A DNA stretch of 64,000 nt from the NCBI RefSeq assembly GCF_003334255.1, contig NZ_QOWU01000012.1; one strand, written 5' to 3'. Made by a program: the position numbers and the translations under genes. Within the stretch, counting starts at the first letter, position 1. Each line of letters begins with the position of its first letter. Below the pieces are notes generated by a model, which saw nothing but the letters and a program-made list of their open reading frames with translations, made no database searches and was not told where the DNA came from. The stretch is from Escherichia coli (GTDB taxonomy: Bacteria; Pseudomonadota; Gammaproteobacteria; Enterobacterales; Enterobacteriaceae). Shown one piece after another: positions 1 to 64,000 of the stretch.

Positions 1-1526
1 CGGTGGTTGATCATGTCGCCATATTTACGGATCGGCGAAGTCCAGGTGGCGTATGCTTCCAGACCGAGGCCAAAGTGAGGACCGGGTTCAGTGCTAATTT
101 CAGCAAATGACTGGAAGCGACGAATGCGGCTGTCGAGGAAACCAGTTGGTTGCGCGTCCAGTTCACGACGCAGTTTGCAGAAACCGTCCAGCGTGAGCAC
201 TTCTTCGGCATCGACATGCAGACCGTGCGTTTTCAGCAACGCTGCCAGCGCGTCGGCATTCGCCGGATCAAAGCCCATATGCACGTTATAGATGCCAAAA
301 CCGAGCTTATCGCGCAGTACGCGGGCCGCACAAATGTTAGCGGCAATCATCGCTTCTTCGACGATACGGTTGGCAATGCGACGAGGCTCGGCGACGATAT
401 CCAGCACTTCACCTTTTTCACCGAGAATAAAGCGGTAATCCGGGCGATCTTTAAACACCAGTGCGTGGTTATGACGCCACTCGCCGCGGCGTTGGCAAAT
501 TTGCGCTAGCAAACGGACTTGTTCGGCAATTGCTTCACTTTCAGGCTGCCAGTCACCGGTATTTTCCAGCCAGTCAGAAACCTGGTCATACACCAGCTTT
601 GCTTTGGATTCGATGGTGGCGGCAAAGAATTCGATATTATCTTCAATGGTGCCATCAGCGGAGAGCGTCATGCGGCATGCCAGTACCGGGCGGACTTCAT
701 TGGCGCGCAGTGAGCAGAGATCGTCAGAAAGCTCGCGAGGCAGCATAGGGATGTTGAAGCCAGGCAGATAGTTGGTGAATGCGCGAATTTTCGCGGCTTT
801 GTCCAGCTTGCTGCCTTCAGCAATCCACGCGGTTGGATCGGCAATCGCCACAATCAGCTGAAGTTTGTCATCCGGCAACGCCTTAGCGAAAAGGGCGTCA
901 TCCATATCTTCTGTGCTGGCACTGTCGATGGTGACAAAATCCAGCGCGGTCAGATCTTCACGAACCAGACCTTCATCGAGCATTTCGGTAGCGACGCCGT
1001 CTGGTGCTTCTTTTTCCAGATTATGGCGTGCAAGGGTAACCCACCACGGTACAAAGTGATCGTCACCAAAAGTGATGTATTGTGTCAGTTCTGCATAGAA
1101 AGAACGATCGCCTTTCAGCGGATGACGGCGCATTTCGGCAACCGCCCAGTCGCCTTCTTTAAACTCGTGGTTCAGGCCACGGGCTGCGCGGCAAGGAATG
1201 GCGTCTTTTAAGAGTGGATGATCAGGAACGATGGCCAGACGGTCATTTTTGCCCTGAACCTTACCCACGAAACGAGTCAGGAACGGTTCAACCAGTTCTT
1301 CTGGCTCTGCGGATTCACGTTCTTTTTCACTGTGGATCACCGCGATAATTCGGTCGCCATGCATGACTTTTTTCATCTGCGGCGGCGGAATGAAATAACT
1401 TTTTTGCGCGTCGACTTCCAGGAAGCCAAAGCCTTTTTCTGTGGCTTTTACCACCCCTTCAGCGCGTGGCGTCTGGGAATGCAGTTGCTGTTTAAGCTGC
1501 GCTAGCAGCGGGTTGTCCTGAAACAT
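1..1526 (-). CDS. rnb: Exoribonuclease II, N-terminal ~508 codons. The 3' end lies beyond the window start, which is why no ORF appears in the track.
   Basis: Reverse complement of 1441-1526 translates to [49 protein letters not shown] (the RNase II N-terminus). ATG is at 1526-1524. The minus-strand frame stays open to position 1. Confidence 0.9.
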
Positions 1527-1593
1527 AATTGTCTATTTTGGTGGCCATTAGAGCGGCTGACAGTTTTACGCGAATCTGTCTGACGCGGCAAGG

Positions 1594-2721
1594 TTAATAT
1601 GTCTCACCCAACGCGATTTTTAAGCGATTTATCCAGCCACACAGCCCGCTCCATACCAGCAGATTAATAATCTGCGTTGATGATTTTTCGTGTTCGAGTA
1701 AAGGGCTGAACTGGGCGGCGCTAAAGCGATCGGGTGCTCGGGTCAGCCATTGTATCGCCTGAACGGTAGCGCGCTCAACAGAATGACGGTCAGCCCATTG
1801 GTTAATTTCATTTTCGCCCTTGCGCATAAGGGTGCTGATTTTTTTATATTCATTTGATGAATCCATACAGGTGGCAAAACAAGCAGGACTGCCATTTATA
1901 CGCGCGCATAACAACGCCGCAAGCTGATTATCCGGCTGTGTATTGCCCCGTGTGCTGTTTAACAACTTTTCGAGAAGGGAAAGTGAAATAGGGTGGAGAG
2001 AGAGTATTTCGGCCAGTTGGCAAAGTTCTGCAGTTGAACTTTTTGTGTGCTCTTCAGGTAGTTTTTCCACCTCATAGCTGCTTCGCCAGCGTAATGATTC
2101 ATCAGCAAACAGTGACGCGTCGGCGTAGTTTTGTATCTCCAGCCCGGGTAACCAGCGTACCGGATGCCCGAGATAAGCCTGAAATGTCGCAATTGTCCGC
2201 GCCTGAAAGCCAATAAAACCAATGATTTGGCTAATGATCACACAGTCCCAGGCAGTAAGACCGACGTCATTCAGATGCTGGCGCGATCGGTTGTCGATAA
2301 TAGAAGGCGAGCTAGCCAGTTGGCGGGCATATTGCGTGATTTGTGCCAACCGATGATTACTTTCCCTGGTGGAATCAGGCCCGGGGAGCGGCGTAAGTCG
2401 CGCCGAATAGTAGTTACATAACCGCTGGACGCCGCAAACCTGAGCAACCGTCAGGGCCGTCGACAAGCGTTCATAAGCGGTGAAGGTCTGTGAACGGGTC
2501 ACGGTAAGCTGGTCAGGGAACAAATCCACTGCAAGAACACGCGCAGGGTCCAGCCATGAAAGGAAGGGGGCCAGCGTTTCTTTTTCAAGGATCACGTCGA
2601 GTAGAAAGGGATCGCTGACCTTTGCGGCTTCCGGGACCAGAGGCAGAACGTCATACTCCGTAGTACTGGATTGCGTTTCATGATACCAGTGGCTTTTGCC
2701 GGTGATGTGGCGTTGTTCCAT
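1594..2721 (-). CDS. yciW: YciW, CMD/AhpD-like putative oxidoreductase
   Basis: 401-aa minus-strand ORF. An internal Met ([19 protein letters not shown]) preceded by AGGAG fits the 375-aa protein. cat is at 2719-2721. Confidence 0.8.
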
Positions 2722-2823
2722 GGGCGCTCCTTGGTCGTAAAGGAAATCGTTATCCTGACGCAAGGCGGGAAGGGGAGAAAGACGGATCGGCGATAACAAA
2801 TATCAGAAAGGTATAACAGAGAT

Positions 2824-2848
2824 AACGGGCGGCAGAACGCCGCCCATC
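2824..2848 (-). terminator. GC hairpin downstream of fabI (gggcggcgttctgccgccc) followed by a weak T tract
   Basis: Inverted repeat read directly from the sequence. It is sited 17 bp after the fabI stop. Confidence 0.4.
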
Positions 2849-2864
2849 TTTACCAACAGAACGA

Positions 2865-3653
2865 TTATTTCAGTTCGAGTTCGTTCATTGCAGCAATGCT
2901 GAAACCGCCGTCAACGTGGACCACTTCACCGGAGATACCGGCAGAGAGATCGGAGCACAGGAATGCCGCAGAGTTACCCACATCTTCAATAGTAACGGTA
3001 CGGCGAATCGGGGTAACGGCTTCGCAATGAGCCAGCATTTTGCGGAAGTCTTTGATACCGGAGGCCGCCAGAGTACGGATCGGACCAGCAGAGATGGCGT
3101 TAACACGCACACCTTCCGGACCCATCGCGTTCGCCATATAGCGCACGTTCGCTTCCAGAGACGCTTTTGCCAGACCCATAACGTTGTAGTTCGGGATAGC
3201 GCGCTCAGCGCCAAGGTAGGAAAGGGTCAGCAGGGCAGAACCCGGATTCAGCATGGAGCGGCAAGCTTTTGCCATTGCAACGAAGCTGTAGGAGCTGATG
3301 TCGTGGGCAATTTTGAAGCCTTCACGGGTAACGGCGTTAACATAGTCACCATCCAGCTGATCGCCAGGTGCAAAACCAATAGAGTGTACGAAACCGTCAA
3401 ATTTCGGCCAAACTTTCCCCAGTTCAGCGAACATGGTGTCGATGCTGGCATCTTCTGCAACATCGCACTGCAGAACGATGTCAGAACCCAATTGAGCGGC
3501 AAATTCTTCTACGCGGCCTTTCAGTTTGTCGTTCTGGTAGGTGAATGCCAGTTCAGCTCCTTCGCGGTGCATCGCCTGAGCGATACCGTAGGCGATGGAT
3601 AGTTTGCTGGCAACACCGGTTACCAGAATGCGCTTACCGGAAAGAAAACCCAT
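2865..3653 (-). CDS. fabI: Enoyl-ACP reductase (NADH) FabI
   Basis: 262 aa, [40 protein letters not shown]...; full-length match to the FabI family. Gene order rnb-yciW-fabI matches E. coli. Confidence 0.96.
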
Positions 3654-3775
3654 AGCTTTAATCCTTATTGTTGATGCTTGTTGTGCCTGAAAATCAGGCG
3701 ATTCGTCGTTTTAGTAAACAGTACGAACAGATAAACGGTTATTATAATCAACCTGGCTGTGAGTAGCTATAGTTG

Positions 3776-3860
3776 CCAGGTCCGACCGGAGCAGGCTGCG
3801 GCAGGGGGGGCGCTTTTCCCCTCACCCTAACCCTCTCCCCAGAGGGGCGAGGGGACCGTA
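3776..3860. repeat. GC-rich imperfect palindromic intergenic repeat, boxC-like (ccctcaccctaaccctctccccagaggggcgagggg)
   Basis: Palindromic G/C tracts cccctc...gagggg. It resembles the boxC family of E. coli intergenic repeats from memory; not verified. Confidence 0.45.
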
Positions 3861-4268
3861 TTGTGCAAATATTGTTACCCCAGCAACAAACAGGCTCATA
3901 CAGCCCCTAACCCTTTCATGGCGATGGCTGGGACGGTTCAGACCTTGCCGAATATTCTCCAGCACCGTCTCCTCATTACAATCAATCTCGTTATTCCAGA
4001 AACGCAGCACGGTCCAGCCCTGCGACTCAAGCCAGCTAGTGCGCCTGGAATCATAGGCAACTGCTAAATCATGCTGCCCACCATCCAGCTCAACGACTAC
4101 ACGCGCCGAGCAGCAAGCAAAATCGAGAATGTAGCTCCCCACTGGATGTTGACGGCGAAATTTGAAATCACTAAAACGTCGGCTGCGAAGATATCGCCAG
4201 AGCTTTCGTTCCTGCAAAGTGAGATTGCGTCTTAAATCACGCGCATTTGATTTAATTTTATCTATCAC
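3822..4268 (-). CDS. ycjD: DUF559 (Vsr-like fold) protein YcjD. GTG start. The C-terminal tail reads into the boxC-like repeat.
   Basis: ORF MIDKIKSNARDLRRNLTLQERKLWRYLRSRRFSDF.... The ORF is 148 aa, against 117 aa annotated in K-12. The last ~30 codons are encoded by repeat sequence. Confidence 0.75.
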   Translation of the reverse strand: MIDKIKSNARDLRRNLTLQERKLWRYLRSRRFSDFKFRRQHPVGSYILDFACCSARVVVELDGGQHDLAVAYDSRRTSWLESQGWTVLRFWNNEIDCNEETVLENIRQGLNRPSHRHERVRGCMSLFVAGVTIFAQYGPLAPLGRGLG

Positions 4269-4308
4269 CTCATTCTGACAAGATTTAATCTTTTGTCAGA
4301 ATGAGGTG
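4265..4308. repeat. Perfect 16-bp inverted repeat (cacctcattctgacaa / ttgtcagaatgaggtg) with a 12-nt loop, between the sapF stop and the ycjD start
   Basis: Seen directly in the sequence. The left arm contains the ycjD GTG start (4268-4266). It lies 28 bp downstream of the sapF stop. Confidence 0.7.
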
Positions 4309-4335
4309 AATAATCTGGAAGGAGGATTCAGAAAA

Positions 4336-5142
4336 TTAGCGATCTTTACGCCACGCATCCGCCGTCAATGCCTCGCCAAAATGACCGGCAATCAGCCGTT
4401 TGGTGAGTTCATGCAGCGGCGATGCCAGCACATCCGCGGTGCTGCCTCGCTCGACAACCTCGCCCTGATGCATCACCAGCACCTGGTCGCTAATGTGCTT
4501 CATCATTCCGATATGCTGGGTAACATAAATATACGAAATGCCCTGTTTTTCCTGTAATTCCAGCATCAGATTAATCAACTGCGAACGCATCGACATATCC
4601 AGTGAAGCGAGGGCTTCATCGGCAATAATGACTTTTGGGCGCAATATCAGCGCGCGCGCCAGACCCAGACGCTGTTTTTGTCCGGGTGCCAACATATGCG
4701 GATAGTAACTGACGTGATCCGGTAGCAGCCCAACCATACGCATCGTTTCAATAATCTGTTTGCGACGCTGTTCCGGTTCCAGGTCGGTGTTCAGGCGCAG
4801 TGGAAAATCCAGAATTTGCGAGATACGTTGACGGGGATTCAACGAGGTCGAAGGATCCTGAAAAATCATGCGAATACGCTGACTGCGGAAGGAATAATCG
4901 CCAAAATGCAGTGGATGATCGTCAATCAATAACTCGCCGCTGGTAGGCTCTATCATTCCCGCCAGCATTTTTGCCAGCGTGGATTTACCCGAACCATTCT
5001 CGCCAATAATCGCCAGTGTCTGGCCTTCACGTAGCGTAAAGCTCAAGGGTTTTACCGCTTCTACGGTCTGACGACGAAACCAGCCGGTCCGGTAGCGGAA
5101 CGTTTTACTTAAATTACGCACTTCAAGCAGCGTTTCGATCAT
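4336..5142 (-). CDS. sapF: Peptide/putrescine ABC transporter ATP-binding protein SapF
   Basis: 268 aa with Walker A GENGSGKST. Position in the sapABCDF operon. Confidence 0.93.
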   Translation of the reverse strand: MIETLLEVRNLSKTFRYRTGWFRRQTVEAVKPLSFTLREGQTLAIIGENGSGKSTLAKMLAGMIEPTSGELLIDDHPLHFGDYSFRSQRIRMIFQDPSTSLNPRQRISQILDFPLRLNTDLEPEQRRKQIIETMRMVGLLPDHVSYYPHMLAPGQKQRLGLARALILRPKVIIADEALASLDMSMRSQLINLMLELQEKQGISYIYVTQHIGMMKHISDQVLVMHQGEVVERGSTADVLASPLHELTKRLIAGHFGEALTADAWRKDR

Positions 5143-5143
5143 C

Positions 5144-6136
5144 TCACTCTTTCTCCATGTTCAGCGGGAAATGACAGGCATAGAGATGATTTTTCGCCCC
5201 CGTCAAACGTGGCGTCACAATGCATTCTCGTTGTGCATACGGGCAACGTGGCCCCAGACGACAACCAATCGGTAACTGTTCCAGCAGTGGGATAGCGCCG
5301 GGCAGCGTATTGAGGCGACTTTTATGCGGCATCGCGCTGCCGAAGTCTGGTATCGCGCGGATCAGCGCCTGGGTATAAGGATGATGTGGCATCGTCACCA
5401 ACTCCTTACTCGGCGCGGTTTCCACTGTTTGACCGCAGTAAAGCACGTTAATTTTATCCGCCCATTGGCTAAGCATTTGTAAGTCATGGCTGATAAGCAA
5501 AATAGTGGTATTGCTGTTTTGGTTGAGACGCGTCAGCAGGCGAAAGATTTGCGCCTGGGTTGTTGGCTCCATTGAGTTGGTCGGTTCGTCAGCAATCAGC
5601 AGACGCGGTTGATTCGCCAGTGCAATGGCTATCATCACTTTCTGACATTCACCTTCGGTCAACTCATAGGGAAAACTGCGCATCGCATCTTTGTGATCTT
5701 TAATCCCCACGCGGTGCAGCAGTTCAATGGCACGGCGTTTGCGCCAGCCAAAACGCTGCCACCAACGGCCTTTATAGGTCCAGGCTGGGATGTTTTGCAT
5801 CAACTGGCGGCCCACACGTTCTGAAGGGTCAAGACACGACTGCGGTTCCTGGAAAATCATCGACACGTTATGGCCAACCAGTTTGCGCCGTTCGCGTGCG
5901 GAGAGACGCAGCAAATCGATATCATCAAAACGCATACGGTCAGCAGTAACACGCCAGTTATCTTTATTCACCCCACAAATCGCTTTCGCAATCAAACTCT
6001 TGCCGGAACCGGATTCACCAACAAGACCGCGGATTTCACCTTCGGTTAAGGTCATACTTACCCGGTCGACGGCTTTAACCCACTCATCACCGGTTTTAAA
6101 TTCAATGGTCAGGTTACGAATATCGAGTAATGGCAT
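5144..6136 (-). CDS. sapD: ABC transporter ATP-binding protein SapD
   Basis: 330 aa with GESGSGKS. Start is 2 bp after the sapF gene end (translational coupling). Confidence 0.93.
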
Positions 6137-7026
6137 TATTCCACCCCCGCAATAATCGCACGACGAACGCCATCGCCAAGGAGGTTAACCAACAACACGC
6201 TAATCATAATTGCCGCACCTGGCAGCATGACAGTCCACGGGGCGACATAAATCAGTTCCAGCGCATCACCGAGCATCGCTCCCCATTCAGGCGAGGGGAG
6301 TTGTGCGCCGAGATCGAGAAAGCCCAGCGCGGCGATATCGAGAATTGCCATCGACAGTGCGCGGGTGATCTCGGTGACCAGCCCGGCGGTGATGTTTGGC
6401 ATCACAGCAAACCAGAGAATATTCAGCGTTGATGCGCCATCCAGACGGGCGGCGATAACGTACTCTTTTTCCAGTTCGTCATGCACCATGCTGTAAATCG
6501 AACGTACCATACGCGGCAGCAATGCCAGCCAGACAGCAAACATAGCGTGGGACAAACTCGGTCCGGCAAACGCTACAACGATAATTGCCAACAGCAGCGA
6601 AGGGATCGCCAGTAAGGTATCCAGAATATGGTTAAGCACCGCTGAGCGGAGGCCGTGTGTCGCCCCGGCGAAGGTGCCCAGTACCAGGCCACAGATCGTC
6701 GCGGCAAGCGTCACCACAAATGCGCCACCCACGGTTGGCGCAGCTCCGCTCAGTAAACGGCTTAAAACATCGCGTCCGAGGTCGTCAGTCCCCAGGAAGA
6801 AAGAAACTTCGCCATAGCGCGACCATGACGGCGGCAATAATTGATAACCGAGAAATTGCTGGTCGATGCCGTAAGGCGCAAACCAGCCGCCAAAAATACA
6901 CAGTACAGCCAGCCCCGCGCAGCCGTACAGGCCGACCATCGCAGAGGCGTCACTATAAAATTTGCGCCAGGCGGTACGCAGCGTGCCCGGCGGGCGCTTT
7001 TCGCTGTATACGCTATCGTAAGGCAT
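6136..7026 (-). CDS. sapC: ABC transporter permease SapC
   Basis: 296 aa, multi-TM permease, 1-bp overlap with sapD. Confidence 0.92.
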
Positions 7027-7978
7027 ACCATTCCTTATGTTTCAGAGGGTTAGCCATGGCACCCAAAATATCAGAAATCACGTTAACAATAATGACCAGT
7101 GAGCCACACACCATCACTCCGGCGGAAATGGCTGCGTAATCCTGCTGGCGGATGGCGTTAATTAACCAGCGCCCTAAACCCGGCCAGCTAAAAACCATTT
7201 CGGTGATCATCGCCAGCGTCAGCATGGTGGAAAACTGTAAGCCCAGGCGAGGAATAACCGGCGGTAACGCGTTATGCAGAACGTGGCGACGCAAAATAGT
7301 AAAGCGCGACAAACCGCGGGTCGCCGCCGCTTTTACATAGTTCTGGTCATACACTTCGATAGTGCTGATACGCATCAGGCGGATCACTTCAGTTGTTGGC
7401 GCAACCGACAGGGTGATCACGGGCAATATCATATGGCGGATTGCGCTCATGATCATTTCATCCCGCCATGGTGAGTCCGAAAGCCAGGCATCAATCAACG
7501 CAAAACCGGTAATCGGTTTCACTTCGTAGAGCAGATCGAAACGCCCTGAAACGGGCAACCAACCTAGCGTGAGTGAACAAAACAGCGTCAACAGAAGCGC
7601 CAGCCAGAACACCGGGATTGAAAAGCCCAGTAAGGCGATGGCGTTGATCAAGTTATCCTGCCACTTATGGCGCGTAATCCCGGCAATCATCCCCACGGGG
7701 ATGCCAACAATCAGCGCAAAACCGAAGGCGAGGATGCACAGTTCCATCGTCGCCGGGAAGACCTCTTTTAACTGTTCGGCAATCGGTTGACCGTTAATGC
7801 TGGAAACACCAAAATCCCAGTGGATCAGGCCGTTAAACCAGAACACCCAGGCATTCCACAGTGACGCGCCTTGTAACGGCGCATGAGGGGTGAAATAGCT
7901 CAAGCTGAAGCCAACGAAGGTCAGCAGGAACAAGGTGACAATCAATAACAAAATGCGGCGTAAGGTGAAGATAATCAT
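7013..7978 (-). CDS. sapB: ABC transporter permease SapB
   Basis: 321 aa TM permease, overlaps sapC. Confidence 0.92.
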
Positions 7979-9618
7979 GGTTTTTTCACCTCATCCTGTT
8001 TCTCGCGATACACCCCAGCAAAGGAGGCGTTACCAAACGGGCTAAGTACCAGACCTTTGATATCGTACCGATAGGCCTGCAAACGCAATGACGACGCCAG
8101 CGGCAAAATGGGCAATTCCTGCGCCAGAATACTCTGCGCTTCGTCATAGGCTTCAATACGCGCCGCCAGCTGCTGCGAAGAGAGCGCCTTACGCAATACG
8201 CTGTCGAATTTCGGATCGCACCAGTGGGCGAGGTTGGTCTGCGAATGAATTGCCGCGCAGCTCAGTAACGGACGGAAGAAACTGTCCGGGTCGTTACTGT
8301 CCGTCGCCCAACCGGATAACGTCAGATCATGGCTCATATCCATCAACCGCGCCTCCTGAAAGCGACCTTCTACCGGCACAATCACCACTTTTACGCCAAC
8401 CTGCGCCATATCCGCCTGAATCAGTTCGGCAGTTTTCAGTGGACTGGGGTTCCACGCCTGCGAACGTGTGGGCACCCACAGTTTCAGCGTTAAATTTTCC
8501 AGCCCCAACGACTTCAACTGTTCGCGCGATTTCGCCGGATTGTATTCAGTAATTTTAGCCTCGTTGTCATAGGCCCACGAGGCGCGCGGTAAAATAGAGG
8601 CCGCCGTTTCAGCCGTACCATAATAGATGGATTGCATCAGGCGCTGGTTATTAATCGCCAGTGCCAGCGCATGGCGGACAGCGGGATTATTTAGCGGCGG
8701 TTTGGCGGTGTTAAATGCCAGATAGGCGACGTTCATCCCAGGACGCAGCGTTAAACGCAAGCGCGGGTCGTCACGCAAAATGGATAGCTGGCTGGCAGCA
8801 GGCCAGGCCAGAACGTCGCATTCCCCGGTCAGGAGTTTCGACAGACGTCCGGTGCCGCCGGAGCCTAAATCCACCACTACCTGCGGCATTAACGGTTTAC
8901 CGCGCCAGAAGTCATCATGACGTTGTAGGCGAATAAATTGCCCGGCGCGGTATTCCGACAACTGATACGGACCGGTGCCGACCGGTTGACGGTCGAGTTG
9001 CTCCTGGCGATCTTCTTTCTCTAACTTCCGGGCATATTCTGCCGACATGACCGAAGCATAATGGGTTGCGAGGTGCCACAAAAAAGAAGCATCCGGCTGG
9101 GCGAGTCGGAACTCAACGGTATGATTATCCAGTTTGCGGACGCTTTTCACGTTATCGGCAAATTGCAGGCTGTCGAAGTAGGGGAAGTTGCTGCCGTTGA
9201 CGTTATGCCACGGGTTGTTGCGGTCAAAAATTCGCTGGAAGGTAAACACCACATCGTCGGCATTCATTTTACGAGTGGGAGTAAACCAGTCGGTTTTTTG
9301 AAACGGAACATCGCGACGCAGGTGGAAGCGATAGGTCGCGCCGTTGTCGAGTACTTCCCAGCTTTCGGCAAGTTCCGGCATCAGGCGATAGGTATAGGGA
9401 TCGACATCCAGCAGTCGATCATAAAACTGGGCGGCAAGGGTATCGACAATTAACCCACTGCTCGCTTTGGATGGGTTAAAGGTGTTGACTTGCCCGCTGA
9501 CGCAATAGACAAAACCGCTGTCGCGGATATCAGCATGCGGGGGAGATTCAGGCGCGGCGATTGCCTGACCACTCACAAGTCCAGCAATCACCAAAAGAGA
9601 CGATAATACCTGGCGCAT
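7975..9618 (-). CDS. sapA: Periplasmic peptide-binding protein SapA (SBP family 5)
   Basis: 547 aa with signal peptide [21 protein letters not shown]. Overlaps sapB by 4 bp. Confidence 0.92.
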
Positions 9619-9865
9619 AATATTAAGGGATTTTATGTAAAGAGGCTATCTTACTAATATTTAATGACATTTGCCATTACCGTTTGTGTTCAGGGGTCGT
9701 AATGAGGGCCGTGTGGTTGGTCGTTGAACAGGTGACGTCGCCATCTGTTCAACATTCGTACCCGTGATTTCTCTATAACTATAACTCACAGAACAACTTA
9801 GCGAGGAGCAGAGCGGTACGATCGTGAGAAACCCATTAAAGCACGCTGCAGTGCGTGTCATTGTT

Positions 9866-9898
9866 AGCCAGATGCGGCGTGAACGCTTTATCCGGACA
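9866..9898. repeat. Partial REP element (gatgcggcgtgaacgctttatccgg)
   Basis: Matches the canonical REP core GATGCGGCGTGAACGCCTTATCCGG. Confidence 0.5.
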
Positions 9899-9930
9899 AC
9901 GATACTGACCGATCGTCTGCAATTAAATCA

Positions 9931-10176
9931 TTACTCATTACCCCATTGATTCAAAAACTCTGCGATCTCATCAATGCGTACGGGATTAATCCCCGCTTCA
10001 GCAGCCATTTCATGTTGGGCTTCTTCGCTGATCTCTTCATTGTTCATCAAACGGGTGAGCAGTAACTGGAAGTAGTGGGCCAGCGGTGTGCGTTCAGCCT
10101 CTGCGACAGGCTCTGCGCATTCGGTCGCGTACTCATCGGCAATATCAAAATATTTTAGCGGGATATCGTGGTTCAT
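9931..10176 (-). CDS. ymjA: DUF2543 small protein YmjA
   Basis: 81 aa [23 protein letters not shown]..., in the conserved position between sapA and puuP. Confidence 0.85.
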
Positions 10177-10309
10177 TATTTGCCCCTGGGGTTAATGCGC
10201 TAAGCATAAGGGCGGATGATAGCACTCGTGATCCGGGTCATACATCTTTTTATAGTTAATGGCGCGGCGCGTTACCCTCAGGCAGGATAATGCGCCGCGC
10301 ATCCGACTA

Positions 10310-11695
10310 TTACGTTTCACTCACCGGCGTTCTGTCACCATCATACAACGGCACTTTGCGATAGCGGCGGATCAGATACCATAAATATGCGCCGCCTAAC
10401 GAAGCCCATACCAGACCGAGTGTCAGTGACGTTGACTCGAGGTTAACCCACAGCACACCCACCGTCAGCGCGCCAACCAGCGGCATCAGCAAATAGTGGA
10501 AGTGATCCTTCCAGCTTTTATTCATTCCTTTACGCCGCCAGAAATGATTAAACACCGACAGATTCACGAAGGTAAACGCCACCAGAGCACCGAAGTTAAT
10601 TAACGCTGTGGCGGTAACTAAATCGAAGAACAGCGCCGACAACGCGACAATCCCGACCATAATGACGTTGAGTGCCGGAGTCCGCCATTTTGGGTGCACA
10701 TAGCCAAACACCCGCTCCGGAAACACATTGTCACGCCCCATCACATACAGCAGACGCGACACGCTGGCATGTGAAGCCAGGCCAGAGGCTAACGTGTTCA
10801 CAAACGTGGTGCAGAGGAAAATCGACTGGAAGAGCTTGCCGCCGACGTACAGCGCAATTTCAGGCAGTGCGGCATCCGGATCTTTAAAGCGGCTGATATC
10901 GGGAAAGAACAGCTGCATAAAGAACGACGCCGCGATAAAGATAACGCCACCGTAGACCGCCGTCAGGAAGATGGCTTTCGGGATCACGCGTGCGGCGTCC
11001 GGCGTCTCTTCCGAAAGCGTGGTCACCGCATCGAAACCGAGGAAGGAGAAACAGACAATCGTCGCCCCGGTAATAATCGGGATCAGGTGCGCGTTCTCGC
11101 TGATAAACGGCTGAAGTGACCAGACGGTGCCAACGCCTTCTCCTTTATGCAGTCCCTGAACTACCAGGAAGATAAACACCACCATGATGGAGATTTGCAC
11201 CAGTACAAACAGGGTATTGAAGTTAGCGACCAGGTTGACGCTCTTCAGATTCGCGGCGGTTAAAATGGCGACGAAGGTTACCACCCACACCCACGGCGGC
11301 ACTTCCGGGAAGAGGGCGGAGAGATAGATTTTCGCCAACAAGACGTTAATCATCGGCAAAAAGAGATAATCCAGCAGCGATGACCAGCCGACCATAAATC
11401 CGACGTGCGGGTTAATCGACTTTTGCGCGTAGGTATAGGCCGAACCGGCCTCCGGAAACTGGCGAACCAGTTTGCCGTAGCTGATAGCGGTAAACAGCAC
11501 ACCCGCCAGCGCCAGCAAATAGGACGCCGGAACGTGACCGTCGCTAATGCCGGAGACAATACCAAAAGTATCAAATACGGTCATCGGCGTGAGATAGGCC
11601 AGACCCATCATCACCACCTGCCACAATTTCAGTGATTTTCGCAGACGGGTTTTGCCGGGTTGCGCAGCAATATTCAGTGGTGAATTAATAGCCAT
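10310..11695 (-). CDS. puuP: Putrescine:H+ symporter PuuP (APC family)
   Basis: The ORF extends to 11749, but [20 protein letters not shown]... (461 aa) preceded by GGGAGG is the likely start. cat is at 11693-11695. Confidence 0.88.
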
Positions 11696-11997
11696 AATTG
11701 CTGCCTCCCCTGCGTAATAAGGTTTGCGGTCGTGTCGACCTGAAATCAAACCTGTTTAGCAAGGGAAGCAAAGGGGGCGGAGTCCAGTCAGTAGCAGGAG
11801 GGGCGCATACGCAGCCTCCCTCGCCATGCGGGGATTTAATCATCGGCATCATCTCATTTCCTCGTCACAGTCTTAATCGTTAACGGAAGCCCGTTGCCGC
11901 CCGCGCTCCATAACGCGACATCCGGGAAATGTCTGGATTACCAGCAAATGTCAGGCCTGGCTCCGCTCAGGCCGATGAAACAACCCCGCAAGGGGTA

Positions 11998-13416
11998 TTA
12001 CGCGTTTTTCAACATCCACTCAATTTCTGTTTCTGTGATGAGGCGCTCAAACTGCAACAGCTCATCATTTTTACAGGCGTGATAGACATGGCAGAAGCGT
12101 TCGCCTAAATAGCGGCGCAGGTGATCATTCTCGATAAACTCACCCAGGGCATCGCTCTGGCGAATCGGAAAGGGTAAGCCTTCCTGTTCCAGCCCGTTGC
12201 CTTCGACTTCTTCCTGCAACGGCAGCTCGTTATCAAGGCCATGCAAAATACCGGCAAAAATCGCTGCCATCACCAGATATGGGTTGGCATCGGCACCCGC
12301 CACGCGATATTCCACGCGGTGATTATGACGGTCGCCGCACGGAATACGCAGGGCGACGGTGCGGTTGTTATGGCCCCACGACGCCTGCGTCGGCACATAC
12401 ATTCCCGGCTGGAAGCGGCGATACGAGTTCACGTTTGGTGCCAGCAACGCCATCGACGACGGCATCAGGTCAATCATCCCGGCGAGCATCTTTTTCAGCA
12501 GCGGCGAATCTTCGCCTTCCGCGTCAGAAAGCACGTTCTCGCCACGATTATTTTGCATACTGATATGGATATGCATTCCGCTGCCCGCGTGCTCTTCATA
12601 CGGCTTCGCCATAAAAGTGGCGTGCATCTTATGCTTTTCTGCCATCAGACGCACCAGGCGTTTTAGTGCCAGCGCATCATCGCAGGCTTCCAGCACGTTA
12701 TCAGTATGGTAAAGGTTGATTTCAAACTGACCCGGCGAGGCCTCAGCGACCGCGCCATCTGCCGGAATCAGCTGTAACTGCGCCAGTTCATCAATATCAT
12801 TGAGCACGTCGGCGAAGTGGTTGAGGTTATCAACGGAGTAAACCTGGCTTTGTGTATTGCGGTCATCGGTGCCAGGCGCGCAGGGCGGTTGCAGATACCC
12901 TTCAGCGTCGCGCTGGCGATCCAGTAAATAGAACTCCAGCTCTACCGCTACGACCGGGAACAATCCGCGCTGGCGCAGCTGCTGCCACAGGCGGTTAAGA
13001 ACGTTCCGCGGCTCAACGTCAAAGGGAGCGCCATCTTCATCGACCATGGTCAGGAGCATCTGACCGATAAACTCTGGATCGGCGGCAGAAGGAGTTAAGG
13101 AACCGAGAACAGGAACACAGGTACGATCCGGCTCGCCCATTTCCTGACCCAGACCTGCTTCTTCTACTACGTTGCCCAGAATATCCATTGCAAATACCGA
13201 GGCCGGGAAATAACACCCTTTCTCGAGCTTCTTCAGGCTTGAAACAGGAATACGCTTTCCACGGAAGCAACCATTTAAATCGGTAAGTAAAACATCAACA
13301 TATTGCGTATTCGGGTAGCGCTCCAGGTAGCGTTTCACTTCCTGCGTAAAGGCGCTACCCCGCCTCTCTTCTGACTGCTGAACAAAGTTCTCTACTTCAA
13401 CGATATTGGTTTCCAT
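11998..13416 (-). CDS. puuA: Gamma-glutamylputrescine synthetase PuuA (glutamine synthetase family)
   Basis: ORF to 13494; the internal start METNIVEVENFVQQSEERRG gives 472 aa. ATG is at 13416-13414. Confidence 0.9.
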   Translation of the reverse strand: METNIVEVENFVQQSEERRGSAFTQEVKRYLERYPNTQYVDVLLTDLNGCFRGKRIPVSSLKKLEKGCYFPASVFAMDILGNVVEEAGLGQEMGEPDRTCVPVLGSLTPSAADPEFIGQMLLTMVDEDGAPFDVEPRNVLNRLWQQLRQRGLFPVVAVELEFYLLDRQRDAEGYLQPPCAPGTDDRNTQSQVYSVDNLNHFADVLNDIDELAQLQLIPADGAVAEASPGQFEINLYHTDNVLEACDDALALKRLVRLMAEKHKMHATFMAKPYEEHAGSGMHIHISMQNNRGENVLSDAEGEDSPLLKKMLAGMIDLMPSSMALLAPNVNSYRRFQPGMYVPTQASWGHNNRTVALRIPCGDRHNHRVEYRVAGADANPYLVMAAIFAGILHGLDNELPLQEEVEGNGLEQEGLPFPIRQSDALGEFIENDHLRRYLGERFCHVYHACKNDELLQFERLITETEIEWMLKNA

Positions 13417-13439
13417 GATTCTTCGCCTTTGGTTTGTTT

Positions 13440-13600
13440 TCCGCTCGTTATCAAAGCGTAAAATATAATGACCACCATTCGAATCTGTATGCAAACTAAA
13501 TGTTTGTCAAATATTAAATTGAGTTTGCAAAAATGAAAACCCACTGCTAGATTGAAAAAATATTGAACATAAAGGTCATTTAAAGCGCAGTAATGGCGAT
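13440..13600. promoter_or_regulatory. Divergent puuA / puuD promoter region with multiple PuuR operator-like AT-rich boxes (aaaatataatgacca, aaaaaatattgaaca, tttgtcaaatatt)
   Basis: Motifs resemble the PuuR 15-bp consensus AAAATATAATGAACA (established knowledge). They are read directly from the sequence. Confidence 0.55.
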
Positions 13601-13627
13601 AATTTAGTCCACTTTGTGAGATTGAGC

Positions 13628-14392
13628 ATGGAAAATATAATGAACAATCCGGTTATCGGTGTCGTAATGTGCAGGAACAGGCTTAAGGGTCATGCGACCC
13701 AGACTCTGCAAGAAAAGTACCTGAATGCCATCATCCATGCAGGCGGCTTGCCTATTGCGCTACCACATGCGCTGGCGGAACCGTCATTACTTGAACAACT
13801 TTTGCCGAAACTCGATGGCATTTATCTTCCTGGTAGTCCCAGCAATGTGCAGCCGCACCTATATGGTGAAAACGGCGATGAGCCTGACGCCGATCCCGGG
13901 CGTGATCTTCTGAGCATGGCGATAATTAATGCCGCACTCGAAAGGCGCATCCCCATTTTCGCCATCTGCCGGGGTTTACAAGAACTGGTGGTGGCAACCG
14001 GTGGTTCGTTGCATCGCAAGCTGTGCGAACAGCCTGAATTGCTGGAACATCGGGAAGATCCCGAACTGCCGGTGGAACAGCAATATGCACCGTCGCATGA
14101 AGTTCAGGTTGAAGAGGGGGGATTACTGTCTGCGTTGTTACCTGAATGTAGCAACTTTTGGGTAAACTCTCTACATGGACAAGGGGCGAAGGTCGTTAGC
14201 CCACGGTTGCGTGTTGAAGCTCGCTCGCCGGATGGCTTAGTTGAGGCGGTTAGCGTCATCAATCATCCTTTTGCGCTGGGCGTACAGTGGCACCCGGAAT
14301 GGAACAGTAGCGAGTACGCGCTTTCGCGTATATTGTTCGAGGGCTTTATCACCGCTTGTCAGCACCATATCGCTGAAAAACAGCGACTCTGA
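13628..14392 (+). CDS. puuD: Gamma-glutamyl-GABA hydrolase PuuD (class I glutamine amidotransferase-like)
   Basis: MENIMNNPVIGVVMCRNRLKGH... (254 aa). The catalytic Cys context AICRGLQ is present. Confidence 0.9.
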   Translation: MENIMNNPVIGVVMCRNRLKGHATQTLQEKYLNAIIHAGGLPIALPHALAEPSLLEQLLPKLDGIYLPGSPSNVQPHLYGENGDEPDADPGRDLLSMAIINAALERRIPIFAICRGLQELVVATGGSLHRKLCEQPELLEHREDPELPVEQQYAPSHEVQVEEGGLLSALLPECSNFWVNSLHGQGAKVVSPRLRVEARSPDGLVEAVSVINHPFALGVQWHPEWNSSEYALSRILFEGFITACQHHIAEKQRL

Positions 14393-14418
14393 CCACTACA
14401 GTTTAAGGAAATGCAAAT

Positions 14419-14976
14419 ATGAGTGATGAGGGACTGGCGCCAGGAAAACGCTTGTCGGAAATCCGCCAGCAGCAGGGGCTTTCACAACGTCGTGCCGCCG
14501 AACTCTCCGGGCTGACTCACAGTGCTATCAGTACGATAGAACAAGATAAAGTCAGCCCTGCCATCAGTACGCTGCAAAAGCTGCTGAAGGTGTATGGTCT
14601 GTCACTCTCGGAATTCTTTTCCGAGCCGGAAAAACCTGATGAGCCGCAGGTCGTCATTAATCAGGACGACTTAATTGAGATGGGTAGTCAGGGTGTGTCA
14701 ATGAAGCTGGTTCATAACGGTAACCCGAATCGCACGCTGGCGATGATCTTTGAAACGTACCAGCCGGGCACAACCACTGGGGAAAGAATTAAGCATCAGG
14801 GTGAGGAAATAGGCACTGTACTGGAAGGTGAAATTGTTCTGACGATTAATGGTCAGGATTACCACCTCGTCGCGGGGCAAAGTTATGCCATTAATACCGG
14901 CATCCCGCACAGTTTCAGTAATACGTCGGCAGGTATTTGCCGAATTATCAGCGCCCATACGCCCACCACGTTTTAA
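14419..14976 (+). CDS. puuR: HTH-XRE/cupin repressor PuuR
   Basis: 185 aa MSDEGLAPGKRLSEIRQQQGLSQRRAAELSGLTHSAIS... Confidence 0.92.
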   Translation: MSDEGLAPGKRLSEIRQQQGLSQRRAAELSGLTHSAISTIEQDKVSPAISTLQKLLKVYGLSLSEFFSEPEKPDEPQVVINQDDLIEMGSQGVSMKLVHNGNPNRTLAMIFETYQPGTTTGERIKHQGEEIGTVLEGEIVLTINGQDYHLVAGQSYAINTGIPHSFSNTSAGICRIISAHTPTTF

Positions 14977-15051
14977 TCTTTTTGTTCTGTAAGCCGGGTA
15001 AGCGCAATGCGCCCGGCAATCTATACACAAAATCATTCAAGTTGCATCAAG

Positions 15052-15152
15052 GCGGCAAGTGAGCGAATCCCGATGAGCTTACTCAGGTAAGTGATTCGGG
15101 GGAGCGAACGCAGCCAAGGCAGAGGCGGCTTGAAGGATGAAGTGTATATAAA
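15052..15152. repeat. ERIC/IRU-like intergenic repeat between puuR and puuC
   Basis: Contains gagcgaatccc...gagcttactcaggtaagtga...gggggagcgaacgcagcc...ggcttgaaggatgaagtgtata, similar to the ERIC consensus around the ERIC1R/ERIC2 primer sites. Confidence 0.55.
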
Positions 15153-15250
15153 GAATGTCGCCAGAAATAAACGGGCATACGGCCCGGGGATCTCTGCGCC
15201 CTGACGTTCACAAACTGCATATATCTGATAGACGTGAAACAGGAGTCATA

Positions 15251-16738
15251 ATGAATTTTCATCATCTGGCTTACTGGCAGGATAAAGCGTTAAGTCTCGC
15301 CATTGAAAACCGCTTATTTATTAACGGTGAATATACTGCTGCGGCGGAAAATGAAACCTTTGAAACCGTTGATCCGGTCACCCAGGCACCGCTGGCGAAA
15401 ATTGCCCGCGGCAAGAGCGTCGATATCGACCGTGCGATGAGCGCAGCACGCGGCGTATTTGAACGCGGCGACTGGTCACTCTCTTCTCCGGCTAAACGTA
15501 AAGCGGTACTGAATAAACTCGCCGATTTAATGGAAGCCCACGCCGAAGAGCTGGCACTGCTGGAAACTCTCGACACCGGCAAACCGATTCGTCACAGTCT
15601 GCGTGATGATATTCCCGGCGCGGCGCGCGCCATTCGCTGGTACGCCGAAGCGATCGACAAAGTGTATGGCGAAGTGGCGACCACCAGTAGCCATGAGCTG
15701 GCGATGATCGTGCGTGAACCGGTCGGCGTGATTGCCGCCATCGTGCCGTGGAACTTCCCGCTGTTGCTGACTTGCTGGAAACTCGGCCCGGCGCTGGCGG
15801 CGGGAAACAGCGTGATTCTAAAACCGTCTGAAAAATCACCGCTCAGTGCGATTCGTCTCGCGGGGCTGGCGAAAGAAGCAGGCTTGCCGGATGGTGTGTT
15901 GAACGTGGTGACGGGTTTTGGTCATGAAGCCGGGCAGGCGCTGTCGCGTCATAACGATATCGACGCCATTGCCTTTACCGGTTCAACCCGTACCGGGAAA
16001 CAGCTGCTGAAAGATGCGGGCGACAGCAACATGAAACGCGTCTGGCTGGAAGCGGGCGGCAAAAGCGCCAACATCGTTTTCGCTGACTGCCCGGATTTGC
16101 AACAGGCGGCAAGCGCCACCGCAGCAGGCATTTTCTACAACCAGGGACAGGTGTGCATCGCCGGAACGCGCCTGTTGCTGGAAGAGAGCATCGCCGATGA
16201 ATTCTTAGCCCTGTTAAAACAGCAGGCGCAAAACTGGCAGCCGGGCCATCCACTTGATCCCGCAACCACCATGGGCACCTTAATCGACTGCGCCCACGCC
16301 GACTCGGTCCATAGCTTTATTCGGGAAGGCGAAAGCAAAGGGCAACTGTTGTTGGATGGCCGTAACGCCGGGCTGGCTGCCGCCATCGGCCCGACCATCT
16401 TTGTGGATGTGGACCCGAATGCGTCCTTAAGTCGCGAAGAGATTTTCGGTCCGGTGCTGGTGGTCACGCGTTTCACATCAGAAGAACAGGCGCTACAGCT
16501 TGCCAACGACAGCCAGTACGGCCTTGGCGCGGCGGTATGGACGCGCGACCTCTCCCGCGCGCACCGCATGAGCCGACGCCTGAAAGCCGGTTCCGTCTTC
16601 GTCAATAACTACAACGACGGCGATATGACCGTGCCGTTTGGCGGCTATAAGCAGAGCGGCAACGGTCGCGACAAATCCCTGCATGCCCTTGAAAAATTCA
16701 CTGAACTGAAAACCATCTGGATAAGCCTGGAGGCCTGA
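15251..16738 (+). CDS. puuC: Gamma-glutamyl-gamma-aminobutyraldehyde dehydrogenase PuuC (aldehyde dehydrogenase family)
   Basis: The ORF begins at 15155, but MNFHHLAYWQDKALSLAIENRL (495 aa) preceded by AGGAG is the true start (atg at 15251). Confidence 0.9.
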   Translation: MNFHHLAYWQDKALSLAIENRLFINGEYTAAAENETFETVDPVTQAPLAKIARGKSVDIDRAMSAARGVFERGDWSLSSPAKRKAVLNKLADLMEAHAEELALLETLDTGKPIRHSLRDDIPGAARAIRWYAEAIDKVYGEVATTSSHELAMIVREPVGVIAAIVPWNFPLLLTCWKLGPALAAGNSVILKPSEKSPLSAIRLAGLAKEAGLPDGVLNVVTGFGHEAGQALSRHNDIDAIAFTGSTRTGKQLLKDAGDSNMKRVWLEAGGKSANIVFADCPDLQQAASATAAGIFYNQGQVCIAGTRLLLEESIADEFLALLKQQAQNWQPGHPLDPATTMGTLIDCAHADSVHSFIREGESKGQLLLDGRNAGLAAAIGPTIFVDVDPNASLSREEIFGPVLVVTRFTSEEQALQLANDSQYGLGAAVWTRDLSRAHRMSRRLKAGSVFVNNYNDGDMTVPFGGYKQSGNGRDKSLHALEKFTELKTIWISLEA

Positions 16739-16739
16739 A

Positions 16740-18020
16740 ATGACCGAACATACCAGCAGTTACTACGCCGCCAGTGCGAATAAATATGCACCATTCGACA
16801 CGCTGAATGAGTCAATCACCTGCGACGTTTGCGTGGTTGGCGGCGGCTATACCGGGCTCTCCTCCGCGCTGCATCTGGCGGAAGCGGGCTTTGACGTAGT
16901 GGTTCTCGAAGCCTCACGCATCGGCTTTGGCGCAAGCGGGCGCAATGGCGGACAGCTTGTGAACTCCTACAGCCGCGACATCGACGTGATCGAAAAAAGC
17001 TACGGCATGGACACCGCCCGTATGCTCGGCAGCATGATGTTCGAAGGTGGTGAGATCATCCGCGAACGTATCAAACGTTATCAGATTGACTGCGACTACC
17101 GCCCCGGCGGCCTGTTTGTGGCGATGAATGATAAACAGCTCGCCACACTTGAAGAGCAGAAAGAGAACTGGGAACGCTACGGCAATAAACAGCTGGAATT
17201 GCTGGACGCCAACGCCATTCGCCGTGAAGTAGCCAGCGATCGCTATACCGGTGCGCTGCTGGATCACAGCGGTGGGCATATTCATCCGCTAAACCTTGCC
17301 ATTGGCGAAGCGGACGCCATCCGCCTCAACGGCGGGCGCGTGTATGAACTTTCTGCCGTGACGCAGATCCAGCACACCACGCCAGCCGTTGTGCGAACTG
17401 CCAAAGGTCAGGTGACGGCGAAGTATGTGATTGTCGCCGGGAATGCGTATCTGGGCGATAAAGTAGAGCCGGAACTGGCGAAACGCAGCATGCCGTGCGG
17501 CACGCAGGTGATCACCACCGAACGGCTGTCGGAAGATTTAGCCCGTTCGCTGATCCCGAAAAACTACTGTGTGGAAGACTGTAACTATCTGCTTGATTAC
17601 TACCGTCTTACCGCCGACAACCGCCTGCTGTACGGCGGCGGCGTGGTCTACGGCGCGCGCGACCCGGATGACGTTGAGCGCCTTGTGGTGCCGAAACTGC
17701 TGAAAACCTTCCCGCAGCTGAAGGGCGTGAAAATTGATTACCGCTGGACGGGCAACTTCCTGCTGACCCTGTCGCGTATGCCGCAGTTTGGTCGCCTCGA
17801 TACCAACATCTATTACATGCAGGGCTACAGCGGCCACGGCGTGACCTGTACTCATCTAGCCGGACGTTTGATTGCCGAACTGCTGCGCGGCGACGCCGAA
17901 CGTTTCGATGCCTTCGCCAATCTGCCGCATTACCCGTTCCCCGGCGGGCGCACGCTGCGTGTGCCGTTTACCGCGATGGGCGCGGCGTATTACAGCCTGC
18001 GCGATCGTCTGGGCGTTTAA
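16740..18020 (+). CDS. puuB: Gamma-glutamylputrescine oxidase PuuB (FAD-dependent)
   Basis: 426 aa with a GXGXXG FAD-binding motif VVGGGYTGLSSAL. Confidence 0.92.
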   Translation: MTEHTSSYYAASANKYAPFDTLNESITCDVCVVGGGYTGLSSALHLAEAGFDVVVLEASRIGFGASGRNGGQLVNSYSRDIDVIEKSYGMDTARMLGSMMFEGGEIIRERIKRYQIDCDYRPGGLFVAMNDKQLATLEEQKENWERYGNKQLELLDANAIRREVASDRYTGALLDHSGGHIHPLNLAIGEADAIRLNGGRVYELSAVTQIQHTTPAVVRTAKGQVTAKYVIVAGNAYLGDKVEPELAKRSMPCGTQVITTERLSEDLARSLIPKNYCVEDCNYLLDYYRLTADNRLLYGGGVVYGARDPDDVERLVVPKLLKTFPQLKGVKIDYRWTGNFLLTLSRMPQFGRLDTNIYYMQGYSGHGVTCTHLAGRLIAELLRGDAERFDAFANLPHYPFPGGRTLRVPFTAMGAAYYSLRDRLGV

Positions 18021-18057
18021 TTTCCGATTAACCGTGAAGAGTTAAAAGGTGTGAAAC

Positions 18058-19323
18058 ATGAGCAACAATGAATTCCATCAGCGTCGTCTTTCTGCCACTC
18101 CGCGCGGGGTTGGCGTGATGTGTAACTTCTTCGCCCAGTCGGCTGAAAACGCCACGCTGAAGGATGTTGAGGGCAACGAGTACATCGATTTCGCCGCAGG
18201 CATTGCGGTGCTGAATACCGGACATCGCCACCCTGATCTGGTCGCGGCGGTGGAGCAGCAACTGCAACAGTTTACCCACACCGCGTATCAGATTGTGCCG
18301 TATGAAAGCTACGTCACCCTGGCGGAGAAAATCAACGCCCTTGCCCCGGTGAGCGGGCAGGCCAAAACCGCGTTCTTCACCACCGGTGCGGAAGCGGTGG
18401 AAAACGCGGTGAAAATTGCTCGCGCCCATACCGGACGCCCTGGCGTGATTGCGTTTAGCGGCGGCTTTCACGGTCGTACGTATATGACCATGGCGCTGAC
18501 CGGAAAAGTTGCGCCGTACAAAATCGGCTTCGGCCCGTTCCCTGGTTCGGTGTATCACGTACCTTATCCGTCAGATTTACACGGCATTTCAACACAGGAC
18601 TCCCTCGACGCCATCGAACGCTTGTTTAAATCAGACATCGAAGCGAAGCAGGTGGCGGCGATTATTTTCGAACCGGTGCAGGGCGAGGGCGGTTTCAACG
18701 TTGCGCCAAAAGAGCTGGTTGCCGCTATTCGCCGCCTGTGCGACGAGCACGGTATTGTGATGATTGCTGATGAAGTGCAAAGCGGCTTTGCGCGTACCGG
18801 TAAGCTGTTTGCCATGGATCATTACGCCGATAAGCCGGATTTAATGACGATGGCGAAAAGCCTCGCGGGCGGGATGCCGCTTTCGGGCGTGGTCGGTAAC
18901 GCGAATATTATGGACGCACCCGCGCCGGGCGGGCTTGGCGGCACCTACGCCGGTAACCCGCTGGCGGTGGCTGCCGCGCACGCGGTGCTCAACATTATCG
19001 ACAAAGAATCACTCTGCGAACGCGCGAATCAACTGGGACAGCGTCTGACAAACACGCTGATTGATGCCAAAGAAAGCGTTCCGGCCATCGCGGCGGTACG
19101 CGGTCTGGGGTCTATGATTGCGGCAGAGTTTAACGATCCGCAAACGGGCGAGCCGTCAGCGGCGATTGCACAGAAAATCCAGCAACGCGCGCTGGCGCAG
19201 GGGCTGCTCCTGCTGACCTGTGGCGCATACGGCAACGTGATTCGCTTCCTGTATCCGCTGACCATCCCGGATGCGCAATTCGATGCGGCAATGAAAATTT
19301 TGCAGGATGCGCTGAGCGATTAA
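18058..19323 (+). CDS. puuE: 4-aminobutyrate aminotransferase PuuE (PLP class III)
   Basis: 421 aa MSNNEFHQRRLSATPRGVGVMC.... Confidence 0.92.
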   Translation: MSNNEFHQRRLSATPRGVGVMCNFFAQSAENATLKDVEGNEYIDFAAGIAVLNTGHRHPDLVAAVEQQLQQFTHTAYQIVPYESYVTLAEKINALAPVSGQAKTAFFTTGAEAVENAVKIARAHTGRPGVIAFSGGFHGRTYMTMALTGKVAPYKIGFGPFPGSVYHVPYPSDLHGISTQDSLDAIERLFKSDIEAKQVAAIIFEPVQGEGGFNVAPKELVAAIRRLCDEHGIVMIADEVQSGFARTGKLFAMDHYADKPDLMTMAKSLAGGMPLSGVVGNANIMDAPAPGGLGGTYAGNPLAVAAAHAVLNIIDKESLCERANQLGQRLTNTLIDAKESVPAIAAVRGLGSMIAAEFNDPQTGEPSAAIAQKIQQRALAQGLLLLTCGAYGNVIRFLYPLTIPDAQFDAAMKILQDALSD

Positions 19324-19337
19324 TAGCCCAACGCAAT

Positions 19338-19426
19338 AATGTCTGATGCGCTGCGCTTATCAGGCCTGCAAACGACGTATTGATTATGTATGCCGAATAA
19401 AGCATTCACGCCGCATCCGGCAAGTT
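19338..19426. repeat. Pair of REP elements between the convergent puuE and pspF
   Basis: tgcctgatgcgctgcgcttatcaggcctgc, and the inverted copy gccggatgcggcgtgaatgctttattcggcat. Confidence 0.75.
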
Positions 19427-19442
19427 GTATTGCTCAACTTCG

Positions 19443-20420
19443 CTAAATCTGGTGCTTTTTCAACAACGCGCGGAACTGATGATAAGTTAACCCCAGTAAT
19501 TCAGCCGCGCGCTTCTGGTTATATTTCCCTTGTTGCAAACTGAGTTGCAGCAACTCTTTTTCCTGCTGCATCTGAAACTCACGTAAATCCAGCGGCAGTG
19601 TTGGAAGCGAGGTGGTTTCTGAAACGGCGATAGCGTCTTCAGGCGGACGCCGTTTAAAGGGATCAATAATGATGTCATCAAGCGGATAATCGCTGGTGCC
19701 GTGGCGATACACTGAACGTTCCACCACGTTTTTCAATTCACGAATATTTCCCGGCCAACGATAATTCAGCAATGTTTCTCTGGCGCGCTCCGTAAACCCC
19801 GGGAACAGAGGCAGCTTGATTTCCCGACACATCTGGATGGCAAAGTGTTCTGCCATCAACATTATGTCGCTTTCGCGCTCGCGCAGTGGTGGCAGTTGTA
19901 CAACATCAAAAGCCAGTCGGTCGAGCAGGTCAGCGCGAAAAGTGCCTTCATTGACCATCGCCGGGAGATCGGCATTCGTCGCGCATACCAACCGCACATT
20001 CACCTGCAATGGCTGGCTGCCGCCAACGCGCTCCAGTTCACCGTACTCAATCACGCGCAATAATTTCTCCTGCACCATCATCGGTGCCGTAGCGAGTTCA
20101 TCAAGAAATAGCGTACCGCCGTCGGCACGTTCAAATCTCCCTGGATGACGTTTTTGCGCACCGGTAAACGCCCCCGCTTCGTGACCAAACAGTTCGGAAT
20201 CCAGCAGATTTTCATTTAACGCCGCGCAGTTAAGGGAAATAAACGGCCCTTGCCAACGGGAGGAGAGATAATGCAGGCGGCTGGCAATCAGCTCTTTACC
20301 GGTGCCGCGTTCGCCGATGATGAGCACCGGTTTGTCCAGCGGTGCGAGATGCGAAACCTGTTCCAGCACTTCGAGAAAGCTGTTCGCCTCACCAAGTAAA
20401 TTATCTTTGTATTCTGCCAT
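19443..20420 (-). CDS. pspF: Sigma54-dependent enhancer-binding activator PspF
   Basis: MAEYKDNLLGEANSFLEVLEQVSHL... (325 aa); AAA+ GAFTGA motif and C-terminal HTH. ATG is at 20420. Confidence 0.92.
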   Translation of the reverse strand: MAEYKDNLLGEANSFLEVLEQVSHLAPLDKPVLIIGERGTGKELIASRLHYLSSRWQGPFISLNCAALNENLLDSELFGHEAGAFTGAQKRHPGRFERADGGTLFLDELATAPMMVQEKLLRVIEYGELERVGGSQPLQVNVRLVCATNADLPAMVNEGTFRADLLDRLAFDVVQLPPLRERESDIMLMAEHFAIQMCREIKLPLFPGFTERARETLLNYRWPGNIRELKNVVERSVYRHGTSDYPLDDIIIDPFKRRPPEDAIAVSETTSLPTLPLDLREFQMQQEKELLQLSLQQGKYNQKRAAELLGLTYHQFRALLKKHQI

Positions 20421-20514
20421 GATGAAATTCGCCACTTGTTAGTGTAATTCGCTAATTCATCCTGGCATGTTGCTGATGATTCTTCAATCAGATCTTTATA
20501 AATCAAAAAGATAA

Positions 20515-21255
<741 letters not shown>

Positions 21256-21308
21256 TAACATCCAGGCGGCGTCCGAACGCGCCGCCGCTCATCGTCTAAG
21301 GAGTACTT

Positions 21309-21533
21309 ATGAGCGCGCTATTTCTGGCTATTCCGTTAACCATTTTTGTGCTGTTTGTTTTACCGATCTGGTTATGGCTGCATTACAGCAATCGTTCTGG
21401 TCGCAGTGAATTGTCGCAAAGTGAGCAGCAGCGATTAGCGCAACTGGCTGATGAAGCAAAACGGATGCGCGAACGTATTCAGGCGCTGGAATCTATTCTT
21501 GATGCAGAACATCCGAACTGGAGGGATCGCTAA
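21309..21533 (+). CDS. pspB: Phage shock protein B
   Basis: 74 aa, single TM. Confidence 0.9.
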   Translation: MSALFLAIPLTIFVLFVLPIWLWLHYSNRSGRSELSQSEQQRLAQLADEAKRMRERIQALESILDAEHPNWRDR

Positions 21534-21892
21534 TGGCGGGCATTAATCTCAATAAAAAATTATGGCGTATTCCACAGCAGGGCATGGTCCGCGGCGTCTG
21601 CGCCGGGATTGCCAACTATTTTGATGTACCGGTAAAACTGGTGCGTATCCTGGTGGTGCTGTCGATTTTCTTCGGTCTGGCGCTGTTTACCCTGGTTGCT
21701 TACATCATTTTGTCATTTGCGCTTGATCCAATGCCGGACAACATGGCCTTTGGTGAGCAGCTACCTTCCAGCAGCGAATTGCTGGATGAAGTCGACCGTG
21801 AACTGGCGGCAAGTGAAACGCGTTTACGCGAGATGGAACGTTATGTCACTTCCGATACTTTCACGTTACGTAGCCGTTTCCGTCAACTGTGA
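21533..21892 (+). CDS. pspC: Phage shock protein C
   Basis: 119 aa; start overlaps the pspB stop (ATGG). Confidence 0.9.
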
Positions 21893-21900
21893 GGAAAGTT

Positions 21901-22122
21901 ATGAATACTCGCTGGCAACAGGCCGGGCAAAAGGTAAAGCCTGGTTTCAAATTAGCAGGCAAGCTGGTACTTCTTACCGCACTGCGCTATGGCCCGGCGG
22001 GTGTGGCGGGCTGGGCGATAAAATCAGTTGCTCGCCGACCGCTGAAAATGTTGCTGGCTGTGGCGCTGGAACCGCTGTTAAGTCGGGCTGCTAATAAACT
22101 GGCACAGCGTTATAAAAGGTGA
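21901..22122 (+). CDS. pspD: Phage shock protein D
   Basis: [21 protein letters not shown]..., 73 aa from the ATG at 21901. Confidence 0.85.
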
Positions 22123-22196
22123 GGGGAGTTTCGCAAAAATTGTTAAATCTCAGGCGTATAATGGATGGCAATTTTCATCCATAGAAGGACGCTTAC

Positions 22197-22511
22197 ATGT
22201 TTAAAAAAGGCTTACTTGCTCTGGCACTGGTGTTTTCACTGCCCGTTTTCGCCGCTGAACACTGGATCGATGTTCGTGTTCCAGAGCAGTATCAGCAAGA
22301 GCACGTTCAGGGGGCCATCAATATTCCCCTGAAGGAAGTGAAAGAGCGCATTGCCACCGCCGTTCCGGATAAAAACGACACCGTGAAAGTGTATTGCAAT
22401 GCCGGACGCCAGTCAGGGCAAGCAAAAGAGATCCTTAGCGAGATGGGATATACCCACGTTGAGAACGCCGGTGGCCTGAAAGACATCGCAATGCCGAAGG
22501 TCAAAGGTTAA
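22197..22511 (+). CDS. pspE: Periplasmic rhodanese (thiosulfate sulfurtransferase) PspE
   Basis: 104 aa with signal peptide. Active-site CNAGRQS. Confidence 0.92.
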   Translation: MFKKGLLALALVFSLPVFAAEHWIDVRVPEQYQQEHVQGAINIPLKEVKERIATAVPDKNDTVKVYCNAGRQSGQAKEILSEMGYTHVENAGGLKDIAMPKVKG

Positions 22512-22524
22512 AAGAATTCACCAT

Positions 22525-22552
22525 GAGCGGCGCTTATGCGCCGTTTTTTTTT
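22525..22552 (+). terminator. Rho-independent terminator of the psp operon (agcggcgcttatgcgccg + T9)
   Basis: GC hairpin followed by nine Ts, 14 bp after the pspE stop. Confidence 0.85.
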
Positions 22553-22723
22553 CTGTCACACCTTATTTACATCCCCATAGATTATTTGCGTCAGCTCACA
22601 AATACGCTTTTTCCCTGGTAAAAAATGATTTCCTGCGTGACTAAAACCCTTGTGCTCAATTGACAGTTTATTTTCTGCGGAGTAGTCTCTCGTTTCATGG
22701 GACCGCTACCACGGAAAGGCAAC

Positions 22724-24403
22724 ATGAAACAGAAAATTACGGATTACCTGGACGAAATCTACGGTGGAACATTTACCGCAACTCATTTACAGAAACTTGT
22801 AACGCGTCTTGAGAGTGCGAAACGATTAATTACACAGCGACGTAAAAAACACTGGGATGAAAGTGATGTCGTGTTAATTACCTATGCCGATCAATTTCAC
22901 AGCAATGATTTAAAACCATTACCCACATTTAATCAGTTTTACCATCAATGGCTGCAAAGCATTTTTTCACATGTTCATTTGTTGCCGTTTTATCCATGGT
23001 CATCTGATGATGGCTTTTCGGTAATTGATTATCATCAGGTCGCCAGTGAAGCGGGGGAGTGGCAGGATATTCAGCAACTCGGTGAATGCAGTCATTTAAT
23101 GTTTGATTTTGTCTGCAACCATATGTCGGCAAAAAGTGAATGGTTTAAAAACTATTTACAACAGCATCCAGGTTTTGAAGATTTTTTTATTGCCGTTGAC
23201 CCGCAAACCGATCTCAGCGCCGTCACTCGCCCGCGTGCGTTACCGTTATTAACGCCATTCCAGATGCGCGATCATTCAACGCGCCATTTATGGACCACCT
23301 TTAGTGACGATCAAATTGACCTGAATTACCGTAGCCCTGAAGTGTTGCTGGCGATGGTGGATGTTTTACTCTGTTACCTTGCGAAAGGTGCTGAGTATGT
23401 CCGCCTGGATGCCGTTGGCTTTATGTGGAAAGAGCCGGGAACAAGCTGCATCCATCTGGAAAAAACACATCTGATTATCAAACTGTTACGGTCGATTATT
23501 GATAACGTTGCGCCAGGTACAGTGATCATTACCGAGACCAATGTTCCGCATAAAGACAACATTGCTTACTTTGGCGCAGGCGATGACGAAGCACATATGG
23601 TGTACCAGTTCTCGCTGCCGCCACTGGTGCTGCATGCGGTGCAAAAACAGAACGTTGAGGCGCTTTGTGCGTGGGCGCAAAACCTGACACTACCTTCCAG
23701 CAACACCACCTGGTTTAACTTCCTCGCCTCTCACGATGGCATCGGGCTAAACCCGCTACGGGGCTTGTTGCCTGAAAGCGAAATATTAGAGCTGGTCGAG
23801 GCGTTACAGCAGGAAGGTGCATTAGTAAACTGGAAAAATAATCCCGACGGTACACGCAGTCCGTATGAAATAAATGTGACCTATATGGATGCGTTAAGCC
23901 GCCGTGAGAGTAGCGATGAAGAACGTTGCGCCAGGTTTATCCTTGCCCATGCGATTTTGTTAAGTTTCCCCGGTGTGCCAGCGATATATATTCAAAGTAT
24001 TCTTGGCTCGCGTAATGATTACGCAGGTGTCGAAAAACTCGGATATAACCGTGCGATTAACCGTAAAAAATATCACAGTAAAGAGATAACCCGAGAACTG
24101 AACGATGAAGCTACATTAAGGCATGCGGTATATCATGAGTTGTCGCGTTTAATTACACTTCGTCGCAGCCATAACGAGTTTCATCCGGATAATAATTTTA
24201 CCATTGATACGATTAATTCATCCGTAATGCGTATTCAAAGAAGTAACGCTGATGGTAATTGTCTGACTGGATTGTTTAATGTCAGTAAAAATATTCAGCA
24301 TGTAAATATTACTAATCTGCATGGTCGGGATCTGATTAGTGAAGTTGATATATTGGGTAATGAAATAACGCTGCGCCCCTGGCAGGTTATGTGGATTAAA
24401 TAA
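22724..24403 (+). CDS. ycjM: GH13_18 glycoside phosphorylase (glucosylglycerate phosphorylase) YcjM
   Basis: MKQKITDYLDEIYGG... from ATG 22724 (559 aa), sucrose-phosphorylase-like. Confidence 0.88.
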   Translation: MKQKITDYLDEIYGGTFTATHLQKLVTRLESAKRLITQRRKKHWDESDVVLITYADQFHSNDLKPLPTFNQFYHQWLQSIFSHVHLLPFYPWSSDDGFSVIDYHQVASEAGEWQDIQQLGECSHLMFDFVCNHMSAKSEWFKNYLQQHPGFEDFFIAVDPQTDLSAVTRPRALPLLTPFQMRDHSTRHLWTTFSDDQIDLNYRSPEVLLAMVDVLLCYLAKGAEYVRLDAVGFMWKEPGTSCIHLEKTHLIIKLLRSIIDNVAPGTVIITETNVPHKDNIAYFGAGDDEAHMVYQFSLPPLVLHAVQKQNVEALCAWAQNLTLPSSNTTWFNFLASHDGIGLNPLRGLLPESEILELVEALQQEGALVNWKNNPDGTRSPYEINVTYMDALSRRESSDEERCARFILAHAILLSFPGVPAIYIQSILGSRNDYAGVEKLGYNRAINRKKYHSKEITRELNDEATLRHAVYHELSRLITLRRSHNEFHPDNNFTIDTINSSVMRIQRSNADGNCLTGLFNVSKNIQHVNITNLHGRDLISEVDILGNEITLRPWQVMWIK

Positions 24404-24416
24404 AAAGGAACATCTC

Positions 24417-25709
24417 ATGATTAAATCAAAAATCGTGCTGTTATCAGCACTGGTTTCATGCGCCCTGATTTCAGGCTGTAAAGAAGAAAATAAAACGAAT
24501 GTATCCATCGAATTTATGCATTCTTCGGTGGAGCAGGAGCGCCAGGCCGTTATCAGAAAATTGATTGCCCGTTTTGAAAAAGAAAACCCTGGCATCACCG
24601 TTAAGCAAGTGCCCGTGGAAGAAGATGCTTATAACACTAAAGTCATTACTCTTTCACGTAGCGGTTCGCTGCCGGAAGTGATCGAAACCAGCCATGACTA
24701 CGCCAAAGTGATGGACAAAGAGCAGCTTATCGATCGCAAAGCGGTTGCCACAGTCATCAGCAACGTTGGTGAAGGCGCGTTTTACGATGGCGTACTGCGT
24801 ATTGTGCGTACCGAAGATGGTAGCGCATGGACCGGTGTTCCTGTCAGCGCCTGGATTGGCGGTATCTGGTATCGCAAAGATGTGCTGGCAAAAGCGGGGC
24901 TTGAGGAGCCGAAAAACTGGCAACAGCTGCTGGACGTTGCACAGAAACTGAATGACCCGGCGAATAAAAAATACGGCATTGCGCTGCCTACAGCAGAAAG
25001 CGTGTTGACGGAACAATCCTTCTCCCAGTTTGCGTTATCCAACCAGGCTAACGTCTTTAACGCCGAAGGCAAAATCACCCTTGATACACCAGAGATGATG
25101 CAGGCACTGACCTATTACCGCGACCTTGCTGCCAACACTATGCCGGGTTCTAACGACATCATGGAAGTGAAAGACGCCTTTATGAACGGCACCGCGCCGA
25201 TGGCGATTTACTCCACCTATATCCTTCCGGCTGTGATTAAAGAAGGCGACCCGAAAAACGTCGGTTTCGTGGTGCCAACCGAGAAAAACTCTGCGGTCTA
25301 CGGCATGTTGACCTCGCTGACCATTACCGCCGGGCAAAAGACCGAAGAGACGGAAGCAGCAGAAAAATTTGTCACCTTTATGGAGCAGGCAGACAACATT
25401 GCCGACTGGGTGATGATGTCGCCAGGTGCTGCGCTGCCGGTGAATAAAGCGGTGGTGACTACCGCCACCTGGAAAGACAACGACGTTATTAAGGCGCTGG
25501 GTGAACTACCGAATCAGCTAATCGGTGAACTGCCAAATATTCAGGTTTTTGGCGCAGTAGGGGATAAAAACTTTACCCGCATGGGTGATGTGACGGGTTC
25601 TGGCGTGGTGAGTTCAATGGTGCATAACGTCACCGTGGGTAAAGCCGATCTCTCTACTACGCTGCAAGCGAGCCAGAAAAAACTGGATGAACTGATCGAA
25701 CAGCACTAA
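24417..25709 (+). CDS. ycjN: Sugar ABC transporter periplasmic binding protein YcjN
   Basis: 430 aa with a lipoprotein-type signal (LISGCKEE). Confidence 0.88.
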   Translation: MIKSKIVLLSALVSCALISGCKEENKTNVSIEFMHSSVEQERQAVIRKLIARFEKENPGITVKQVPVEEDAYNTKVITLSRSGSLPEVIETSHDYAKVMDKEQLIDRKAVATVISNVGEGAFYDGVLRIVRTEDGSAWTGVPVSAWIGGIWYRKDVLAKAGLEEPKNWQQLLDVAQKLNDPANKKYGIALPTAESVLTEQSFSQFALSNQANVFNAEGKITLDTPEMMQALTYYRDLAANTMPGSNDIMEVKDAFMNGTAPMAIYSTYILPAVIKEGDPKNVGFVVPTEKNSAVYGMLTSLTITAGQKTEETEAAEKFVTFMEQADNIADWVMMSPGAALPVNKAVVTTATWKDNDVIKALGELPNQLIGELPNIQVFGAVGDKNFTRMGDVTGSGVVSSMVHNVTVGKADLSTTLQASQKKLDELIEQH

Positions 25710-25729
25710 ACCCAGGACAGGAATCCGCA

Positions 25730-26611
25730 ATGAACAGGCTTTTTTCAGGTCGTTCCGATATGCCCTTTGCGCTGCTGCTTCTCGCGCCCAGCTTATTACT
25801 GCTGGGCGGTCTGGTGGCGTGGCCGATGGTGTCGAATATCGAAATCAGTTTTTTACGTCTGCCGCTCAATCCCAACATCGAGTCAATGTTTGTTGGGGTG
25901 AGCAACTATGTGCGTATCCTCTCCGATCCCGGCTTCTGGCATTCGCTGTGGATGACGGTCTGGTATACCGCGCTGGTGGTGGCGGGCAGCACCGTGCTCG
26001 GGCTGGCGGTGGCGATGTTTTTCAACCGCGAGTTCCGCCTGCGCAAAACCGCGCGTTCGCTGGTGATCCTCTCCTACGTAACGCCGTCCATTTCGCTGGT
26101 GTTCGCCTGGAAATACATGTTCAACAACGGCTACGGCATTGTTAACTACCTCGGCGTCGATCTTCTGCATCTCTATGAGCAGGCACCGCTGTGGTTCGAT
26201 AATCCGGGCAGTAGCTTTGTGCTGGTGGTGCTGTTCGCCATCTGGCGCTACTTCCCGTATGCCTTTATCTCGTTTCTGGCGATTTTGCAGACCATCGACA
26301 AATCGCTGTACGAAGCGGCAGAGATGGATGGCGCTAATGCCTGGCAACGGTTTCGTATCGTCACGCTGCCCGCAATTATGCCGGTCCTGGCGACGGTGGT
26401 GACACTGCGCACCATCTGGATGTTCTACATGTTCGCGGATGTTTATTTGCTGACGACCAAGGTCGATATTCTCGGTGTATATCTCTACAAAACCGCCTTT
26501 GCCTTTAATGATTTAGGAAAAGCGGCGGCGATCTCGGTGGTGCTCTTCATCATTATTTTCGCTGTCATTCTGCTGACCAGGAAACGGGTGAACCTCAATG
26601 GCAACAAATAA
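25730..26611 (+). CDS. ycjO: Sugar ABC transporter permease YcjO
   Basis: 293 aa, MalF-like permease. Confidence 0.88.
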   Translation: MNRLFSGRSDMPFALLLLAPSLLLLGGLVAWPMVSNIEISFLRLPLNPNIESMFVGVSNYVRILSDPGFWHSLWMTVWYTALVVAGSTVLGLAVAMFFNREFRLRKTARSLVILSYVTPSISLVFAWKYMFNNGYGIVNYLGVDLLHLYEQAPLWFDNPGSSFVLVVLFAIWRYFPYAFISFLAILQTIDKSLYEAAEMDGANAWQRFRIVTLPAIMPVLATVVTLRTIWMFYMFADVYLLTTKVDILGVYLYKTAFAFNDLGKAAAISVVLFIIIFAVILLTRKRVNLNGNK

Positions 26612-27440
26612 ACGCACACTCAGTCGCATCGGTTTTTACTGCGGGCTGGCGCTGTTTCTCATCATCACGCTGTTTCCATTTTTTGTGATGCTGATGACCT
26701 CGTTCAAGGGCGCGAAAGAGGCGATCTCACTGCATCCTACGCTGCTGCCGCAGCAGTGGACGCTGGAGCATTACGTCGACATTTTTAACCCGATGATTTT
26801 CCCGTTTGTCGACTACTTCCGTAACAGTCTGGTGGTGTCTGTGGTTTCATCCGTGGTGGCGGTATTCCTCGGCATTCTTGGGGCTTACGCGCTTTCCCGC
26901 CTGCGCTTTAAAGGTCGGATGACCATCAACGCCAGCTTTTACACGGCGTATATGTTCTCTGGCATTTTGCTGGTGGTGCCGCTTTTCAAAATCATCACCG
27001 CGCTTGGCATTTACGACACTGAGATGGCGCTGATCATCACCATGGTGACGCAAACTCTGCCCACCGCCGTGTTTATGCTGAAAAGCTACTTCGACACCAT
27101 CCCCGATGAGATCGAAGAAGCGGCGATGATGGATGGCCTCAACCGTCTGCAAATTATCTTCCGCATCACCGTGCCGTTGGCGATGTCCGGGCTGATATCC
27201 GTGTTCGTCTACTGCTTTATGGTGGCGTGGAACGACTATCTGTTTGCGTCGATTTTCCTCTCCAGCGCCAGCAATTTCACCTTACCGGTGGGCCTGAACG
27301 CGCTGTTCAGTACGCCAGATTACATCTGGGGACGGATGATGGCGGCCTCACTGGTGACCGCATTGCCGGTGGTGATTATGTATGCGCTTTCGGAACGTTT
27401 TATTAAGAGTGGTTTGACCGCCGGTGGCGTGAAGGGCTAA
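26598..27440 (+). CDS. ycjP: Sugar ABC transporter permease YcjP
   Basis: 280 aa, MalG-like, overlaps ycjO. Confidence 0.88.
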   Translation: MATNKRTLSRIGFYCGLALFLIITLFPFFVMLMTSFKGAKEAISLHPTLLPQQWTLEHYVDIFNPMIFPFVDYFRNSLVVSVVSSVVAVFLGILGAYALSRLRFKGRMTINASFYTAYMFSGILLVVPLFKIITALGIYDTEMALIITMVTQTLPTAVFMLKSYFDTIPDEIEEAAMMDGLNRLQIIFRITVPLAMSGLISVFVYCFMVAWNDYLFASIFLSSASNFTLPVGLNALFSTPDYIWGRMMAASLVTALPVVIMYALSERFIKSGLTAGGVKG

Positions 27441-27470
27441 AGCGGCCAGTTTCTTTACAAGGAGTTTTAA

Positions 27471-28523
27471 ATGAAAAAGTTAGTAGCCACAGCACCGCGT
27501 GTTGCTGCGCTGGTTGAGTATGAAGATCGGGCGATTTTAGCTAATGAAGTGAAGATCCGCGTGCGTTTCGGCGCACCGAAACACGGAACGGAAGTGGTCG
27601 ACTTCCGCGCCGCCAGCCCGTTTATTGATGAAGACTTTAACGGCGAATGGCAGATGTTCACTCCGCGTCCGGCAGATGCGCCGCGCGGCATTGAGTTTGG
27701 CAAATTCCAGCTTGGCAACATGGTGGTTGGCGACATTATCGAGTGCGGCAGCGACGTTACCGACTACGCGGTGGGCGACAGCGTATGCGGCTACGGCCCG
27801 CTCTCCGAGACGGTCATCATTAACGCAGTGAATAACTACAAGCTGCGCAAAATGCCGCAAGGCAGCTCCTGGAAAAACGCCGTCTGCTACGACCCGGCGC
27901 AGTTTGCCATGAGCGGCGTGCGCGATGCCAACGTGCGCGTAGGGGATTTTGTGGTGGTGGTAGGGCTTGGCGCAATCGGTCAAATTGCCATCCAACTGGC
28001 TAAACGCGCTGGCGCTTCTGTGGTGATTGGCGTCGATCCTATCGCCCATCGCTGTGATATTGCCCGTCGCCACGGCGCGGATTTCTGCCTTAACCCCATC
28101 GGCACTGATGTAGGTAAAGAGATCAAAACGCTGACCGGCAAGCAGGGTGCCGATGTGATTATCGAAACCAGCGGCTACGCCGACGCGCTGCAATCGGCGC
28201 TCCGCGGTCTGGCTTATGGCGGCACCATCTCCTATGTCGCGTTTGCCAAGCCGTTTGCCGAAGGTTTTAACCTCGGACGCGAAGCGCATTTCAATAACGC
28301 CAAAATTGTCTTCTCTCGCGCGTGCAGCGAACCGAACCCGGATTATCCGCGCTGGAGCCGCAAGCGTATTGAAGAAACCTGTTGGGAACTGCTGATGAAC
28401 GGTTATCTCAATTGCGAAGATTTAATCGACCCGGTGGTGACCTTTGCCAATAGCCCGGAAAGCTATATGCAGTATGTCGACCAGCATCCGGAACAGAGCA
28501 TCAAAATGGGCGTTACGTTTTAA
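27471..28523 (+). CDS. ycjQ: Zn-dependent (MDR family) sugar dehydrogenase YcjQ
   Basis: 350 aa; GLGAIGQ NAD-binding motif. Confidence 0.88.
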   Translation: MKKLVATAPRVAALVEYEDRAILANEVKIRVRFGAPKHGTEVVDFRAASPFIDEDFNGEWQMFTPRPADAPRGIEFGKFQLGNMVVGDIIECGSDVTDYAVGDSVCGYGPLSETVIINAVNNYKLRKMPQGSSWKNAVCYDPAQFAMSGVRDANVRVGDFVVVVGLGAIGQIAIQLAKRAGASVVIGVDPIAHRCDIARRHGADFCLNPIGTDVGKEIKTLTGKQGADVIIETSGYADALQSALRGLAYGGTISYVAFAKPFAEGFNLGREAHFNNAKIVFSRACSEPNPDYPRWSRKRIEETCWELLMNGYLNCEDLIDPVVTFANSPESYMQYVDQHPEQSIKMGVTF

Positions 28524-28541
28524 TTCAAAGGAATGAAAAAA

Positions 28542-29330
28542 ATGAAAATCGGCACACAGAATCAGGCGTTCTTTCCGGAAAACATTCTGGAGAAATTTCG
28601 TTATATCAAAGAGATGGGCTTCGATGGTTTTGAGATTGACGGCAAACTGCTGGTCAACAACATCGAAGAAGTCAAAGCGGCGATCAAAGAAACCGGTTTA
28701 CCGGTGACCACCGCCTGCGGTGGCTATGACGGCTGGATTGGTGACTTTATCGAAGAGCGTCGTCTTAATGGCTTAAAGCAGATCGAACGCATTCTCGAAG
28801 CGCTGGCAGAAGTGGGCGGTAAAGGTATCGTCGTTCCGGCAGCGTGGGGCATGTTTACCTTCCGCTTACCGCCGATGACTTCACCGCGTAGTCTGGACGG
28901 CGACCGCAAAATGGTGAGTGATTCCCTGCGCGTACTGGAGCAGGTCGCCGCGCGTACCGGAACCGTGGTGTATCTCGAACCGTTAAACCGCTATCAGGAT
29001 CATATGATCAACACCCTCGCCGATGCTCGTCGTTACATCGTCGAAAACAATCTTAAACATGTGCAGATTATCGGGGATTTCTATCACATGAACATCGAAG
29101 AAGATAACCTGGCGCAGGCGCTGCACGACAACCGTGACTTGCTCGGTCATGTGCATATTGCCGATAACCATCGTTACCAGCCGGGCAGCGGCACCCTCGA
29201 TTTCCACGCGCTGTTTGAACAGCTGCGCGCCGATAACTATCAGGGTTATGTGGTGTATGAAGGGCGTATCCGGGCAGAAGATCCTGCCCAGGCGTACCGT
29301 GATTCGTTGGCCTGGTTGCGTACCTGCTAA
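28542..29330 (+). CDS. ycjR: Xylose-isomerase-like TIM-barrel sugar epimerase YcjR
   Basis: MKIGTQNQAFFPENILEKF... (262 aa) from ATG 28542. The ORF-track start at 28533 is also possible. Confidence 0.82.
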   Translation: MKIGTQNQAFFPENILEKFRYIKEMGFDGFEIDGKLLVNNIEEVKAAIKETGLPVTTACGGYDGWIGDFIEERRLNGLKQIERILEALAEVGGKGIVVPAAWGMFTFRLPPMTSPRSLDGDRKMVSDSLRVLEQVAARTGTVVYLEPLNRYQDHMINTLADARRYIVENNLKHVQIIGDFYHMNIEEDNLAQALHDNRDLLGHVHIADNHRYQPGSGTLDFHALFEQLRADNYQGYVVYEGRIRAEDPAQAYRDSLAWLRTC

Positions 29331-29339
29331 GAGGTCTTT

Positions 29340-30395
29340 GTGAAAAGTGCAATGACAAGCTCTCCGCTGCGGGTCGCGATAATAGGCGCAGGCCAGGTTG
29401 CGGATAAGGTCCATGCTTCGTACTACTGCACCCGCAACGATCTGGAACTGGTGGCTGTCTGTGACAGCCGCCTTTCCCAGGCGCAGGCGCTGGCAGAAAA
29501 ATACGGGAATGCATCCGTGTGGGACGATCCGCAGGCCATGCTGCTGGCGGTGAAACCTGACGTGGTTAGCGTCTGCTCACCTAATCGTTTTCATTACGAA
29601 CATACCCTGATGGCGCTTGAAGCGGGCTGCCATGTGATGTGCGAAAAACCGCCCGCCATGACGCCAGGTCAGGCGCGGGAAATGTGCGATACCGCGCGCA
29701 AACAGGGCAAGGTGCTGGCCTACGACTTTCACCATCGTTTTGCGCTCGATACGCAACAGCTGCGTGAACAGGTGACCAACGGCGTTTTGGGAGAGATTTA
29801 CGTTACCACCGCCCGCGCCCTGCGTCGCTGCGGCGTTCCCGGCTGGGGTGTCTTTACCAATAAAGAACTGCAGGGTGGTGGCCCGCTGATCGACATCGGC
29901 ATTCATATGCTGGATGCTGCGATGTATGTGCTGGGCTTTCCGGCGGTGAAAAGCGTGAATGCGCATAGCTTTCAAAAGATCGGCACGCAAAAGAGCTGTG
30001 GTCAATTTGGTGAGTGGGATCCGGCAACTTACAGCGTCGAAGATTCGCTGTTTGGCACCATTGAATTTCATAACGGCGGCATTCTGTGGCTGGAAACGTC
30101 ATTTGCACTCAACATCCGCGAACAGTCGATTATGAACGTCAGCTTTTGTGGTGATAAAGCTGGTGCGACGCTGTTTCCAGCACATATCTACACCGATAAC
30201 AACGGTGAATTAATGACGCTGATGCAACGGGAAATGGCAGACGACAACCGCCATTTGCGCAGCATGGAAGCCTTTATCAATCACGTACAGGGCAAGCCCG
30301 TGATGATAGCCGACGCCGAGCAGGGGTACATCATCCAGCAACTGGTGGCGGCGTTGTATCAATCCGCAGAAACAGGGACGCGTGTGGAATTATGA
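29340..30395 (+). CDS. ycjS: Gfo/Idh/MocA-family NAD-dependent glycoside 3-dehydrogenase YcjS
   Basis: 351 aa, GTG start, Rossmann IIGAGQVA. Confidence 0.85.
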   Translation: MKSAMTSSPLRVAIIGAGQVADKVHASYYCTRNDLELVAVCDSRLSQAQALAEKYGNASVWDDPQAMLLAVKPDVVSVCSPNRFHYEHTLMALEAGCHVMCEKPPAMTPGQAREMCDTARKQGKVLAYDFHHRFALDTQQLREQVTNGVLGEIYVTTARALRRCGVPGWGVFTNKELQGGGPLIDIGIHMLDAAMYVLGFPAVKSVNAHSFQKIGTQKSCGQFGEWDPATYSVEDSLFGTIEFHNGGILWLETSFALNIREQSIMNVSFCGDKAGATLFPAHIYTDNNGELMTLMQREMADDNRHLRSMEAFINHVQGKPVMIADAEQGYIIQQLVAALYQSAETGTRVEL

Positions 30396-32659
30396 CCAGG
30401 CCAGTAACGTTATCAGAACCCCATTTCAGCCAGCATACCCTGAACAAGTATGCATCGCTGATGGCGCAGGGGAACGGCTATCTTGGGCTTCGCGCCAGCC
30501 ATGAAGAAGATTACACGCGCCAGACGCGAGGGATGTATCTGGCGGGGCTGTATCATCGGGCGGGAAAAGGTGAAATCAACGAACTGGTGAACCTGCCTGA
30601 TGTCGTGGGGATGGAGATTGCCATAAATGGTGAGGTTTTCTCGTTATCCCACGAAGCCTGGCAGCGTGAGCTTGACTTTGCCAGTGGCGAATTACGCCGC
30701 AATGTTGTCTGGCGTACCAGCAACGGCTCAGGTTACACCATCGCCAGCCGTCGCTTTGTTTCGGCAGACCAACTGCCGCTCATTGCGCTGGAAATCACTA
30801 TTACGCCACTGGACGCCGACGCGTCAGTGCTGATTTCAACAGGCATTGACGCCACGCAAACCAATCACGGTCGCCAACATCTCGACGAAACCCAGGTGCG
30901 GGTGTTTGGTCAGCATCTGATGCAGGGGAGCTACACCACCCAGGATGGACGCAGTGATGTGGCCATCAGCTGTTGCTGTAAGGTGAGCGGTGATGTGCAG
31001 CAATGCTATACCGCCAAAGAGCGCCGTTTACTGCAACATACCAGTGCGCAGCTTCATGCAGGCGAGACAATGACGTTGCAAAAACTGGTGTGGATCGACT
31101 GGCGGGATGACAGGCAAGCTGCTTTAGACGAGTGGGGCAGCGCGTCGCTTCGCCAGCTTGAAATGTGCGCGCAGCAGAGTTACGACCAACTTCTTGCAGC
31201 ATCAACAGAAAACTGGCGTCAATGGTGGCAGAAACGTCGTATCACGGTAAATGGCGGCGAAGCGCACGATCAGCAAGCGTTAGATTATGCGCTTTATCAT
31301 CTGCGCATCATGACGCCTGCCCACGACGAGCGCAGCAGCATTGCGGCAAAAGGCTTAACCGGCGAAGGCTACAAAGGCCACGTTTTCTGGGATACAGAAG
31401 TATTTTTGTTACCGTTTCATCTGTTTAGCGATCCGACGGTTGCCCGAAGTTTACTGCGTTATCGCTGGCACAACTTGCCAGGCGCGCAGGAGAAAGCGCG
31501 ACGCAACGGCTGGCAGGGCGCGCTATTTCCGTGGGAAAGCGCGCGCAGCGGCGAAGAAGAGACGCCGGAATTTGCCGCCATTAACATTCGCACCGGGCTG
31601 CGGCAAAAAGTGGCCTCGGCGCAGGCGGAACATCATCTGGTGGCCGATATCGCCTGGGCGGTTATTCAATACTGGCAGACCACGGGGGATGAAAGTTTCA
31701 TTGCGCATGAAGGCATGGCGCTACTTCTGGAGACGGCAAAGTTCTGGATTAGCCGCGCGGTGAGAGTTAACGATCGTCTGGAAATTCATGATGTTATTGG
31801 GCCAGACGAATATACCGAACATGTCAATAATAATGCATACACCAGCTATATGGCCCGCTACAACGTTCAACAGGCGCTGAATATTGCCCGCCAGTTCGGC
31901 TGTAGCGACGATGCGTTTATCCATCGCGCCGAAATGTTCCTCAAAGAGCTATGGATGCCAGAAATTCAGCCCGACGGCGTTTTGCCGCAGGATGATTCGT
32001 TTATGGCTAAGCCGGCGATTAATCTGGCGAAATACAAAGCGGCGGCGGGGAAGCAAACCATACTGCTGGATTATTCACGCGCAGAAGTGAACGAGATGCA
32101 GATCCTCAAACAAGCTGATGTGGTGATGCTCAATTACATGCTGCCGGAGCAGTTCTCAGCGGCATCGTGTCTTGCCAATCTGCAATTTTATGAACCGCGC
32201 ACTATTCACGACTCGTCATTAAATAAAGCAATCCACGGCATTGTTGCCGCACGCTGTGGCCTGCTGACCCAAAGTTATCAGTTCTGGCGCGAGGGGACTG
32301 AAATCGATCTTGGTGCTGATCCGCATAGTTGTGATGATGGTATCCATGCTGCCGCAACTGGCGCTATCTGGCTGGGGGCGATTCAGGGTTTTGCCGGGGT
32401 GAGCGTGCGTGACGGTGAATTGCATCTCAATCCGGCGTTACCTGAGCAGTGGCAACAGTTGTCTTTCCCTCTGTTCTGGCAGGGCTGCGAATTACAGGTC
32501 ACTCTTGACGCGCAGCGTATTGCGATTCGAACTTCTGCGCCCGTTTCACTGCGTTTGAACGGTCAGCTTATAACCGTGGCTGAAGAATCTGTTTTCTGTT
32601 TGGGTGATTTTATTTTGCCCTTCAATGGGACCGCTACCAAACATCAGGAGGATGAATGA
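30392..32659 (+). CDS. ycjT: GH65 kojibiose phosphorylase YcjT
   Basis: 755 aa; overlaps ycjS by 4 bp. Confidence 0.88.
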
Positions 32660-33315
32660 AACTGCAAGGGGTAATTTTCGATCTGGATGGTGTAATCACC
32701 GATACCGCGCATCTGCATTTCCAGGCGTGGCAGCAGATTGCCGCTGAAATTGGCATCAGCATTGATGCGCAGTTTAACGAATCCCTAAAAGGGATCAGCC
32801 GCGATGAGTCTCTGCGGCGCATTCTGCAACACGGGGGCAAAGAGGGCGACTTTAACTCGCAGGAGAGGGCGCAACTGGCGTATCGCAAAAATCTGCTCTA
32901 TGTCCACTCACTACGCGAGTTGACGGTCAACGCTGTTCTACCCGGCATTCGCTCTTTGCTGGCAGATCTCCGTGCACAGCAGATCTCGGTTGGGCTGGCT
33001 TCTGTCTCCCTGAATTCGCCGACGATTTTAGCGGCGCTGGAGCTGCGCGAGTTTTTCACCTTCTGCGCGGATGCTTCCCAACTTAAAAACTCGAAACCGG
33101 ACCCGGAAATCTTTCTCGCCGCCTGTGCAGGGCTGGGCGTGCCGCCGCAGGCATGTATCGGCATTGAAGATGCGCAGGCGGGCATTGACGCCATTAACGC
33201 CAGCGGTATGCGCTCGGTGGGGATCGGCGCGGGCTTAACCGGGGCGCAATTACTGTTGCCTTCAACGGAATCACTCACCTGGCCGCGGTTATCGGCCTTC
33301 TGGCAAAACGTATAG
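32656..33315 (+). CDS. ycjU: Beta-phosphoglucomutase YcjU (HAD superfamily)
   Basis: 219 aa; the DLDGV motif [11 protein letters not shown]. Confidence 0.9.
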
Positions 33316-33328
33316 CAAAGGAATCAAC

Positions 33329-34411
33329 ATGGCTCAGCTTTCGTTACAACATATTCAAAAAATCTACGATAACCAGGTGCATGTGGTGAAGGACTTCAAC
33401 CTGGAAATTGCCGATAAAGAGTTCATCGTGTTTGTCGGCCCGTCGGGCTGCGGTAAGTCGACCACCCTGCGCATGATTGCCGGGCTTGAGGAGATCAGCG
33501 GCGGCGATCTGTTGATCGACGGCAAACGAATGAATGACGTTCCAGCCAAAGCACGCAATATAGCGATGGTGTTCCAGAACTACGCGTTGTATCCGCATAT
33601 GACGGTTTACGACAACATGGCGTTTGGTCTGAAGATGCAAAAAATCGCCAAAGAGGTGATTGATGAGCGGGTGAACTGGGCGGCGCAAATTCTCGGCCTG
33701 CGTGAGTACCTGAAACGTAAGCCGGGGGCGCTTTCCGGCGGGCAACGTCAGCGAGTGGCGCTTGGGCGGGCGATTGTACGCGAAGCGGGCGTGTTTTTAA
33801 TGGATGAACCGCTCTCTAACCTTGATGCCAAGCTGCGCGTGCAAATGCGCGCAGAGATCAGCAAGCTGCATCAGAAACTGAACACCACCATGATCTACGT
33901 GACCCACGATCAGACCGAAGCGATGACCATGGCGACGCGGATTGTGATTATGAAAGACGGGATTGTTCAGCAAGTAGGTGCGCCGAAAACCGTTTATAAC
34001 CAACCCGCGAATATGTTTGTTTCCGGATTTATTGGATCACCAGCGATGAATTTTATTCGCGGCACGATCGATGGCGATAAATTCGTTACGGAAACGCTTA
34101 AATTAACCATTCCCGAAGAGAAATTAGCGGTTCTGAAAACACAGGAAAGTTTGCATAAGCCCATTGTGATGGGAATACGACCGGAAGATATTCATCCGGA
34201 CGCGCAAGAGGAAAATAACATTTCCGCCAAAATTAGCGTGGCAGAATTAACCGGTGCGGAATTTATGCTCTACACCACGGTTGGGGGGCACGAGTTAGTG
34301 GTCCGTGCTGGTGCGTTAAATGATTATCATGCAGGAGAAAATATCACTATTCATTTTGATATGACGAAATGTCATTTCTTTGATGCAGAAACGGAAATAG
34401 CAATTCGCTAA
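33329..34411 (+). CDS. ycjV: Sugar ABC transporter ATP-binding protein YcjV (MalK-like), intact here
   Basis: 360 aa with Walker A GPSGCGKST and the LSGGQRQRVALGRA signature, plus a C-terminal TOBE domain. It is an uninterrupted ORF; it is recalled as a pseudogene in MG1655 (established knowledge). Confidence 0.85.
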   Translation: MAQLSLQHIQKIYDNQVHVVKDFNLEIADKEFIVFVGPSGCGKSTTLRMIAGLEEISGGDLLIDGKRMNDVPAKARNIAMVFQNYALYPHMTVYDNMAFGLKMQKIAKEVIDERVNWAAQILGLREYLKRKPGALSGGQRQRVALGRAIVREAGVFLMDEPLSNLDAKLRVQMRAEISKLHQKLNTTMIYVTHDQTEAMTMATRIVIMKDGIVQQVGAPKTVYNQPANMFVSGFIGSPAMNFIRGTIDGDKFVTETLKLTIPEEKLAVLKTQESLHKPIVMGIRPEDIHPDAQEENNISAKISVAELTGAEFMLYTTVGGHELVVRAGALNDYHAGENITIHFDMTKCHFFDAETEIAIR

Positions 34412-34455
34412 ATACAGGGGGAAGGCATTCCCCCAGGATAATACAAGGAACAATA

Positions 34456-35361
34456 ATGAAAAAGTTATTACCCTGTACCGCACTGGTGATATGTGCGGGA
34501 ATGGCCTGCGCACAGGCCGAGGAAAGGAACGACTGGCACTTTAATATCGGCGCGATGTACGAAATAGAAAACGTCGAGGGTTATGGCGAAGATATGGATG
34601 GGCTGGCGGAGCCTTCAGTCTATTTTAATGCCGCCAACGGGCCGTGGAGAATTGCTCTGGCCTATTATCAGGAAGGGCCGGTAGATTATAGCGCGGGTAA
34701 ACGTGGAACGTGGTTTGATCGCCCGGAGCTGGAGGTGCATTATCAGTTCCTCGAAAACGATGATTTCAGTTTCGGCCTGACCGGCGGTTTCCGTAATTAT
34801 GGTTATCACTACGTTGATGAACCGGGTAAAGACACGGCGAATATGCAGCGCTGGAAAATCGCGCCAGACTGGGATGTGAAACTGACTGACGATTTACGTT
34901 TCAACGGTTGGTTGTCGATGTATAAATTTGCCAACGATCTGAACACTACCGGTTACGCTGATACCCGTGTCGAAACGGAAACAGGTCTGCAATATACCTT
35001 CAACGAAACGGTTGCCTTGCGAGTGAACTATTATCTCGAGCGCGGCTTCAATATGGACGACAGCCGCAATAACGGTGAGTTTTCCACGCAAGAAATTCGC
35101 GCCTATTTGCCGCTGACGCTCGGCAACCACTCGGTGACGCCGTATACGCGCATTGGGCTGGATCGCTGGAGTAACTGGGACTGGCAGGATGATATTGAAC
35201 GTGAAGGCCATGATTTTAACCGTGTAGGTTTATTTTACGGTTATGATTTCCAGAACGGACTTTCCGTTTCGCTGGAATACGCGTTTGAGTGGCAGGATCA
35301 CGACGAAGGCGACAGTGATAAATTCCATTATGCAGGTGTCGGCGTAAATTACTCGTTCTGA
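34456..35361 (+). CDS. ompG: Outer membrane porin OmpG
   Basis: 301 aa; signal MKKLLPCTALVICAGMACA; the C-terminal F is typical of beta-barrels. Confidence 0.93.
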   Translation: MKKLLPCTALVICAGMACAQAEERNDWHFNIGAMYEIENVEGYGEDMDGLAEPSVYFNAANGPWRIALAYYQEGPVDYSAGKRGTWFDRPELEVHYQFLENDDFSFGLTGGFRNYGYHYVDEPGKDTANMQRWKIAPDWDVKLTDDLRFNGWLSMYKFANDLNTTGYADTRVETETGLQYTFNETVALRVNYYLERGFNMDDSRNNGEFSTQEIRAYLPLTLGNHSVTPYTRIGLDRWSNWDWQDDIEREGHDFNRVGLFYGYDFQNGLSVSLEYAFEWQDHDEGDSDKFHYAGVGVNYSF

Positions 35362-35371
35362 TAATGGGCTA

Positions 35372-35452
35372 AATTGCCGGATGCGGCGCGAGTACTTTAT
35401 CCGATCTATAAATGTAGGCCGGATAAGATGCGCTAGCATCGCATCCGGCATT
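35372..35452. repeat. Two REP elements downstream of ompG
   Basis: gccggatgcggcgcgagtactttatccg and tgtaggccggataagatgcgctagcatcgcatccggca. Confidence 0.75.
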
Positions 35453-35471
35453 CAGGCAAGGTAGCTGGTAT

Positions 35472-36470
35472 TTATTTCAGCGTCATATGCGTGGCAACGG
35501 TAATATTCTGTGGTGACGGTTTTCCAGAAATTAAGCGGAATAATAACTCGCAGCTTTGTTGACCTAACTCCTGCGTCGGAACATCGATGCCGCCCGGTGC
35601 AGGCGTTAAAATAAATGACAGCGTTTCATTGCTATAACCCACCACCGCTAACTGCTGCGGAATAGCAATATTTTTCTCTGCTGCCGCACGATAAATGCTC
35701 ATTAATTTCAGGCTGTCAGTGGCAAACACCGCCTCAGGCAACGGTGACTGGCTTAATAATTGCCGTGCTGCTTTTAATGCAGTTTCATGGGTATAACCGC
35801 CATCAACAATCCATTCATCACGCACTGCAATATTATGCGCAGCCAGGCTCTGCTTATAACCATTAACGCGATCAACCGAAACATGGACATCAAGCGGAGC
35901 ATGCAGGCAGGCAATATTTTGATGCCCACTTTCAATTAATGCATCGGTCAACGCAATGCTGTCGCCAAAATTATCGGTATCGACAGAATAAACATGGGCA
36001 TATTGACCTTCAACTTTGCCAATCACCACCACCGGAATATCATATTTATCGAGTTGGGCAAAAAATGACTCATCCGCTGGCGAACTGAGCATAATAATGC
36101 CTTTAATCATTTTCTGCTTAATTTTGCTTTCGCATTTTTGCAGATCTTCTGCCGGATTGTGCGACGTTTGTAATATCACGTCGAAACCTTCTTCTTCAGC
36201 TTTGGCGGTGATGGCATGCAAAACTTCAGAGAAAAACGGATTACCCGCCGTAGTTTTGGTCGAACGGGTAGAAATCACCATAATGGCATCAAAACCCGAA
36301 GAGGTCAGCGCGCGGGCCAGCTTGTTTGGCTGATACTGTAATTCTTCAATGGCCCGTAACACTTTTTCGCGCGCTTCCGGGGAGATATTAGTTTGCTTAT
36401 TCAGCACGCGTGATACGGTGGATTTTGATACGCCTGCAACCCTGGCAATATCATAAATAGTAGGGGACAT
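35472..36470 (-). CDS. ycjW: LacI-family transcriptional repressor YcjW
   Basis: 332 aa; N-terminal [27 protein letters not shown]. Confidence 0.9.
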
Positions 36471-36543
36471 AGGTCAGGAACTCCGTCCGAACGTGAATGC
36501 TGCACATCTTATGGAGTTCGCCGGTCGATGACAACACGGGCAG

Positions 36544-36571
36544 TTGATAATCAATGGCCTGGCCCCCACAT
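36544..36571 (+). promoter_or_regulatory. Putative sigma32 (heat-shock) promoter of ycjXF: TTGATAA-N12-CCCCCACAT
   Basis: -35-like TTGATAA and -10-like CCCCCACAT versus the consensus CTTGAAA/CCCCATNT. ycjX is a reported sigma32 regulon member (established knowledge). Confidence 0.4.
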
Positions 36572-36625
36572 TCATATCCTTACGAATGATTTTTTTTCTG
36601 GTCTTCAGAGCAGCACAGGACAGCA

Positions 36626-38023
36626 ATGAAGCGACTTAAAAATGAACTCAATGCGCTGGTGAATCGGGGTGTCGACAGACATCTGCGCCTCGCTGTAACC
36701 GGACTTAGCCGCAGCGGCAAAACAGCGTTTATCACCGCGATGGTTAATCAGTTGCTTAATATTCACGCCGGAGCACGTTTGCCGCTGTTAAGTGCGGTGC
36801 GTGAAGAGCGCCTGCTGGGCGTGAAACGCATTCCCCAGCGTGACTTTGGCATTCCGCGCTTCACCTATGACGAAGGGCTGGCGCAGTTATATGGCGATCC
36901 ACCCGCCTGGCCAACGCCAACGCGCGGCGTCAGTGAAATCCGCCTGGCGCTACGTTTTAAATCGAATGATTCGCTGCTACGCCACTTTAAGGATACCTCC
37001 ACGCTGTATCTGGAAATTGTGGATTATCCCGGCGAATGGTTGCTCGACCTGCCGATGCTGGCGCAGGACTATTTAAGCTGGTCGCGCCAGATGACGGGCT
37101 TACTCAATGGTCAGCGCGGAGAATGGTCGGCGAAATGGCGAATGATGAGCGAAGGGCTGGACCCGCTAGCGCCTGCCGACGAAAACCGGCTGGCGGACAT
37201 TGCCGCCGCGTGGACCGATTATCTCCACCACTGTAAACAGCAGGGGCTGCACTTTATTCAGCCTGGGCGCTTTGTCTTGCCGGGAGATATGGCAGGTGCG
37301 CCCGCGCTGCAATTCTTCCCGTGGCCGGATGTCGATACCTGGGGCGAGTCCAAACTGGCGCAGGCCGATAAGCATACCAATGCCGGAATGCTGCGCGAGC
37401 GCTTTAATTATTACTGCGAGAAGGTGGTGAAGGGGTTCTATAAGAATCATTTTCTGCGCTTTGACCGCCAGATTGTGCTGGTGGATTGCCTGCAACCTCT
37501 CAACAGTGGGCCACAGGCATTTAATGATATGCGTCTGGCACTGACGCAGCTGATGCAAAGTTTTCACTACGGGCAGCGTACCCTGTTCCGGCGTTTGTTT
37601 TCGCCGGTTATCGATAAGCTATTGTTTGCTGCCACTAAAGCGGACCATGTGACCATCGATCAGCACGCTAATATGGTTTCATTACTGCAACAACTGATTC
37701 AGGATGCCTGGCAAAATGCGGCGTTCGAAGGGATCAGCATGGACTGCCTGGGGCTGGCGTCAGTTCAGGCGACCACCAGCGGCATTATTGATGTTAACGG
37801 TGAGAAAATCCCGGCGCTGCGTGGTAATCGACTTAGCGATGGCGCACCGCTCACTGTTTATCCTGGCGAAGTTCCCGCACGTTTGCCTGGTCAGGCGTTC
37901 TGGGATAAGCAAGGCTTCCAGTTTGAGGCATTTCGTCCGCAGGTGATGGATGTCGACAAACCACTACCGCATATTCGTCTTGATGCTGCGCTGGAATTTT
38001 TAATAGGAGATAAATTGCGATGA
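36626..38023 (+). CDS. ycjX: YcjX, DUF463 P-loop NTPase (GTPase-like)
   Basis: 465 aa; Walker A GLSRSGKT. Confidence 0.85.
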
Positions 38024-39081
38024 CCGAACCGTTAAAACCACGTATTGATTTCGACGGTCCTCTGGAGGTCGATCAGAATCCTAAATTCAGGGCGCAGCAG
38101 ACCTTTGACGAAAATCAGGCGCAAAATTTTGCCCCGGCCACGCTCGACGAAGCGCAGGAAGAAGAGGGGCAAGTCGAAGCGGTAATGGACGCAGCGTTAC
38201 GTCCGAAACGCAGCCTGTGGCGCAAAATGGTGATGGGCGGGCTGGCTCTGTTTGGCGCAAGCGTTGTCGGGCAGGGTGTACAGTGGACAATGAATGCCTG
38301 GCAAACCCAGGACTGGGTGGCGCTGGGTGGATGTGCCGCTGGGGCATTGATTATCGGCGCTGGCGTAGGTTCTGTGGTAACAGAGTGGCGGCGCTTATGG
38401 CGCTTGCGACAGCGCGCCCATGAACGCGACGAAGCGCGTGATTTATTGCATAGCCACGGCACGGGCAAAGGCCGCGCATTTTGCGAAAAACTGGCGCAGC
38501 AGGCGGGTATTGATCAGTCGCATCCGGCGCTGCAACGCTGGTATGCCTCAATCCATGAAACGCAAAACGACCGTGAAGTGGTCAGCCTGTATGCGCATTT
38601 GGTCCAGCCAGTTTTAGATGCCCAGGCGCGGCGCGAAATCAGCCGTTCGGCGGCGGAATCAACGTTGATGATTGCGGTCAGCCCGCTGGCGTTGGTCGAT
38701 ATGGCGTTTATCGCCTGGCGCAATCTGCGTTTAATTAATCGCATCGCCACGCTGTATGGCATTGAACTGGGGTATTACAGCCGTTTGCGTCTGTTTAAGC
38801 TGGTATTGCTGAATATCGCTTTTGCCGGAGCCAGCGAACTGGTGCGCGAAGTGGGGATGGACTGGATGTCGCAAGATCTCGCTGCTCGTTTGTCTACCCG
38901 CGCAGCTCAGGGGATTGGTGCAGGACTTCTGACGGCACGACTCGGGATTAAAGCTATGGAGCTTTGCCGCCCGCTGCCGTGGATTGACGATGACAAACCT
39001 CGCCTCGGGGATTTCCGTCGTCAGCTTATCGGTCAGGTGAAAGAAACGCTGCAAAAAGGCAAAACGCCCAGCGAAAAATAA
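38020..39081 (+). CDS. ycjF: YcjF, UPF0283/DUF697 inner-membrane protein
   Basis: 353 aa; 4-bp overlap with ycjX; predicted TM segments. Confidence 0.85.
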
Positions 39082-39140
39082 TGCAATATCGGGTGCTGAC
39101 CGGATATCTTTACGCCGAAGTGCCCGTTTTTCCGTCTTTG

Positions 39141-39158
39141 TGTCAATGATTGTTGACA
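39141..39158. promoter_or_regulatory. Strong palindromic TyrR box TGTCAATGATTGTTGACA upstream of tyrR (autoregulation)
   Basis: Matches the TyrR box consensus TGTAAA-N6-TTTACA; 70 bp upstream of the tyrR ATG. Confidence 0.7.
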
Positions 39159-39228
39159 GAAACCTTCCTGCTATCCAAATAGTGTCATATCATCATATTA
39201 ATTGTTCTTTTTTCAGGTGAAGGTTCCC

Positions 39229-40770
39229 ATGCGTCTGGAAGTCTTTTGTGAAGACCGACTCGGTCTGACCCGCGAATTACTCGATCTACTCGTGCTAAGA
39301 GGCATTGATTTACGCGGTATTGAGATTGATCCCATTGGGCGAATCTACCTCAATTTTGCTGAACTGGAGTTTGAGAGTTTCAGCAGTCTGATGGCCGAAA
39401 TACGCCGTATTGCGGGTGTTACCGATGTGCGTACTGTCCCGTGGATGCCTTCCGAACGTGAGCATCTGGCGTTGAGCGCGTTACTGGAGGCGTTGCCTGA
39501 ACCTGTGCTCTCTGTCGATATGAAAAGCAAAGTGGATATGGCGAACCCGGCGAGCTGTCAGCTTTTTGGGCAAAAATTGGATCGCCTGCGCAACCATACC
39601 GCCGCACAATTGATTAACGGCTTTAATTTTTTACGTTGGCTGGAAAGCGAACCGCAAGATTCGCATAACGAGCATGTCGTTATTAATGGGCAGAATTTCC
39701 TGATGGAGATTACGCCTGTTTATCTTCAGGATGAAAATGATCAACACGTCCTGACCGGTGCGGTGGTGATGTTGCGATCAACGATTCGTATGGGCCGCCA
39801 GTTGCAAAATGTCGCCGCCCAGGACGTCAGCGCCTTCAGTCAAATTGTCGCCGTCAGCCCGAAAATGAAGCATGTTGTCGAACAGGCGCAGAAACTGGCG
39901 ATGCTAAGCGCGCCGCTGCTGATTACGGGTGACACAGGTACAGGTAAAGATCTCTTTGCCTACGCCTGCCATCAGGCAAGCCCCAGAGCGGGCAAACCTT
40001 ACCTGGCGCTGAACTGTGCGTCTATACCGGAAGATGCGGTCGAGAGTGAACTGTTTGGTCATGCTCCGGAAGGGAAGAAAGGATTCTTTGAGCAGGCGAA
40101 CGGTGGTTCGGTGCTGTTGGATGAAATAGGGGAAATGTCACCACGGATGCAGGCGAAATTACTGCGTTTCCTTAATGATGGCACTTTCCGTCGGGTTGGC
40201 GAAGACCATGAGGTGCATGTCGATGTGCGGGTGATTTGCGCTACGCAGAAGAATCTGGTCGAACTGGTGCAAAAAGGCATGTTCCGTGAAGATCTCTATT
40301 ATCGTCTGAACGTGTTGACGCTCAATCTGCCGCCGCTACGTGACTGTCCGCAGGACATCATGCCGTTAACTGAGCTGTTCGTCGCCCGCTTTGCCGACGA
40401 GCAGGGCGTGCCGCGTCCGAAACTGGCCGCTGACCTGAATACTGTACTTACGCGTTATGCGTGGCCGGGAAATGTGCGGCAGTTAAAGAACGCTATCTAT
40501 CGCGCACTGACACAACTGGACGGTTATGAGCTGCGTCCACAGGATATTTTGTTGCCGGATTATGACGCCGCAACGGTAGCCGTGGGCGAAGATGCGATGG
40601 AAGGTTCGCTGGACGAAATCACCAGCCGTTTTGAACGCTCGGTATTAACCCAGCTTTATCGCAATTATCCCAGCACGCGCAAACTGGCAAAACGTCTCGG
40701 CGTTTCACATACCGCGATTGCCAATAAGTTGCGGGAATATGGTCTGAGTCAGAAGAAGAACGAAGAGTAA
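39229..40770 (+). CDS. tyrR: Aromatic amino acid regulon regulator TyrR
   Basis: MRLEVFCEDRLGLTRELLDLLVLRGIDLRGIEIDP... (513 aa) from ATG 39229; AAA+ sigma54-interaction-like domain. Confidence 0.93.
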   Translation: MRLEVFCEDRLGLTRELLDLLVLRGIDLRGIEIDPIGRIYLNFAELEFESFSSLMAEIRRIAGVTDVRTVPWMPSEREHLALSALLEALPEPVLSVDMKSKVDMANPASCQLFGQKLDRLRNHTAAQLINGFNFLRWLESEPQDSHNEHVVINGQNFLMEITPVYLQDENDQHVLTGAVVMLRSTIRMGRQLQNVAAQDVSAFSQIVAVSPKMKHVVEQAQKLAMLSAPLLITGDTGTGKDLFAYACHQASPRAGKPYLALNCASIPEDAVESELFGHAPEGKKGFFEQANGGSVLLDEIGEMSPRMQAKLLRFLNDGTFRRVGEDHEVHVDVRVICATQKNLVELVQKGMFREDLYYRLNVLTLNLPPLRDCPQDIMPLTELFVARFADEQGVPRPKLAADLNTVLTRYAWPGNVRQLKNAIYRALTQLDGYELRPQDILLPDYDAATVAVGEDAMEGSLDEITSRFERSVLTQLYRNYPSTRKLAKRLGVSHTAIANKLREYGLSQKKNEE

Positions 40771-40775
40771 GCGCG

Positions 40776-40810
40776 AATATGCCTGATGGTGCAACACCAT
40801 CAGGCATATT
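40776..40810. terminator. Bidirectional hairpin terminator between the convergent tyrR and tpx (atatgcctgatggtgcaacaccatcaggcatat)
   Basis: 14-bp perfect stem seen in the sequence, flanked by A/T. Confidence 0.7.
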
Positions 40811-40813
40811 AAA

Positions 40814-41320
40814 TTATGCTTTCAGTACAGCCAGAGCTGCTTCGTAATCCGGCTCGGTGGTGATTTCATCCACCAGCTGGCTGAAAATCACATTGTCATT
40901 TTCGTCAATAACCACAACGGCACGCGCTGCCAGACCTTTCAGTGGGCCATCAGCAATTGCCACACCGTAGGCTTGCAGAAATTCAGCGTTACGGAAAGTG
41001 GAGAGGGTGATAACGTTGTTCAGACCTTCTGCGCCGCAGAAACGAGACTGGGCGAACGGCAGATCGGCAGAGATACACAGCACAACGGTGTTGTCGATCT
41101 CGGTTGCCAGTTGGTTAAACTTACGTACTGATGCGGCGCAAACACCGGTATCAATACTCGGGAAAATGTTCAGCACTTTGCGTTTACCCGCAAACTGACC
41201 GAGGGTGACGTCAGACAGATCTTTTGCCACGAGAGTAAAAGTCTGCGCTTTGCTACCCGCCTGCGGGATGGAATTGGCGACTGTAACCGGGTTGCCCTGG
41301 AAATGAACGGTTTGTGACAT
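40814..41320 (-). CDS. tpx: Thiol peroxidase Tpx
   Basis: 168 aa [26 protein letters not shown]... Confidence 0.95.
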
Positions 41321-41428
41321 GATTATCTTTCCTGTTTACATATAGTTAACGTCACACCTAGTTTATGCTAACTGTCAATAACACAGCAAACGCTATTTGC
41401 GCTTAATCCGCAGACCACCGCGACAACA

Positions 41429-42378
<950 letters not shown>

Positions 42379-42404
<26 letters not shown>

Positions 42405-43107
42405 GATGCCAGCGCAGCAAGTTTGCCATCGCAAAGAGATATTTTTCGCTGGCTTCGTCGGAGGAGATGGGCGGAAACTCTGCGGTGATGCAATGCAAGT
42501 TGAGATCTGCACACCAACTGCCGAAAGAGCCAGGCGTTTCATAACCGACGCTGGTTACCAGAGGCAATTCAAACGCCTGGGCCAGCCATTCACCTAATTC
42601 GCTGTGTCTGGGATCTTCAATACAGGCCAGTGGATCGTGGAATGAGACCACCCAGGCAGGTTGAATGCGGTGTATAAGCTGGCACAGCGCCTGGGTTTCA
42701 GGTTCTGAGCCAGGTTTGTCACCTGTCAGTAATACGACATCACGTTCTTCAGCGGCGCTGTTCCAGCGATAAACCGTTTCACCTTCCTTCCAGTTCGCCG
42801 CCGGAAAGTTTCTGTTTAAATCCACACCATTAGCATTGGCCCGTAACCCCAGCTGGCAGCCGTCAGGATTCGCACACAGCACCACATGATGGCGGCGCAA
42901 AGAAGGTGTCAACGTCCGCAGAGCACAGGAGAGCGTGACGACCGAAGAGTTTTCATCACCGTGAGTGCCAGCCAGAATCAAACCACTTTCGCGGCTGGCT
43001 GCAGGGGCAGGAAACCAGATTAACGGCGCGCCCAATAATGAACGTCCGTAATGTTCTGTTCCGGGCGGAAATGCGCCGCGTTCGGCGCGTGGGCGGGTTA
43101 CGGTCAT
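42379..43107 (-). CDS. mpaA: Murein tripeptide amidase MpaA (M14-like zinc carboxypeptidase)
   Basis: MTVTRPRAERGAFPPGTEHYG... from ATG 43107. The 3' ends of ycjG and mpaA overlap by 26 bp. Confidence 0.85.
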
Positions 43108-43183
43108 GATCGTCTCTGGTTCAGGAAGTATTACAGGCAGTGTTGTGCAAATTTTGCGGATTATCAAATCCTTTTCTTCAACG

Positions 43184-43372
43184 CTATGTCATCGATCTTG
43201 TATCACTTTTTTTGCCGGAAGTTGTTTGCATTTTATTAGTTGGATAGGGTTTGTGGATTTTTGCTGGCTGACGGGCAAATAAAGTTTGTTTAATGGTTTG
43301 CTTATCTGCCAGTTGATTAATCACATGGCGGGCTATCTGACCGCCAGCACCAAGAATCAGTACCTTTTTCAT
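43184..43372 (-). pseudogene. ymjC: ymjC, N-terminal fragment of an NAD(P)-binding (NmrA/SDR-like) protein
   Basis: 62 aa MKKVLILGAGGQIARHVINQL... with a Rossmann GxGGxIA motif, then an out-of-frame tail. Too short for the fold; known deletion remnant in K-12. Confidence 0.7.
43199..43231 (+). repeat. Copy 1 of a ~31-bp near-identical element (tgtatcactttttttgccGGAAGTTGTTTGCATTT)
   Basis: Direct visual match to 45648-45680. It lies ~100 bp upstream of mpaA, inside the ymjC remnant. Confidence 0.7.
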
Positions 43373-43378
43373 GAAAAT

Positions 43379-43443
43379 TATCCCAGATTATTGGCAGCAA
43401 TATGCCAGGCCATATCACTATTGCGGATTTGAATATGTTTCAT
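43379..43443 (-). CDS. ymjD: ymjD, 21-aa expressed deletion fragment (MKHIQIRNSDMAWHIAANNLG)
   Basis: The small ORF starts on the minus strand in the TAATG overlap with the ycjY stop. Confidence 0.55.
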
Positions 43444-44363
43444 TACAGAGTTTCCTCAAAGAACGGAGCTAATACTGAAATTGCTTCAGCCACATAGGCT
43501 TTGCCGTCATAAAGATCCATATGGTTTGCGCCTTCAACAATGTGATAGCGTTTATCCTGGCTTGATGCTCGATCGTACAGGTCGTCACTCATCCATTTGC
43601 TCCCTGCCTGGCTGCCCGCCACAATCTGCGTCGGCTGAGTCAGGTACACTTCCGCCATATGGTAAGCATCATAGGTAATAATCTGGTTAAGGCTGCGCAA
43701 AGTAGCGTAACCCGGTGCTGTTGGATACTGCGCGCGAGGGGTGTGGTAATACTCCCAGGCCTGACGCAGTTCTTCGTTCGGCGCATCGGACTCCTTCATT
43801 GGTGCCAGTGGCATAATGGCGTATTCTCCGCTGCTAATATCGCTGGTTCTGGCGTTTGAACCCGCTTCAACGTATGGCAGGGCATCAATAGATTTCACAT
43901 TGTTTTCCCAACCATTACGGAACATCGAACCAATATTGACTGCACTAACGGTACCGATGGCCTTGATGCGGCGATCCTGAATTGCAGCATTGGCTGTATA
44001 TCCTGCACCGGCACAAATTCCCATCGCACCAATTCGGGTATTGTCGACATAAGAAAGCGTTGTCAGGTAATCAATCACGGCACTGACGTCTTCAGTACGA
44101 ATGTATGGGTTTTCTAACTGACGCGGCTCGCCGCCACTTTCACCCTGATAAGATGCGTCATAAGCAATAGTGACAAATCCCTTTTCCGCCAGTTTTTCGG
44201 CATAGGTCCCGGCCGTTTGTTCTTTAACGCCCCCACCTGGGTGAGATACCACAATTGCCGGATATTGACGGGTTTCATCAAATTTTGGAGGAAAATAGAT
44301 CACTGCAGACAAAGAGATGGTTGGATTATTGCTGTTAGTGAAGCTGACTTTATTATTCATCAT
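43443..44363 (-). CDS. ycjY: YcjY, alpha/beta hydrolase (S9/dienelactone hydrolase-like)
   Basis: MMNNKVSFTNSNNPTISL... (306 aa) with GAGGAA 5 nt upstream of ATG 44363; GXSXG MGICAGAG. Confidence 0.82.
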   Translation of the reverse strand: MMNNKVSFTNSNNPTISLSAVIYFPPKFDETRQYPAIVVSHPGGGVKEQTAGTYAEKLAEKGFVTIAYDASYQGESGGEPRQLENPYIRTEDVSAVIDYLTTLSYVDNTRIGAMGICAGAGYTANAAIQDRRIKAIGTVSAVNIGSMFRNGWENNVKSIDALPYVEAGSNARTSDISSGEYAIMPLAPMKESDAPNEELRQAWEYYHTPRAQYPTAPGYATLRSLNQIITYDAYHMAEVYLTQPTQIVAGSQAGSKWMSDDLYDRASSQDKRYHIVEGANHMDLYDGKAYVAEAISVLAPFFEETL

Positions 44364-44500
44364 TCCGTTCCTCATGGAGTTGTTGGTTCGTTTTAACGGT
44401 TGGTGATATCACTATAGATATTGATCATTAAGTTGATTAGACCCAAAATCATGATTAGACCTATCATTTAAATGATTAATAGATTGTATGGAGATACTGA

Positions 44501-45400
44501 ATGAAGCGTGAAGAGATCGCTGATCTGATGGCGTTTGTCGTCGTTGCAGAGGAGCGTAGCTTCACTCGAGCAGCAGCCCGCCTGAGCATGGCGCAGTCAG
44601 CTTTAAGCCAGATAGTGCGCCGTATAGAAGAACGATTGGGATTGCGGCTTCTGACCCGAACCACGCGCAGTGTTGTACCCACTGAAGCGGGCGAGCATCT
44701 TTTGTCTGTTCTTGGCCCTATGTTGCATGACATAGATTCAGCCCTGGCATCCCTGAGCGATCTGCAGAACCGCCCATCCGGGACAATACGTATTACTACT
44801 GTAGAACATGCAGCAAAAACGATATTGTTACCAGCAATGCGCACATTCCTGAAATCGCATCCTGAAATTGATATTCAGCTCACCATTGATTATGGTTTGA
44901 CCGATGTCGTTTCTGAACGTTTTGATGCAGGCGTCCGTCTGGGTGGGGAGATGGATAAAGATATGATCGCCATTCGAATCGGGCCAGATATACCAATGGC
45001 TATTGTTGGCTCACCGGATTATTTTTCTCGCCGAAGTGTTCCAACGTCAGTGTCACAATTAATAGATCATCAGGCAATTAATTTGTATCTTCCCACATCG
45101 GGTACAGCAAATCGCTGGAGATTAATACGCGGTGGACGTGAAGTTCGTGTTCGCATGGAAGGTCAGCTTTTACTGAATACGATAGACCTGATCATTGATG
45201 CTGCAATTGATGGGCATGGATTGGCGTATCTACCTTATGATCAGGTTGAGCGGGCTATTAAAGAAAAAAAACTGATACGTGTTTTGGATAAATTCACACC
45301 AGATTTACCCGGTTATCACCTGTACTATCCACACCGTCGACATGCTGGCTCGGCATTCTCATTATTTATAGATAGGCTGAAGTATAAAGGTGCTGTTTAG
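44501..45400 (+). CDS. ycjZ: LysR-family transcriptional regulator YcjZ
   Basis: 299 aa; N-terminal HTH. Confidence 0.88.
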   Translation: MKREEIADLMAFVVVAEERSFTRAAARLSMAQSALSQIVRRIEERLGLRLLTRTTRSVVPTEAGEHLLSVLGPMLHDIDSALASLSDLQNRPSGTIRITTVEHAAKTILLPAMRTFLKSHPEIDIQLTIDYGLTDVVSERFDAGVRLGGEMDKDMIAIRIGPDIPMAIVGSPDYFSRRSVPTSVSQLIDHQAINLYLPTSGTANRWRLIRGGREVRVRMEGQLLLNTIDLIIDAAIDGHGLAYLPYDQVERAIKEKKLIRVLDKFTPDLPGYHLYYPHRRHAGSAFSLFIDRLKYKGAV

Positions 45401-45647
45401 CACTACTTGCTGATACATTAATTTAATTCTTCTCTTAACGTATTCTCAGTTCCTTTCAACGTTTTGGTCATTTTTTATTCTTCGTACAATGGCGACAGAT
45501 GCTGATTATGATACCGAAAACGGGTTTGAACGTGCGAAGCCCGAACGTAGTGTTCGGAGTTCTATGTGCTTTACCGCATTTTGGAGACTATTATTTACAC
45601 TAAATCTGATTTGATATATTGATACTTAAAACATTTGATGCTTCCTT

Positions 45648-45680
45648 TGTCACTTTTTTGATGGAAGTTGTTTGCATTTC
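45648..45680 (+). repeat. Copy 2 of the same element (tgtcacttttttgatGGAAGTTGTTTGCATTT), overlapping the mppA -35
   Basis: 17-bp identical core and ~29/33 identical overall. Confidence 0.7.
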
Positions 45681-45707
45681 TTTAAGGCGAAACAAATAAT
45701 TACGCAT
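45674..45707 (+). promoter_or_regulatory. Putative sigma70 promoter of mppA: TTGCAT-N17-AATAAT
   Basis: Hexamers read from the sequence ~35-60 bp upstream of the mppA ATG. Confidence 0.45.
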
Positions 45708-45736
45708 CAATTTTAATGTCGGTTAGAGGGAAACTT

Positions 45737-47350
45737 ATGAAGCACTCTGTTTCAGTCACGTGTTGTGCGCTGTTGGTCAGCAGCATTTCTCTTTCGTATG
45801 CTGCAGAAGTTCCGAGCGGCACAGTACTGGCAGAGAAGCAGGAGCTGGTGCGCCACATTAAAGATGAGCCTGCGTCGCTGGATCCCGCTAAAGCCGTGGG
45901 CCTGCCAGAGATTCAGGTCATTCGCGATCTGTTTGAAGGTCTGGTGAATCAGAACGAAAAAGGGGAGATTGTCCCCGGCGTTGCGACTCAGTGGAAAAGT
46001 AATGACAACCGTATCTGGACTTTTACCCTGCGCGATAACGCAAAATGGGCGGATGGCACACCGGTAACGGCGCAAGATTTTGTCTACAGCTGGCAACGTC
46101 TGGTGGACCCAAAAACATTGTCGCCATTTGCATGGTTTGCCGCGCTGGCGGGAATCAACAACGCACAGGCGATTATTGATGGTAAAGCTACGCCTGACCA
46201 GCTTGGCGTCACCGCAGTTGATGCCCATACTTTGAAAATTCAGCTTGATAAACCGTTGCCGTGGTTTGTGAATTTAACCGCTAACTTTGCCTTCTTCCCG
46301 GTGCAAAAAGCCAACGTAGAAAGCGGTAAAGAGTGGACGAAACCCGGAAATCTGATCGGCAATGGCGCTTATGTTCTTAAAGAGCGCGTAGTCAATGAAA
46401 AACTGGTCGTGGTACCGAATACCCATTATTGGGATAACGCCAAAACGGTACTGCAAAAAGTGACCTTCCTGCCAATTAATCAGGAATCCGCAGCCACTAA
46501 GCGTTACCTCGCGGGGGATATTGATATCACCGAATCCTTCCCGAAAAATATGTATCAGAAGCTGTTGAAGGATATTCCGGGGCAGGTTTATACGCCGCCG
46601 CAGCTCGGGACCTATTATTATGCGTTTAACACGCAAAAAGGGCCGACGGCAGATCAGCGCGTTCGTCTGGCATTAAGTATGACGATAGATCGCCGCCTGA
46701 TGACCGAAAAAGTATTAGGGACGGGCGAAAAGCCAGCGTGGCATTTTACACCAGATGTTACCGCGGGATTTACGCCGGAACCTTCGCCGTTTGAACAAAT
46801 GAGTCAGGAAGAACTGAATGCGCAGGCAAAAACTTTGTTGAGCGCAGCTGGTTATGGTCCGCAAAAACCGCTGAAGCTGACGCTTTTGTATAACACTTCA
46901 GAAAACCATCAAAAAATTGCGATTGCTGTAGCATCGATGTGGAAAAAGAACCTTGGCGTAGATGTTAAATTGCAAAATCAGGAATGGAAAACCTATATCG
47001 ATAGCCGTAACACCGGCAATTTTGATGTTATCCGCGCCTCGTGGGTGGGGGATTATAATGAACCCTCCACTTTCCTGACATTATTAACGTCAACGCATTC
47101 AGGAAATATTTCACGCTTTAACAATCCGGCATATGACAAAGTTCTGGCCCAGGCATCGACGGAAAATACCGTTAAAGCGCGTAATGCCGATTACAACGCG
47201 GCAGAAAAAATCCTCATGGAGCAAGCACCGATTGCACCAATTTATCAATATACCAATGGACGATTAATCAAGCCGTGGCTGAAAGGTTATCCCATTAATA
47301 ATCCTGAAGATGTGGCGTACAGTCGGACTATGTATATTGTGAAGCATTGA
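45737..47350 (+). CDS. mppA: Periplasmic murein tripeptide-binding protein MppA (SBP family 5)
   Basis: MKHSVSVTCCALLVSSISLSYAAEVPSG... (537 aa) from ATG 45737. Confidence 0.9.
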   Translation: MKHSVSVTCCALLVSSISLSYAAEVPSGTVLAEKQELVRHIKDEPASLDPAKAVGLPEIQVIRDLFEGLVNQNEKGEIVPGVATQWKSNDNRIWTFTLRDNAKWADGTPVTAQDFVYSWQRLVDPKTLSPFAWFAALAGINNAQAIIDGKATPDQLGVTAVDAHTLKIQLDKPLPWFVNLTANFAFFPVQKANVESGKEWTKPGNLIGNGAYVLKERVVNEKLVVVPNTHYWDNAKTVLQKVTFLPINQESAATKRYLAGDIDITESFPKNMYQKLLKDIPGQVYTPPQLGTYYYAFNTQKGPTADQRVRLALSMTIDRRLMTEKVLGTGEKPAWHFTPDVTAGFTPEPSPFEQMSQEELNAQAKTLLSAAGYGPQKPLKLTLLYNTSENHQKIAIAVASMWKKNLGVDVKLQNQEWKTYIDSRNTGNFDVIRASWVGDYNEPSTFLTLLTSTHSGNISRFNNPAYDKVLAQASTENTVKARNADYNAAEKILMEQAPIAPIYQYTNGRLIKPWLKGYPINNPEDVAYSRTMYIVKH

Positions 47351-47374
47351 TGTGATGGGAACTGGCGTTACCCT

Positions 47375-47400
47375 TGTGCATAACGCCAGTGATGTCTGAT
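47375..47400. terminator. Hairpin (ggcgttacccttgtgcataacgcc) between the convergent mppA and ynaI
   Basis: 8-bp stem seen in the sequence. Confidence 0.5.
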
Positions 47401-48432
47401 TTAGCGACCCTGTTCCGGCGGTGTAATGTTATCCATATACAGCGTCTGGCTGGGGAAGGCAAAGTCCGCGCCGTGTGACTGTACAATATCGATAATCTTC
47501 AAATAAACGTCTTGCTGTGCAGCAAGCCATTCAGCCCATACCGTGGTTTTGGTAAAGCAATAAACCATAATATTCAATGAAGAGTCAGCAAACTGGTTGA
47601 AATAAACCAGTAAGGTTTGTCGCTGGTCGATGGCCGGGTGATTTTTCAGCATCTCACGTACAGCTTCGACAATAACGCCCACTTTTGCCGCATCCTCATA
47701 ACGTAAACCAATGGTCGTGGTAATGCGGCGGTTGGTCATTCGTCCTGGGTTTTCTACGCTGATCGACGAAAACAGCGAGTTCGGTACGTACAATGGACGA
47801 TTATCAAAGGTCGTAATTTTGGTAATTCGCCAGCCAATTTCCGCTACTGTACCTTCGATATTTCTGTCCGGTGAACGGATCCAGTCGCCAATACTGAAAG
47901 GACGGTCGAAATAGAGCATAATCCCGGAAAAGAAGTTACTCAGAATATCTTTACCGGCCATACCGACAGCCAGACCACCAATACCACCAAAGGTCAGCAA
48001 GCCAGAAAGGCTCATGCCGAAATGTTCGCCATAAAGCAGAACAAGCACCACAATAATGGTGATTTTGATGATACGCGACATAATCCGCGCACTGGTGATA
48101 TCGCGACCTTTTTTAATCTGCTGTTTTTCAAACTGATTAATCAGCAGAAATAGCTTAATCGTCAGAATAACCGCAATCAGGGACGTACAGATAAAATCGA
48201 TAACGCCTGGGGTGATAAATTTGAGTTTATAGTTTTCTATAACATAATTAATAATGCTACCAACAGCACTGATAATTATGGTGTAGATTAAAAATTGCAC
48301 CGCATGGAATAAAAATCCTTTTCTTTTACGATTTCCACGGCGAAACCAAAAGCTCATCAGAATCAATGCTGCGCAGCTACCGAAAATAATGACCAGATTA
48401 AGCGCATTATTTGTAAACAGTTCAGCGATCAT
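47401..48432 (-). CDS. ynaI: MscS-family mechanosensitive channel YnaI
   Basis: 343 aa. Confidence 0.9.
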
Positions 48433-48675
48433 TGTTTTATCAGGCTCCTCCAGATAATTGTCGTCATGCCGGAAACCCCTGGCGGGGCTATTTTACCGCG
48501 ACAATTCATTCAGATCATCAATAGTCAGGGAAGGAAGTAGCAACATTAGCTAACTAATCAATGCGTTGATTGTAAATCCAGCTAAGAGGTGAGGTTTTCA
48601 GAGCAGACAACGGTGAAATGTCATGGTATTGTTACGTTTAGGTAACAAGAAATTTGTCTGCACAAGGATTACATC

Positions 48676-48933
48676 ATGATTATGGCGAAACTGAAGTCAG
48701 CGAAAGGGAAGAAATTTCTCTTTGGTTTGTTGGCGGTTTTCATTATTGCGGCGTCGGTTGTGACTCGCGCGACCATCGGCGGCGTTATAGAACAGTACAA
48801 TATTCCGCTGTCTGAGTGGACGACATCAATGTATGTGATTCAGTCATCGATGATTTTTGTTTATAGCCTGGTCTTTACTGTGTTGCTGGCAATCCCGTTG
48901 GGAATTTATTTCCTTGGCGGCGAAGAGCAGTAA
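48676..48933 (+). CDS. ynaJ: DUF2534 small membrane protein YnaJ
   Basis: 85 aa, two TM segments. Confidence 0.8.
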   Translation: MIMAKLKSAKGKKFLFGLLAVFIIAASVVTRATIGGVIEQYNIPLSEWTTSMYVIQSSMIFVYSLVFTVLLAIPLGIYFLGGEEQ

Positions 48934-48934
48934 G

Positions 48935-48970
48935 TAAAAAATAGGCCCGATAACTCGGGCCTTGTCAGTT
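48935..48970. terminator. Bidirectional terminator (aaaaaat-ggcccgataactcgggcc-ttgtcagtt) between ynaJ and uspE
   Basis: Stem ggcccg/cgggcc with A-run and T-rich flanks. Confidence 0.65.
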
Positions 48971-48982
48971 ATTGAAGAGTCG

Positions 48983-49933
48983 TTAATCGTCTTCTTCGTC
49001 ATCCAGTTCAACGGGTGTCTGATACTGGTCAGGTTTAATGACCAGCAGGTCGCAGCGAAGATGATCAATCACCTGTTCCGCCGTGTTGCCGAGGAATGCT
49101 GCTGAAATACCGGTGCGTCCGACCGTGCCCAGAACCACAATTCCCGCCTGTAAATGCTCCGCCAAATCAGGAATCACCTCTTCAGGCAGACCTTTTTCTA
49201 CGTGCGTCATGTTTTCATTAATGCCGAATTTCTGCCGCAGAGCTTTCATTGCCAGCAAATGTTGCCCACGAATGGCATCGTTATAAACGCTCGGGTCAAA
49301 TTCCGGCAGTTCAATCGCGATATTAATTGGCGTTACCGGATAAGCGCCAACCAGATGAACTTCGGTATGGTTGACTTGTTCTGCCAGTTCGATCGTCTCT
49401 TTGACCAGTTTTTCATTGAGCGCATTATGATACGGCTCTTCACTGGCGAGATTCACCGCCACCAGCGCCTTGCCTCCTTCCGGCCACGGCTGGTCTTTCA
49501 CCATCCACACCGGGCTTGGGCATTTGCGTAACAGATGCCAGTCCGTTGGCGTAAAAATCACCGCTTCCAGACGGTCATGTTGGTGCGCCATTTTTAGCAC
49601 CAAATCGTGTCCGCCGCTGATCACTTCCTGAATGATGGCTTCGAAAGGACGGTTATGCCAGACCACTTTAATTTCAATGGGAACGCCAGCATTGAGATAA
49701 TATTTTGCCTGCTCGTGGATCCAGGCTGTACGCTGGCTGATGACGCCCTGACGCATAGCGGTACGTTCGTCCGGGGAGAGCAGGGTGGTCATTTCGTATG
49801 AGAAGTCATAGATCGGCAAAAAGGCTTTAATTTTGCCACCAATCCGTTGATGTAAATAAACAGCTCGCCGCAATGCTGGTTGGTCGTCCTGGTTAGGATC
49901 GATAACAACGAGCATGTTCTGATACATAGCCAT
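48983..49933 (-). CDS. uspE: Tandem-domain universal stress protein UspE
   Basis: [24 protein letters not shown]... (316 aa) from ATG 49933 after AAGGAG. Confidence 0.9.
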
Positions 49934-50084
49934 ACAGGGTCTCCTTACAACAACTGTCAACGCAGTTTGTAATTAAAAGATTAACCCATATCTGGTGAAT
50001 GAAACAGTGATGAACCTTCTGCCAGATCAATAAATCAGAAAAATTTAATGATATGACAGAAGGATAGTGAGTTATGCGGAAAAA

Positions 50085-50837
50085 TCAGGCAACGTTACGC
50101 GTATGACCAGCAAGCTGGGCCAGCGCATCGTTATTTTCGATGGTGATGTATTTACCTTTGACTGCCAGCATACCGCTTTTCTGGAAGCGACCCAGCAGAC
50201 GGCTGATGGTTTCTACCGTCAGGCCCAGATAGTTACCGATATCGCCACGAGTCATCGTCAGGCGGAATTCACGAGGGGAGAAGCCGCGTTGGGCAAAACG
50301 ACGGGACAGGTTGTAGATGAATGCAGCCAGACGTTCCTCGGCATTTTTCTTCGACAACAGCAGGATCATGTCCTGATCGCCTTTGATTTCACCGCTCATC
50401 AGACGCATCATCTGCTGACGCAGATTCGGCATTTTACCGGACAAATCGTCCAGCGTTTCGAACGGGATTTCACATACCATCGAGGTTTCCAGCGCCTGAG
50501 CGAAGCTCGGGTGATGGCCGCTGCCGATAGCATCAAATCCCACCAGGTCACCTGCTAAATGAAAACCAGTGATTTGCTCGTCGCCTTGCTCAGTGATGGT
50601 ATAACTTTTAATCGTACCGGAGCGGATGGCATAAAGCGATTTAAGTTCATCACCAGCCTTAAACAGCGTCTGGCCTTTCTGAATAGGCTTCTTCCGCTCA
50701 ATGATATTATCAAGCTGATCAAGCTCATGTTCGTTGAGTGTGAACGGGATGCAAAGCTGGCTGATGCTGCAATCCTGGCAATGGATAGCACAACCGCCAG
50801 ACTGAATGCGCCGTATAATTCGCTTTTCCGGGATCAT
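50085..50837 (-). CDS. fnr: Global anaerobic regulator FNR (CRP/FNR family, [4Fe-4S])
   Basis: [34 protein letters not shown]... (250 aa) from ATG 50837. Confidence 0.95.
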
Positions 50838-50856
50838 AGGTCTGCTCAAGCCGTAA

Positions 50857-50870
50857 TTGATATTTGTCAA
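50857..50870. promoter_or_regulatory. FNR box TTGATatttGTCAA in the fnr promoter (negative autoregulation site)
   Basis: Perfect-half-site FNR consensus TTGAT-N4-ATCAA variant, 20 bp upstream of the fnr ATG. Confidence 0.7.
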
Positions 50871-51031
50871 TTTTAACATCTTTTTAGGGAGCAAGTAAGT
50901 CTAAGCAAACCTTAACAGCAGAGAATTCCGATATTAGATGTAAATATATGTCTATCTATTTGAAAAACCTTAAGTTGTTAAGGGTAACTTTACATAAAAG
51001 TGTGAACAAGCTGGCACAAATTGTTTAATGT

Positions 51032-51547
51032 TTACAGCAAAAGATAACCTTCGTGGCGCAATAACCACTCTTTTCGCTGAACTCCGCCTGCATATCCGGT
51101 CATGGTGCCGTTTCGGCCAATAACCCGATGGCAAGGTACTACAATGCTGATGGGATTCGATCCGTTTGCCGCACCAACGGCACGCGCCGCGCCAGGGCGG
51201 CCCAATTGTTCAGCCAGTTGGCCGTAATGCATTACCTGCCCGCAGGGGATAGTGCGTAGTGTTTTCCAGACTTCGCGCTGAAATGGCGTCCCCCCTGTGG
51301 CAGTGGGAAGCGTATCAATAATGCTAAGATTACCGGCAAAATAATCACGAAGCTTGTCGCTTAAACCGCCTGGGTTGGTGGCAGAAATGCGCTCATAGCC
51401 TTCTTTGCGATAATGGATGTTCAGCAGCTGCACCATGCGTTCGCTGTACTCTTCCCATTCAACCGCCCGCAGGCGAAATTGCTCATCGCAAATCACCCAC
51501 AGTGGACCCAGTGGCGTGGCAATTTTTTCTTCAAGTAATCTCAGCAT
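51032..51547 (-). CDS. ogt: O6-methylguanine-DNA methyltransferase Ogt
   Basis: 171 aa; PCHRV active-site motif (VPCHRVIG). Confidence 0.93.
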
Positions 51548-51557
51548 CCGTTCTCTC

Positions 51558-53090
51558 TTAAGACAAACGTGGGTAAATCCCCGGACCTATCGGCAGACCA
51601 ACAAGATACCACGCCAGCAACATCAGCAGCCATACCACCAAAAAGATAAGCGGATAGGGCAAGACTAACGAATAGTAAGTACCCAGTTTCGCGTCTGGTT
51701 TGTAGCGTTGCAGGAATCCAAGAAACAGTGGAACAAAAGGAGATACCGGCGCTAAAGGCAATACGGATGAGTCGGCAATACGAAAGAGGATTTGCGCAAA
51801 TGCCGGGTGAAAGCCAAGTAGCATAAACATTGGTACGAAAATGGGGGCCAGAATCGACCAGATTGCGGAACCGCTGGCAATAAACATGCATAAGAAAGAG
51901 GAAAGCAACGCCAGACCGACAAACGCCGGGATGCCGCTAAGCCCTGAACTTTCCAGTATATCGGTCAGCCCCACGGCGATGAATTTCCCCATGTTGCTCC
52001 AGTTAAACATGGCGACAAATTGGGCGAGGGGAAAAACCATCACGATAAATCCCGCCATCTCTTTCATCGGTTCAATCATTAAATGCGGTAAATCCGCCTG
52101 ACGTCGAATTGTGCGGGTAGCGATGCCATAAGCCAGCGAAACCACAAAGAAAAAAAGAATGATCAGTGGCACGATACCTTTAATAAAGGGTGATGGCATC
52201 ACGGTGTGATTAATCGGATCGCGCAATATCCCGTTTTCCGGGATCACCATCAGCGCGATCGCAGCAATAAAAAGTAGCGATACGACACCTGCTATGCGTA
52301 AACCAAAACGCTGACTTTCGGTCAATGTCTGCAGTTTCTCATCGCTGTTTCCCTGCCATTGACCTAACCGTGGTTCGATGATTTTGTCGGTTATCAGGCC
52401 GCCAACAATCGTCAGTACGACTACGGAGCTGGCCATAAAATACCAGTTATCAATTACACTGACGTGCATTTGCGGATTGAACGCAGCCGCCGCTTCCGTG
52501 CTGATCCCCGACAGCAACACGTCGGTTGTGACAATCAGTAAATTAGCCGTGAAGCCGCAACCTACGCCTGCAATGGCGGCCAGTAAACCTGCAACTGGAT
52601 GCCTGCCCACCGCCAGAAAAATCAGCGCACCCATCGGTGGCATGATCACTAACGCCGCATCGGAAGAAATGTGGCTGAAAAAAGCAATAAACAGCACCAT
52701 ATAACTGGCGTAGCGGGCATTAACATGCGATGCCATTTTAACCATTAGCGCTGGCAGTAAGCCGACGCGCTCCGCCAGACCGGCACCTAAAACCAGCGCC
52801 AGGATCGCACCAAGTGGAGCAAAACCGCTAAAGTTTTTAATCACATTGGGTAAAAACCAGTGTAATCCTTCCACACTGAGCAGGTTTTTCACCACCACCG
52901 GCGTACCATCGGTCGGGTTTTTCGCACTGACGCCAAAGGCCGACAAAATTGCCGTCGTCACCATGAGTACGATAATCAAATAGATAAAGAGCAAAAAAGG
53001 ATGGGGAACCTTGTTACCAATTCTTTCGACCCAGCCATAGAGCTTCCCGGATTGGGAGGACGACGGTATGGATGACATACTCATGGGCAT
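51558..53090 (-). CDS. abgT: p-aminobenzoyl-glutamate transporter AbgT
   Basis: 510-aa multi-TM ORF. The true start may be 2 codons in, at MSMSS (53084). Confidence 0.85.
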
Positions 53091-53120
53091 TCCTCGGTTG
53101 TTGTGTTTACGTTGTTGTTG

Positions 53121-54566
53121 TTATTTTAAAGGTGACGGTGTCACGTTTTTCGGGATAGGGCAGTGATACGGTTGCGTGTCCGTTACTTGCTGATGCTCTT
53201 GTAGGCATTCTTGCAATAGCCCTGAATCAATGAAGAGATTGACTGTGGTTGCTGCCATAGTTTTCGCCGCCAGCAGCATTCCTTTATGAGCAATAGATGT
53301 TCGCCCCTGGCTAACCAGTTGCCACGTATGTAGCGGTGTACCGACGGCAAAACAGGGGCTGAAACTCTGGGCAACAGGCAGTTTCCAACTGACGTCGCCG
53401 ACATCAGTCGATGCCGCAAGCACGTTATCGGTGGCGGCATATGGAGCGACTTCATTCGCCAGTACCGTTTCACGATGACGTAGTGCAAAAACCTTGCCGT
53501 TTTCGCCACCGGTTGCGGCGATATTATTCAGACTGTTTTGCCGATCGTTGGGGGTGAGCGTAGCCTGAATTTGTTTCGCAAAAGCCAGTTCTTCGGAGTT
53601 CCATTCTGGGGTACCAAAATGGGATAGGGCCTGGTACATGGCATTTTCTAAGGTGCGATTCGGGAGATAACTGGAACAGGCTTTGTCGAAGCGGCATTCA
53701 ACCGTGGTTTCGGTCATCAATGCCGCACCTTCGGCGATTTTGGCGACCCGATCATAAATATGCTGCACGTCGGTCATTTCGGGGGCGCGGATAAGATAAA
53801 GTACTTCTGCCTGCGCCTGGACCACGTTGGGCGTGATCCCGCCGCTATCTGTGATGGCATAGTGTACGCGCGCTTTTTCAATAATATGTTCGTTGAGGAA
53901 GTTGGTGCCAGTGGTCATCAACGTTACGGCATCAAGGGCGCTGCGTCCCAAATGAGGGGAATTCGCGGCATGTGCTGCGATCCCTTTAAAGCGCCATGAT
54001 GCCTGAATGTTTGCCAGCGTGCGGGTATTGAACATACCGGCAAAGGCTTCCGGGTGCCAGGTGAGTGCCGCATCCACATCATCAAATACCCCCTCGCGGA
54101 CCATGAACGTTTTACCCGAGCCGCCTTCTTCGCCAGGACAACCATAAAAGCGTACTGTGCCGCCTTGCCCATATTGTTCCAGCCATTTCTTGACGGCTAT
54201 TGCAGCGGCAAAGGCGGCGGTTCCCAGCAAATTGTGTCCGCAACCGTGACCATTTTCACCGGGCGTCGCGGATGTAGGTTGCGCGCAACCAGCTTGCTGA
54301 CTTAAACCTGCCAGGGCGTCATATTCTCCCAGCAGGGCGATAACCGGTTTGCCTTGACCAAACGAAGCAATAAAGGCATTTGGGATATTGCCTACGTTGC
54401 GGGTAACGGTGAAGCCTGCAGATTCCAGCGCCGAAGCCAGATGCTCCGCTGACCAGAACTCTTCAAAACGTGTTTCTGGATGATCCCAGATTTGATCGGC
54501 AATATCGGTATAACGTTGGCGATCGGCTTCAATCGCATCGTCGATAAAACGATAGATTTCCTGCAT
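53121..54566 (-). CDS. abgB: p-aminobenzoyl-glutamate hydrolase subunit B (M20 peptidase)
   Basis: 481 aa. Confidence 0.9.
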   Translation of the reverse strand: MQEIYRFIDDAIEADRQRYTDIADQIWDHPETRFEEFWSAEHLASALESAGFTVTRNVGNIPNAFIASFGQGKPVIALLGEYDALAGLSQQAGCAQPTSATPGENGHGCGHNLLGTAAFAAAIAVKKWLEQYGQGGTVRFYGCPGEEGGSGKTFMVREGVFDDVDAALTWHPEAFAGMFNTRTLANIQASWRFKGIAAHAANSPHLGRSALDAVTLMTTGTNFLNEHIIEKARVHYAITDSGGITPNVVQAQAEVLYLIRAPEMTDVQHIYDRVAKIAEGAALMTETTVECRFDKACSSYLPNRTLENAMYQALSHFGTPEWNSEELAFAKQIQATLTPNDRQNSLNNIAATGGENGKVFALRHRETVLANEVAPYAATDNVLAASTDVGDVSWKLPVAQSFSPCFAVGTPLHTWQLVSQGRTSIAHKGMLLAAKTMAATTVNLFIDSGLLQECLQEHQQVTDTQPYHCPIPKNVTPSPLK

Positions 54567-55876
54567 CAGATACCTCGCGTCCAGGGAAAATTGAGCGAGG
54601 TGCGCGCCAGCGTTTCGACGGCAATAGCGAGAACCTGCTCGTCAAAATCGAATTTTTCGTTGTGGTGACCTGCCGCCAGTTGTGTGCCAAACACCATGTA
54701 GGAGGCTTGCCCTTGATGTTGCTGCACGCGGGCCATCATTAATGTGGCATCTTCGGAACCCGCAGGCGCTTCAACACGTTCAATGGCCTGATTGACCCCC
54801 GCGACCTGAGCCGCCTGACTTTGCAACCATGCGACCCATTGCGGCGAAGGAGAACTGGCGGTAGCTGCACCCATCAGACGAGTTTCAACGCCGACACCAT
54901 ACATGGTTGCTGCGCCCTGAATCGCTTGTTGTGCACGGTCAAAAACATATTGATTAATGACGTCGCTGGCCCCGCGTGTTTCCACTTTCAGCAACGCCGA
55001 GGCAGGAACAACGTTACGGCCGCTTCCTGCCTGCATAACGCCCACGTTTACTCTGGAAGCTCCTTCGCTGTGCGGGGCGATTGCATGCAGTGCAAGAGTT
55101 GCTTGTGCTGCCGCCAACAAGGCATTGTGACCGTCTTCTGGTTTTGCGCCTGCGTGAGCGGCGGTCCCGGTGAAGTGCGCGTCAAATTTGGTGGTTGCCA
55201 TAAAATTATCACTGCCGCACACCACGGTGCCCGCAGGTACGCCAGTGCCAATGTGCACGGCAGTAAAATAATCAACATCATCTACGACACCTGCATCGAC
55301 CATCGCCCGCGCGCCACGCGTACCTTCCTCTGCAGGCTGAAAAATCAGTTTGATGACGCCATGTAGTCCGGACTCGAACTGTTTAAGGGTATGCGCCAGC
55401 CCAAGCCCAATGGCGGTATGCCCATCATGACCACAGGCATGCATCATTCCGGCGTTACATGACGCAAAACCGTCGCGGTAGGGGCGATGGCTGACATCCT
55501 GCTCTTCACTGAGATCCAGCGCGTCCATATCGACACGGAAAGCCATAACTGGACCGGGGCGACCGGTATCCAGGGTGGCGACAATACCAGTGAAACCACC
55601 TTCAAAAGCCGCAATCCATTGTGCTAGCGCACCCTGTTGACGAGCGCGCTCGAATTCGCGTTGTAGAGTGAGTTCATCAGGTAGTCCCATCCGGCTACTT
55701 TCATTAACTACTTCGCGGCCCAGTGCCAGTGAATAGCCGAGCTGCTGCAATTCTTCCGCAACAAGGGTGGCAGTGCGGAATTCCACCCAGCCAGACTCTG
55801 CATAGTGATGAAAATCACGTCGCCAGTGCGATAATTTTGGGGCAAGTGAATTAACAAATTGATTCAAAGACTCCAT
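54566..55876 (-). CDS. abgA: p-aminobenzoyl-glutamate hydrolase subunit A (M20 peptidase)
   Basis: MESLNQFVNSLAPKLSHWRRDFHHY... (436 aa) from ATG 55876. Confidence 0.88.
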   Translation of the reverse strand: MESLNQFVNSLAPKLSHWRRDFHHYAESGWVEFRTATLVAEELQQLGYSLALGREVVNESSRMGLPDELTLQREFERARQQGALAQWIAAFEGGFTGIVATLDTGRPGPVMAFRVDMDALDLSEEQDVSHRPYRDGFASCNAGMMHACGHDGHTAIGLGLAHTLKQFESGLHGVIKLIFQPAEEGTRGARAMVDAGVVDDVDYFTAVHIGTGVPAGTVVCGSDNFMATTKFDAHFTGTAAHAGAKPEDGHNALLAAAQATLALHAIAPHSEGASRVNVGVMQAGSGRNVVPASALLKVETRGASDVINQYVFDRAQQAIQGAATMYGVGVETRLMGAATASSPSPQWVAWLQSQAAQVAGVNQAIERVEAPAGSEDATLMMARVQQHQGQASYMVFGTQLAAGHHNEKFDFDEQVLAIAVETLARTSLNFPWTRGI

Positions 55877-56051
55877 AACCTTTCCCGTCATCAGTAAAAA
55901 GTGTGACCCGGTTCACGTAGCGATAGTTTTTACTTATCACTAACTGATTTTTCACAGTTTTAACCGTTCATAAATTACCCTGACACAATCATCTGCATTA
56001 AAGTAGATGCCAGTTTCTTTGGTCTGATAAATAACGGTTATCGGTGGCGTC

Positions 56052-56960
56052 ATGGCTTTTCAGGTAAAAATTCATCAAATTCGGGCTTTTGTTGAAGTGG
56101 CTCGTCAGGGCAGCATTCGCGGAGCGAGCCGAATGTTGAATATGTCGCAACCGGCACTGAGTAAATCTATTCAGGAGCTGGAAGAAGGGTTAGCGGCGCA
56201 ACTCTTTTTTCGCCGTAGTAAAGGCGTGACGTTAACTGATGCCGGTGAAAGTTTTTATCAGCACGCCAGCCTTATTCTTGAAGAGCTCCGCGCAGCCCAA
56301 GAGGATATTCGCCAACGACAAGGGCAACTGGCAGGGCAGATTAATATCGGCATGGGGGCCAGTATTTCCCGCAGTCTGATGCCAGCTGTCATATCTCGTT
56401 TTCATCAGCAGCATCCGCAGGTAAAAGTACGCATTATGGAAGGGCAACTGGTGTCGATGATTAATGAATTGCGTCAGGGAGAACTGGTTTTCACCATCAA
56501 TACCTATTATCAGGGACCGTACGACCACAAATTTACTTTTGAGAAATTATTGGAAAAGCAATTCGCGATCTTTTGCCGCCCGGGACACCCCGCCATTGGT
56601 GCCCGTTCGATCAAACAGTTACTGGATTACAGCTGGACAATGCCGACGCCACACGGCAGCTACTACAAACAGTTGAGTGAATTGCTTGACGATCAGGCGC
56701 AAACGCCACAGGTCGGTGTAGTCTGCGAGACGTTCTCAGCCTGTATCAGTCTGGTGGCAAAAAGCGATTTTCTCAGCATACTGCCTGAAGAAATGGGCTG
56801 CGATCCCTTGCACGGACAGGGGCTGGTGATGTTGCCGGTTAGCGAAATTTTACCGAAAGCGGCCTATTATTTGATTCAGCGGCGTGATAGTCGCCAGACA
56901 CCACTGACCGCGTCATTAATCACGCAATTTCGGCGAGAATGCGGCTATCTGCAAAGTTAA
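56052..56960 (+). CDS. abgR: LysR-family regulator AbgR
   Basis: 302 aa; divergent from abgA. Confidence 0.9.
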   Translation: MAFQVKIHQIRAFVEVARQGSIRGASRMLNMSQPALSKSIQELEEGLAAQLFFRRSKGVTLTDAGESFYQHASLILEELRAAQEDIRQRQGQLAGQINIGMGASISRSLMPAVISRFHQQHPQVKVRIMEGQLVSMINELRQGELVFTINTYYQGPYDHKFTFEKLLEKQFAIFCRPGHPAIGARSIKQLLDYSWTMPTPHGSYYKQLSELLDDQAQTPQVGVVCETFSACISLVAKSDFLSILPEEMGCDPLHGQGLVMLPVSEILPKAAYYLIQRRDSRQTPLTASLITQFRRECGYLQS

Positions 56961-56967
56961 AACTGCA

Positions 56968-57062
56968 TAAAAAAATAGAGTCTGTCGACATCCGCCAGAC
57001 TCTATAGTACACACAGCAGTGCATCCGCGTCTTAAGTCCGGCATTGTCTCCTCTGCGCCGGT
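56968..57062 (-). ncRNA. mcaS: McaS (IsrA) small regulatory RNA, 95 nt
   Basis: Reverse complement reads ACCGGCGCAGAGGAGACAATGCCGGACTTAAGACGCGGATGCACTGCTGTGTGTACTATAGAGTCTGGCGGATGTCGACAGACTCTATTTTTTT. The terminator hairpin plus U-run is present. Location is the abgR-smrA spacer, as in K-12. Confidence 0.85.
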
Positions 57063-57289
57063 GACTGTGTTATAACGGTTTTAACCTTTAGTTGCCAATT
57101 TTCTTCAGTGACAGATTTCACGAAAATATAAGTTACATTATTAATATCGTGAATGAATAATCATGCATAAGCATTTTGCTTAAAATATCGGCAATATTTG
57201 GAACTTATTACTGGAATTTTGGGTAATACGTTGTTGGACCGACCCGGTCTGGTTATCATATCGCGCTCTTAATTGCGGGAGGATGTAAC

Positions 57290-57853
57290 ATGAACCTTGA
57301 CGACAAATCGCTGTTTCTTGACGCCATGGAAGATGTCCAGCCGCTGAAACGTGCTACCGATGTCCACTGGCATCCAACGCGTAACCAACGTGCGCCGCAG
57401 CGTATCGACACGCTGCAACTTGATAATTTCCTCACCACCGGATTTCTCGACATCATCCCACTAAGTCAGCCGCTGGAGTTTCGGCGGGAAGGGTTGCAAC
57501 ATGGGGTGCTGGATAAGCTGCGCAGTGGTAAATATCCGCAACAGGCGAGCCTGAATCTTTTGCGCCAGCCGGTGGAAGAGTGCCGCAAAATGGTGTTCAG
57601 TTTCATTCAACAAGCCCTGGCGGATGGTTTGCGTAATGTGCTGATTATTCATGGTAAAGGGCGGGAAGATAAATCGCATGCCAATATTGTCCGCAGCTAT
57701 GTGGCGCGCTGGCTGACCGAATTTGATGATGTTCAGGCATATTGCACCGCGCTACCGCATCATGGCGGCAGCGGGGCGTGTTACGTCGCACTACGTAAAA
57801 CGGCGCAGGCGAAGCAAGAAAACTGGGAGCGCCACGCTAAGCGCAGTCGTTGA
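57290..57853 (+). CDS. smrA: Smr-domain DNA endonuclease SmrA (YdaL)
   Basis: 187 aa; C-terminal Smr domain. Confidence 0.9.
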   Translation: MNLDDKSLFLDAMEDVQPLKRATDVHWHPTRNQRAPQRIDTLQLDNFLTTGFLDIIPLSQPLEFRREGLQHGVLDKLRSGKYPQQASLNLLRQPVEECRKMVFSFIQQALADGLRNVLIIHGKGREDKSHANIVRSYVARWLTEFDDVQAYCTALPHHGGSGACYVALRKTAQAKQENWERHAKRSR

Positions 57854-57873
57854 TCTCGAGACGCATCCGCGGC

Positions 57874-59106
57874 TTATGCCGCCAGCACGCGGTTGCGTCC
57901 ATCATTTTTCGCCCGATACAAAGCATCATCTACGCGTTTAAACAGTTCATCGATGCTTTCATTTCCTTCGTGATGCGCCACACCAATGCTGACGGTAAAG
58001 CGTGGTAAGCCCGAAATACTCACTTTTGCCACGCTTACGCGGATAGTTTCAGCCAGCGAAAGCGCGGTATCCAGTGGGGTTCTTGGTAGCAATAAGACAA
58101 ACTCTTCGCCTCCCCAACGAAACACCAAATCGCCTTTGCGAGCGCAACTTTCGAGGGTGCGGGCGAGGGCGCATAACACCTCATCACCTTTAGAATGCCC
58201 ATAGAGATCGTTAATGTGTTTAAAACGATCGGTGTCGATGAGCAACAAGCTGTAATCCTGGGCAATGGCGAGGTGCTGCATTTGGCCTGGTTCCGTAATG
58301 TGATAAAACTGTCGCCGATTCAGTAATCCGGTCATCGCGTCATGGTGGGCAGCATGTTCCAACTGCTCCTCCAGCCGTTTTTGCTCAGTAATATCATGCA
58401 CAATACATAACATGAGCTTGTCGCCATAAATTTCAATCGGCCCGGCATAGGTCTGCACATGACGAGTCGAACCATCCGCCAGTTTATGAACAAAATTCAA
58501 AGGTTTATGACCGCCGGGTAAATGCGAAATTTCATGCATGATAGGCATGACGCGACGCCCGAGCATATTTATTTCCCAGGTATGTTTCTGGCACATCGTT
58601 TCATGGTTATAACCATAGAAATTGAGCGCGGCGAGGTTAGCATCGACGATTTGGCCATCTCGTGAGGGGTCAATCAACAACATTGGTGCAGAGTTAGTCA
58701 GAAAAAAGCGCGCATAAAAACCTTGTTTTTTGCGCTGATAATTTGCCGAGCGACTGGCTTTTAAACCCAGCGTTGCCGGCGCTTCGATACCTTCGAAAAT
58801 AATCACCGGTTCTGTTTCTGTCAGCTCTCGCAAAACAAGCCGACAGCTTAATGCTGTTTCCTCTTCTTTACGCTGAACAGTGAGGATTTCGATAATATCG
58901 TGTTGGTTTTGCAGATCGGAGAGGTATTTCGGCAGTTCTTTTTGTGAGGAGACGGAATAGGGACCGGTTCGTAGCTGACTAAACGTGAGGTCTTGCATCA
59001 ACAGTCGCGCCGCGCTATTGGCATAAATTAACTGTTCCTCAAAGGGCGAAACGATCCAGACAGGACTGGTGAGTAAGTCCAGGGTATTGAAGTTGTGCGT
59101 AATCAT
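57874..59106 (-). CDS. dgcM: Diguanylate cyclase DgcM (YdaM), PAS-PAS-GGDEF
   Basis: MITHNFNTLDLLTSPVWIVSPFEEQ... (410 aa) from ATG 59106; the GGEEF motif RWGGEEFVLLL. Confidence 0.88.
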   Translation of the reverse strand: MITHNFNTLDLLTSPVWIVSPFEEQLIYANSAARLLMQDLTFSQLRTGPYSVSSQKELPKYLSDLQNQHDIIEILTVQRKEEETALSCRLVLRELTETEPVIIFEGIEAPATLGLKASRSANYQRKKQGFYARFFLTNSAPMLLIDPSRDGQIVDANLAALNFYGYNHETMCQKHTWEINMLGRRVMPIMHEISHLPGGHKPLNFVHKLADGSTRHVQTYAGPIEIYGDKLMLCIVHDITEQKRLEEQLEHAAHHDAMTGLLNRRQFYHITEPGQMQHLAIAQDYSLLLIDTDRFKHINDLYGHSKGDEVLCALARTLESCARKGDLVFRWGGEEFVLLLPRTPLDTALSLAETIRVSVAKVSISGLPRFTVSIGVAHHEGNESIDELFKRVDDALYRAKNDGRNRVLAA

Positions 59107-59339
59107 TGAGATCCCGTTATTTTTATCAATTTTTGTTGCTATCCGATCGCAAAAAAGCCACGTCATATGATCAGATAATTCTGATAATGATAGACGCTAT
59201 TTAACACTTCACACGGTTTGTATACGGAAAAGCATTTTGCTTTTTGTATTCAATTTAGACAGAATTTTATTAATCATTTCAGGGTAATGGGGTGATGAGA
59301 TGTTGCGTAACAGGGCCAGAAGGCTAGACTACAAAATAA

Positions 59340-60344
<1,005 letters not shown>

Positions 60345-60390
60345 CAAAAGCAATTTTTCCGGCTGTCTGTATACAAAAACGCCGCAAAGT

Positions 60391-60404
60391 TTGAGCGAAG
60401 TCAA
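60391..60404 (+). promoter_or_regulatory. Class II FNR site TTGAGcgaaGTCAA, centred ~-42.5 from the fnrS start
   Basis: FNR-consensus-like dyad at the correct spacing from the fnrS 5' end. Confidence 0.7.
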
Positions 60405-60439
60405 TAAACTCTCTACCCATTCAGGGCAATATCTCTCTT

Positions 60440-60561
60440 GCAGGTGAATGCAACGTCAAGCGATGGGCGTTGCGCTCCATATTGTCTTACTTCCTTTTTT
60501 GAATTACTGCATAGCACAATTGATTCGTACGACGCCGACTTTGATGAGTCGGCTTTTTTTT
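60440..60561 (+). ncRNA. fnrS: FnrS small regulatory RNA, 122 nt
   Basis: GCAGGTGAATGCAACGTCAAGCGATGGGCGTTGCGCTCCATATTGTCTTACTTCCTTTTTTGAATTACTGCATAGCACAATTGATTCGTACGACGCCGACTTTGATGAGTCGGCTTTTTTTT matches FnrS. The terminator gccgactttgatgagtcggc plus T8 is present. Confidence 0.88.
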
Positions 60562-60618
60562 GCCTGTTATTTATCAGCGTCTACCCTTTAAGAGTCCACC
60601 CAATGACCGGAGGGAAAT

Positions 60619-60792
60619 ATGACGACACTTATTTATTTGCAAATTCCTGTCCCTGAACCGATTCCTGGCGATCCTGTTCCAGTGCCCGATCCGATCCCTC
60701 GCCCGCAACCCATGCCTGACCCACCACCCGATGAAGAACCGATTAAATTGTCGCATCGTGAGCGTAGATCTGCGAGGATACGCGCCTGCTAA
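60619..60792 (+). CDS. Candidate 57-aa proline-rich small protein (MTTLIYLQIPVPEPIPGDPVPVPDPIPRPQPMPDPPPDEEPIKLSHRERRSARIRAC)
   Basis: ATG 7 nt after a GGAGGG ribosome-binding site; the frame was verified codon by codon. It is below the ORF-track length cutoff and lies between the fnrS terminator and the dbpA start. Confidence 0.45.
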   Translation: MTTLIYLQIPVPEPIPGDPVPVPDPIPRPQPMPDPPPDEEPIKLSHRERRSARIRAC

Positions 60793-60821
60793 CTTTGCGT
60801 CGATGACCACGAGAATAGATT

Positions 60822-62195
60822 GTGACCGCTTTTTCTACCCTGAATGTTTTGCCTCCCGCCCAACTCACGAACCTTAATGAGTTGGGTTATTTAACCATGA
60901 CGCCGGTGCAGGCCGCCGCGCTTCCGGCGATCCTTGCCGGAAAAGATGTTCGCGTGCAGGCGAAAACCGGCAGCGGCAAAACGGCGGCTTTTGGCCTCGG
61001 CTTGTTACAGCAAATTGATGCGTCGCTATTTCAGACCCAGGCTTTAGTGCTGTGTCCTACGCGTGAACTGGCGGATCAGGTGGCTGGTGAATTGCGTCGG
61101 CTGGCGCGTTTTCTGCCAAATACCAAAATTTTGACGTTGTGCGGTGGTCAACCGTTCGGTATGCAGCGTGATTCGTTGCAACATGCGCCGCATATTATCG
61201 TGGCAACGCCGGGTCGTTTGCTGGATCACTTGCAAAAAGGCACGGTATCACTGGATGCGCTGAATACTTTGGTGATGGATGAGGCCGACCGCATGCTGGA
61301 TATGGGATTTAGCGATGCCATTGATGATGTCATCCGTTTTGCGCCTGCATCTCGACAGACGCTTCTGTTTTCGGCAACCTGGCCGGAAGCCATCGCCGCA
61401 ATCAGCGGACGAGTGCAACGCGATCCTTTGGCGATTGAAATTGACTCAACAGATGCTTTGCCACCCATTGAACAACAATTTTATGAGACATCCAGTAAAG
61501 GCAAAATTCCTCTGTTGCAACGGTTATTAAGCTTGCATCAGCCATCCTCTTGTGTGGTGTTTTGCAATACCAAAAAAGATTGCCAGGCTGTCTGCGACGC
61601 GCTGAATGAAGTAGGGCAAAGTGCATTGTCGTTACACGGCGATCTGGAGCAACGCGATCGCGATCAGACCCTGGTACGTTTTGCTAACGGTAGCGCCCGT
61701 GTACTGGTTGCGACTGATGTTGCTGCGCGCGGTCTGGATATTAAATCGCTTGAGCTGGTGGTGAACTTTGAGCTGGCGTGGGACCCTGAAGTTCATGTAC
61801 ATCGCATCGGTCGTACAGCTCGTGCAGGAAATAGCGGTCTGGCGATCAGTTTCTGTGCTCCGGAAGAAGCACAGCGGGCCAATATCATTTCTGACATGTT
61901 GCAGATAAAACTTAACTGGCAAACGCCGCCAGCTAATAGTTCCATTGTGCCGCTGGAAGCAGAAATGGCAACGTTGTGTATCGATGGCGGGAAAAAAGCC
62001 AAAATGCGCCCGGGTGATGTTTTAGGTGCACTGACAGGAGATATCGGGCTTGATGGCGCAGATATTGGCAAAATCGCCGTGCATCCGGCGCATGTCTATG
62101 TCGCGGTCCGTCAGGCTGTTGCTCATAAAGCATGGAAACAGTTACAGGGCGGGAAGATTAAAGGAAAAACGTGCCGGGTGCGGTTATTAAAATAA
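60822..62195 (+). CDS. dbpA: ATP-dependent 23S-rRNA-specific DEAD-box RNA helicase DbpA
   Basis: 457 aa; GTG start; the DEAD, SAT and HRIGRTARAG motifs are present. Confidence 0.95.
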   Translation: MTAFSTLNVLPPAQLTNLNELGYLTMTPVQAAALPAILAGKDVRVQAKTGSGKTAAFGLGLLQQIDASLFQTQALVLCPTRELADQVAGELRRLARFLPNTKILTLCGGQPFGMQRDSLQHAPHIIVATPGRLLDHLQKGTVSLDALNTLVMDEADRMLDMGFSDAIDDVIRFAPASRQTLLFSATWPEAIAAISGRVQRDPLAIEIDSTDALPPIEQQFYETSSKGKIPLLQRLLSLHQPSSCVVFCNTKKDCQAVCDALNEVGQSALSLHGDLEQRDRDQTLVRFANGSARVLVATDVAARGLDIKSLELVVNFELAWDPEVHVHRIGRTARAGNSGLAISFCAPEEAQRANIISDMLQIKLNWQTPPANSSIVPLEAEMATLCIDGGKKAKMRPGDVLGALTGDIGLDGADIGKIAVHPAHVYVAVRQAVAHKAWKQLQGGKIKGKTCRVRLLK

Positions 62196-62204
62196 TGAAA
62201 TGTT

Positions 62205-62315
62205 GAATTGCCGGGTGCAAGAGTAAACATCTTATTCGGGATTGCCGGATGCGACGCTGGCCGCGTCTTATCCGGCCTCCATAAGAGTAGCCCGATACGC
62301 TTGCGCATCGGGCGC
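62205..62315. repeat. REP cluster between the convergent dbpA and ttcA
   Basis: attgccggatgcgacgctggccgcgtcttatccggcctcc and gcccgatacgcttgcgcatcgggcg. Confidence 0.75.
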
Positions 62316-62323
62316 GATCCTGG

Positions 62324-63259
62324 TTATTTCACTTCAACCACATTCAGCCGTAACTCATCCAACTGATTTTCATCTTCTTCTGGCTGCCAGCCCGCCGGTT
62401 GTAGTGGGATCTCTTCGCGATCAAACGCCAGATCACCCCCGTTAACCACTTCAGAACCGTGGGTAATGCCTTTGAAATCGAACAGGTTGGTATCGCACAG
62501 ATGCGACGGCACCACATTCTGCATCGCGCTGAACATCGTCTCGATACGCCCTGGATAACGTTTATCCCAGTCACGCAACATGTCAGCAATCACCTGACGT
62601 TGCAGGTTAGGCTGTGAACCGCACAGGTTGCACGGAATAATCGGGAACGCTTTTGCATCGGCAAATCGCTGAATATCTTTCTCGCGGCAGTAGGCCAGCG
62701 GACGAATAACGATATGTTTGCCATCATCGCTCATCAGTTTCGGAGGCATACCTTTCATCTTGCCGCCGTAGAACATATTTAAGAACAACGTTTGCAGGAT
62801 ATCGTCACGATGGTGGCCCAACGCGATCTTCGTCGCCCCCAGTTCCGTTGCGGTACGATAAAGGATACCGCGACGAAGGCGAGAACACAGTGAGCAAGTG
62901 GTTTTGCCCTCTGGAATCTTCTCTTTCACGATACCGTAAGTGTTCTCTTCGACAATCTTGTACTCAACGCCCAGCTTTTCAAGATACTCGGGCAGAACGT
63001 GTTCCGGGAAGCCCGGTTGCTTTTGATCGAGGTTAACAGCTACCAGCGAAAAATTGATTGGCGCGCTTTGCTGCAAATTGCGCAGAATCTCCAGCATGGT
63101 ATAGCTGTCTTTACCCCCGGAGAGGCAAACCATGATGCGATCGCCTTCTTCAATCATATTGAAGTCAGCAATGGCTTCGCCCACGTTACGACGCAGACGT
63201 TTTTGTAATTTGTTCAGGTTGTATTGTTCTTTCTTTGTAACTTGTTGATTTTCTGGCAT
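62324..63259 (-). CDS. ttcA: tRNA 2-thiocytidine(32) synthetase TtcA
   Basis: [33 protein letters not shown]... (311 aa) from ATG 63259; the PP-loop SGGKDS motif is present. Confidence 0.9.
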
Positions 63260-63541
63260 TATATTTTTCTCAAGACCCTTCAGGGGCATATAAGAGGCAA
63301 ATTTTAGTAAAGTACTTACCCAATGTTAAGCGAAAAATATGTAGTTTCTCTTAGTTGAGCATCTTTAAATCGCTGCGTAAGTATCTTAACATTGTTGTTA
63401 ACGTCTATAGTTATTTCACTGATACATGAGTTTAAATTAAAATGTGTTAAAATATTTATTTGGTTTAAGATGATTTTTCTTTATTATGTAGCGGGATTTA
63501 TATCCCATTGTAAAGAAAAGTTGACATTTATTGGGGGTAAC

Positions 63542-63928
63542 GTGAGCGATATTCTGTCATGGATTGAGGTTGGTAAACTTTCAGCTGAAAGGGATGATAA
63601 TCTTGTACATTACTTCTTTGATAATGGGGTGCTTCAAAGCGTAATTAATACTCCATCATCTTTTTTAATTCTTGGAAGAAAAGGTGCTGGTAAAACAGCT
63701 CTTTTTCGTTATCTAACAAATAATCCCAGACAATATCTAAAAGAGAATGAAGTATTAGTATCTTTATCTTTTGAAGACTACAATTGGCGAGTTCATTCTC
63801 TGCTCAGTAATGAATATGCTGCTGAGTCATTAGCATATAAACAGTCTTGGAAATTTGTAATTTTAGTTGAAGTTATTAAGGCTTACTTAAAATATTTAGA
63901 AGAAAAAAGATTAACAATACCTAGGTAA
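63542..63928 (+). pseudogene. AT-rich foreign gene for a P-loop NTPase/kinase-like protein (Walker A LILGRKGAGKTALF), 5' portion only. The reading frame is cut by IS1, and the stop TAA is supplied by the IS1 end.
   Basis: Likely GTG start at 63542 after GGGGGT. The ORF-track ATG at 63392 gives 178 aa. GC content is ~30% versus ~52% for the flanking core. The frame runs into the IS1 terminal repeat GGTAATGACTCC. Confidence 0.6.
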
Positions 63929-64000
63929 TGACTCCAACTTATTGATAGTGTTTTATGTTCAGATAATGCCCGATGACTTTGTCATGCAGCTCCACCGATT
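63924..64000 (-). mobile_element. IS1 insertion sequence, terminal 77 bp (IRR end first; the rest is beyond the window)
   Basis: GGTAATGACTCCAACTTATTGATAGTGTTTTATGTTCAGATAATGCCCGATGACTTTGTCATGCAGCTCCACCGATT equals the IS1 right end (inverted repeat GGTAATGACTCCAACTTATTGAT). Confidence 0.85.

What the first reader, a model, noticed from the sequence alone, without database searches (positions are those of the whole stretch)
3822..3860. ycjD reading frame runs into a boxC-like palindromic repeat
The last ~30 codons of the 148-aa ORF (…GPLAPLGRGLG) are encoded by the GC-rich repeat. This suggests the repeat inserted into, or replaced, the native 3' end and changed the C-terminus relative to the 117-aa K-12 annotation.
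Basis: inference. Interest (0 to 1): 0.25.

Follow-up and report, generated by a model that had tools for sequence, protein, structure and literature searches.

The report
ycjD tail: collapsed duplication beside BoxC
The longer ycjD reading frame in this E. coli strain comes from a 106-base deletion that removed the normal stop codon, not from insertion of the BoxC repeat; separately, genes of this nuclease family turn out to be flanked by BoxC-type repeats in many bacterial phyla.

Summary
The window is E. coli (100% identical to strain NCTC86): fabI, ycjD, sapF. The 148-aa ycjD ORF is real and stops at a TGA inside a BoxC element (3818-3853, minus strand). That element is identical to catalogued copy TMECO no. 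9 of K-12. Only the last 10 codons lie in the repeat, not about 30.

The repeat did not insert: it is identical in K-12. K-12 instead has 106 extra bases, one unit of a diverged tandem duplication of the ycjD 3' end plus its own degenerate BoxC, which holds the K-12 stop. In this window the duplication collapsed within a 23-bp identical stretch. Translation then runs through the frame-shifted relic copy to the next BoxC.

The allele occurs in 40 of 5426 complete genomes. An independent collapse on another haplotype occurs in 4 more. The extension is predicted disordered, and PGAP calls the gene a pseudogene.

Beyond the finding: ending in a BoxC-type motif is the native state of DUF559 genes. 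Across 80 loci from many phyla, inverted triplex motifs bracket the gene. Close PriA relatives show filled, empty and solo-motif sites. The unit also sits in frame inside Mfd, PriA, ValRS and HsdM. I found no paper describing this link.

The parts
3818..3853 (-). BoxC / PIT / TMECO element (type A with one mismatched triplet), three blocks: CCCTCGCCC-CTCTG-GGGAGAGGG-TTA-GGGTGAGGG(G). It is identical to TMECO no. 9 of K-12 MG1655 and lies 165 bp upstream of the fabI start.
   Evidence: Identical in K-12. BoxC was first reported from the envM (= fabI) sequence (reference 46 of PMC4666352).
3822..3824 (-). TGA stop codon of the 148-aa ORF, inside block 3 (GGG TGA GGG) of the BoxC element.
3822..4268 (-). 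148-aa ycjD ORF of the NCTC86/HS type: DUF559 core plus a 41-residue non-native tail after ..VLENI.
   Evidence: exact protein = ABV05734.1 of E. coli HS and AQT99080.1 of NCTC86, seen on 202 contigs. PGAP annotates it as a pseudogene 'missing C-terminus' in NCTC86.
3939..4268 (-). DUF559 (Vsr-like PD-(D/E)XK nuclease) core, residues 1-110, intact.
   Evidence: Pfam 162.9 bits against a cut-off of 20.6. PDB 3HRL E=1.6e-26. AF2 pLDDT 85-96 over the core. Foldseek hits: 3HRL, then I-Bth0305I, then Vsr. All family-invariant residues are present.
3950..3972 (.). Deletion junction: the single remaining copy of the 23-bp exact repeat GAATATTCTCCAGCACCGTCTCC. It is part of a 39-nt repeat (3934-3972) that K-12 carries twice, 106 bp apart.
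3854..3949 (-). Relic second copy of the ycjD 3' end (..RQGLNR..) plus spacer. Here it is translated as RQGLNRPSHRHERVRGCMSLFVAGVTIFAQYG.
   Evidence: Alignment of six E. coli alleles. Tandem duplication confirmed in N96 and GN04592. Read-through proteins P0009, P0010 and P0012 show the relic once ended ..NIRQGLNHHSLSPQPSP*.
3903..3932 (-). Decayed triplex motif of the relic copy (gene sense CCCAGCCATCGCCATGAAAGGGTTAGGGGC). A 13-nt loss relative to allele GN04592 puts its TGA out of frame.
   Evidence: (direct repeat CCCTAACCCTTTC / CCCTAACCCTCTC)
3892..3906 (-). Weak terminator-like hairpin (GGGCTGTATGAGCCT + GTTTGTTGCT) that follows the motif in each duplicated unit. It now lies inside the extended ORF.
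   Evidence: (consensus match only)
4265..4309 (.). 17-bp perfect inverted repeat with an 11-nt loop, between the sapF stop and the ycjD start. It overlaps the GTG start codon. There is no BoxC-type motif on this 5' side.

Best explanation
The 148-aa frame is a by-product of the collapse of a small tandem duplication.

How the locus is built:
- In E. coli lineages that carry ycjD, the last ~13 codons of the gene, the BoxC-type triplex motif that normally holds its stop codon, and about 30 bp of downstream DNA are present twice in tandem (unit about 106-119 bp).
- In the K-12 lineage both copies have decayed. Copy 1 lost 12 nt of its motif, giving ..LNRRSPSP*. Copy 2 lost 13 nt, so its TGA is out of frame.

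What happened here:
- In the lineage of this window (NCTC86, HS, ST167-like strains), recombination or replication slippage within the 23-bp identical stretch of the two copies deleted 106 bp.
- The deleted segment included copy 1's motif and the native stop.
- The intact DUF559 core is now fused to copy 2's remnant. It is read in a register that has no stop until the TGA inside the next BoxC element (TMECO no. 9, upstream of fabI).
- That BoxC element did not move.

Consequence: the 41-residue tail is most likely a non-functional, disordered appendage on an otherwise intact Vsr-like nuclease domain.

Shown: the deletion, its repeat junction, the duplication, its recurrence, and the identity of the BoxC element.
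Inferred: the molecular route (slippage versus RecA-dependent crossover) and the lack of function of the tail.
For: - Window and K-12 are identical over 701 bp apart from one 106-bp gap, which is flanked in K-12 by a 39-nt direct repeat at 90% identity, 23 nt exact.
- The K-12 stop lies in the deleted segment, inside CCCTCGCTCTTTCAGGGAGAGGG. This matches the first two blocks of type-B TMECO no. 10 with one mismatch.
- Six-allele alignment and repeat finder: GN04592 has a 110-nt unit repeated at a spacing of 119 bp. Its copy 1 ends ..SPSPQPSP*, and its relic reads ..NIRQGLNHHSLSPQPSP*. N96 has two copies at 83-90% identity.
- The collapsed allele is a single 100% BLAST piece in exactly 40 of 5426 complete genomes. 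All the other top hits need two pieces spanning 307 bp.
- I built the same collapse in silico on the B1-type haplotype. It exists in 4 further genomes at 99.0-99.5% identity, so the event is recurrent. It matches the 147-aa protein P0002.
- Syntenic Klebsiella-type orthologues and other enterobacterial homologues stop in the motif directly after the domain, so the K-12-like arrangement is the older one.
- AF2 gives pLDDT 37-62 and no secondary structure for residues 112-148.
- PGAP calls the gene a pseudogene in NCTC86.
- Holder et al. report that TMECO loci are unusually variable among E. coli strains.
Against: - Nothing tested here shows whether the 148-aa product is made or is inactive. The core keeps all invariant residues, so the protein could be fully active.
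- The allele has persisted in a clade that includes HS, NCTC86 and ST167-like strains, so it is at least not strongly deleterious.
- I did not build a genome phylogeny, so 'one event for the 40 genomes' is inferred only from their identical 201-bp sequence.
- Protein P0011 (..ENILQELNRPSHRHERV..) suggests a further crossover register that I did not trace to DNA.
Confidence: 0.9

Rival explanations
1. One reading: a BoxC repeat inserted into, or replaced, the native 3' end of ycjD in this strain, creating the longer C-terminus.
For: The ORF does terminate inside a BoxC element. BoxC loci are known to be variable.
Against: - The BoxC element and everything between it and position 3949 are identical in K-12, which has the 117-aa gene.
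- The only difference is 106 bp missing from the window.
- No target-site duplication or repeat presence/absence separates the alleles.
Confidence: 0.03
2. The window form is the ancestral single-copy state, and K-12-type strains gained the 106 bp by a later duplication or insertion.
For: - A duplication must once have arisen from a single-copy state.
- The repeat structure alone does not give the direction of an indel.
Against: - The window's downstream segment is not a pristine 3' end. It carries the same decayed, 13-nt-deleted motif and the same substitutions as K-12's relic copy.
- Homologues in other genera stop in a motif directly after the domain.
- Duplicated units occur in all divergent E. 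coli lineages examined, including N96 at dS 0.49.
- The single-copy form is rare (44 of 5426 genomes). It sits on two different haplotypes, each identical to a common duplicated haplotype.
Confidence: 0.05
3. The extended tail is a selected, functional new C-terminus, for example a membrane-anchoring or regulatory segment. It contains the hydrophobic stretch CMSLFVAGVTIFAQY.
For: - The allele has persisted in a clade and been reported on 202 contigs.
- A similar tail arose independently on a second haplotype.
- The hydrophobic stretch is visible directly in the sequence.
Against: - AF2 gives very low confidence and no helix for residues 118-141.
- The tail is translated from a frame-shifted relic, a spacer and a repeat.
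- The allele is rare (about 1.3% of ycjD-bearing genomes).
- Recurrence is expected from the repeat structure alone.
- A terminator-like hairpin lies inside the extension.
Confidence: 0.07

Closest known systems
BoxC / PIT / TMECO intrastrand-triplex repeats of E. coli (Bergler et al. 1992; Hoyne et al. 2000; Holder et al. 2015, PMC4666352)
   Same: The element at 3818-3853 is literally catalogued copy no. 9. It fits the consensus CCCTCNCCC-N3-6-GGGNGAGGG-N3-GGGNGAGGG. The surrounding strain variability matches the reported instability of these loci.
   Different: - Holder et al. describe the elements as always intergenic, without linked gene functions and without any mobile-element association.
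- Here the element carries the stop codon of an ORF.
- A second, degenerate copy carries the K-12 ycjD stop.
- The motif is systematically linked to DUF559 genes.
Deletion between short direct repeats, or collapse of a tandem duplication (slipped-strand mispairing or unequal crossover; established knowledge)
   Same: The deleted segment is bounded by direct repeats. One repeat copy is left at the junction. The event recurs independently.
   Different: The two duplicated units had diverged, so the collapse does not restore the original gene. It produces a chimeric, extended reading frame.
eefRABCD / ycjD alternative haplotypes between fabI and sapF (PMC12817139)
   Same: Same locus. That paper reports ycjD (354 nt) in phylogroups A, B1 and C, and a form 12 nt longer in ST69 and ST182. 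I see the eef side as a TetR regulator plus RND genes in L003 and L004, and the 12-nt-longer form in GN04592.
   Different: That paper does not mention BoxC motifs, the tandem duplication or the 106-bp-deleted 148-aa allele.
REP elements and their RAYT transposases (REPINs). Recalled from my own knowledge, not tested here.
   Same: A short palindromic interspersed repeat family whose copies flank, in inverted orientation, a single-copy gene for a small nuclease-type enzyme. This is the analogy for the DUF559 and BoxC-motif pairing.
   Different: - RAYTs are HUH tyrosine transposases, whereas DUF559 has a Vsr-like PD-(D/E)XK fold.
- No activity of DUF559 on the motifs has been shown.
- REPs are not known to carry their enzyme as an in-frame insertion into host genes.
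Vsr-like (EDxHD) homing endonucleases such as I-Bth0305I (Dassa et al. 2009, PMC2677866; Taylor et al. 2011)
   Same: - Same fold clade. The second-best structural match of the YcjD model is the I-Bth0305I catalytic domain, and Steczkiewicz et al. group VSR and DUF559 together.
- Those endonuclease genes also interrupt DNA-metabolism genes.
   Different: - Those enzymes are larger, phage-borne, and sit in introns, split inteins or fractured genes.
- The DUF559 units here are about 110 aa, chromosomal, flanked by triplex motifs, and read through in frame.
- Pfam detects no intein domain in them.
Rickettsia palindromic elements (in-frame selfish repeats in protein-coding genes; Ogata et al. 2000). 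Recalled from my own knowledge.
   Same: Palindromic repeats tolerated as in-frame insertions in essential genes. A Rickettsiales ValRS gene carries both a motif-DUF559-motif unit and a gene-less motif pair in frame.
   Different: Rickettsia palindromic elements encode no enzyme and are not triplex motifs.

Membership tests
BoxC / PIT / TMECO repeat | Three-block consensus CCCTCNCCC-N3-6-GGGNGAGGG-N3-GGGNGAGGG | tested here: met
   3818-3853 (minus strand) matches over all 36 nt and equals Table 1 entry no. 9.
BoxC / PIT / TMECO repeat | Interspersed multicopy family in the E. coli chromosome | tested here: met
   - The 41-nt part of the query matched additional places in every genome, median 4 places per genome by megablast (e.g. 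H40).
- 23 copies are listed for MG1655.
- Only one copy lies in this 64-kb window.
BoxC / PIT / TMECO repeat | Intergenic location | tested here: inconclusive
   The element is intergenic in K-12. In this strain the last 10 codons and the stop of the extended ORF overlap it.
BoxC / PIT / TMECO repeat | Formation of an intrastrand purine-motif triplex | not testable with these tools
   Shown in vitro for TMECO oligonucleotides by Holder et al., but not in vivo.
DUF559 (PF04480), Vsr-like PD-(D/E)XK nuclease | Profile match above the curated cut-off over the whole domain | tested here: met
   162.9 bits against 20.6; residues 4-110 match profile positions 2-108 of 109.
DUF559 (PF04480), Vsr-like PD-(D/E)XK nuclease | Fold of the solved family member and of Vsr | tested here: met
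   3HRL by sequence, E=1.6e-26. Foldseek: 3HRL TM 0.83, I-Bth0305I 0.74, Vsr 0.53.
DUF559 (PF04480), Vsr-like PD-(D/E)XK nuclease | Family-invariant residues (e.g. D49, E60, D62, H66, R89, W91, N92) retained | tested here: met
   These columns are invariant in an 18-sequence alignment that includes the window protein.
DUF559 (PF04480), Vsr-like PD-(D/E)XK nuclease | Nuclease activity and its substrate | not testable with these tools
   None of the papers I retrieved and read characterised a DUF559 protein biochemically.
Direct-repeat-mediated deletion / tandem-duplication collapse | The undeleted allele has direct repeats at both ends of the missing segment, and the deleted allele keeps exactly one copy | tested here: met
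   39-nt repeat (23 nt exact) at a spacing of 106 bp in K-12; a single copy at 3934-3972 in the window.
Direct-repeat-mediated deletion / tandem-duplication collapse | The repeats are parts of a longer duplicated unit | tested here: met
   110-nt unit in GN04592; 58-60-nt pieces at 83-90% identity in N96.
   The BoxC at 3818-3853 is identical in K-12.
Mobile element with terminal inverted repeats or homing-endonuclease gene (for the motif-DUF559-motif unit; not claimed for the E. coli copy) | Inverted repeats at both ends of the gene | tested here: met
   - 43 of 80 loci have a 5' motif, 41 of 80 a 3' motif, and 31 both, in opposite orientations (46:11 and 41:10).
- Motif density is 4.2 and 5.3 per kb at the gene ends, against 0.10 per kb elsewhere.
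- Within-locus arm identity is 0.87, against 0.75 between loci, p=3e-13.
- Caveat: the last result could partly reflect genome-specific motif families.
Mobile element with terminal inverted repeats or homing-endonuclease gene (for the motif-DUF559-motif unit; not claimed for the E. coli copy) | Filled and empty sites among close relatives | tested here: met
   PriA of Gastranaerophilales, at one site, with flanks 83-90% identical: 70 clusters lack any motif signature (most are short and empty, some carry an unrelated 16-aa repeat), 46 carry the unit, one has a solo motif and one a gene-less motif pair.
Mobile element with terminal inverted repeats or homing-endonuclease gene (for the motif-DUF559-motif unit; not claimed for the E. 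coli copy) | Copies in one genome share homology only between the repeat ends | tested here: met
   One genome only: L013 and L068 align from the 5' motif to the 3' motif and not beyond.
Mobile element with terminal inverted repeats or homing-endonuclease gene (for the motif-DUF559-motif unit; not claimed for the E. coli copy) | Target-site duplication | tested here: inconclusive
   None is evident at the PriA site, but only one site was compared and the sequences are 10-17% diverged.
Mobile element with terminal inverted repeats or homing-endonuclease gene (for the motif-DUF559-motif unit; not claimed for the E. coli copy) | Both ends present at the E. coli ycjD copy | tested here: not met
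   There is no motif between sapF and the ycjD start in E. coli or in syntenic Klebsiella-type loci. Motifs lie only on the 3' side.
Intein | Hint / splicing domain flanking the in-frame endonuclease | tested here: not met
   Pfam finds only the host domains plus DUF559 in the ValRS, PriA, Mfd, HsdM and other fusions.

The most novel reading that the evidence does not exclude
BoxC / PIT / TMECO triplex motifs are not orphan repeats. They are the terminal inverted repeats, or the homing sites, of a widespread small selfish element whose full form encodes the DUF559 (Vsr-like) nuclease.

Under this reading:
- The solo motifs and A/B inverted pairs scattered in E. coli and many other genomes are gene-less derivatives, comparable to MITEs or REPINs.
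- E. coli ycjD is a one-ended, resident copy, and the only candidate enzyme partner of the 23 or so BoxC copies.
- The unit can sit in frame inside essential genes (PriA, Mfd, ValRS), because the motifs translate into Pro/Ser/Gly-rich linkers (PSPxPSPxxGEG).
Probability: 0.5. Interest if true: 0.8.

Novelty: new variant of a known kind. Interest (0 to 1): 0.5.

Why it matters
For the finding as written, little is at stake. It explains an annotation discrepancy (117 aa, 148 aa, or 'pseudogene') at one E. coli locus, and gives a clean worked example of how BoxC-rich DNA generates strain variation.

The wider observation matters more. BoxC elements were first reported in 1992 from the envM (fabI) sequence. 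Holder et al. (2015) found no consistent function among flanking genes and no link to mobile elements, and earlier work they cite found no promoter or terminator activity.

A statistically strong, cross-phylum link between these motifs and one small nuclease family turns 'what are BoxC elements and how do they spread' into a bench experiment: does YcjD/DUF559 bind or cut BoxC DNA? It also gives thousands of 'DUF559 domain-containing protein' annotations a concrete hypothesis.

It would also flag a class of in-frame domain insertions in PriA, Mfd, ValRS and restriction-modification subunits that resemble inteins in host choice but lack a splicing domain.

Tried and rejected
- Looked for further BoxC copies in the window. 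None found, so no local array.
- Rfam scan of the whole window. Nothing at the locus; only frnS and McaS elsewhere.
- Looked for a BoxC-type motif on the 5' side of E. coli ycjD and in the eef-type haplotype junction (L004 4015-4491). None. The E. coli copy is therefore not a complete two-ended unit, and the ycjD/eef boundary is not at a motif.
- Searched for a target-site duplication at the PriA filled, solo and empty sites. None evident.
- Asked whether DUF559 is plasmid cargo. It is rare: 44 of 72,556 records, mostly megaplasmids or mislabelled chromosomes. Plasmid spread is not the explanation.
- Considered an intein explanation for the in-frame units. Rejected, because no Hint domain is present.
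- Considered that the 148-aa ORF might be an assembly artefact. Rejected: 40 independent complete genomes and 202 contigs carry it.
- Literature searches (DUF559; boxC; intrastrand triplex + endonuclease; ycjD; Vsr + in-frame/mobile) found no paper linking DUF559 to BoxC. Absence from this library is not proof of absence.
- Searches were script errors, and one search was a rejected repeat-finder call (wrong strand argument). All were rerun and have no bearing on the results.

Full report
**1. What is at the coordinates**

The window around the finding is the E. coli fabI, ycjD, sapF segment. The genes are fabI at 2865-3653 (minus), a 148-aa ORF at 3822-4268 (minus), and sapF at 4336-5142 (minus).

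Over 3640-4340 the window is 100% identical to E. coli NCTC86. The ORF has a complete DUF559 domain at residues 4-110 (162.9 bits). It matches PDB 3HRL by sequence. Its AlphaFold model is confident for residues 1-111. Its best structural matches are 3HRL, then the catalytic domain of the homing endonuclease I-Bth0305I, then Vsr.

**2. The repeat**

Read on the minus strand, 3818-3853 is CCCTCGCCCCTCTGGGGAGAGGGTTAGGGTGAGGGG. This is exactly entry no. 9 (type A, one mismatched triplet, MG1655 1,351,239-1,351,204) in Table 1 of Holder et al. 2015. That paper treats TMECO, PIT and BoxC as names for the same element.

The consensus pattern occurs once in the 64-kb window, against none in 100 shuffles. 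BoxC was first reported from the envM sequence, and envM is fabI. This copy, 165 bp upstream of fabI, is therefore very probably the founding one.

The 'boxC-like' label is correct. The ORF's TGA (3822-3824) lies in block 3 of the element. Only the last 10 codons (PLAPLGRGLG) overlap the repeat, not about 30.

**3. What differs from K-12**

A K-12 derivative (NEB Turbo) carries the 354-nt, 117-aa ycjD. Over 701 bp the two sequences are identical except for 106 bp present in K-12 and absent from the window. The BoxC element and everything between it and position 3949 are the same.

In K-12 the 106 bp sit between two copies of a 39-nt direct repeat at 90% identity, with a 23-nt exact core GAATATTCTCCAGCACCGTCTCC. 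The window keeps one copy, at 3934-3972.

The K-12 stop codon lies inside the 106 bp, in CCCTCGCTCTTTCAGGGAGAGGG|TGA. This sequence matches the first two blocks of type-B TMECO no. 10 with one mismatch. The K-12 C-terminus (..LNRRSPSP*) is therefore itself encoded by a degenerate BoxC.

**4. Origin of the repeat structure**

I aligned six E. coli alleles in gene orientation and ran the repeat finder. Both show that the locus holds a tandem duplication of the last ~13 codons of ycjD, its triplex motif and about 30 bp beyond.

- GN04592 has a 110-nt unit at a spacing of 119 bp. Copy 1 ends ..LNRLSPSPQPSP* in a complete three-block motif. Copy 2 would read ..NIRQGLNHHSLSPQPSP*.
- The deeply diverged N96 allele has two copies at 83-90% identity.
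- In the K-12 lineage, copy 1 has lost 12 nt of its motif. This is the '12-nt' difference noted for ST69 and ST182 in PMC12817139.
- In the same lineage, copy 2 has lost 13 nt, which puts its TGA out of frame.

The window allele is the collapse of this duplication by an exchange inside the 23-nt identical stretch. The DUF559 core then continues into copy 2's frame-shifted remnant (RQGLNRPSHRHERVRG) and the spacer (CMSLFVAGVTIFAQYG). It stops only at the TGA in TMECO no. 9.

**5. Population data**

- Of 5426 complete E. coli genomes, 3377 carry the ycjD 3' region.
- Exactly 40 have the collapsed allele as a single 100% match. They include NCTC86, HS, several ST167-like clinical isolates, G1/2 and RM9088.
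- I predicted the same collapse on the B1-type haplotype of strain 2013C-4225 by joining its two repeat copies in silico. That sequence exists in four more genomes at 99.0-99.5% identity in one piece. It corresponds to the 147-aa protein P0002 and to variants labelled Shigella dysenteriae and Shigella boydii. The event has therefore happened at least twice.
- The exact 148-aa protein is already in GenBank (ABV05734.1 from HS, AQT99080.1 from NCTC86), on 202 contigs. The 117-aa form is on at least 1000 contigs.
- PGAP annotates the NCTC86 gene as a pseudogene 'missing C-terminus'.
- The remaining roughly 2050 genomes have TetR and RND efflux genes instead of ycjD. This is the published eefRABCD alternative.

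**6. Direction and consequence**

The collapsed form cannot be the pre-duplication ancestor. Its downstream part is K-12's decayed relic, base for base. In addition, enterobacterial homologues, including syntenic Klebsiella-type loci, stop in a motif directly after the domain.

The tail is predicted to be unstructured (pLDDT 37-62). It also contains a weak terminator-like hairpin, which is a consensus match only.

The core is under purifying selection between deep alleles: dN/dS is 0.17 at dS 0.49 for K-12 versus N96, although their FabI proteins are identical. ycjD is therefore, or was recently, a working gene. Whether the tailed form works was not testable here.

**7. Why a ycjD frame meets a BoxC at all**

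Among the 120 best homologues, nearly all enterobacterial proteins end in the invariant ..(L)PSPRPSP*, while the residues just before it vary. These come from Enterobacter, Klebsiella, Kluyvera, Lelliottia, Phytobacter, Scandinavium, Franconibacter and others.

PSPRPSP is the translation of CCCTCACCCCGGCCCTCTCCC. That is the reverse complement of blocks 2 and 3 of a type-B TMECO. Read-through variants continue ..WKGEGE, which is block 1.

I fetched 80 DUF559 loci from species genomes of many phyla, using only core-domain peptide patterns. I scanned them with a strict three-block motif finder.

- Motif density is 4.2 per kb just upstream of the gene and 5.3 per kb at its 3' end, against 0.10 per kb in the rest of the same loci.
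- Orientation is biased: 46:11 upstream and 41:10 downstream, in opposite senses.
- 43 loci have the upstream motif, 41 the downstream one, and 31 both.
- The two arms of a locus are more alike (0.87) than arms from different loci (0.75; Mann-Whitney p=3e-13).
- The motif sequence itself varies among taxa (CCCTCTCCC, CCCCTCCCC or CCCTTCCCCC types) while the three-block plan is kept.

An independent sample gave the same picture. I searched 1.84 billion representatives with the domain alone, which returned 24,557 hits. Motif-encoded peptides occur in the flanks of 79 of the 145 hits examined, and in none of their cores.

Caveats:
- The 80 loci were ranked by tblastn to the full 148-aa query, which may slightly favour loci with 3' motifs.
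- The 'elsewhere' control is mostly coding DNA.
- Arm similarity could partly reflect genome-specific motif families.

**8. Signs that the motif-DUF559-motif unit moves**

- Two copies in one Rickettsiales genome align only from the outer edge of the 5' motif to the outer edge of the 3' motif.
- At least nine of the 80 loci have the unit in frame inside a host gene: Mfd, PriA (three times, in different classes), ValRS, HsdM, HsdS, an Eco57I/MmeI-type methylase and a YgiQ-like radical-SAM protein. Pfam finds no intein domain in any of them.
- For the Gastranaerophilales PriA I retrieved 120 close relatives whose flanks are 83-90% identical. All the variation sits at one site just before the Walker A motif. 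70 clusters show no motif signature, 46 carry the unit, one has a solo motif in frame, and one has a gene-less motif pair. Some of the 70 carry an unrelated 16-aa tandem repeat at the same site. The DNA of four of these states was compared, and no target-site duplication was evident.
- In K-12, four of the five solo BoxC A/B pairs have the same 'plus then minus' arrangement as the arms around DUF559 genes. This is what internal-deletion derivatives would look like.
- The E. coli ycjD copy has motifs only on its 3' side.

**9. What is known and what is not**

Already described:
- BoxC/PIT/TMECO and its link with strain variability.
- DUF559 as a Vsr-clade PD-(D/E)XK domain.
- Vsr-like homing endonucleases.
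- The ycjD/eef alternative.

Holder et al. state that TMECO is always intergenic. They also found no association with mobile elements or with particular flanking gene functions. I found no paper connecting DUF559 with these motifs.

The allele-level explanation is ordinary. The family-level association is, as far as I could check, undescribed, and it is directly testable.

**10. Verdict**

- Observation: partly confirmed.
- Interpretation: partly supported. There is a real, repeat-associated C-terminal polymorphism, but it arose by deletion and collapse, not by insertion of this BoxC.
- The finding itself deserves a low score.
- The overall interest of 0.5 reflects the well-supported but mechanistically unproven DUF559 and BoxC-motif partnership that it points to.

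Noticed in passing
L005-L084 (80 DUF559 loci from genome contigs); window 3818-3853 as the local instance: DUF559 genes across many phyla are bracketed by inverted three-block triplex (BoxC-type) motifs. Motif density at the gene ends is 40-50 times that of the rest of the same loci, orientation is biased, and the two arms co-vary. In Enterobacteriaceae the gene ends in an invariant motif-encoded ..PSPRPSP*.
   Followed up: yes
L078 2293-4923 (PriA, Gastranaerophilales); relatives P0163-P0282; L089, L090, L091: At one PriA site just before Walker A, close relatives are empty, carry motif-DUF559-motif in frame, carry a solo motif, or carry a gene-less motif pair. This is a filled/empty/solo polymorphism.
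   Followed up: yes
L013 1630-6009 (Mfd), L068 2320-5499 (ValRS), L051 and L037 (PriA), L026 (HsdM), L021 (HsdS), L074 (Eco57I/MmeI-type methylase), L062 (radical SAM): The DUF559 unit sits in frame inside essential or DNA-metabolism genes, with no intein domain detected. The ValRS gene also has a second, gene-less motif pair in frame.
   Followed up: partly
P0216-P0257 (PriA relatives of L078): The same PriA site carries, in other relatives, a 16-aa tandem repeat (GQEGKLISDEEEQRAG) in 2 to 7 copies. The site is a hypervariable insertion hot spot.
   Followed up: no
L003, L004 (E. coli O157:H7 1130, TUM18780); window 3777 onward: About 2050 of 5426 E. coli genomes have a TetR regulator plus RND efflux genes instead of ycjD between fabI and sapF. 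Homology with the window ends at 3776, 42 bp before the BoxC. This is the published eefRABCD/ycjD alternative (PMC12817139).
   Followed up: partly
L085 (E. coli N96), ycjD 571-933: The N96 ycjD allele is only 86% identical in DNA to the window (dS 0.49, dN/dS 0.17), although its FabI protein is identical to K-12's. This points to a deeply diverged or introgressed allele at a hypervariable locus.
   Followed up: partly
window 4265-4309: A 17-bp perfect inverted repeat (TCACCTCATTCTGACAA / TTGTCAGAATGAGGTGA, 11-nt loop) lies between sapF and ycjD and overlaps the ycjD GTG start. Promoter-like hexamers lie inside it on both strands. It may be the sapF terminator.
   Followed up: no
window 60440-60557 (+) and 56967-57062 (-): Rfam gathering-score matches to the sRNAs FnrS (family frnS) and McaS/IsrA, as expected for this part of the E. 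coli chromosome.
   Followed up: no
fold search of model mca15a2b5ee8a: Several apicomplexan and ciliate mitoribosomal large-subunit proteins (9i05, 9g6k, 6z1p) appear as structural neighbours of the DUF559 fold.
   Followed up: no
P0011 (106 aa, ENA): A protein reading ..ENILQELNRPSHRHERV.. implies a third collapse register, with the crossover in CTGAACCG rather than in the 23-nt stretch.
   Followed up: no

Follow-up and report, generated by a model that had tools for sequence, protein, structure and literature searches.

A direct repeat between mpaA and mppA of Escherichia coli, very probably a promoter segment duplicated by cassette insertion

The mpaA-mppA locus and its direct repeat

In the stretch of E. 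coli DNA analysed here (64 kb, from here on the window), the genes mpaA and mppA are separated by ycjY, pgrR and the remnants of two more genes, ymjC and ymjD (Table 1). A first-pass annotation had placed two near-identical elements in the same orientation in this region, and we confirmed both of them and the identity of their 17-nt core, GGAAGTTGTTTGCATTT (43217-43233 and 45663-45679, both on the same strand). Allowing up to two mismatches, this 17-mer occurs twice in the window, with 0.06 occurrences expected, and two or more matches were obtained in none of 100 shuffles. A repeat search widened the core to 31 nt (87% identity) and a neighbouring stretch of 17 nt (82%). In strains where the T run has six residues, the whole becomes a single ungapped direct repeat of 37 nt (86%), TCTTGTATCACTTTTTTGCCGGAAGTTGTTTGCATTT versus TCCTTTGTCACTTTTTTGATGGAAGTTGTTTGCATTT, with mismatches at five of the 37 positions; copy 1 of the window (the one close to mpaA) has a run of seven, one T more, and therefore measures 38 nt. 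The distance from copy 1 to copy 2 is 2446-2447 bp. When a longer duplication was sought by Smith-Waterman alignment of the left and right flanks, the scores were below the shuffle means, so that the likeness ends at 37 nt. Over E. coli genomes, a blastn search that senses element matches from about 20 nt upwards gave a median of two places per genome and a maximum of four, and no Rfam family was found at the element.

The first-pass annotation had placed copy 1 approximately 100 bp upstream of mpaA and inside the ymjC remnant. Both details need correcting: the distance to the mpaA start codon (ATG, 43107) is 89-126 bp, and the copy is no intrinsic part of ymjC. Where the short-chain dehydrogenase (SDR) gene is intact, copy 1 falls in the intergenic region between this gene and mpaA; reading into it is particular to the 62-aa remnant ORF of the deletion allele.

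Table 1. Features of the mpaA-mppA region, in coordinates of the window
Feature	Position	Strand	Description
mpaA	42379..43107	-	Murein tripeptide amidase
mpaA-proximal ancestral spacer	43108..43195	-	Deeply conserved blocks GCAGTGTTGTGCAAA (43137-43151) and ATCAAAT
Candidate mpaA promoter	TTGATA 43167-43162; AACACT 43144-43139	-	Putative; 17 nt between hexamers
ymjC remnant	43184..43372	-	N-terminal third of a 212-aa NAD(P)-binding SDR
Copy 1 of duplicated target	43196..43233	+	Left insertion junction; ancestral sequence kept, including GCC; orphan -35 TTGCAT at 43226-43231
Inserted foreign DNA	43234..45642		Missing from empty site; 2409 bp here
ymjD region	43390..43443	-	First ~18 codons left of second alpha/beta-hydrolase gene
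ycjY	43443..44363	-	Alpha/beta hydrolase; cassette member
pgrR (ycjZ)	44501..45400	+	LysR-type regulator, divergent from ycjY; cassette member
Copy 2 of duplicated target	45643..45679	+	37 nt; right insertion junction; T-tract and -35 for mppA promoter
Putative sigma70-type mppA promoter	45672..45700	+	-35 TTGCAT 45672-45677, 17-nt spacer, -10 AATAAT 45695-45700
mppA	45737..47350	+	Murein tripeptide binding protein

The ancestral spacer and the mppA promoter

The genes mpaA and mppA are divergent neighbours in 68 other Enterobacteriaceae species, including Citrobacter, Enterobacter, Leclercia, Kluyvera, Escherichia ruysiae and E. whittamii (the distance of mppA from mpaA was located by tblastn with MppA). 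Across the 68 species the spacer between them measures 177-203 bp (182 bp in Escherichia) and contains one copy of the element in every case. The element is conserved outside this strain, in single copy, and because each of the 68 species has just one, both copies of the window descend from a single ancestral element. The parts of it that are conserved across genera are ATCA, the T run, AAG and TTTGCATTTC. In the window, the segments 43108-43233 (126 bp) and 45680-45736 (57 bp) add up to 183 bp and, once joined, align base for base to the 182-bp spacer of those E. coli genomes in which it is uninterrupted (the empty site), and to that of Escherichia sp. MOD1-EC7003, also 182 bp long. After the insertion mpaA keeps its full 126 bp of ancestral upstream sequence and mppA keeps 94 bp, the overlap between both being of 37 bp.

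It had been proposed that copy 2 carries the -35 (TTGCAT) of mppA, and the comparative evidence backs it: the motif TTGC(A/T)(A/T), followed at exactly 17 nt by AATAAT, is kept in 68 of 68 species, and a promoter scan chooses the same -35/-10 site at copy 2. On the + strand at copy 1 the scan found no equivalent site. This copy is oriented away from mpaA and no -10 follows its -35 at 16-18 nt; downstream of its TTGCAT the sequence reads GTTTGT in the window and TATTAG in the strains with intact SDR. Conservation and likeness to the consensus suggest that copy 2 works as one half of the mppA promoter, and copy 1 would be non-functional. A literature search for an mppA or mpaA promoter found nothing relevant, and an mppA promoter peak is absent from the papers on RpoD-holoenzyme SELEX that mention the locus (mppA has no occurrences in PMC3946193).

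The inserted cassette, its loss and its decay

The insert has a length of about 3074 bp where the SDR gene is intact, versus 2409 bp in the window, and its GC content is 36-51% versus 51-56% in the flanks. A homologous module is found in the conjugative plasmid pC9_001 of Klebsiella aerogenes, with a syntenic SDR (83.5% aa identity), an intact version of the second hydrolase gene, YcjY (91.8%) and a divergent LysR (88%). This plasmid was the only informative one in the donor search, most matches in the "plasmids" collection being mislabelled chromosomes; P0002 was rejected as cassette donor, being a poorly assembled E. coli-like locus. Pairs of LysR and YcjY were seen in unrelated genomic contexts, and YcjY proteins with 82-89% identity are found in Pluralibacter, Rhizobium, Sphingobium and Burkholderia. 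The element was absent from the loci of the closest non-coli YcjY proteins, whose contexts differ. A literature search on ymjC and ymjD found nothing relevant. By sequence comparison, the ymjC-ycjY-pgrR cassette is foreign DNA acquired horizontally, and pgrR-ycjY-ymjD-ymjC is a decaying module wedged in the ancestral mpaA-mppA control region.

Among 5426 complete E. coli genomes, 174 (3.2%) have the empty site, with one element copy; the deletion allele seen in the window accounts for 42%, and the remainder have the intact cassette or other forms. Some of the empty sites are chimeras of copy 1 and copy 2. In strain CP131 the single element combines the left part of copy 1 with the "GAT" of copy 2, and compared to the cassette-bearing window its right flank is identical (1521 of 1521 positions) and its left flank 99.4% identical. 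A chimera of both copies with window-like flanks can be taken as an indication of excision between the repeats, a reading of the GAT-type empty sites that is strong for CP131 and less so in general. The differences between copies (5 of 37) exceed the expectation for a recent duplication, and the part of them that is GCC versus GAT may not have arisen in place, but from a population polymorphism or from recombination between lineages.

The 664-bp ymjC deletion has its junction at 43234/43235, a single base into the insert and directly next to copy 1. However, the repeats are not marks of the ymjC/ymjD deletion, because strains with intact ymjC carry copy 1 unchanged; the ymjC deletion is a separate event, later than the insertion of the cassette. 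The alternative of a rearrangement with the pair at its ends is thus right when applied to the insertion of ymjC-ycjY-pgrR as a whole, and wrong for the deletion to which it had been applied.

Origin of the repeat and comparison with known systems

The two elements very probably go back to one segment of the mppA promoter, duplicated in the course of the cassette insertion between mpaA and mppA: the flanks (126 and 57 bp) sum to an uninterrupted target of 182/183 bp that has one copy in the empty site. At the start, mpaA and mppA would have been adjacent and divergent, with a control region of ca. 182 bp and a single element copy acting as the upstream half of the mppA promoter (T-tract and -35 TTGCAT). 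A cassette of ca. 3.07 kb, made up of the LysR regulator gene pgrR, its divergent target operon with ycjY, a second hydrolase gene since lost and the SDR gene ymjC, would have inserted within the promoter spacer, 2 bp past the -35 hexamer, and 30-37 bp of the target would have been duplicated. At the right junction, copy 2 and the original -10 AATAAT would again have formed a complete mppA promoter, whereas copy 1, a -35 without -10, would have stayed with the 126 bp upstream of mpaA, which remained intact. Later on, the repeats may have acted as short homologies for the loss of the cassette, and the 664-bp ymjC deletion of the window would be a later and independent step of decay. The single-copy empty site, the exact additivity of the halves, the conservation of the promoter hexamers, the foreign cassette and the presence/absence polymorphism are directly supported, and the repeat is best read as an ordinary evolutionary scar rather than as a regulon motif.

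Other origins have to be weighed against this one. We give practically no credit to a chance similarity, a generic interspersed repeat of the REP/BIME/ERIC kind or the end points of the ymjC/ymjD deletion, although a single base separates the left breakpoint of the latter from the end of copy 1: the shuffles never yielded two matches, and the intact-ymjC strains carry an identical copy 1, so the deletion was not its origin. The many genome-wide copies that, according to the first-pass annotation, would mark a generic repeat were not found; there are about two per E. coli genome, no interspersed family and no Rfam match. The REP/BIME, ERIC/IRU and Box C repeats are mostly palindromic and have tens to hundreds of copies per genome, and the element is unlike them. 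A shared operator or promoter module for the coordinated control of mpaA and mppA, the original proposal, is not supported and appears unlikely. It would require that the ancestral element binds a regulator of both divergent genes and that the duplication was kept since each gene needs a copy, which agrees with the distribution of the spacer after the insertion (all 126 bp of ancestral upstream for mpaA, 94 bp for mppA and 37 bp in both) and with the conservation of parts of the element across genera. However, the conserved positions are accounted for by a -35 at a fixed 17 nt from the -10, plus the T-tract, and dyad symmetry is not evident. Copy 1 is located ca. 55-95 bp upstream of the candidate mpaA promoter, in the opposite orientation, and, as said before, faces away from mpaA without a -10; the only two copies per genome (among matches of ca. 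20 nt or more) are related by duplication from a single ancestral origin. A literature search for such a site found none, and a published list of PgrR SELEX sites (PMC5934670) has the ycjY/ycjZ spacer but lacks the element, both at its mpaA-proximal position and in the mppA promoter. CRP- and FNR-like half sites, seen by eye in the spacer, were dropped as not conserved across genera. We find similarly doubtful the extended version in which the 37-bp element would be a putative bidirectional site for a regulator of murein peptide recycling, needed by mpaA and mppA, with the long duplication selected as both genes kept the site after the split, and coordinated control persisting to this day together with a PgrR-dependent read-through from ycjY to mpaA.

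The two copies could also be attL and attR, the 37-nt repeat being a core common to an attB in the spacer and the attP of a circular element, with the recombinase provided in trans or its gene lost. Integrase-mediated islands typically have direct repeats of such length, the insert has a low GC, a related module is found in a conjugative plasmid and the natural excision is apparently precise. Besides, a cdtABC islet has been independently captured by the same spacer in Salmonella enterica subsp. arizonae and diarizonae. Nevertheless, we consider this origin very improbable. No transposase, integrase, excisionase or recombinase was found in the annotation or by Pfam, the cassette genes being only SDR, hydrolase and LysR; no tRNA was found in 40000-49000 and no terminal inverted repeats at the ends of the insert. 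The 3-kb insert is occupied by three metabolic or regulatory genes, its ends (94 and 241 bp) are without homology in the plasmid module, the exact 17-nt core (no mismatches allowed) has no match in the 14-kb stretch of the Klebsiella plasmid or in other module loci, and the Salmonella junctions are at another position and without such a repeat.

The insertion of the cassette explains a conspicuous repeat without a new regulator, and a false regulon lead can be dropped. Co-transcription of mpaA and ycjY has been reported, and PgrR bears the label "regulator of peptidoglycan recycling"; both may stem from the place where the cassette landed and not from an ancient functional link. The locus provides natural allele series suited to study how two genes of the same pathway are rewired when DNA inserts between their divergent promoters, and a target duplication of 30-37 bp without a recombinase is a small mechanistic puzzle.

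Among known systems, the divergent promoter regions with shared operators (e.g., pgrR-ycjY) resemble the ancestral spacer in being compact divergent controls of two genes of one pathway, but the element lacks a known regulator or dyad operator, its conservation fits RNA polymerase recognition elements, and the local regulator PgrR has been reported at the ycjY/pgrR spacer, inside the insert. With the attL/attR cores of islands and prophages it shares repeat length, direct orientation and possibly precise excision; unlike them, it has no recombinase gene or tRNA/tmRNA target, and the exact 17-nt core has no match in the 14-kb stretch of the plasmid homologue. Transposase-type target duplications measure 2-14 bp, versus 30-37 bp here, and come with a transposase and inverted-repeat ends, missing in this case. 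The target-site duplications found at genomic islets have in common with this locus the single copy in the empty site, the two direct copies on either side of DNA missing in relatives, the foreign base composition, the presence/absence polymorphism and the loss via the repeats. They differ in that the segment duplicated here would be a functional promoter half, so that selection for mppA expression probably acted as a filter on whether the insertion survived.

The repeat pair and the ancestral spacer

The direct repeat proposed in the first-pass annotation is real, and both elements were found where it had placed them. They share an exact 17-nt core (GGAAGTTGTTTGCATTT) on the same strand, which has only these two matches in the 64 kb with up to two mismatches (0.06 expected; none of 100 shuffles gave two). 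The similarity spans 37/38 nt, the copies being 86% identical and ungapped where copy 1 of the strain carries a run of six T rather than seven. A longer duplication was not detected, the flanks on either side of the copies aligning no better than shuffled sequence. Over 42900-43500 the window is 100% identical to E. coli ATCC 8739 and 99.5% to K-12, and the gene order was taken from the RefSeq annotation of matching genomes.

Features of the mpaA-mppA region, in window coordinates
Feature	Coordinates	Strand	Remark
ycjG		+	first in gene order, followed by mpaA
mpaA	42379-43107	-	
Conserved spacer block 1	43137-43151		GCAGTGTTGTGCAAA, near mpaA
Conserved spacer block 2	43160-43168		ATCAAAT, near mpaA
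Candidate mpaA promoter	43167-43139	-	TTGATA, 17 nt, AACACT
ymjC	43184-43372	-	62-aa "NAD(P)H-binding" remnant
Copy 1	43196-43233		core at 43217-43233
ycjY	43443-44363	-	
pgrR/ycjZ	44501-45400	+	
Copy 2	45643-45679		core at 45663-45679
Predicted mppA -35	45672-45677		
Predicted mppA -10	45695-45700		from conservation
Conserved spacer block 3			ATCA and T run
Conserved spacer block 4			AAG...TTTGCATTTC
Conserved spacer block 5			GAAACAAATAATTAC
Conserved spacer block 6			Shine-Dalgarno GAGGG
mppA	45737-47350	+	
ynaI		-	last in gene order, after mppA

The MpaA locus was fetched for 80 species, one genome each, and MppA, PgrR, YcjY and the SDR were located by tblastn. In 68 species the mppA start lies on the strand opposite to mpaA and 177-203 bp away from it (182 bp in the Escherichia species), and every one of these spacers contains a single copy of the element. 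Among the 68 are Citrobacter, Enterobacter, Leclercia, Lelliottia, Kluyvera, Pluralibacter and Trabulsiella as well as Escherichia ruysiae, E. whittamii and Escherichia sp. MOD1-EC7003. In the window, mpaA keeps 126 bp upstream of its start codon that run up to and include copy 1 (43108-43233), and 57 bp separate copy 2 from the mppA start codon (45680-45736). Together these two pieces rebuild the ancestral spacer base for base, and therefore 43234-45642 is an insertion and the copies are the duplication of target DNA that flanks it.

The first-pass annotation had suggested, as an alternative, that the pair marked the ends of the rearrangement behind the ymjC/ymjD remnant; this was right in kind, the event being the insertion of a cassette (SDR, ycjY and pgrR) and not the ymjC deletion. 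Both copies also occur, at a spacing of 3111 bp and with copy 1 in the mpaA-SDR intergenic region, in strains with an intact 212-aa SDR (e.g., S12), so the deletion did not make the repeat. It removed 664 bp, from one base past copy 1 (GCATTTT/ATTAG in the window) to inside the SDR gene, and 2293 of the 5426 complete E. coli genomes share this junction. The left breakpoint (43234/43235) lies a single base into the insert, next to the 3' end of copy 1, so that the insertion junction and the later deletion end fall within 1 nt; microhomology is only ~1 nt, and the match could be a coincidence or mark a fragile or recombinogenic position. The deletion junction also makes a promoter-like site (TCCACA, 16 nt, TAAAAT; 43257-43230, minus strand, towards mpaA), with a -10 formed by the end of copy 1 and the joined ymjC sequence. 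This site is missing in intact-SDR strains (zero sites in 3650-4050 of the S12 locus, L001), and where the deletion is carried, in 42% of genomes, it could change how mpaA is expressed.

A foreign cassette, its decay and its loss

The insert is foreign and self-contained, with a GC content of 36-51% vs. 51-56% in the flanking genes. Relatives of YcjY with 82-89% amino acid identity are found in Pluralibacter, Rhizobium, Agrobacterium, Sphingobium and Burkholderia; such conservation is unusually high over distant phyla-level groups. In the three contexts examined, the ycjY homologue had a divergent adjoining LysR gene and otherwise unrelated neighbors. Together with the high conservation, this points to LysR-ycjY as a putative regulator-enzyme module moved often by horizontal transfer. 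A syntenic module is found on the conjugative Klebsiella aerogenes plasmid pC9_001, with SDR at 83.5% amino acid identity, a second hydrolase of the alpha/beta type, YcjY at 91.8% and divergent LysR at 88%; DNA similarity is 76-80%. The gene for the second hydrolase is intact on this plasmid, where ycjY and the SDR gene flank it, and in Pluralibacter, where it adjoins ycjY. E. coli shows a clean deletion of it, in which just the first ~18 codons are left (~43390-43443), at the annotated position of ymjD. ymjD is apparently the start of this gene (310 aa; L095:5120-6052). The cassette is decaying stepwise: the E. coli loci examined no longer have the second hydrolase, and 42% of the complete genomes lack most of the SDR. 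Neither a transposase or integrase nor terminal inverted repeats, a tRNA or an Rfam family was associated with the cassette.

With a 45-nt probe, the median number of places in an E. coli genome was two and the maximum four (10,627 places in 5,419 genomes). The element is therefore neither an interspersed repeat, the generic kind that the first-pass annotation had considered, nor a motif with further members (at a sensitivity of ~20 nt or more). The empty site, in which a 182-bp spacer with a single copy of the element separates mpaA from mppA, appeared in 174 of 5,426 complete genomes and is of several kinds. That of 2013C-4282 shows GCC, the ancestral form, between flanks just ~96% identical to the window; it resembles a non-coli Escherichia locus (L004) and is therefore ancestral or imported. 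That of ST648 combines GCC with E. coli-type flanks, and its origin is ambiguous. In CP131, GF4-3, MS 21-1 and PT62 the left part of copy 1 (CTTGTATCAC) is followed by the GAT of copy 2. The right flank of CP131 equals the cassette-bearing window over 1521 bp and the left one is 99.4% identical, as would be expected from a recent crossover between the copies within CACTTTTTT. Excision of the cassette through the repeats is well supported for the CP131 lineage, although an old GCC/GAT polymorphism plus recombination between strains could mimic excision at GAT-type empty sites.

In the non-coli-like Escherichia sp. E1V33 (L007:5373-5490) the mpaA/ycjG flank is ~86% identical to the window at the DNA level, and the cassette has 98-99% protein identity with that of E. 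coli and the same ymjC deletion. The right part of its copy 2 has GCC and GTTATTT, as is typical of non-coli Escherichia, the change to the resident lineage's variants taking place within the element. This suggests recombination between lineages inside the element, and spread of the cassette among Escherichia lineages via homologous recombination.

Predicted promoters at the insertion point

Alignment of the 68 spacers revealed six conserved blocks. The combination TTGC(A/T)(A/T), exactly 17 nt and AATAAT is kept in 68/68, and a consensus promoter scan of the window selects the same site (45671-45700). Because both agree, we take the element, with its T-tract and -35, as the upstream half of a predicted mppA sigma70 promoter. 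The insertion point is 2 bp 3' of the -35 hexamer, within the promoter spacer. Insertion without duplication would part -35 from -10; after duplication, copy 2 and the original -10 would make up the whole promoter. Copy 1, which is oriented away from mpaA, has foreign DNA after its -35. No acceptable -10 was found downstream of it (GTTTGT in the window, TATTAG in intact-SDR strains), and the scan gave zero plus-strand sites there in either background. The best candidate mpaA promoter, with copy 1 ~55-95 bp upstream, overlaps both mpaA-proximal blocks. These are near-invariant across the 68 species, better conserved than a weak promoter needs, and may therefore be a regulator site for mpaA.

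Origin and meaning of the duplication

A transposase-type duplication was discarded, 30-37 bp being too long. The duplication could have arisen by a widely staggered break and fill-in, by single-crossover integration of a circle carrying the segment, or by replicative template switching with a return to the chromosome ~37 bp upstream from where it had left; in each case, an event that regenerated the promoter would have been favored by selection for mppA expression. An att-type, site-specific origin of the repeats is very improbable, as there is no recombinase and the stretch fetched for the plasmid homologue does not contain the exact core. The shared operator for coordinated control of mpaA and mppA, the main proposal of the first-pass annotation, we consider unlikely. 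Each gene did keep all of its ancestral upstream sequence through the duplication, but nothing gave the operator positive support: the PgrR regulon is listed as ycjG, ycjXF-tyrR and ycjY-ymjDC-mpaA (PMC5934670), the listed sites include neither copy, and our literature search found no paper describing the repeat or the mppA or mpaA promoter. The reported mpaA-ycjY co-transcription would cross copy 1 on the opposite strand.

The mpaA-mppA spacer may be a recurrent landing site. Salmonella enterica subsp. arizonae and diarizonae have an independent insertion of ~3.1-3.4 kb in it (L022:4848-8000, L026:4562-8000) that encodes cdtA, cdtB and cdtC (Pfam: two CDtoxinA domains and an Exo_endo_phos nuclease). 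The conserved -35/-10 region of mppA is replaced, and the L026 sequence ceases to match the ancestral spacer within the element (ATCAACTTTCTGCCGGA/TACAG). A third kind of rearrangement is seen in Scandinavium manionii and Citrobacter sp. OP27 (L071:7400-8000, L080:7400-8000), where homology stops just past the ATCAAATAGTTTCC block and mppA is not adjoining.

As far as could be found, the insertion scar had not been described before at this locus. It is of modest interest for how the pgrR module became wired to murein-peptide genes. The apparently frequent transfer of the LysR-ycjY module raises the question of whether PgrR is linked to peptidoglycan recycling just through the place where the cassette landed. 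The repeat pair itself belongs to a known general class of insertion scars.

Follow-up and report, generated by a model that had tools for sequence, protein, structure and literature searches.

The window, by which is meant the whole 64,000-nucleotide stretch of Escherichia coli DNA that was analyzed, ends in an island of foreign DNA that begins within the 5' end of ttcA, runs through the first part of a P-loop ATPase gene, and is cut off inside an IS1 element (Table 1). From about position 63200 onward, the GC content falls from 0.49 to 0.54 (∼50%) to 0.27 to 0.36 (∼30%), as had been noticed in an earlier sequence-only reading of this DNA. That reading also described a P-loop NTPase gene disrupted by IS1 within an AT-rich island at the ttcA site used by Rac; this description was borne out, and the AT-rich DNA was horizontally acquired.

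Table 1 Features at the ttcA-proximal end of the island, in window coordinates
Feature	Position	Strand	Basis
ttcA (tRNA 2-thiocytidine synthetase)	62324..63259	-	ORF list, RefSeq annotation of identical DNA, translation
attL core, 26 bp, TTGTTCAGGTTGTATTGTTCTTTCTT	63210..63235	.	Direct comparison and BLAST against K-12 attL and ttcC regions
Prophage-end block	63260..63345	-	Alignment of four ttcA-integrated elements, conserved in all four
AT-rich leader of the ATPase gene	63346..63541	+	Alignment; conserved only between E. coli and Salmonella
Sll1717-family ATPase gene, 5' fragment (codons 1 to 127 and first base of codon 128)	63542..63923	+	
IS1 target-site duplication, left copy, 9 bp, CAATACCTA	63915..63923	.	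Interrupted (L001) versus uninterrupted (L002) allele
IS1A-type element, first 77 bp (IRR end) of 768 bp	63924..64000	-	100% identity to L001 20665-21432

The 5'-most ∼50 nt of ttcA are derived from the prophage and give the translated protein an N terminus of the type found in Rac lysogens, in which Rac is integrated in ttcA (Liu et al. 2015, PMC4632033). The attL core is repeated exactly as attR at the far end of the island (positions 22634 to 22659 of the uninterrupted sibling locus, L002), where it stands in front of what is left of the original 5' end of ttcA. This relic is annotated as ttcC in K-12, and at attR the ORF of the displaced ttcA start can still be read in translation. The prophage-end block contains a sigma-70-like site on the minus strand (-35 TTAACA at 63324 to 63329; -10 TAAAAT at 63301 to 63306). 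Because the promoter scan (L002 20070-20042) returned a site count no higher than the shuffled expectation, the argument for this site is made from its conservation, which suggests that it is probably a ttcA promoter donated by the prophage. The leader of the ATPase gene carries a weak promoter-like site on the plus strand (63415 to 63443) and a GGGGG Shine-Dalgarno sequence directly 5' of the GTG start codon; promoter and terminator scans upstream of the ATPase gene found none above the shuffled expectation, and in the alignment any conservation that might mark a regulatory element 5' of this gene is limited to the ttcA-proximal ∼85 nt.

The ATPase ORF starts with the GTG at position 63542, its translation beginning MSDILSWIEVGKLSAERDD, and all homologs begin at this position; the 178-aa ORF in the mechanically generated list begins at a spurious upstream TTG. 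The Walker A motif, GRKGAGKT, occupies residues 45 to 52 (nt 63674 to 63697), so that the N-terminal stretch in front of it, first put at ∼55 aa, is 44 residues long. Since the 128-aa fragment encoded in the window matches the NCBIfam model NF047389 (E = 4.9e-21, 75.4 bits), the truncated ORF represents a genuine gene, not a reading frame open by chance. IS1 contributes the G-G of codon 128, a hybrid AGG across the junction, and the stop codon TAA (63926 to 63928), and the annotated truncated coding sequence accordingly extends to 63928 on IS1 bases. Truncation by IS1 with an IS1-derived stop codon had been predicted correctly from the sequence alone; the predicted length of ∼130 to 180 codons had not, the native codons numbering 127.

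The IS1 transposase is encoded on the minus strand (in RefSeq, [quoted passage not shown]). The 77 bp in the window are the beginning of an element that is complete in a sibling genome, where it has the 768-bp length, terminal inverted repeats, programmed frameshift, and 9-bp duplication of IS1; its ends read GGTAATGACTCC... and ...GGCAGCATCACC. The right copy of the CAATACCTA duplication, which falls past the end of the window, was located in the interrupted sibling locus (L001 21433-21441). Thus, both the 8- to 9-bp duplication and the second part of the ORF, which the earlier reading had proposed to look for past IS1, were found, the latter directly beyond the element in sibling genomes. 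The intact allele encodes 514 aa (L002 20283-21827; WP_197971544.1, from strain WP7-S17-ESBL-04), and the Salmonella allele is 96% identical to it. Insertion of IS1 after codon 127 parts Walker A from the remaining protein, and the ATPase gene is therefore dead in the lineage of the window. IS1 favors AT-rich DNA, and the sibling genomes G1/2 and G6/7 have an additional IS1 in mppA that is absent from the window; the insertion into the ATPase gene may, for these reasons, be neutral.

In K-12, the Rac prophage occupies the same ttcA site, as stated in the sequence-only reading: intR follows ttcA after 52 bp, with no gene between attL and intR. The inference that the locus holds something instead of Rac was not supported, however, because the island is itself a Rac-family scar, with an intR fragment, the right arm with ttcC, and the att repeats. 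Not counting IS1, the island measures ∼2.7 kb. It opens with attL in ttcA; the ATPase gene comes next, followed by the 3' remnant of an intR homolog, the right end of Rac, attR/ttcC, and then uspF. Compared with K-12, the 5' end of ttcA is 99% identical and the segment comprising the Rac right end, ttcC, and uspF is 95.5% identical; the integrase pseudogene, which survives here only as a fragment, shows 85.6 to 88% nucleotide identity to the 3' part of intR. Integration into the 5' end of ttcA, the att repeats, the ttcC relic, and an IntR-type integrase next to attL place the element in the Rac family. Normal Rac prophage beyond IS1 had been named beforehand as an observation that would speak against an accessory module at this site, and the Rac-family scar comes close to it; yet the gene does not encode a packaging ATPase of the ordinary kind.

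An intact Rac-type prophage (L056) carries an 86%-identical gene in the same slot between attL and int, in the order ttcA, ATPase gene, int, xis, RecT, RecE, repressor, YdaS, YdaT. The integrase gene is also intact at a second locus with the ATPase gene, and a Salmonella locus has ttcA, the ATPase gene, and the int fragment in common with the island (89.7% nucleotide identity). The slot between attL and int is filled in a minority Rac variant only, found in 6 of 5,426 complete E. coli genomes. The island, then, was left behind by a lambdoid prophage of the Rac family that integrated in ttcA and carried one cargo ("moron") gene in the interval from attL to the 3' end of int. The prophage subsequently lost everything from inside int to ∼120 bp short of attR in a deletion that spared only the ATPase gene, and the IS1 insertion came after this deletion, in the lineage of the window. 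The locus is a clean example of a prophage whittled down to one putatively host-useful cargo gene that was then lost to an insertion sequence; the gene being broken and the locus a decayed scar, the consequence for the host genome is small.

The intact allele scores 263.6 bits (cutoff, 75) against NF047389, the "P-loop ATPase, Sll1717 family," with residues 11 to 503 aligned to positions 2 to 454 of the 454-position model. All 48 relatives compared, down to 22% identity, pass the same cutoff, and the catalytic motifs are invariant among them. The family comprises 1,797 clusters at 50% identity (E < 1e-3), and full-length identity amounts to 55 to 60% across at least eight phyla. The family has invariant blocks of its own, SAERDD, NKLREDCG, and PSQGF...HDGL; R290, in NKLREDCG, which was considered as a possible trans-acting arginine finger, never varies within the core clade, although it does so across the superfamily. 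Rare remote relatives carry GT4-conflict and EAD7 domains as fusions. PHROG 13260, the function of which is unannotated, matches over the full length, and a tblastn search of 50,697 sequenced phage genomes gave no match. The literature search retrieved no paper mentioning Sll1717, PDC-M28, or the signature peptides of the family, and "ORC-CDC6-like" was found only in a comparative paper on BREX.

The AF2 model of the intact protein (pLDDT 82.8, pTM 0.83) is fully covered by a core, an insertion, a lid, and a winged helix, with no recognizable effector domain. The predicted fold combines an AAA+ core of ORC/Cdc6-STAND-like type with a lid and a winged helix: the P-loop core with Walker A and B motifs, the helical lid, and the C-terminal winged helix that characterize the ORC/Cdc6 clade are all present in the model. 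A conserved N-terminal strap precedes the P-loop core, which contains a Walker B motif of the form hhhhDxxD(E)xW and an invariant Arg at the sensor-1 position; the lid contains an invariant RPRD motif, and the winged-helix domain contains a near-invariant His (His496). Between strand 2 and the Walker B strand lies a helical insertion of ∼150 residues (residues 77 to 224), placed comparably to the initiator-specific motif but much larger, which is the most variable part of the protein and a candidate sensor. The closest solved folds include Orc1/Cdc6, TnsC, MuB, and DnaA, with MalT also among the matches, and the C-terminal winged helix resembles Fur/MarR-type regulators as well as the winged-helix domains of ORC and NB-ARC proteins.

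The family profile found nothing significant among the sequences of solved structures, and Pfam gave no domain beyond the NTPase region. The ORC-CDC6-like model PF24389 (23.7 to 25 bits; cutoff, 27) and the orc1/cdc6 model TIGR02928 (12.8 bits; cutoff, 181) both stayed below their cutoffs, and the Pfam matches to ATPase_2, nSTAND, and NPHP3_N were likewise sub-threshold. A KAP NTPase was considered on account of the insertion that separates Walker A from Walker B; Pfam gave no KAP match, and the helices of the insertion, inspected by eye, are amphipathic with interspersed Lys and Glu and not transmembrane.

It is extremely unlikely that the gene is part of a toxin or addiction module, with a zeta-toxin-like kinase or Abi toxin, an unseen antitoxin, and an IS1 that removed a harmful gene. 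Of the zeta-toxin-like kinase envisaged in the sequence-only reading, only the P-loop is matched: the Zeta_toxin match (PF06414, E = 0.065) covers only residues 36 to 62 and reaches 13.1 bits against a cutoff of 22.3. The whole chain is modeled as an AAA+ fold with a lid and a winged helix, not as a kinase, and the assignment was rejected on these two grounds. IS1 inactivation in one lineage would suit a harmful gene, but the hit may be neutral, and E. coli, Salmonella, and many phyla stably retain intact copies, with no small adjacent antitoxin-like gene conserved among the loci.

The genomic settings of the family show no fixed company. Partner genes had been expected beyond position 64000; in the sibling genomes, only the rest of the same gene, the integrase pseudogene, and uspF lie past IS1. 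Clustering of the neighbor ORFs across 40 loci found no recurring neighbor family, and the one tightly adjacent neighbor, shared by three alphaproteobacteria, is LepA, a housekeeping protein. The ATPase gene is AT-rich relative to its flanks or host in 38 of 38 loci. Its carriers include Rac-type prophages, IncF plasmids, and other mobile DNA; in plasmid defense islands, copies adjoin PifA (943 bits) or a CBASS cyclase that is accompanied by a 4TM effector. Further copies are near Kiwa, SoFic, and type I restriction-modification genes in a raw count of defense neighbors, and many copies lie among housekeeping genes, outside defense islands.

Such settings bear on whether the ATPase serves the mobile element itself, through ORC/Cdc6-, TnsC-, or MuB-like functions in replication initiation, target choice, partition, or recombination directionality. 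The fold matches to Orc1/Cdc6, TnsC, MuB, and DnaA point in this direction, as does the position of the gene next to int in Rac-type elements and near Rep and resolvase genes on plasmids. However, replication of the lambdoid carriers is provided for elsewhere by O/P-type or DnaT/DnaB modules, K-12 Rac functions without the gene, and the 40 loci show no recurrent integrase, transposase, or Rep family next to it. Moreover, the gene stays intact in scars without any remaining prophage and occurs as lone insertions among housekeeping genes with no surrounding element. Service to the element is, on balance, unlikely.

Quite improbable, too, is a MalT-like STAND regulator whose winged helix would bind DNA and control prophage or host genes, such as those for lysogeny or ttcA. 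The Fur/MarR-like winged helix and the MalT fold match are compatible with this role, and the ATPase gene is divergent from ttcA across the conserved, promoter-bearing block. Yet the family has no conserved target genes or neighborhoods, the upstream region of the gene is unconserved outside E. coli and Salmonella, the domains to which family members are fused belong to conflict systems, and DS-41, a sister of the family, protects K-12 from phage when expressed alone (PMC13092281).

The whole is best explained, with a probability of roughly 60%, by a prophage scar holding an IS1-killed gene whose intact product is a phage-exclusion ATPase. The earlier suggestion of an undescribed system did not survive, the family being cataloged (NF047389, PHROG 13260) and its sister DS-41 being validated as anti-phage; the copy in the window is best read as a defunct allele of a candidate phage-exclusion ATPase that acts as a single gene, and the system is not of a new kind. 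The intact protein is most likely a self-contained anti-phage ATPase, carried by temperate phages, plasmids, and other mobile elements for the protection of the host. A defense role is plausible, and observations can be listed on both sides. The DS-41 homology, the conflict-domain fusions, the PifA and CBASS neighbors on plasmids, the Kiwa, SoFic, and type I restriction-modification genes near other copies, the AT-richness, and the lack of a conserved partner count in its favor. Conversely, an identity of 55 to 60% between phyla is more than one would usually expect of an immune sensor, the DS-41 link exists at the profile level only, and the PADLOC match described below is weak; the empty phage-genome search, the housekeeping settings, and the lack of an effector domain also count against it.

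If the intact protein acts as a phage-exclusion ATPase, it would rest as a nucleotide-locked monomer until a phage cue frees the lock; ATP-dependent oligomerization would follow, and the winged helix would then directly engage DNA or a conserved host or phage machine. A direct output through the winged helix is conjectured because there is no nuclease, protease, NADase, or membrane effector domain. A more specific and rather unlikely version would make the family an autonomous, effector-less immune ATPase working by its own mechanism, a minimal ORC/Cdc6-STAND switch that would sense infection through the variable insertion and, upon ATP-driven oligomerization, execute defense by a winged-helix clamp on DNA or on a conserved replication or packaging machine. 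Such a clamp would explain the high cross-phylum identity together with the constant status as AT-rich mobile cargo. The interest of the family lies in a very widespread and unusually conserved single-gene ATPase, for which the distant sister DS-41 is the sole experimental anchor.

Among known systems, the cargo of Rac and other temperate phages (SieB in K-12 Rac; morons between att and int) is likewise accessory, non-essential, located at a prophage end, and kept after decay; K-12 Rac differs in having the 52-bp gap where the minority variant has the cargo gene. PADLOC 2023 returned only a weak partial match, to PDC-M28C (E = 4e-9, residues 204 to 339); no PDC-M28 A or B gene lies beside the E. 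coli copy, and one Ketobacter neighbor matches PDC-M28B by its P-loop only. Conflict-associated ATPases of the ORC/Cdc6 clade include BrxC/PglY of BREX (PMC10853773, PMC12839542); BrxC has ∼1,200 aa and functions only inside a six-gene, methylation-based system, whereas the Sll1717 protein has 514 aa and no partners. The archaeal proteins SSO1545 (2fna) and PAB2304 (2qen) and the Orc1/Cdc6 structures (2qby, 1fnn) are only 10 to 14% identical to it. Compared with archaeal ATPase_2 and Orc1/Cdc6 proteins, it has the additional ∼150-residue helical insertion, and in contrast to Orc1/Cdc6, its gene has no link to a replication origin and is mobile and sporadic, not core. Avs/AVAST, NB-ARC/NLR, CED-4/Apaf-1, and MalT combine a STAND module with C-terminal repeats or sensors or with N-terminal effectors. 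Neither fused sensor repeats (TPR, LRR, or WD40) nor an effector was found in the Sll1717 protein, which is therefore essentially a bare switch module.

The nearest relative with a demonstrated function is DS-41 ("AAA2," WP_033812887.1, NF053860), which was validated in DefensePredictor (PMC13092281) as an anti-phage system consisting of one gene. Each of the two is one protein of ∼500 aa, and they are colinear from the N terminus through the lid (HMM residues 13 to 466); both lack a recognizable effector domain and reside in accessory DNA of E. coli. The DS-41 model matches the intact allele with E = 5.4e-16 and 58.6 bits, short of the equivalog cutoff of 370; hhalign aligns 319 columns at 24% identity, and colinear remote homology to DS-41 is found in 45 of the 48 family members. 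Shared motifs are the Walker A G(R/Q)(K/R)GAGK(T/S), the hhhhDxhDE-type Walker B, and (S/R)PR(E/D)hI in the lid. Conversely, the similarity seen by pairwise BLASTP is limited to the P-loop and a single stretch of 81 columns, and the SAERDD, NKLREDCG, and PSQGF...HDGL blocks belong to the Sll1717 family. Judged by these profile comparisons, the Sll1717 family is a distant sister of DS-41, not a member. If the intact allele excludes phages, it would represent a second branch of the DS-41 class and a compact, 514-aa model of how an effector-less STAND/ORC-like switch stops a phage.

The right end of the window carries the 5′ part of a gene for an Sll1717-family P-loop ATPase that was split by IS1 inside the remnant of a prophage, an anatomy that is virtually certain. 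The gene is inactive in the window; when intact, it would encode a phage-exclusion ATPase that acts as a single gene, a candidate function to which we assign a probability of about 0.6. GC content drops from 0.49 to 0.54 across dbpA and ttcA to 0.27 to 0.36 from ∼63200 to the window end, where the ORF encodes a Walker A motif, GRKGAGKT, at residues 45 to 52. From 63924, the window reads ggtaatgactccaactt..., and the stop codon of the ORF lies inside that sequence. The 128-aa fragment by itself is matched by the curated family model (E = 4.9e-21) and is therefore a real gene fragment. A 178-aa version in a mechanical ORF list was rejected; its upstream TTG start is judged spurious because all homologs begin at the GTG position. 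The sequence-only reading had reported an IS1-cut P-loop ORF beyond ttcA in AT-rich DNA, as is indeed the case in the window sequence.

Coordinates of the features in the window, in L002 (the locus of strain WP7-S17-ESBL-04 with the uninterrupted allele), and in the AlphaFold2 model of the ATPase
Feature	Sequence	Position	Strand	Remark
ttcA	Window	63259 down to 62324	minus	
ATPase ORF, 5′ fragment	Window	start GTG 63542		GGGGG before the start; translation MSDILSWIEVGKLSAERDD...
ATPase ORF stop	Window	63926-63928		TAA
IS1 target duplication, left copy	Window	63915-63923		
26-bp core	Window	63210-63235		TTGTTCAGGTTGTATTGTTCTTTCTT; inside ttcA
26-bp core, repeat	L002	22634-22659		
ttcA-proximal block	Window	63260-63345		L002 20001-20086
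K-12 ttcA 5′ end	L002	19801-20003		99%
Unique segment	L002	20004-21941		no K-12 match; contains ATPase gene
K-12 intR 3′ part	L002	21942-22360		85.6% (88% in another comparison)
K-12 Rac final ∼120 bp, then ttcC and uspF	L002	22513-23400		95.5%
FnrS	Window	60440-60557	plus	Rfam
McaS	Window	56967-57062	minus	Rfam
Short segment	ATPase model	N-terminal		
P-loop core strands	ATPase model	42-45, 70-76, 225-231, 267-274, 294-296		
Helical insertion, ∼150 residues	ATPase model	strand 2 to Walker B strand		partly low-confidence
Helical lid	ATPase model	301-372		
Winged helix	ATPase model	C-terminal		

Of 5426 complete E. coli genomes, only 6 carry the segment 63260-63924 (665 bases), each 100% identical. 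In G1/2 and G6/7, the ATPase gene is annotated as two CDSs with an IS1A element between them, whereas WP7-S17-ESBL-04 and two other strains possess a single unbroken 514-aa CDS, “P-loop ATPase, Sll1717 family.” Base-by-base comparison of the interrupted and uninterrupted forms shows a 768-bp IS1 with a 9-bp target duplication, CAATACCTA; both the second gene part and the duplication that had been sought on the far side of IS1 are thus present. RefSeq lists both halves as ordinary CDSs, not pseudogenes. From rnb to ttcA, the window aligns collinearly to the WP7 chromosome (at least 99.95%), and its remainder contains no further IS1. An additional IS1 in mppA of G1/2 and G6/7 (loci L001 2650-3347 and L063 1952-2649; window ∼46930) is absent from the window, which therefore represents a sibling lineage, with the insertion in the ATPase gene older than that in mppA. 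In G1/2, ynaI is broken into two pseudogene pieces. A small length difference from WP7 at window positions 3934-3972 (overlap of 39 nt in the query and 69 nt in the subject), falls near the ycjD end in the WP7 map, either within that gene or directly beyond it, and probably reflects a differing number of repeat copies. Across the whole window, Rfam detected no RNA family besides FnrS and McaS, both at expected core-genome positions.

Past the ATPase gene, nothing but an integrase pseudogene precedes uspF; the partner genes presumed to lie beyond position 64000 do not exist in E. coli. The observation made from the sequence is confirmed, its interpretation as a possible defense or toxin module only in part. 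The second copy of the 26-bp core heads a relic of the ancestral ttcA start, and the core pair together with this relic matches the attL/attR-ttcC arrangement documented for Rac and rac-like prophages (PMC4632033). Given the K-12 mapping, the att cores, and the ttcA relic, the island is therefore an ∼2.7-kb scar of a Rac-family prophage. In K-12 Rac, only 52 bp separate attL from intR, whereas in the scar, a gene lies between attL and the int 3′ end. An intact Rac-type prophage on a metagenomic enterobacterial contig harbors an 86%-identical ATPase gene at the corresponding position, after which come int, xis, RecT, RecE/exonuclease VIII, repressor, YdaS, and YdaT; at a further locus, where the gene is 85% identical, int is intact. 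Salmonella enterica has ttcA, the ATPase gene, and the int-fragment start in common with E. coli (89.7% nucleotide identity; protein, 96%). The right-hand content of the scar differs between the two: in the Salmonella locus (L003 10268-13690), between ttcA and uspF come the ATPase gene and the int fragment, then a 1140-aa DUF4765 protein that PADLOC does not match, and a small SMR/EamA-like transporter also follows the int fragment.

The ttcA-proximal block, ∼85 nt past the ttcA start codon, is conserved in the four ttcA-integrated elements compared (E. coli, Salmonella, L053, and the intact Rac-type prophage L056), unlike the rest of the intergenic region. Its minus strand carries a TTAACA-17-TAAAAT site, probably a ttcA promoter contributed by the end of the phage; transcription of ttcA in lysogens therefore seems to start at a promoter of prophage origin. 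A Rac-family prophage almost certainly brought the ATPase gene as cargo, and the gene outlasted prophage decay, to be split by IS1 afterward. That the gene persists in scars of prophages and also stands as a lone insertion argues against its serving the life cycle of a mobile element (replication, target choice, or recombination), which we consider unlikely, as well as against the toxin and transcriptional alternatives taken up below.

Forty loci were sampled, 34 from one-genome-per-species contigs (at least 8 phyla) and 6 fetched by exact protein; ORF calling and all-against-all clustering yielded no recurrent neighbor among them. The best non-self cluster occurs in 4/40 loci, ∼5 kb distant, and the sole tightly adjacent recurrent protein is LepA, in three alphaproteobacteria. 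Judged by these neighborhoods, the ATPase gene is a single-gene module. The lack of a conserved partner or target weighs against a toxin or addiction module, which we consider highly improbable, and against the life-cycle and transcriptional alternatives too. The 150 neighboring ORFs scanned within 2.6 kb are mostly housekeeping genes or Mu-like/P2-like prophage parts; Kiwa (KwaA, KwaB), SoFic, type I and IIG R-M components, and mad3 appear at a few loci, as raw occurrences. In two lambdoid prophages, the gene closes the early-left operon and converges with int. In Vibrio cholerae (L006 1-9536), a 55%-identical member directly follows a filamentous prophage (Rep_trans, Zot) adjacent to rtxA, a region of CTX-type phage integration. 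On a Klebsiella IncF plasmid, the gene adjoins pifC and PifA (PADLOC, 943 bits); on a second plasmid, it adjoins a CBASS cyclase, a 4TM effector, and a RES protein; and in Ketobacter, the region around it is variable and includes HEPN_AbiU2, RelA/SpoT-like, and Macro genes as well as a transposase. The gene is AT-richer than its flanks in 38/38 loci (mean, −17 GC points), yet its GC content follows that of the host (r = 0.81), a compositional signature of persistent mobile cargo.

In Ketobacter (L015 8667-10439) and a marine metagenome (L016 1946-3280), a same-strand ParA/CbiA-like ATPase, which matches PADLOC PDC-M28B weakly and through the P-loop only, and a RelA/SpoT-like protein lie downstream; in one variant of the locus, an inserted group II intron reverse transcriptase lies immediately upstream. 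The three genes may form an arrangement that is specific to this lineage and related to the PADLOC candidate PDC-M28. Small Klebsiella, Enterobacter, and Citrobacter plasmids commonly carry a distant relative (587 aa, “ATP-binding protein”) with ∼26% identity across its C-terminal half (∼120 similar records); for example, on an Enterobacter plasmid (L061 4746-6509), it lies between recombinase genes with Tn4401 and qnrS1 nearby.

The intact allele scores 263.6 bits against NCBIfam NF047389 (cutoff, 75), which 48/48 relatives also pass, down to 22% identity. Orthologs of ∼511 aa are 55 to 60% identical across Planctomycetes, Chlorobi, Bacteroidetes, Verrucomicrobia, Spirochaetes, Campylobacterota, Cyanobacteria, and Proteobacteria, and an exhaustive search returned 1797 clusters (50% identity; E < 1e-3). 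Zeta_toxin was discarded as an identity, the match being sub-threshold and confined to the P-loop. The AlphaFold2 model (pLDDT 82.8, pTM 0.83) predicts an AAA+ fold, which speaks against all three alternatives, including a MalT-like transcriptional switch, itself quite improbable. Superfamily-invariant residues are G45, K47, G48, G50, and K51 of Walker A; D231 and D234 in FDxLDxGWD; R274 and D276 in FLRxDI; P354 and R355 of RPRD at the lid helix start; and A15 and F25 of an N-terminal motif. D285, K288, R353 and D356 of RPRD, and H496 in the hH(D/E)GL context within the winged helix are near-invariant (≥90%). These residues resemble the extended acidic Walker B, sensor-1 arginine, and MHD histidine of STAND proteins. 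Neither domain search nor the model revealed a nuclease, protease, NADase, kinase, or membrane domain. The candidate phage-exclusion ATPase is probably a minimal ORC/Cdc6-STAND nucleotide switch, in which the variable helical insertion may sense infection and ATP-driven oligomerization may produce an output through the winged helix.

Several observations count against a defense function: the sole PADLOC 2023 match, to PDC-M28C, is weak and partial; tblastn against 50,697 sequenced phages found no match to the ATPase, although PHROG 13260 (unknown function) covers its full length; and the protein is conserved to a degree unusual for an immune sensor. In favor of defense, remote relatives include fusions with GT4-conflict and EAD7 domains. 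The closest comparison is with DS-41 (“AAA2,” WP_033812887.1, 502 aa), a validated one-gene anti-phage system in E. coli that reduces plating of several BASEL phages by ∼2 to 3.6 log and is listed by its authors as a remote homolog of Avs1B (PMC13092281). The NCBIfam DS41_1 model matches residues 13 to 466 of the ATPase (E = 5.4e-16) and 45/48 relatives, and an hhalign comparison with the 399 available DS-41 residues covers 319 columns (24% identity). The score lies far below the equivalog cutoff and pairwise BLASTP finds little past the P-loop; the ATPase is therefore not DS-41, and by profile comparison its family is a distant colinear sister. The locus itself is of modest interest, with its copy inactivated in the window genome and the Sll1717 family already catalogued by name; the family would be somewhat more so if the intact allele proves protective. 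The locus belongs to a known kind, the single-gene AAA+/STAND-like candidate defense genes on mobile elements.
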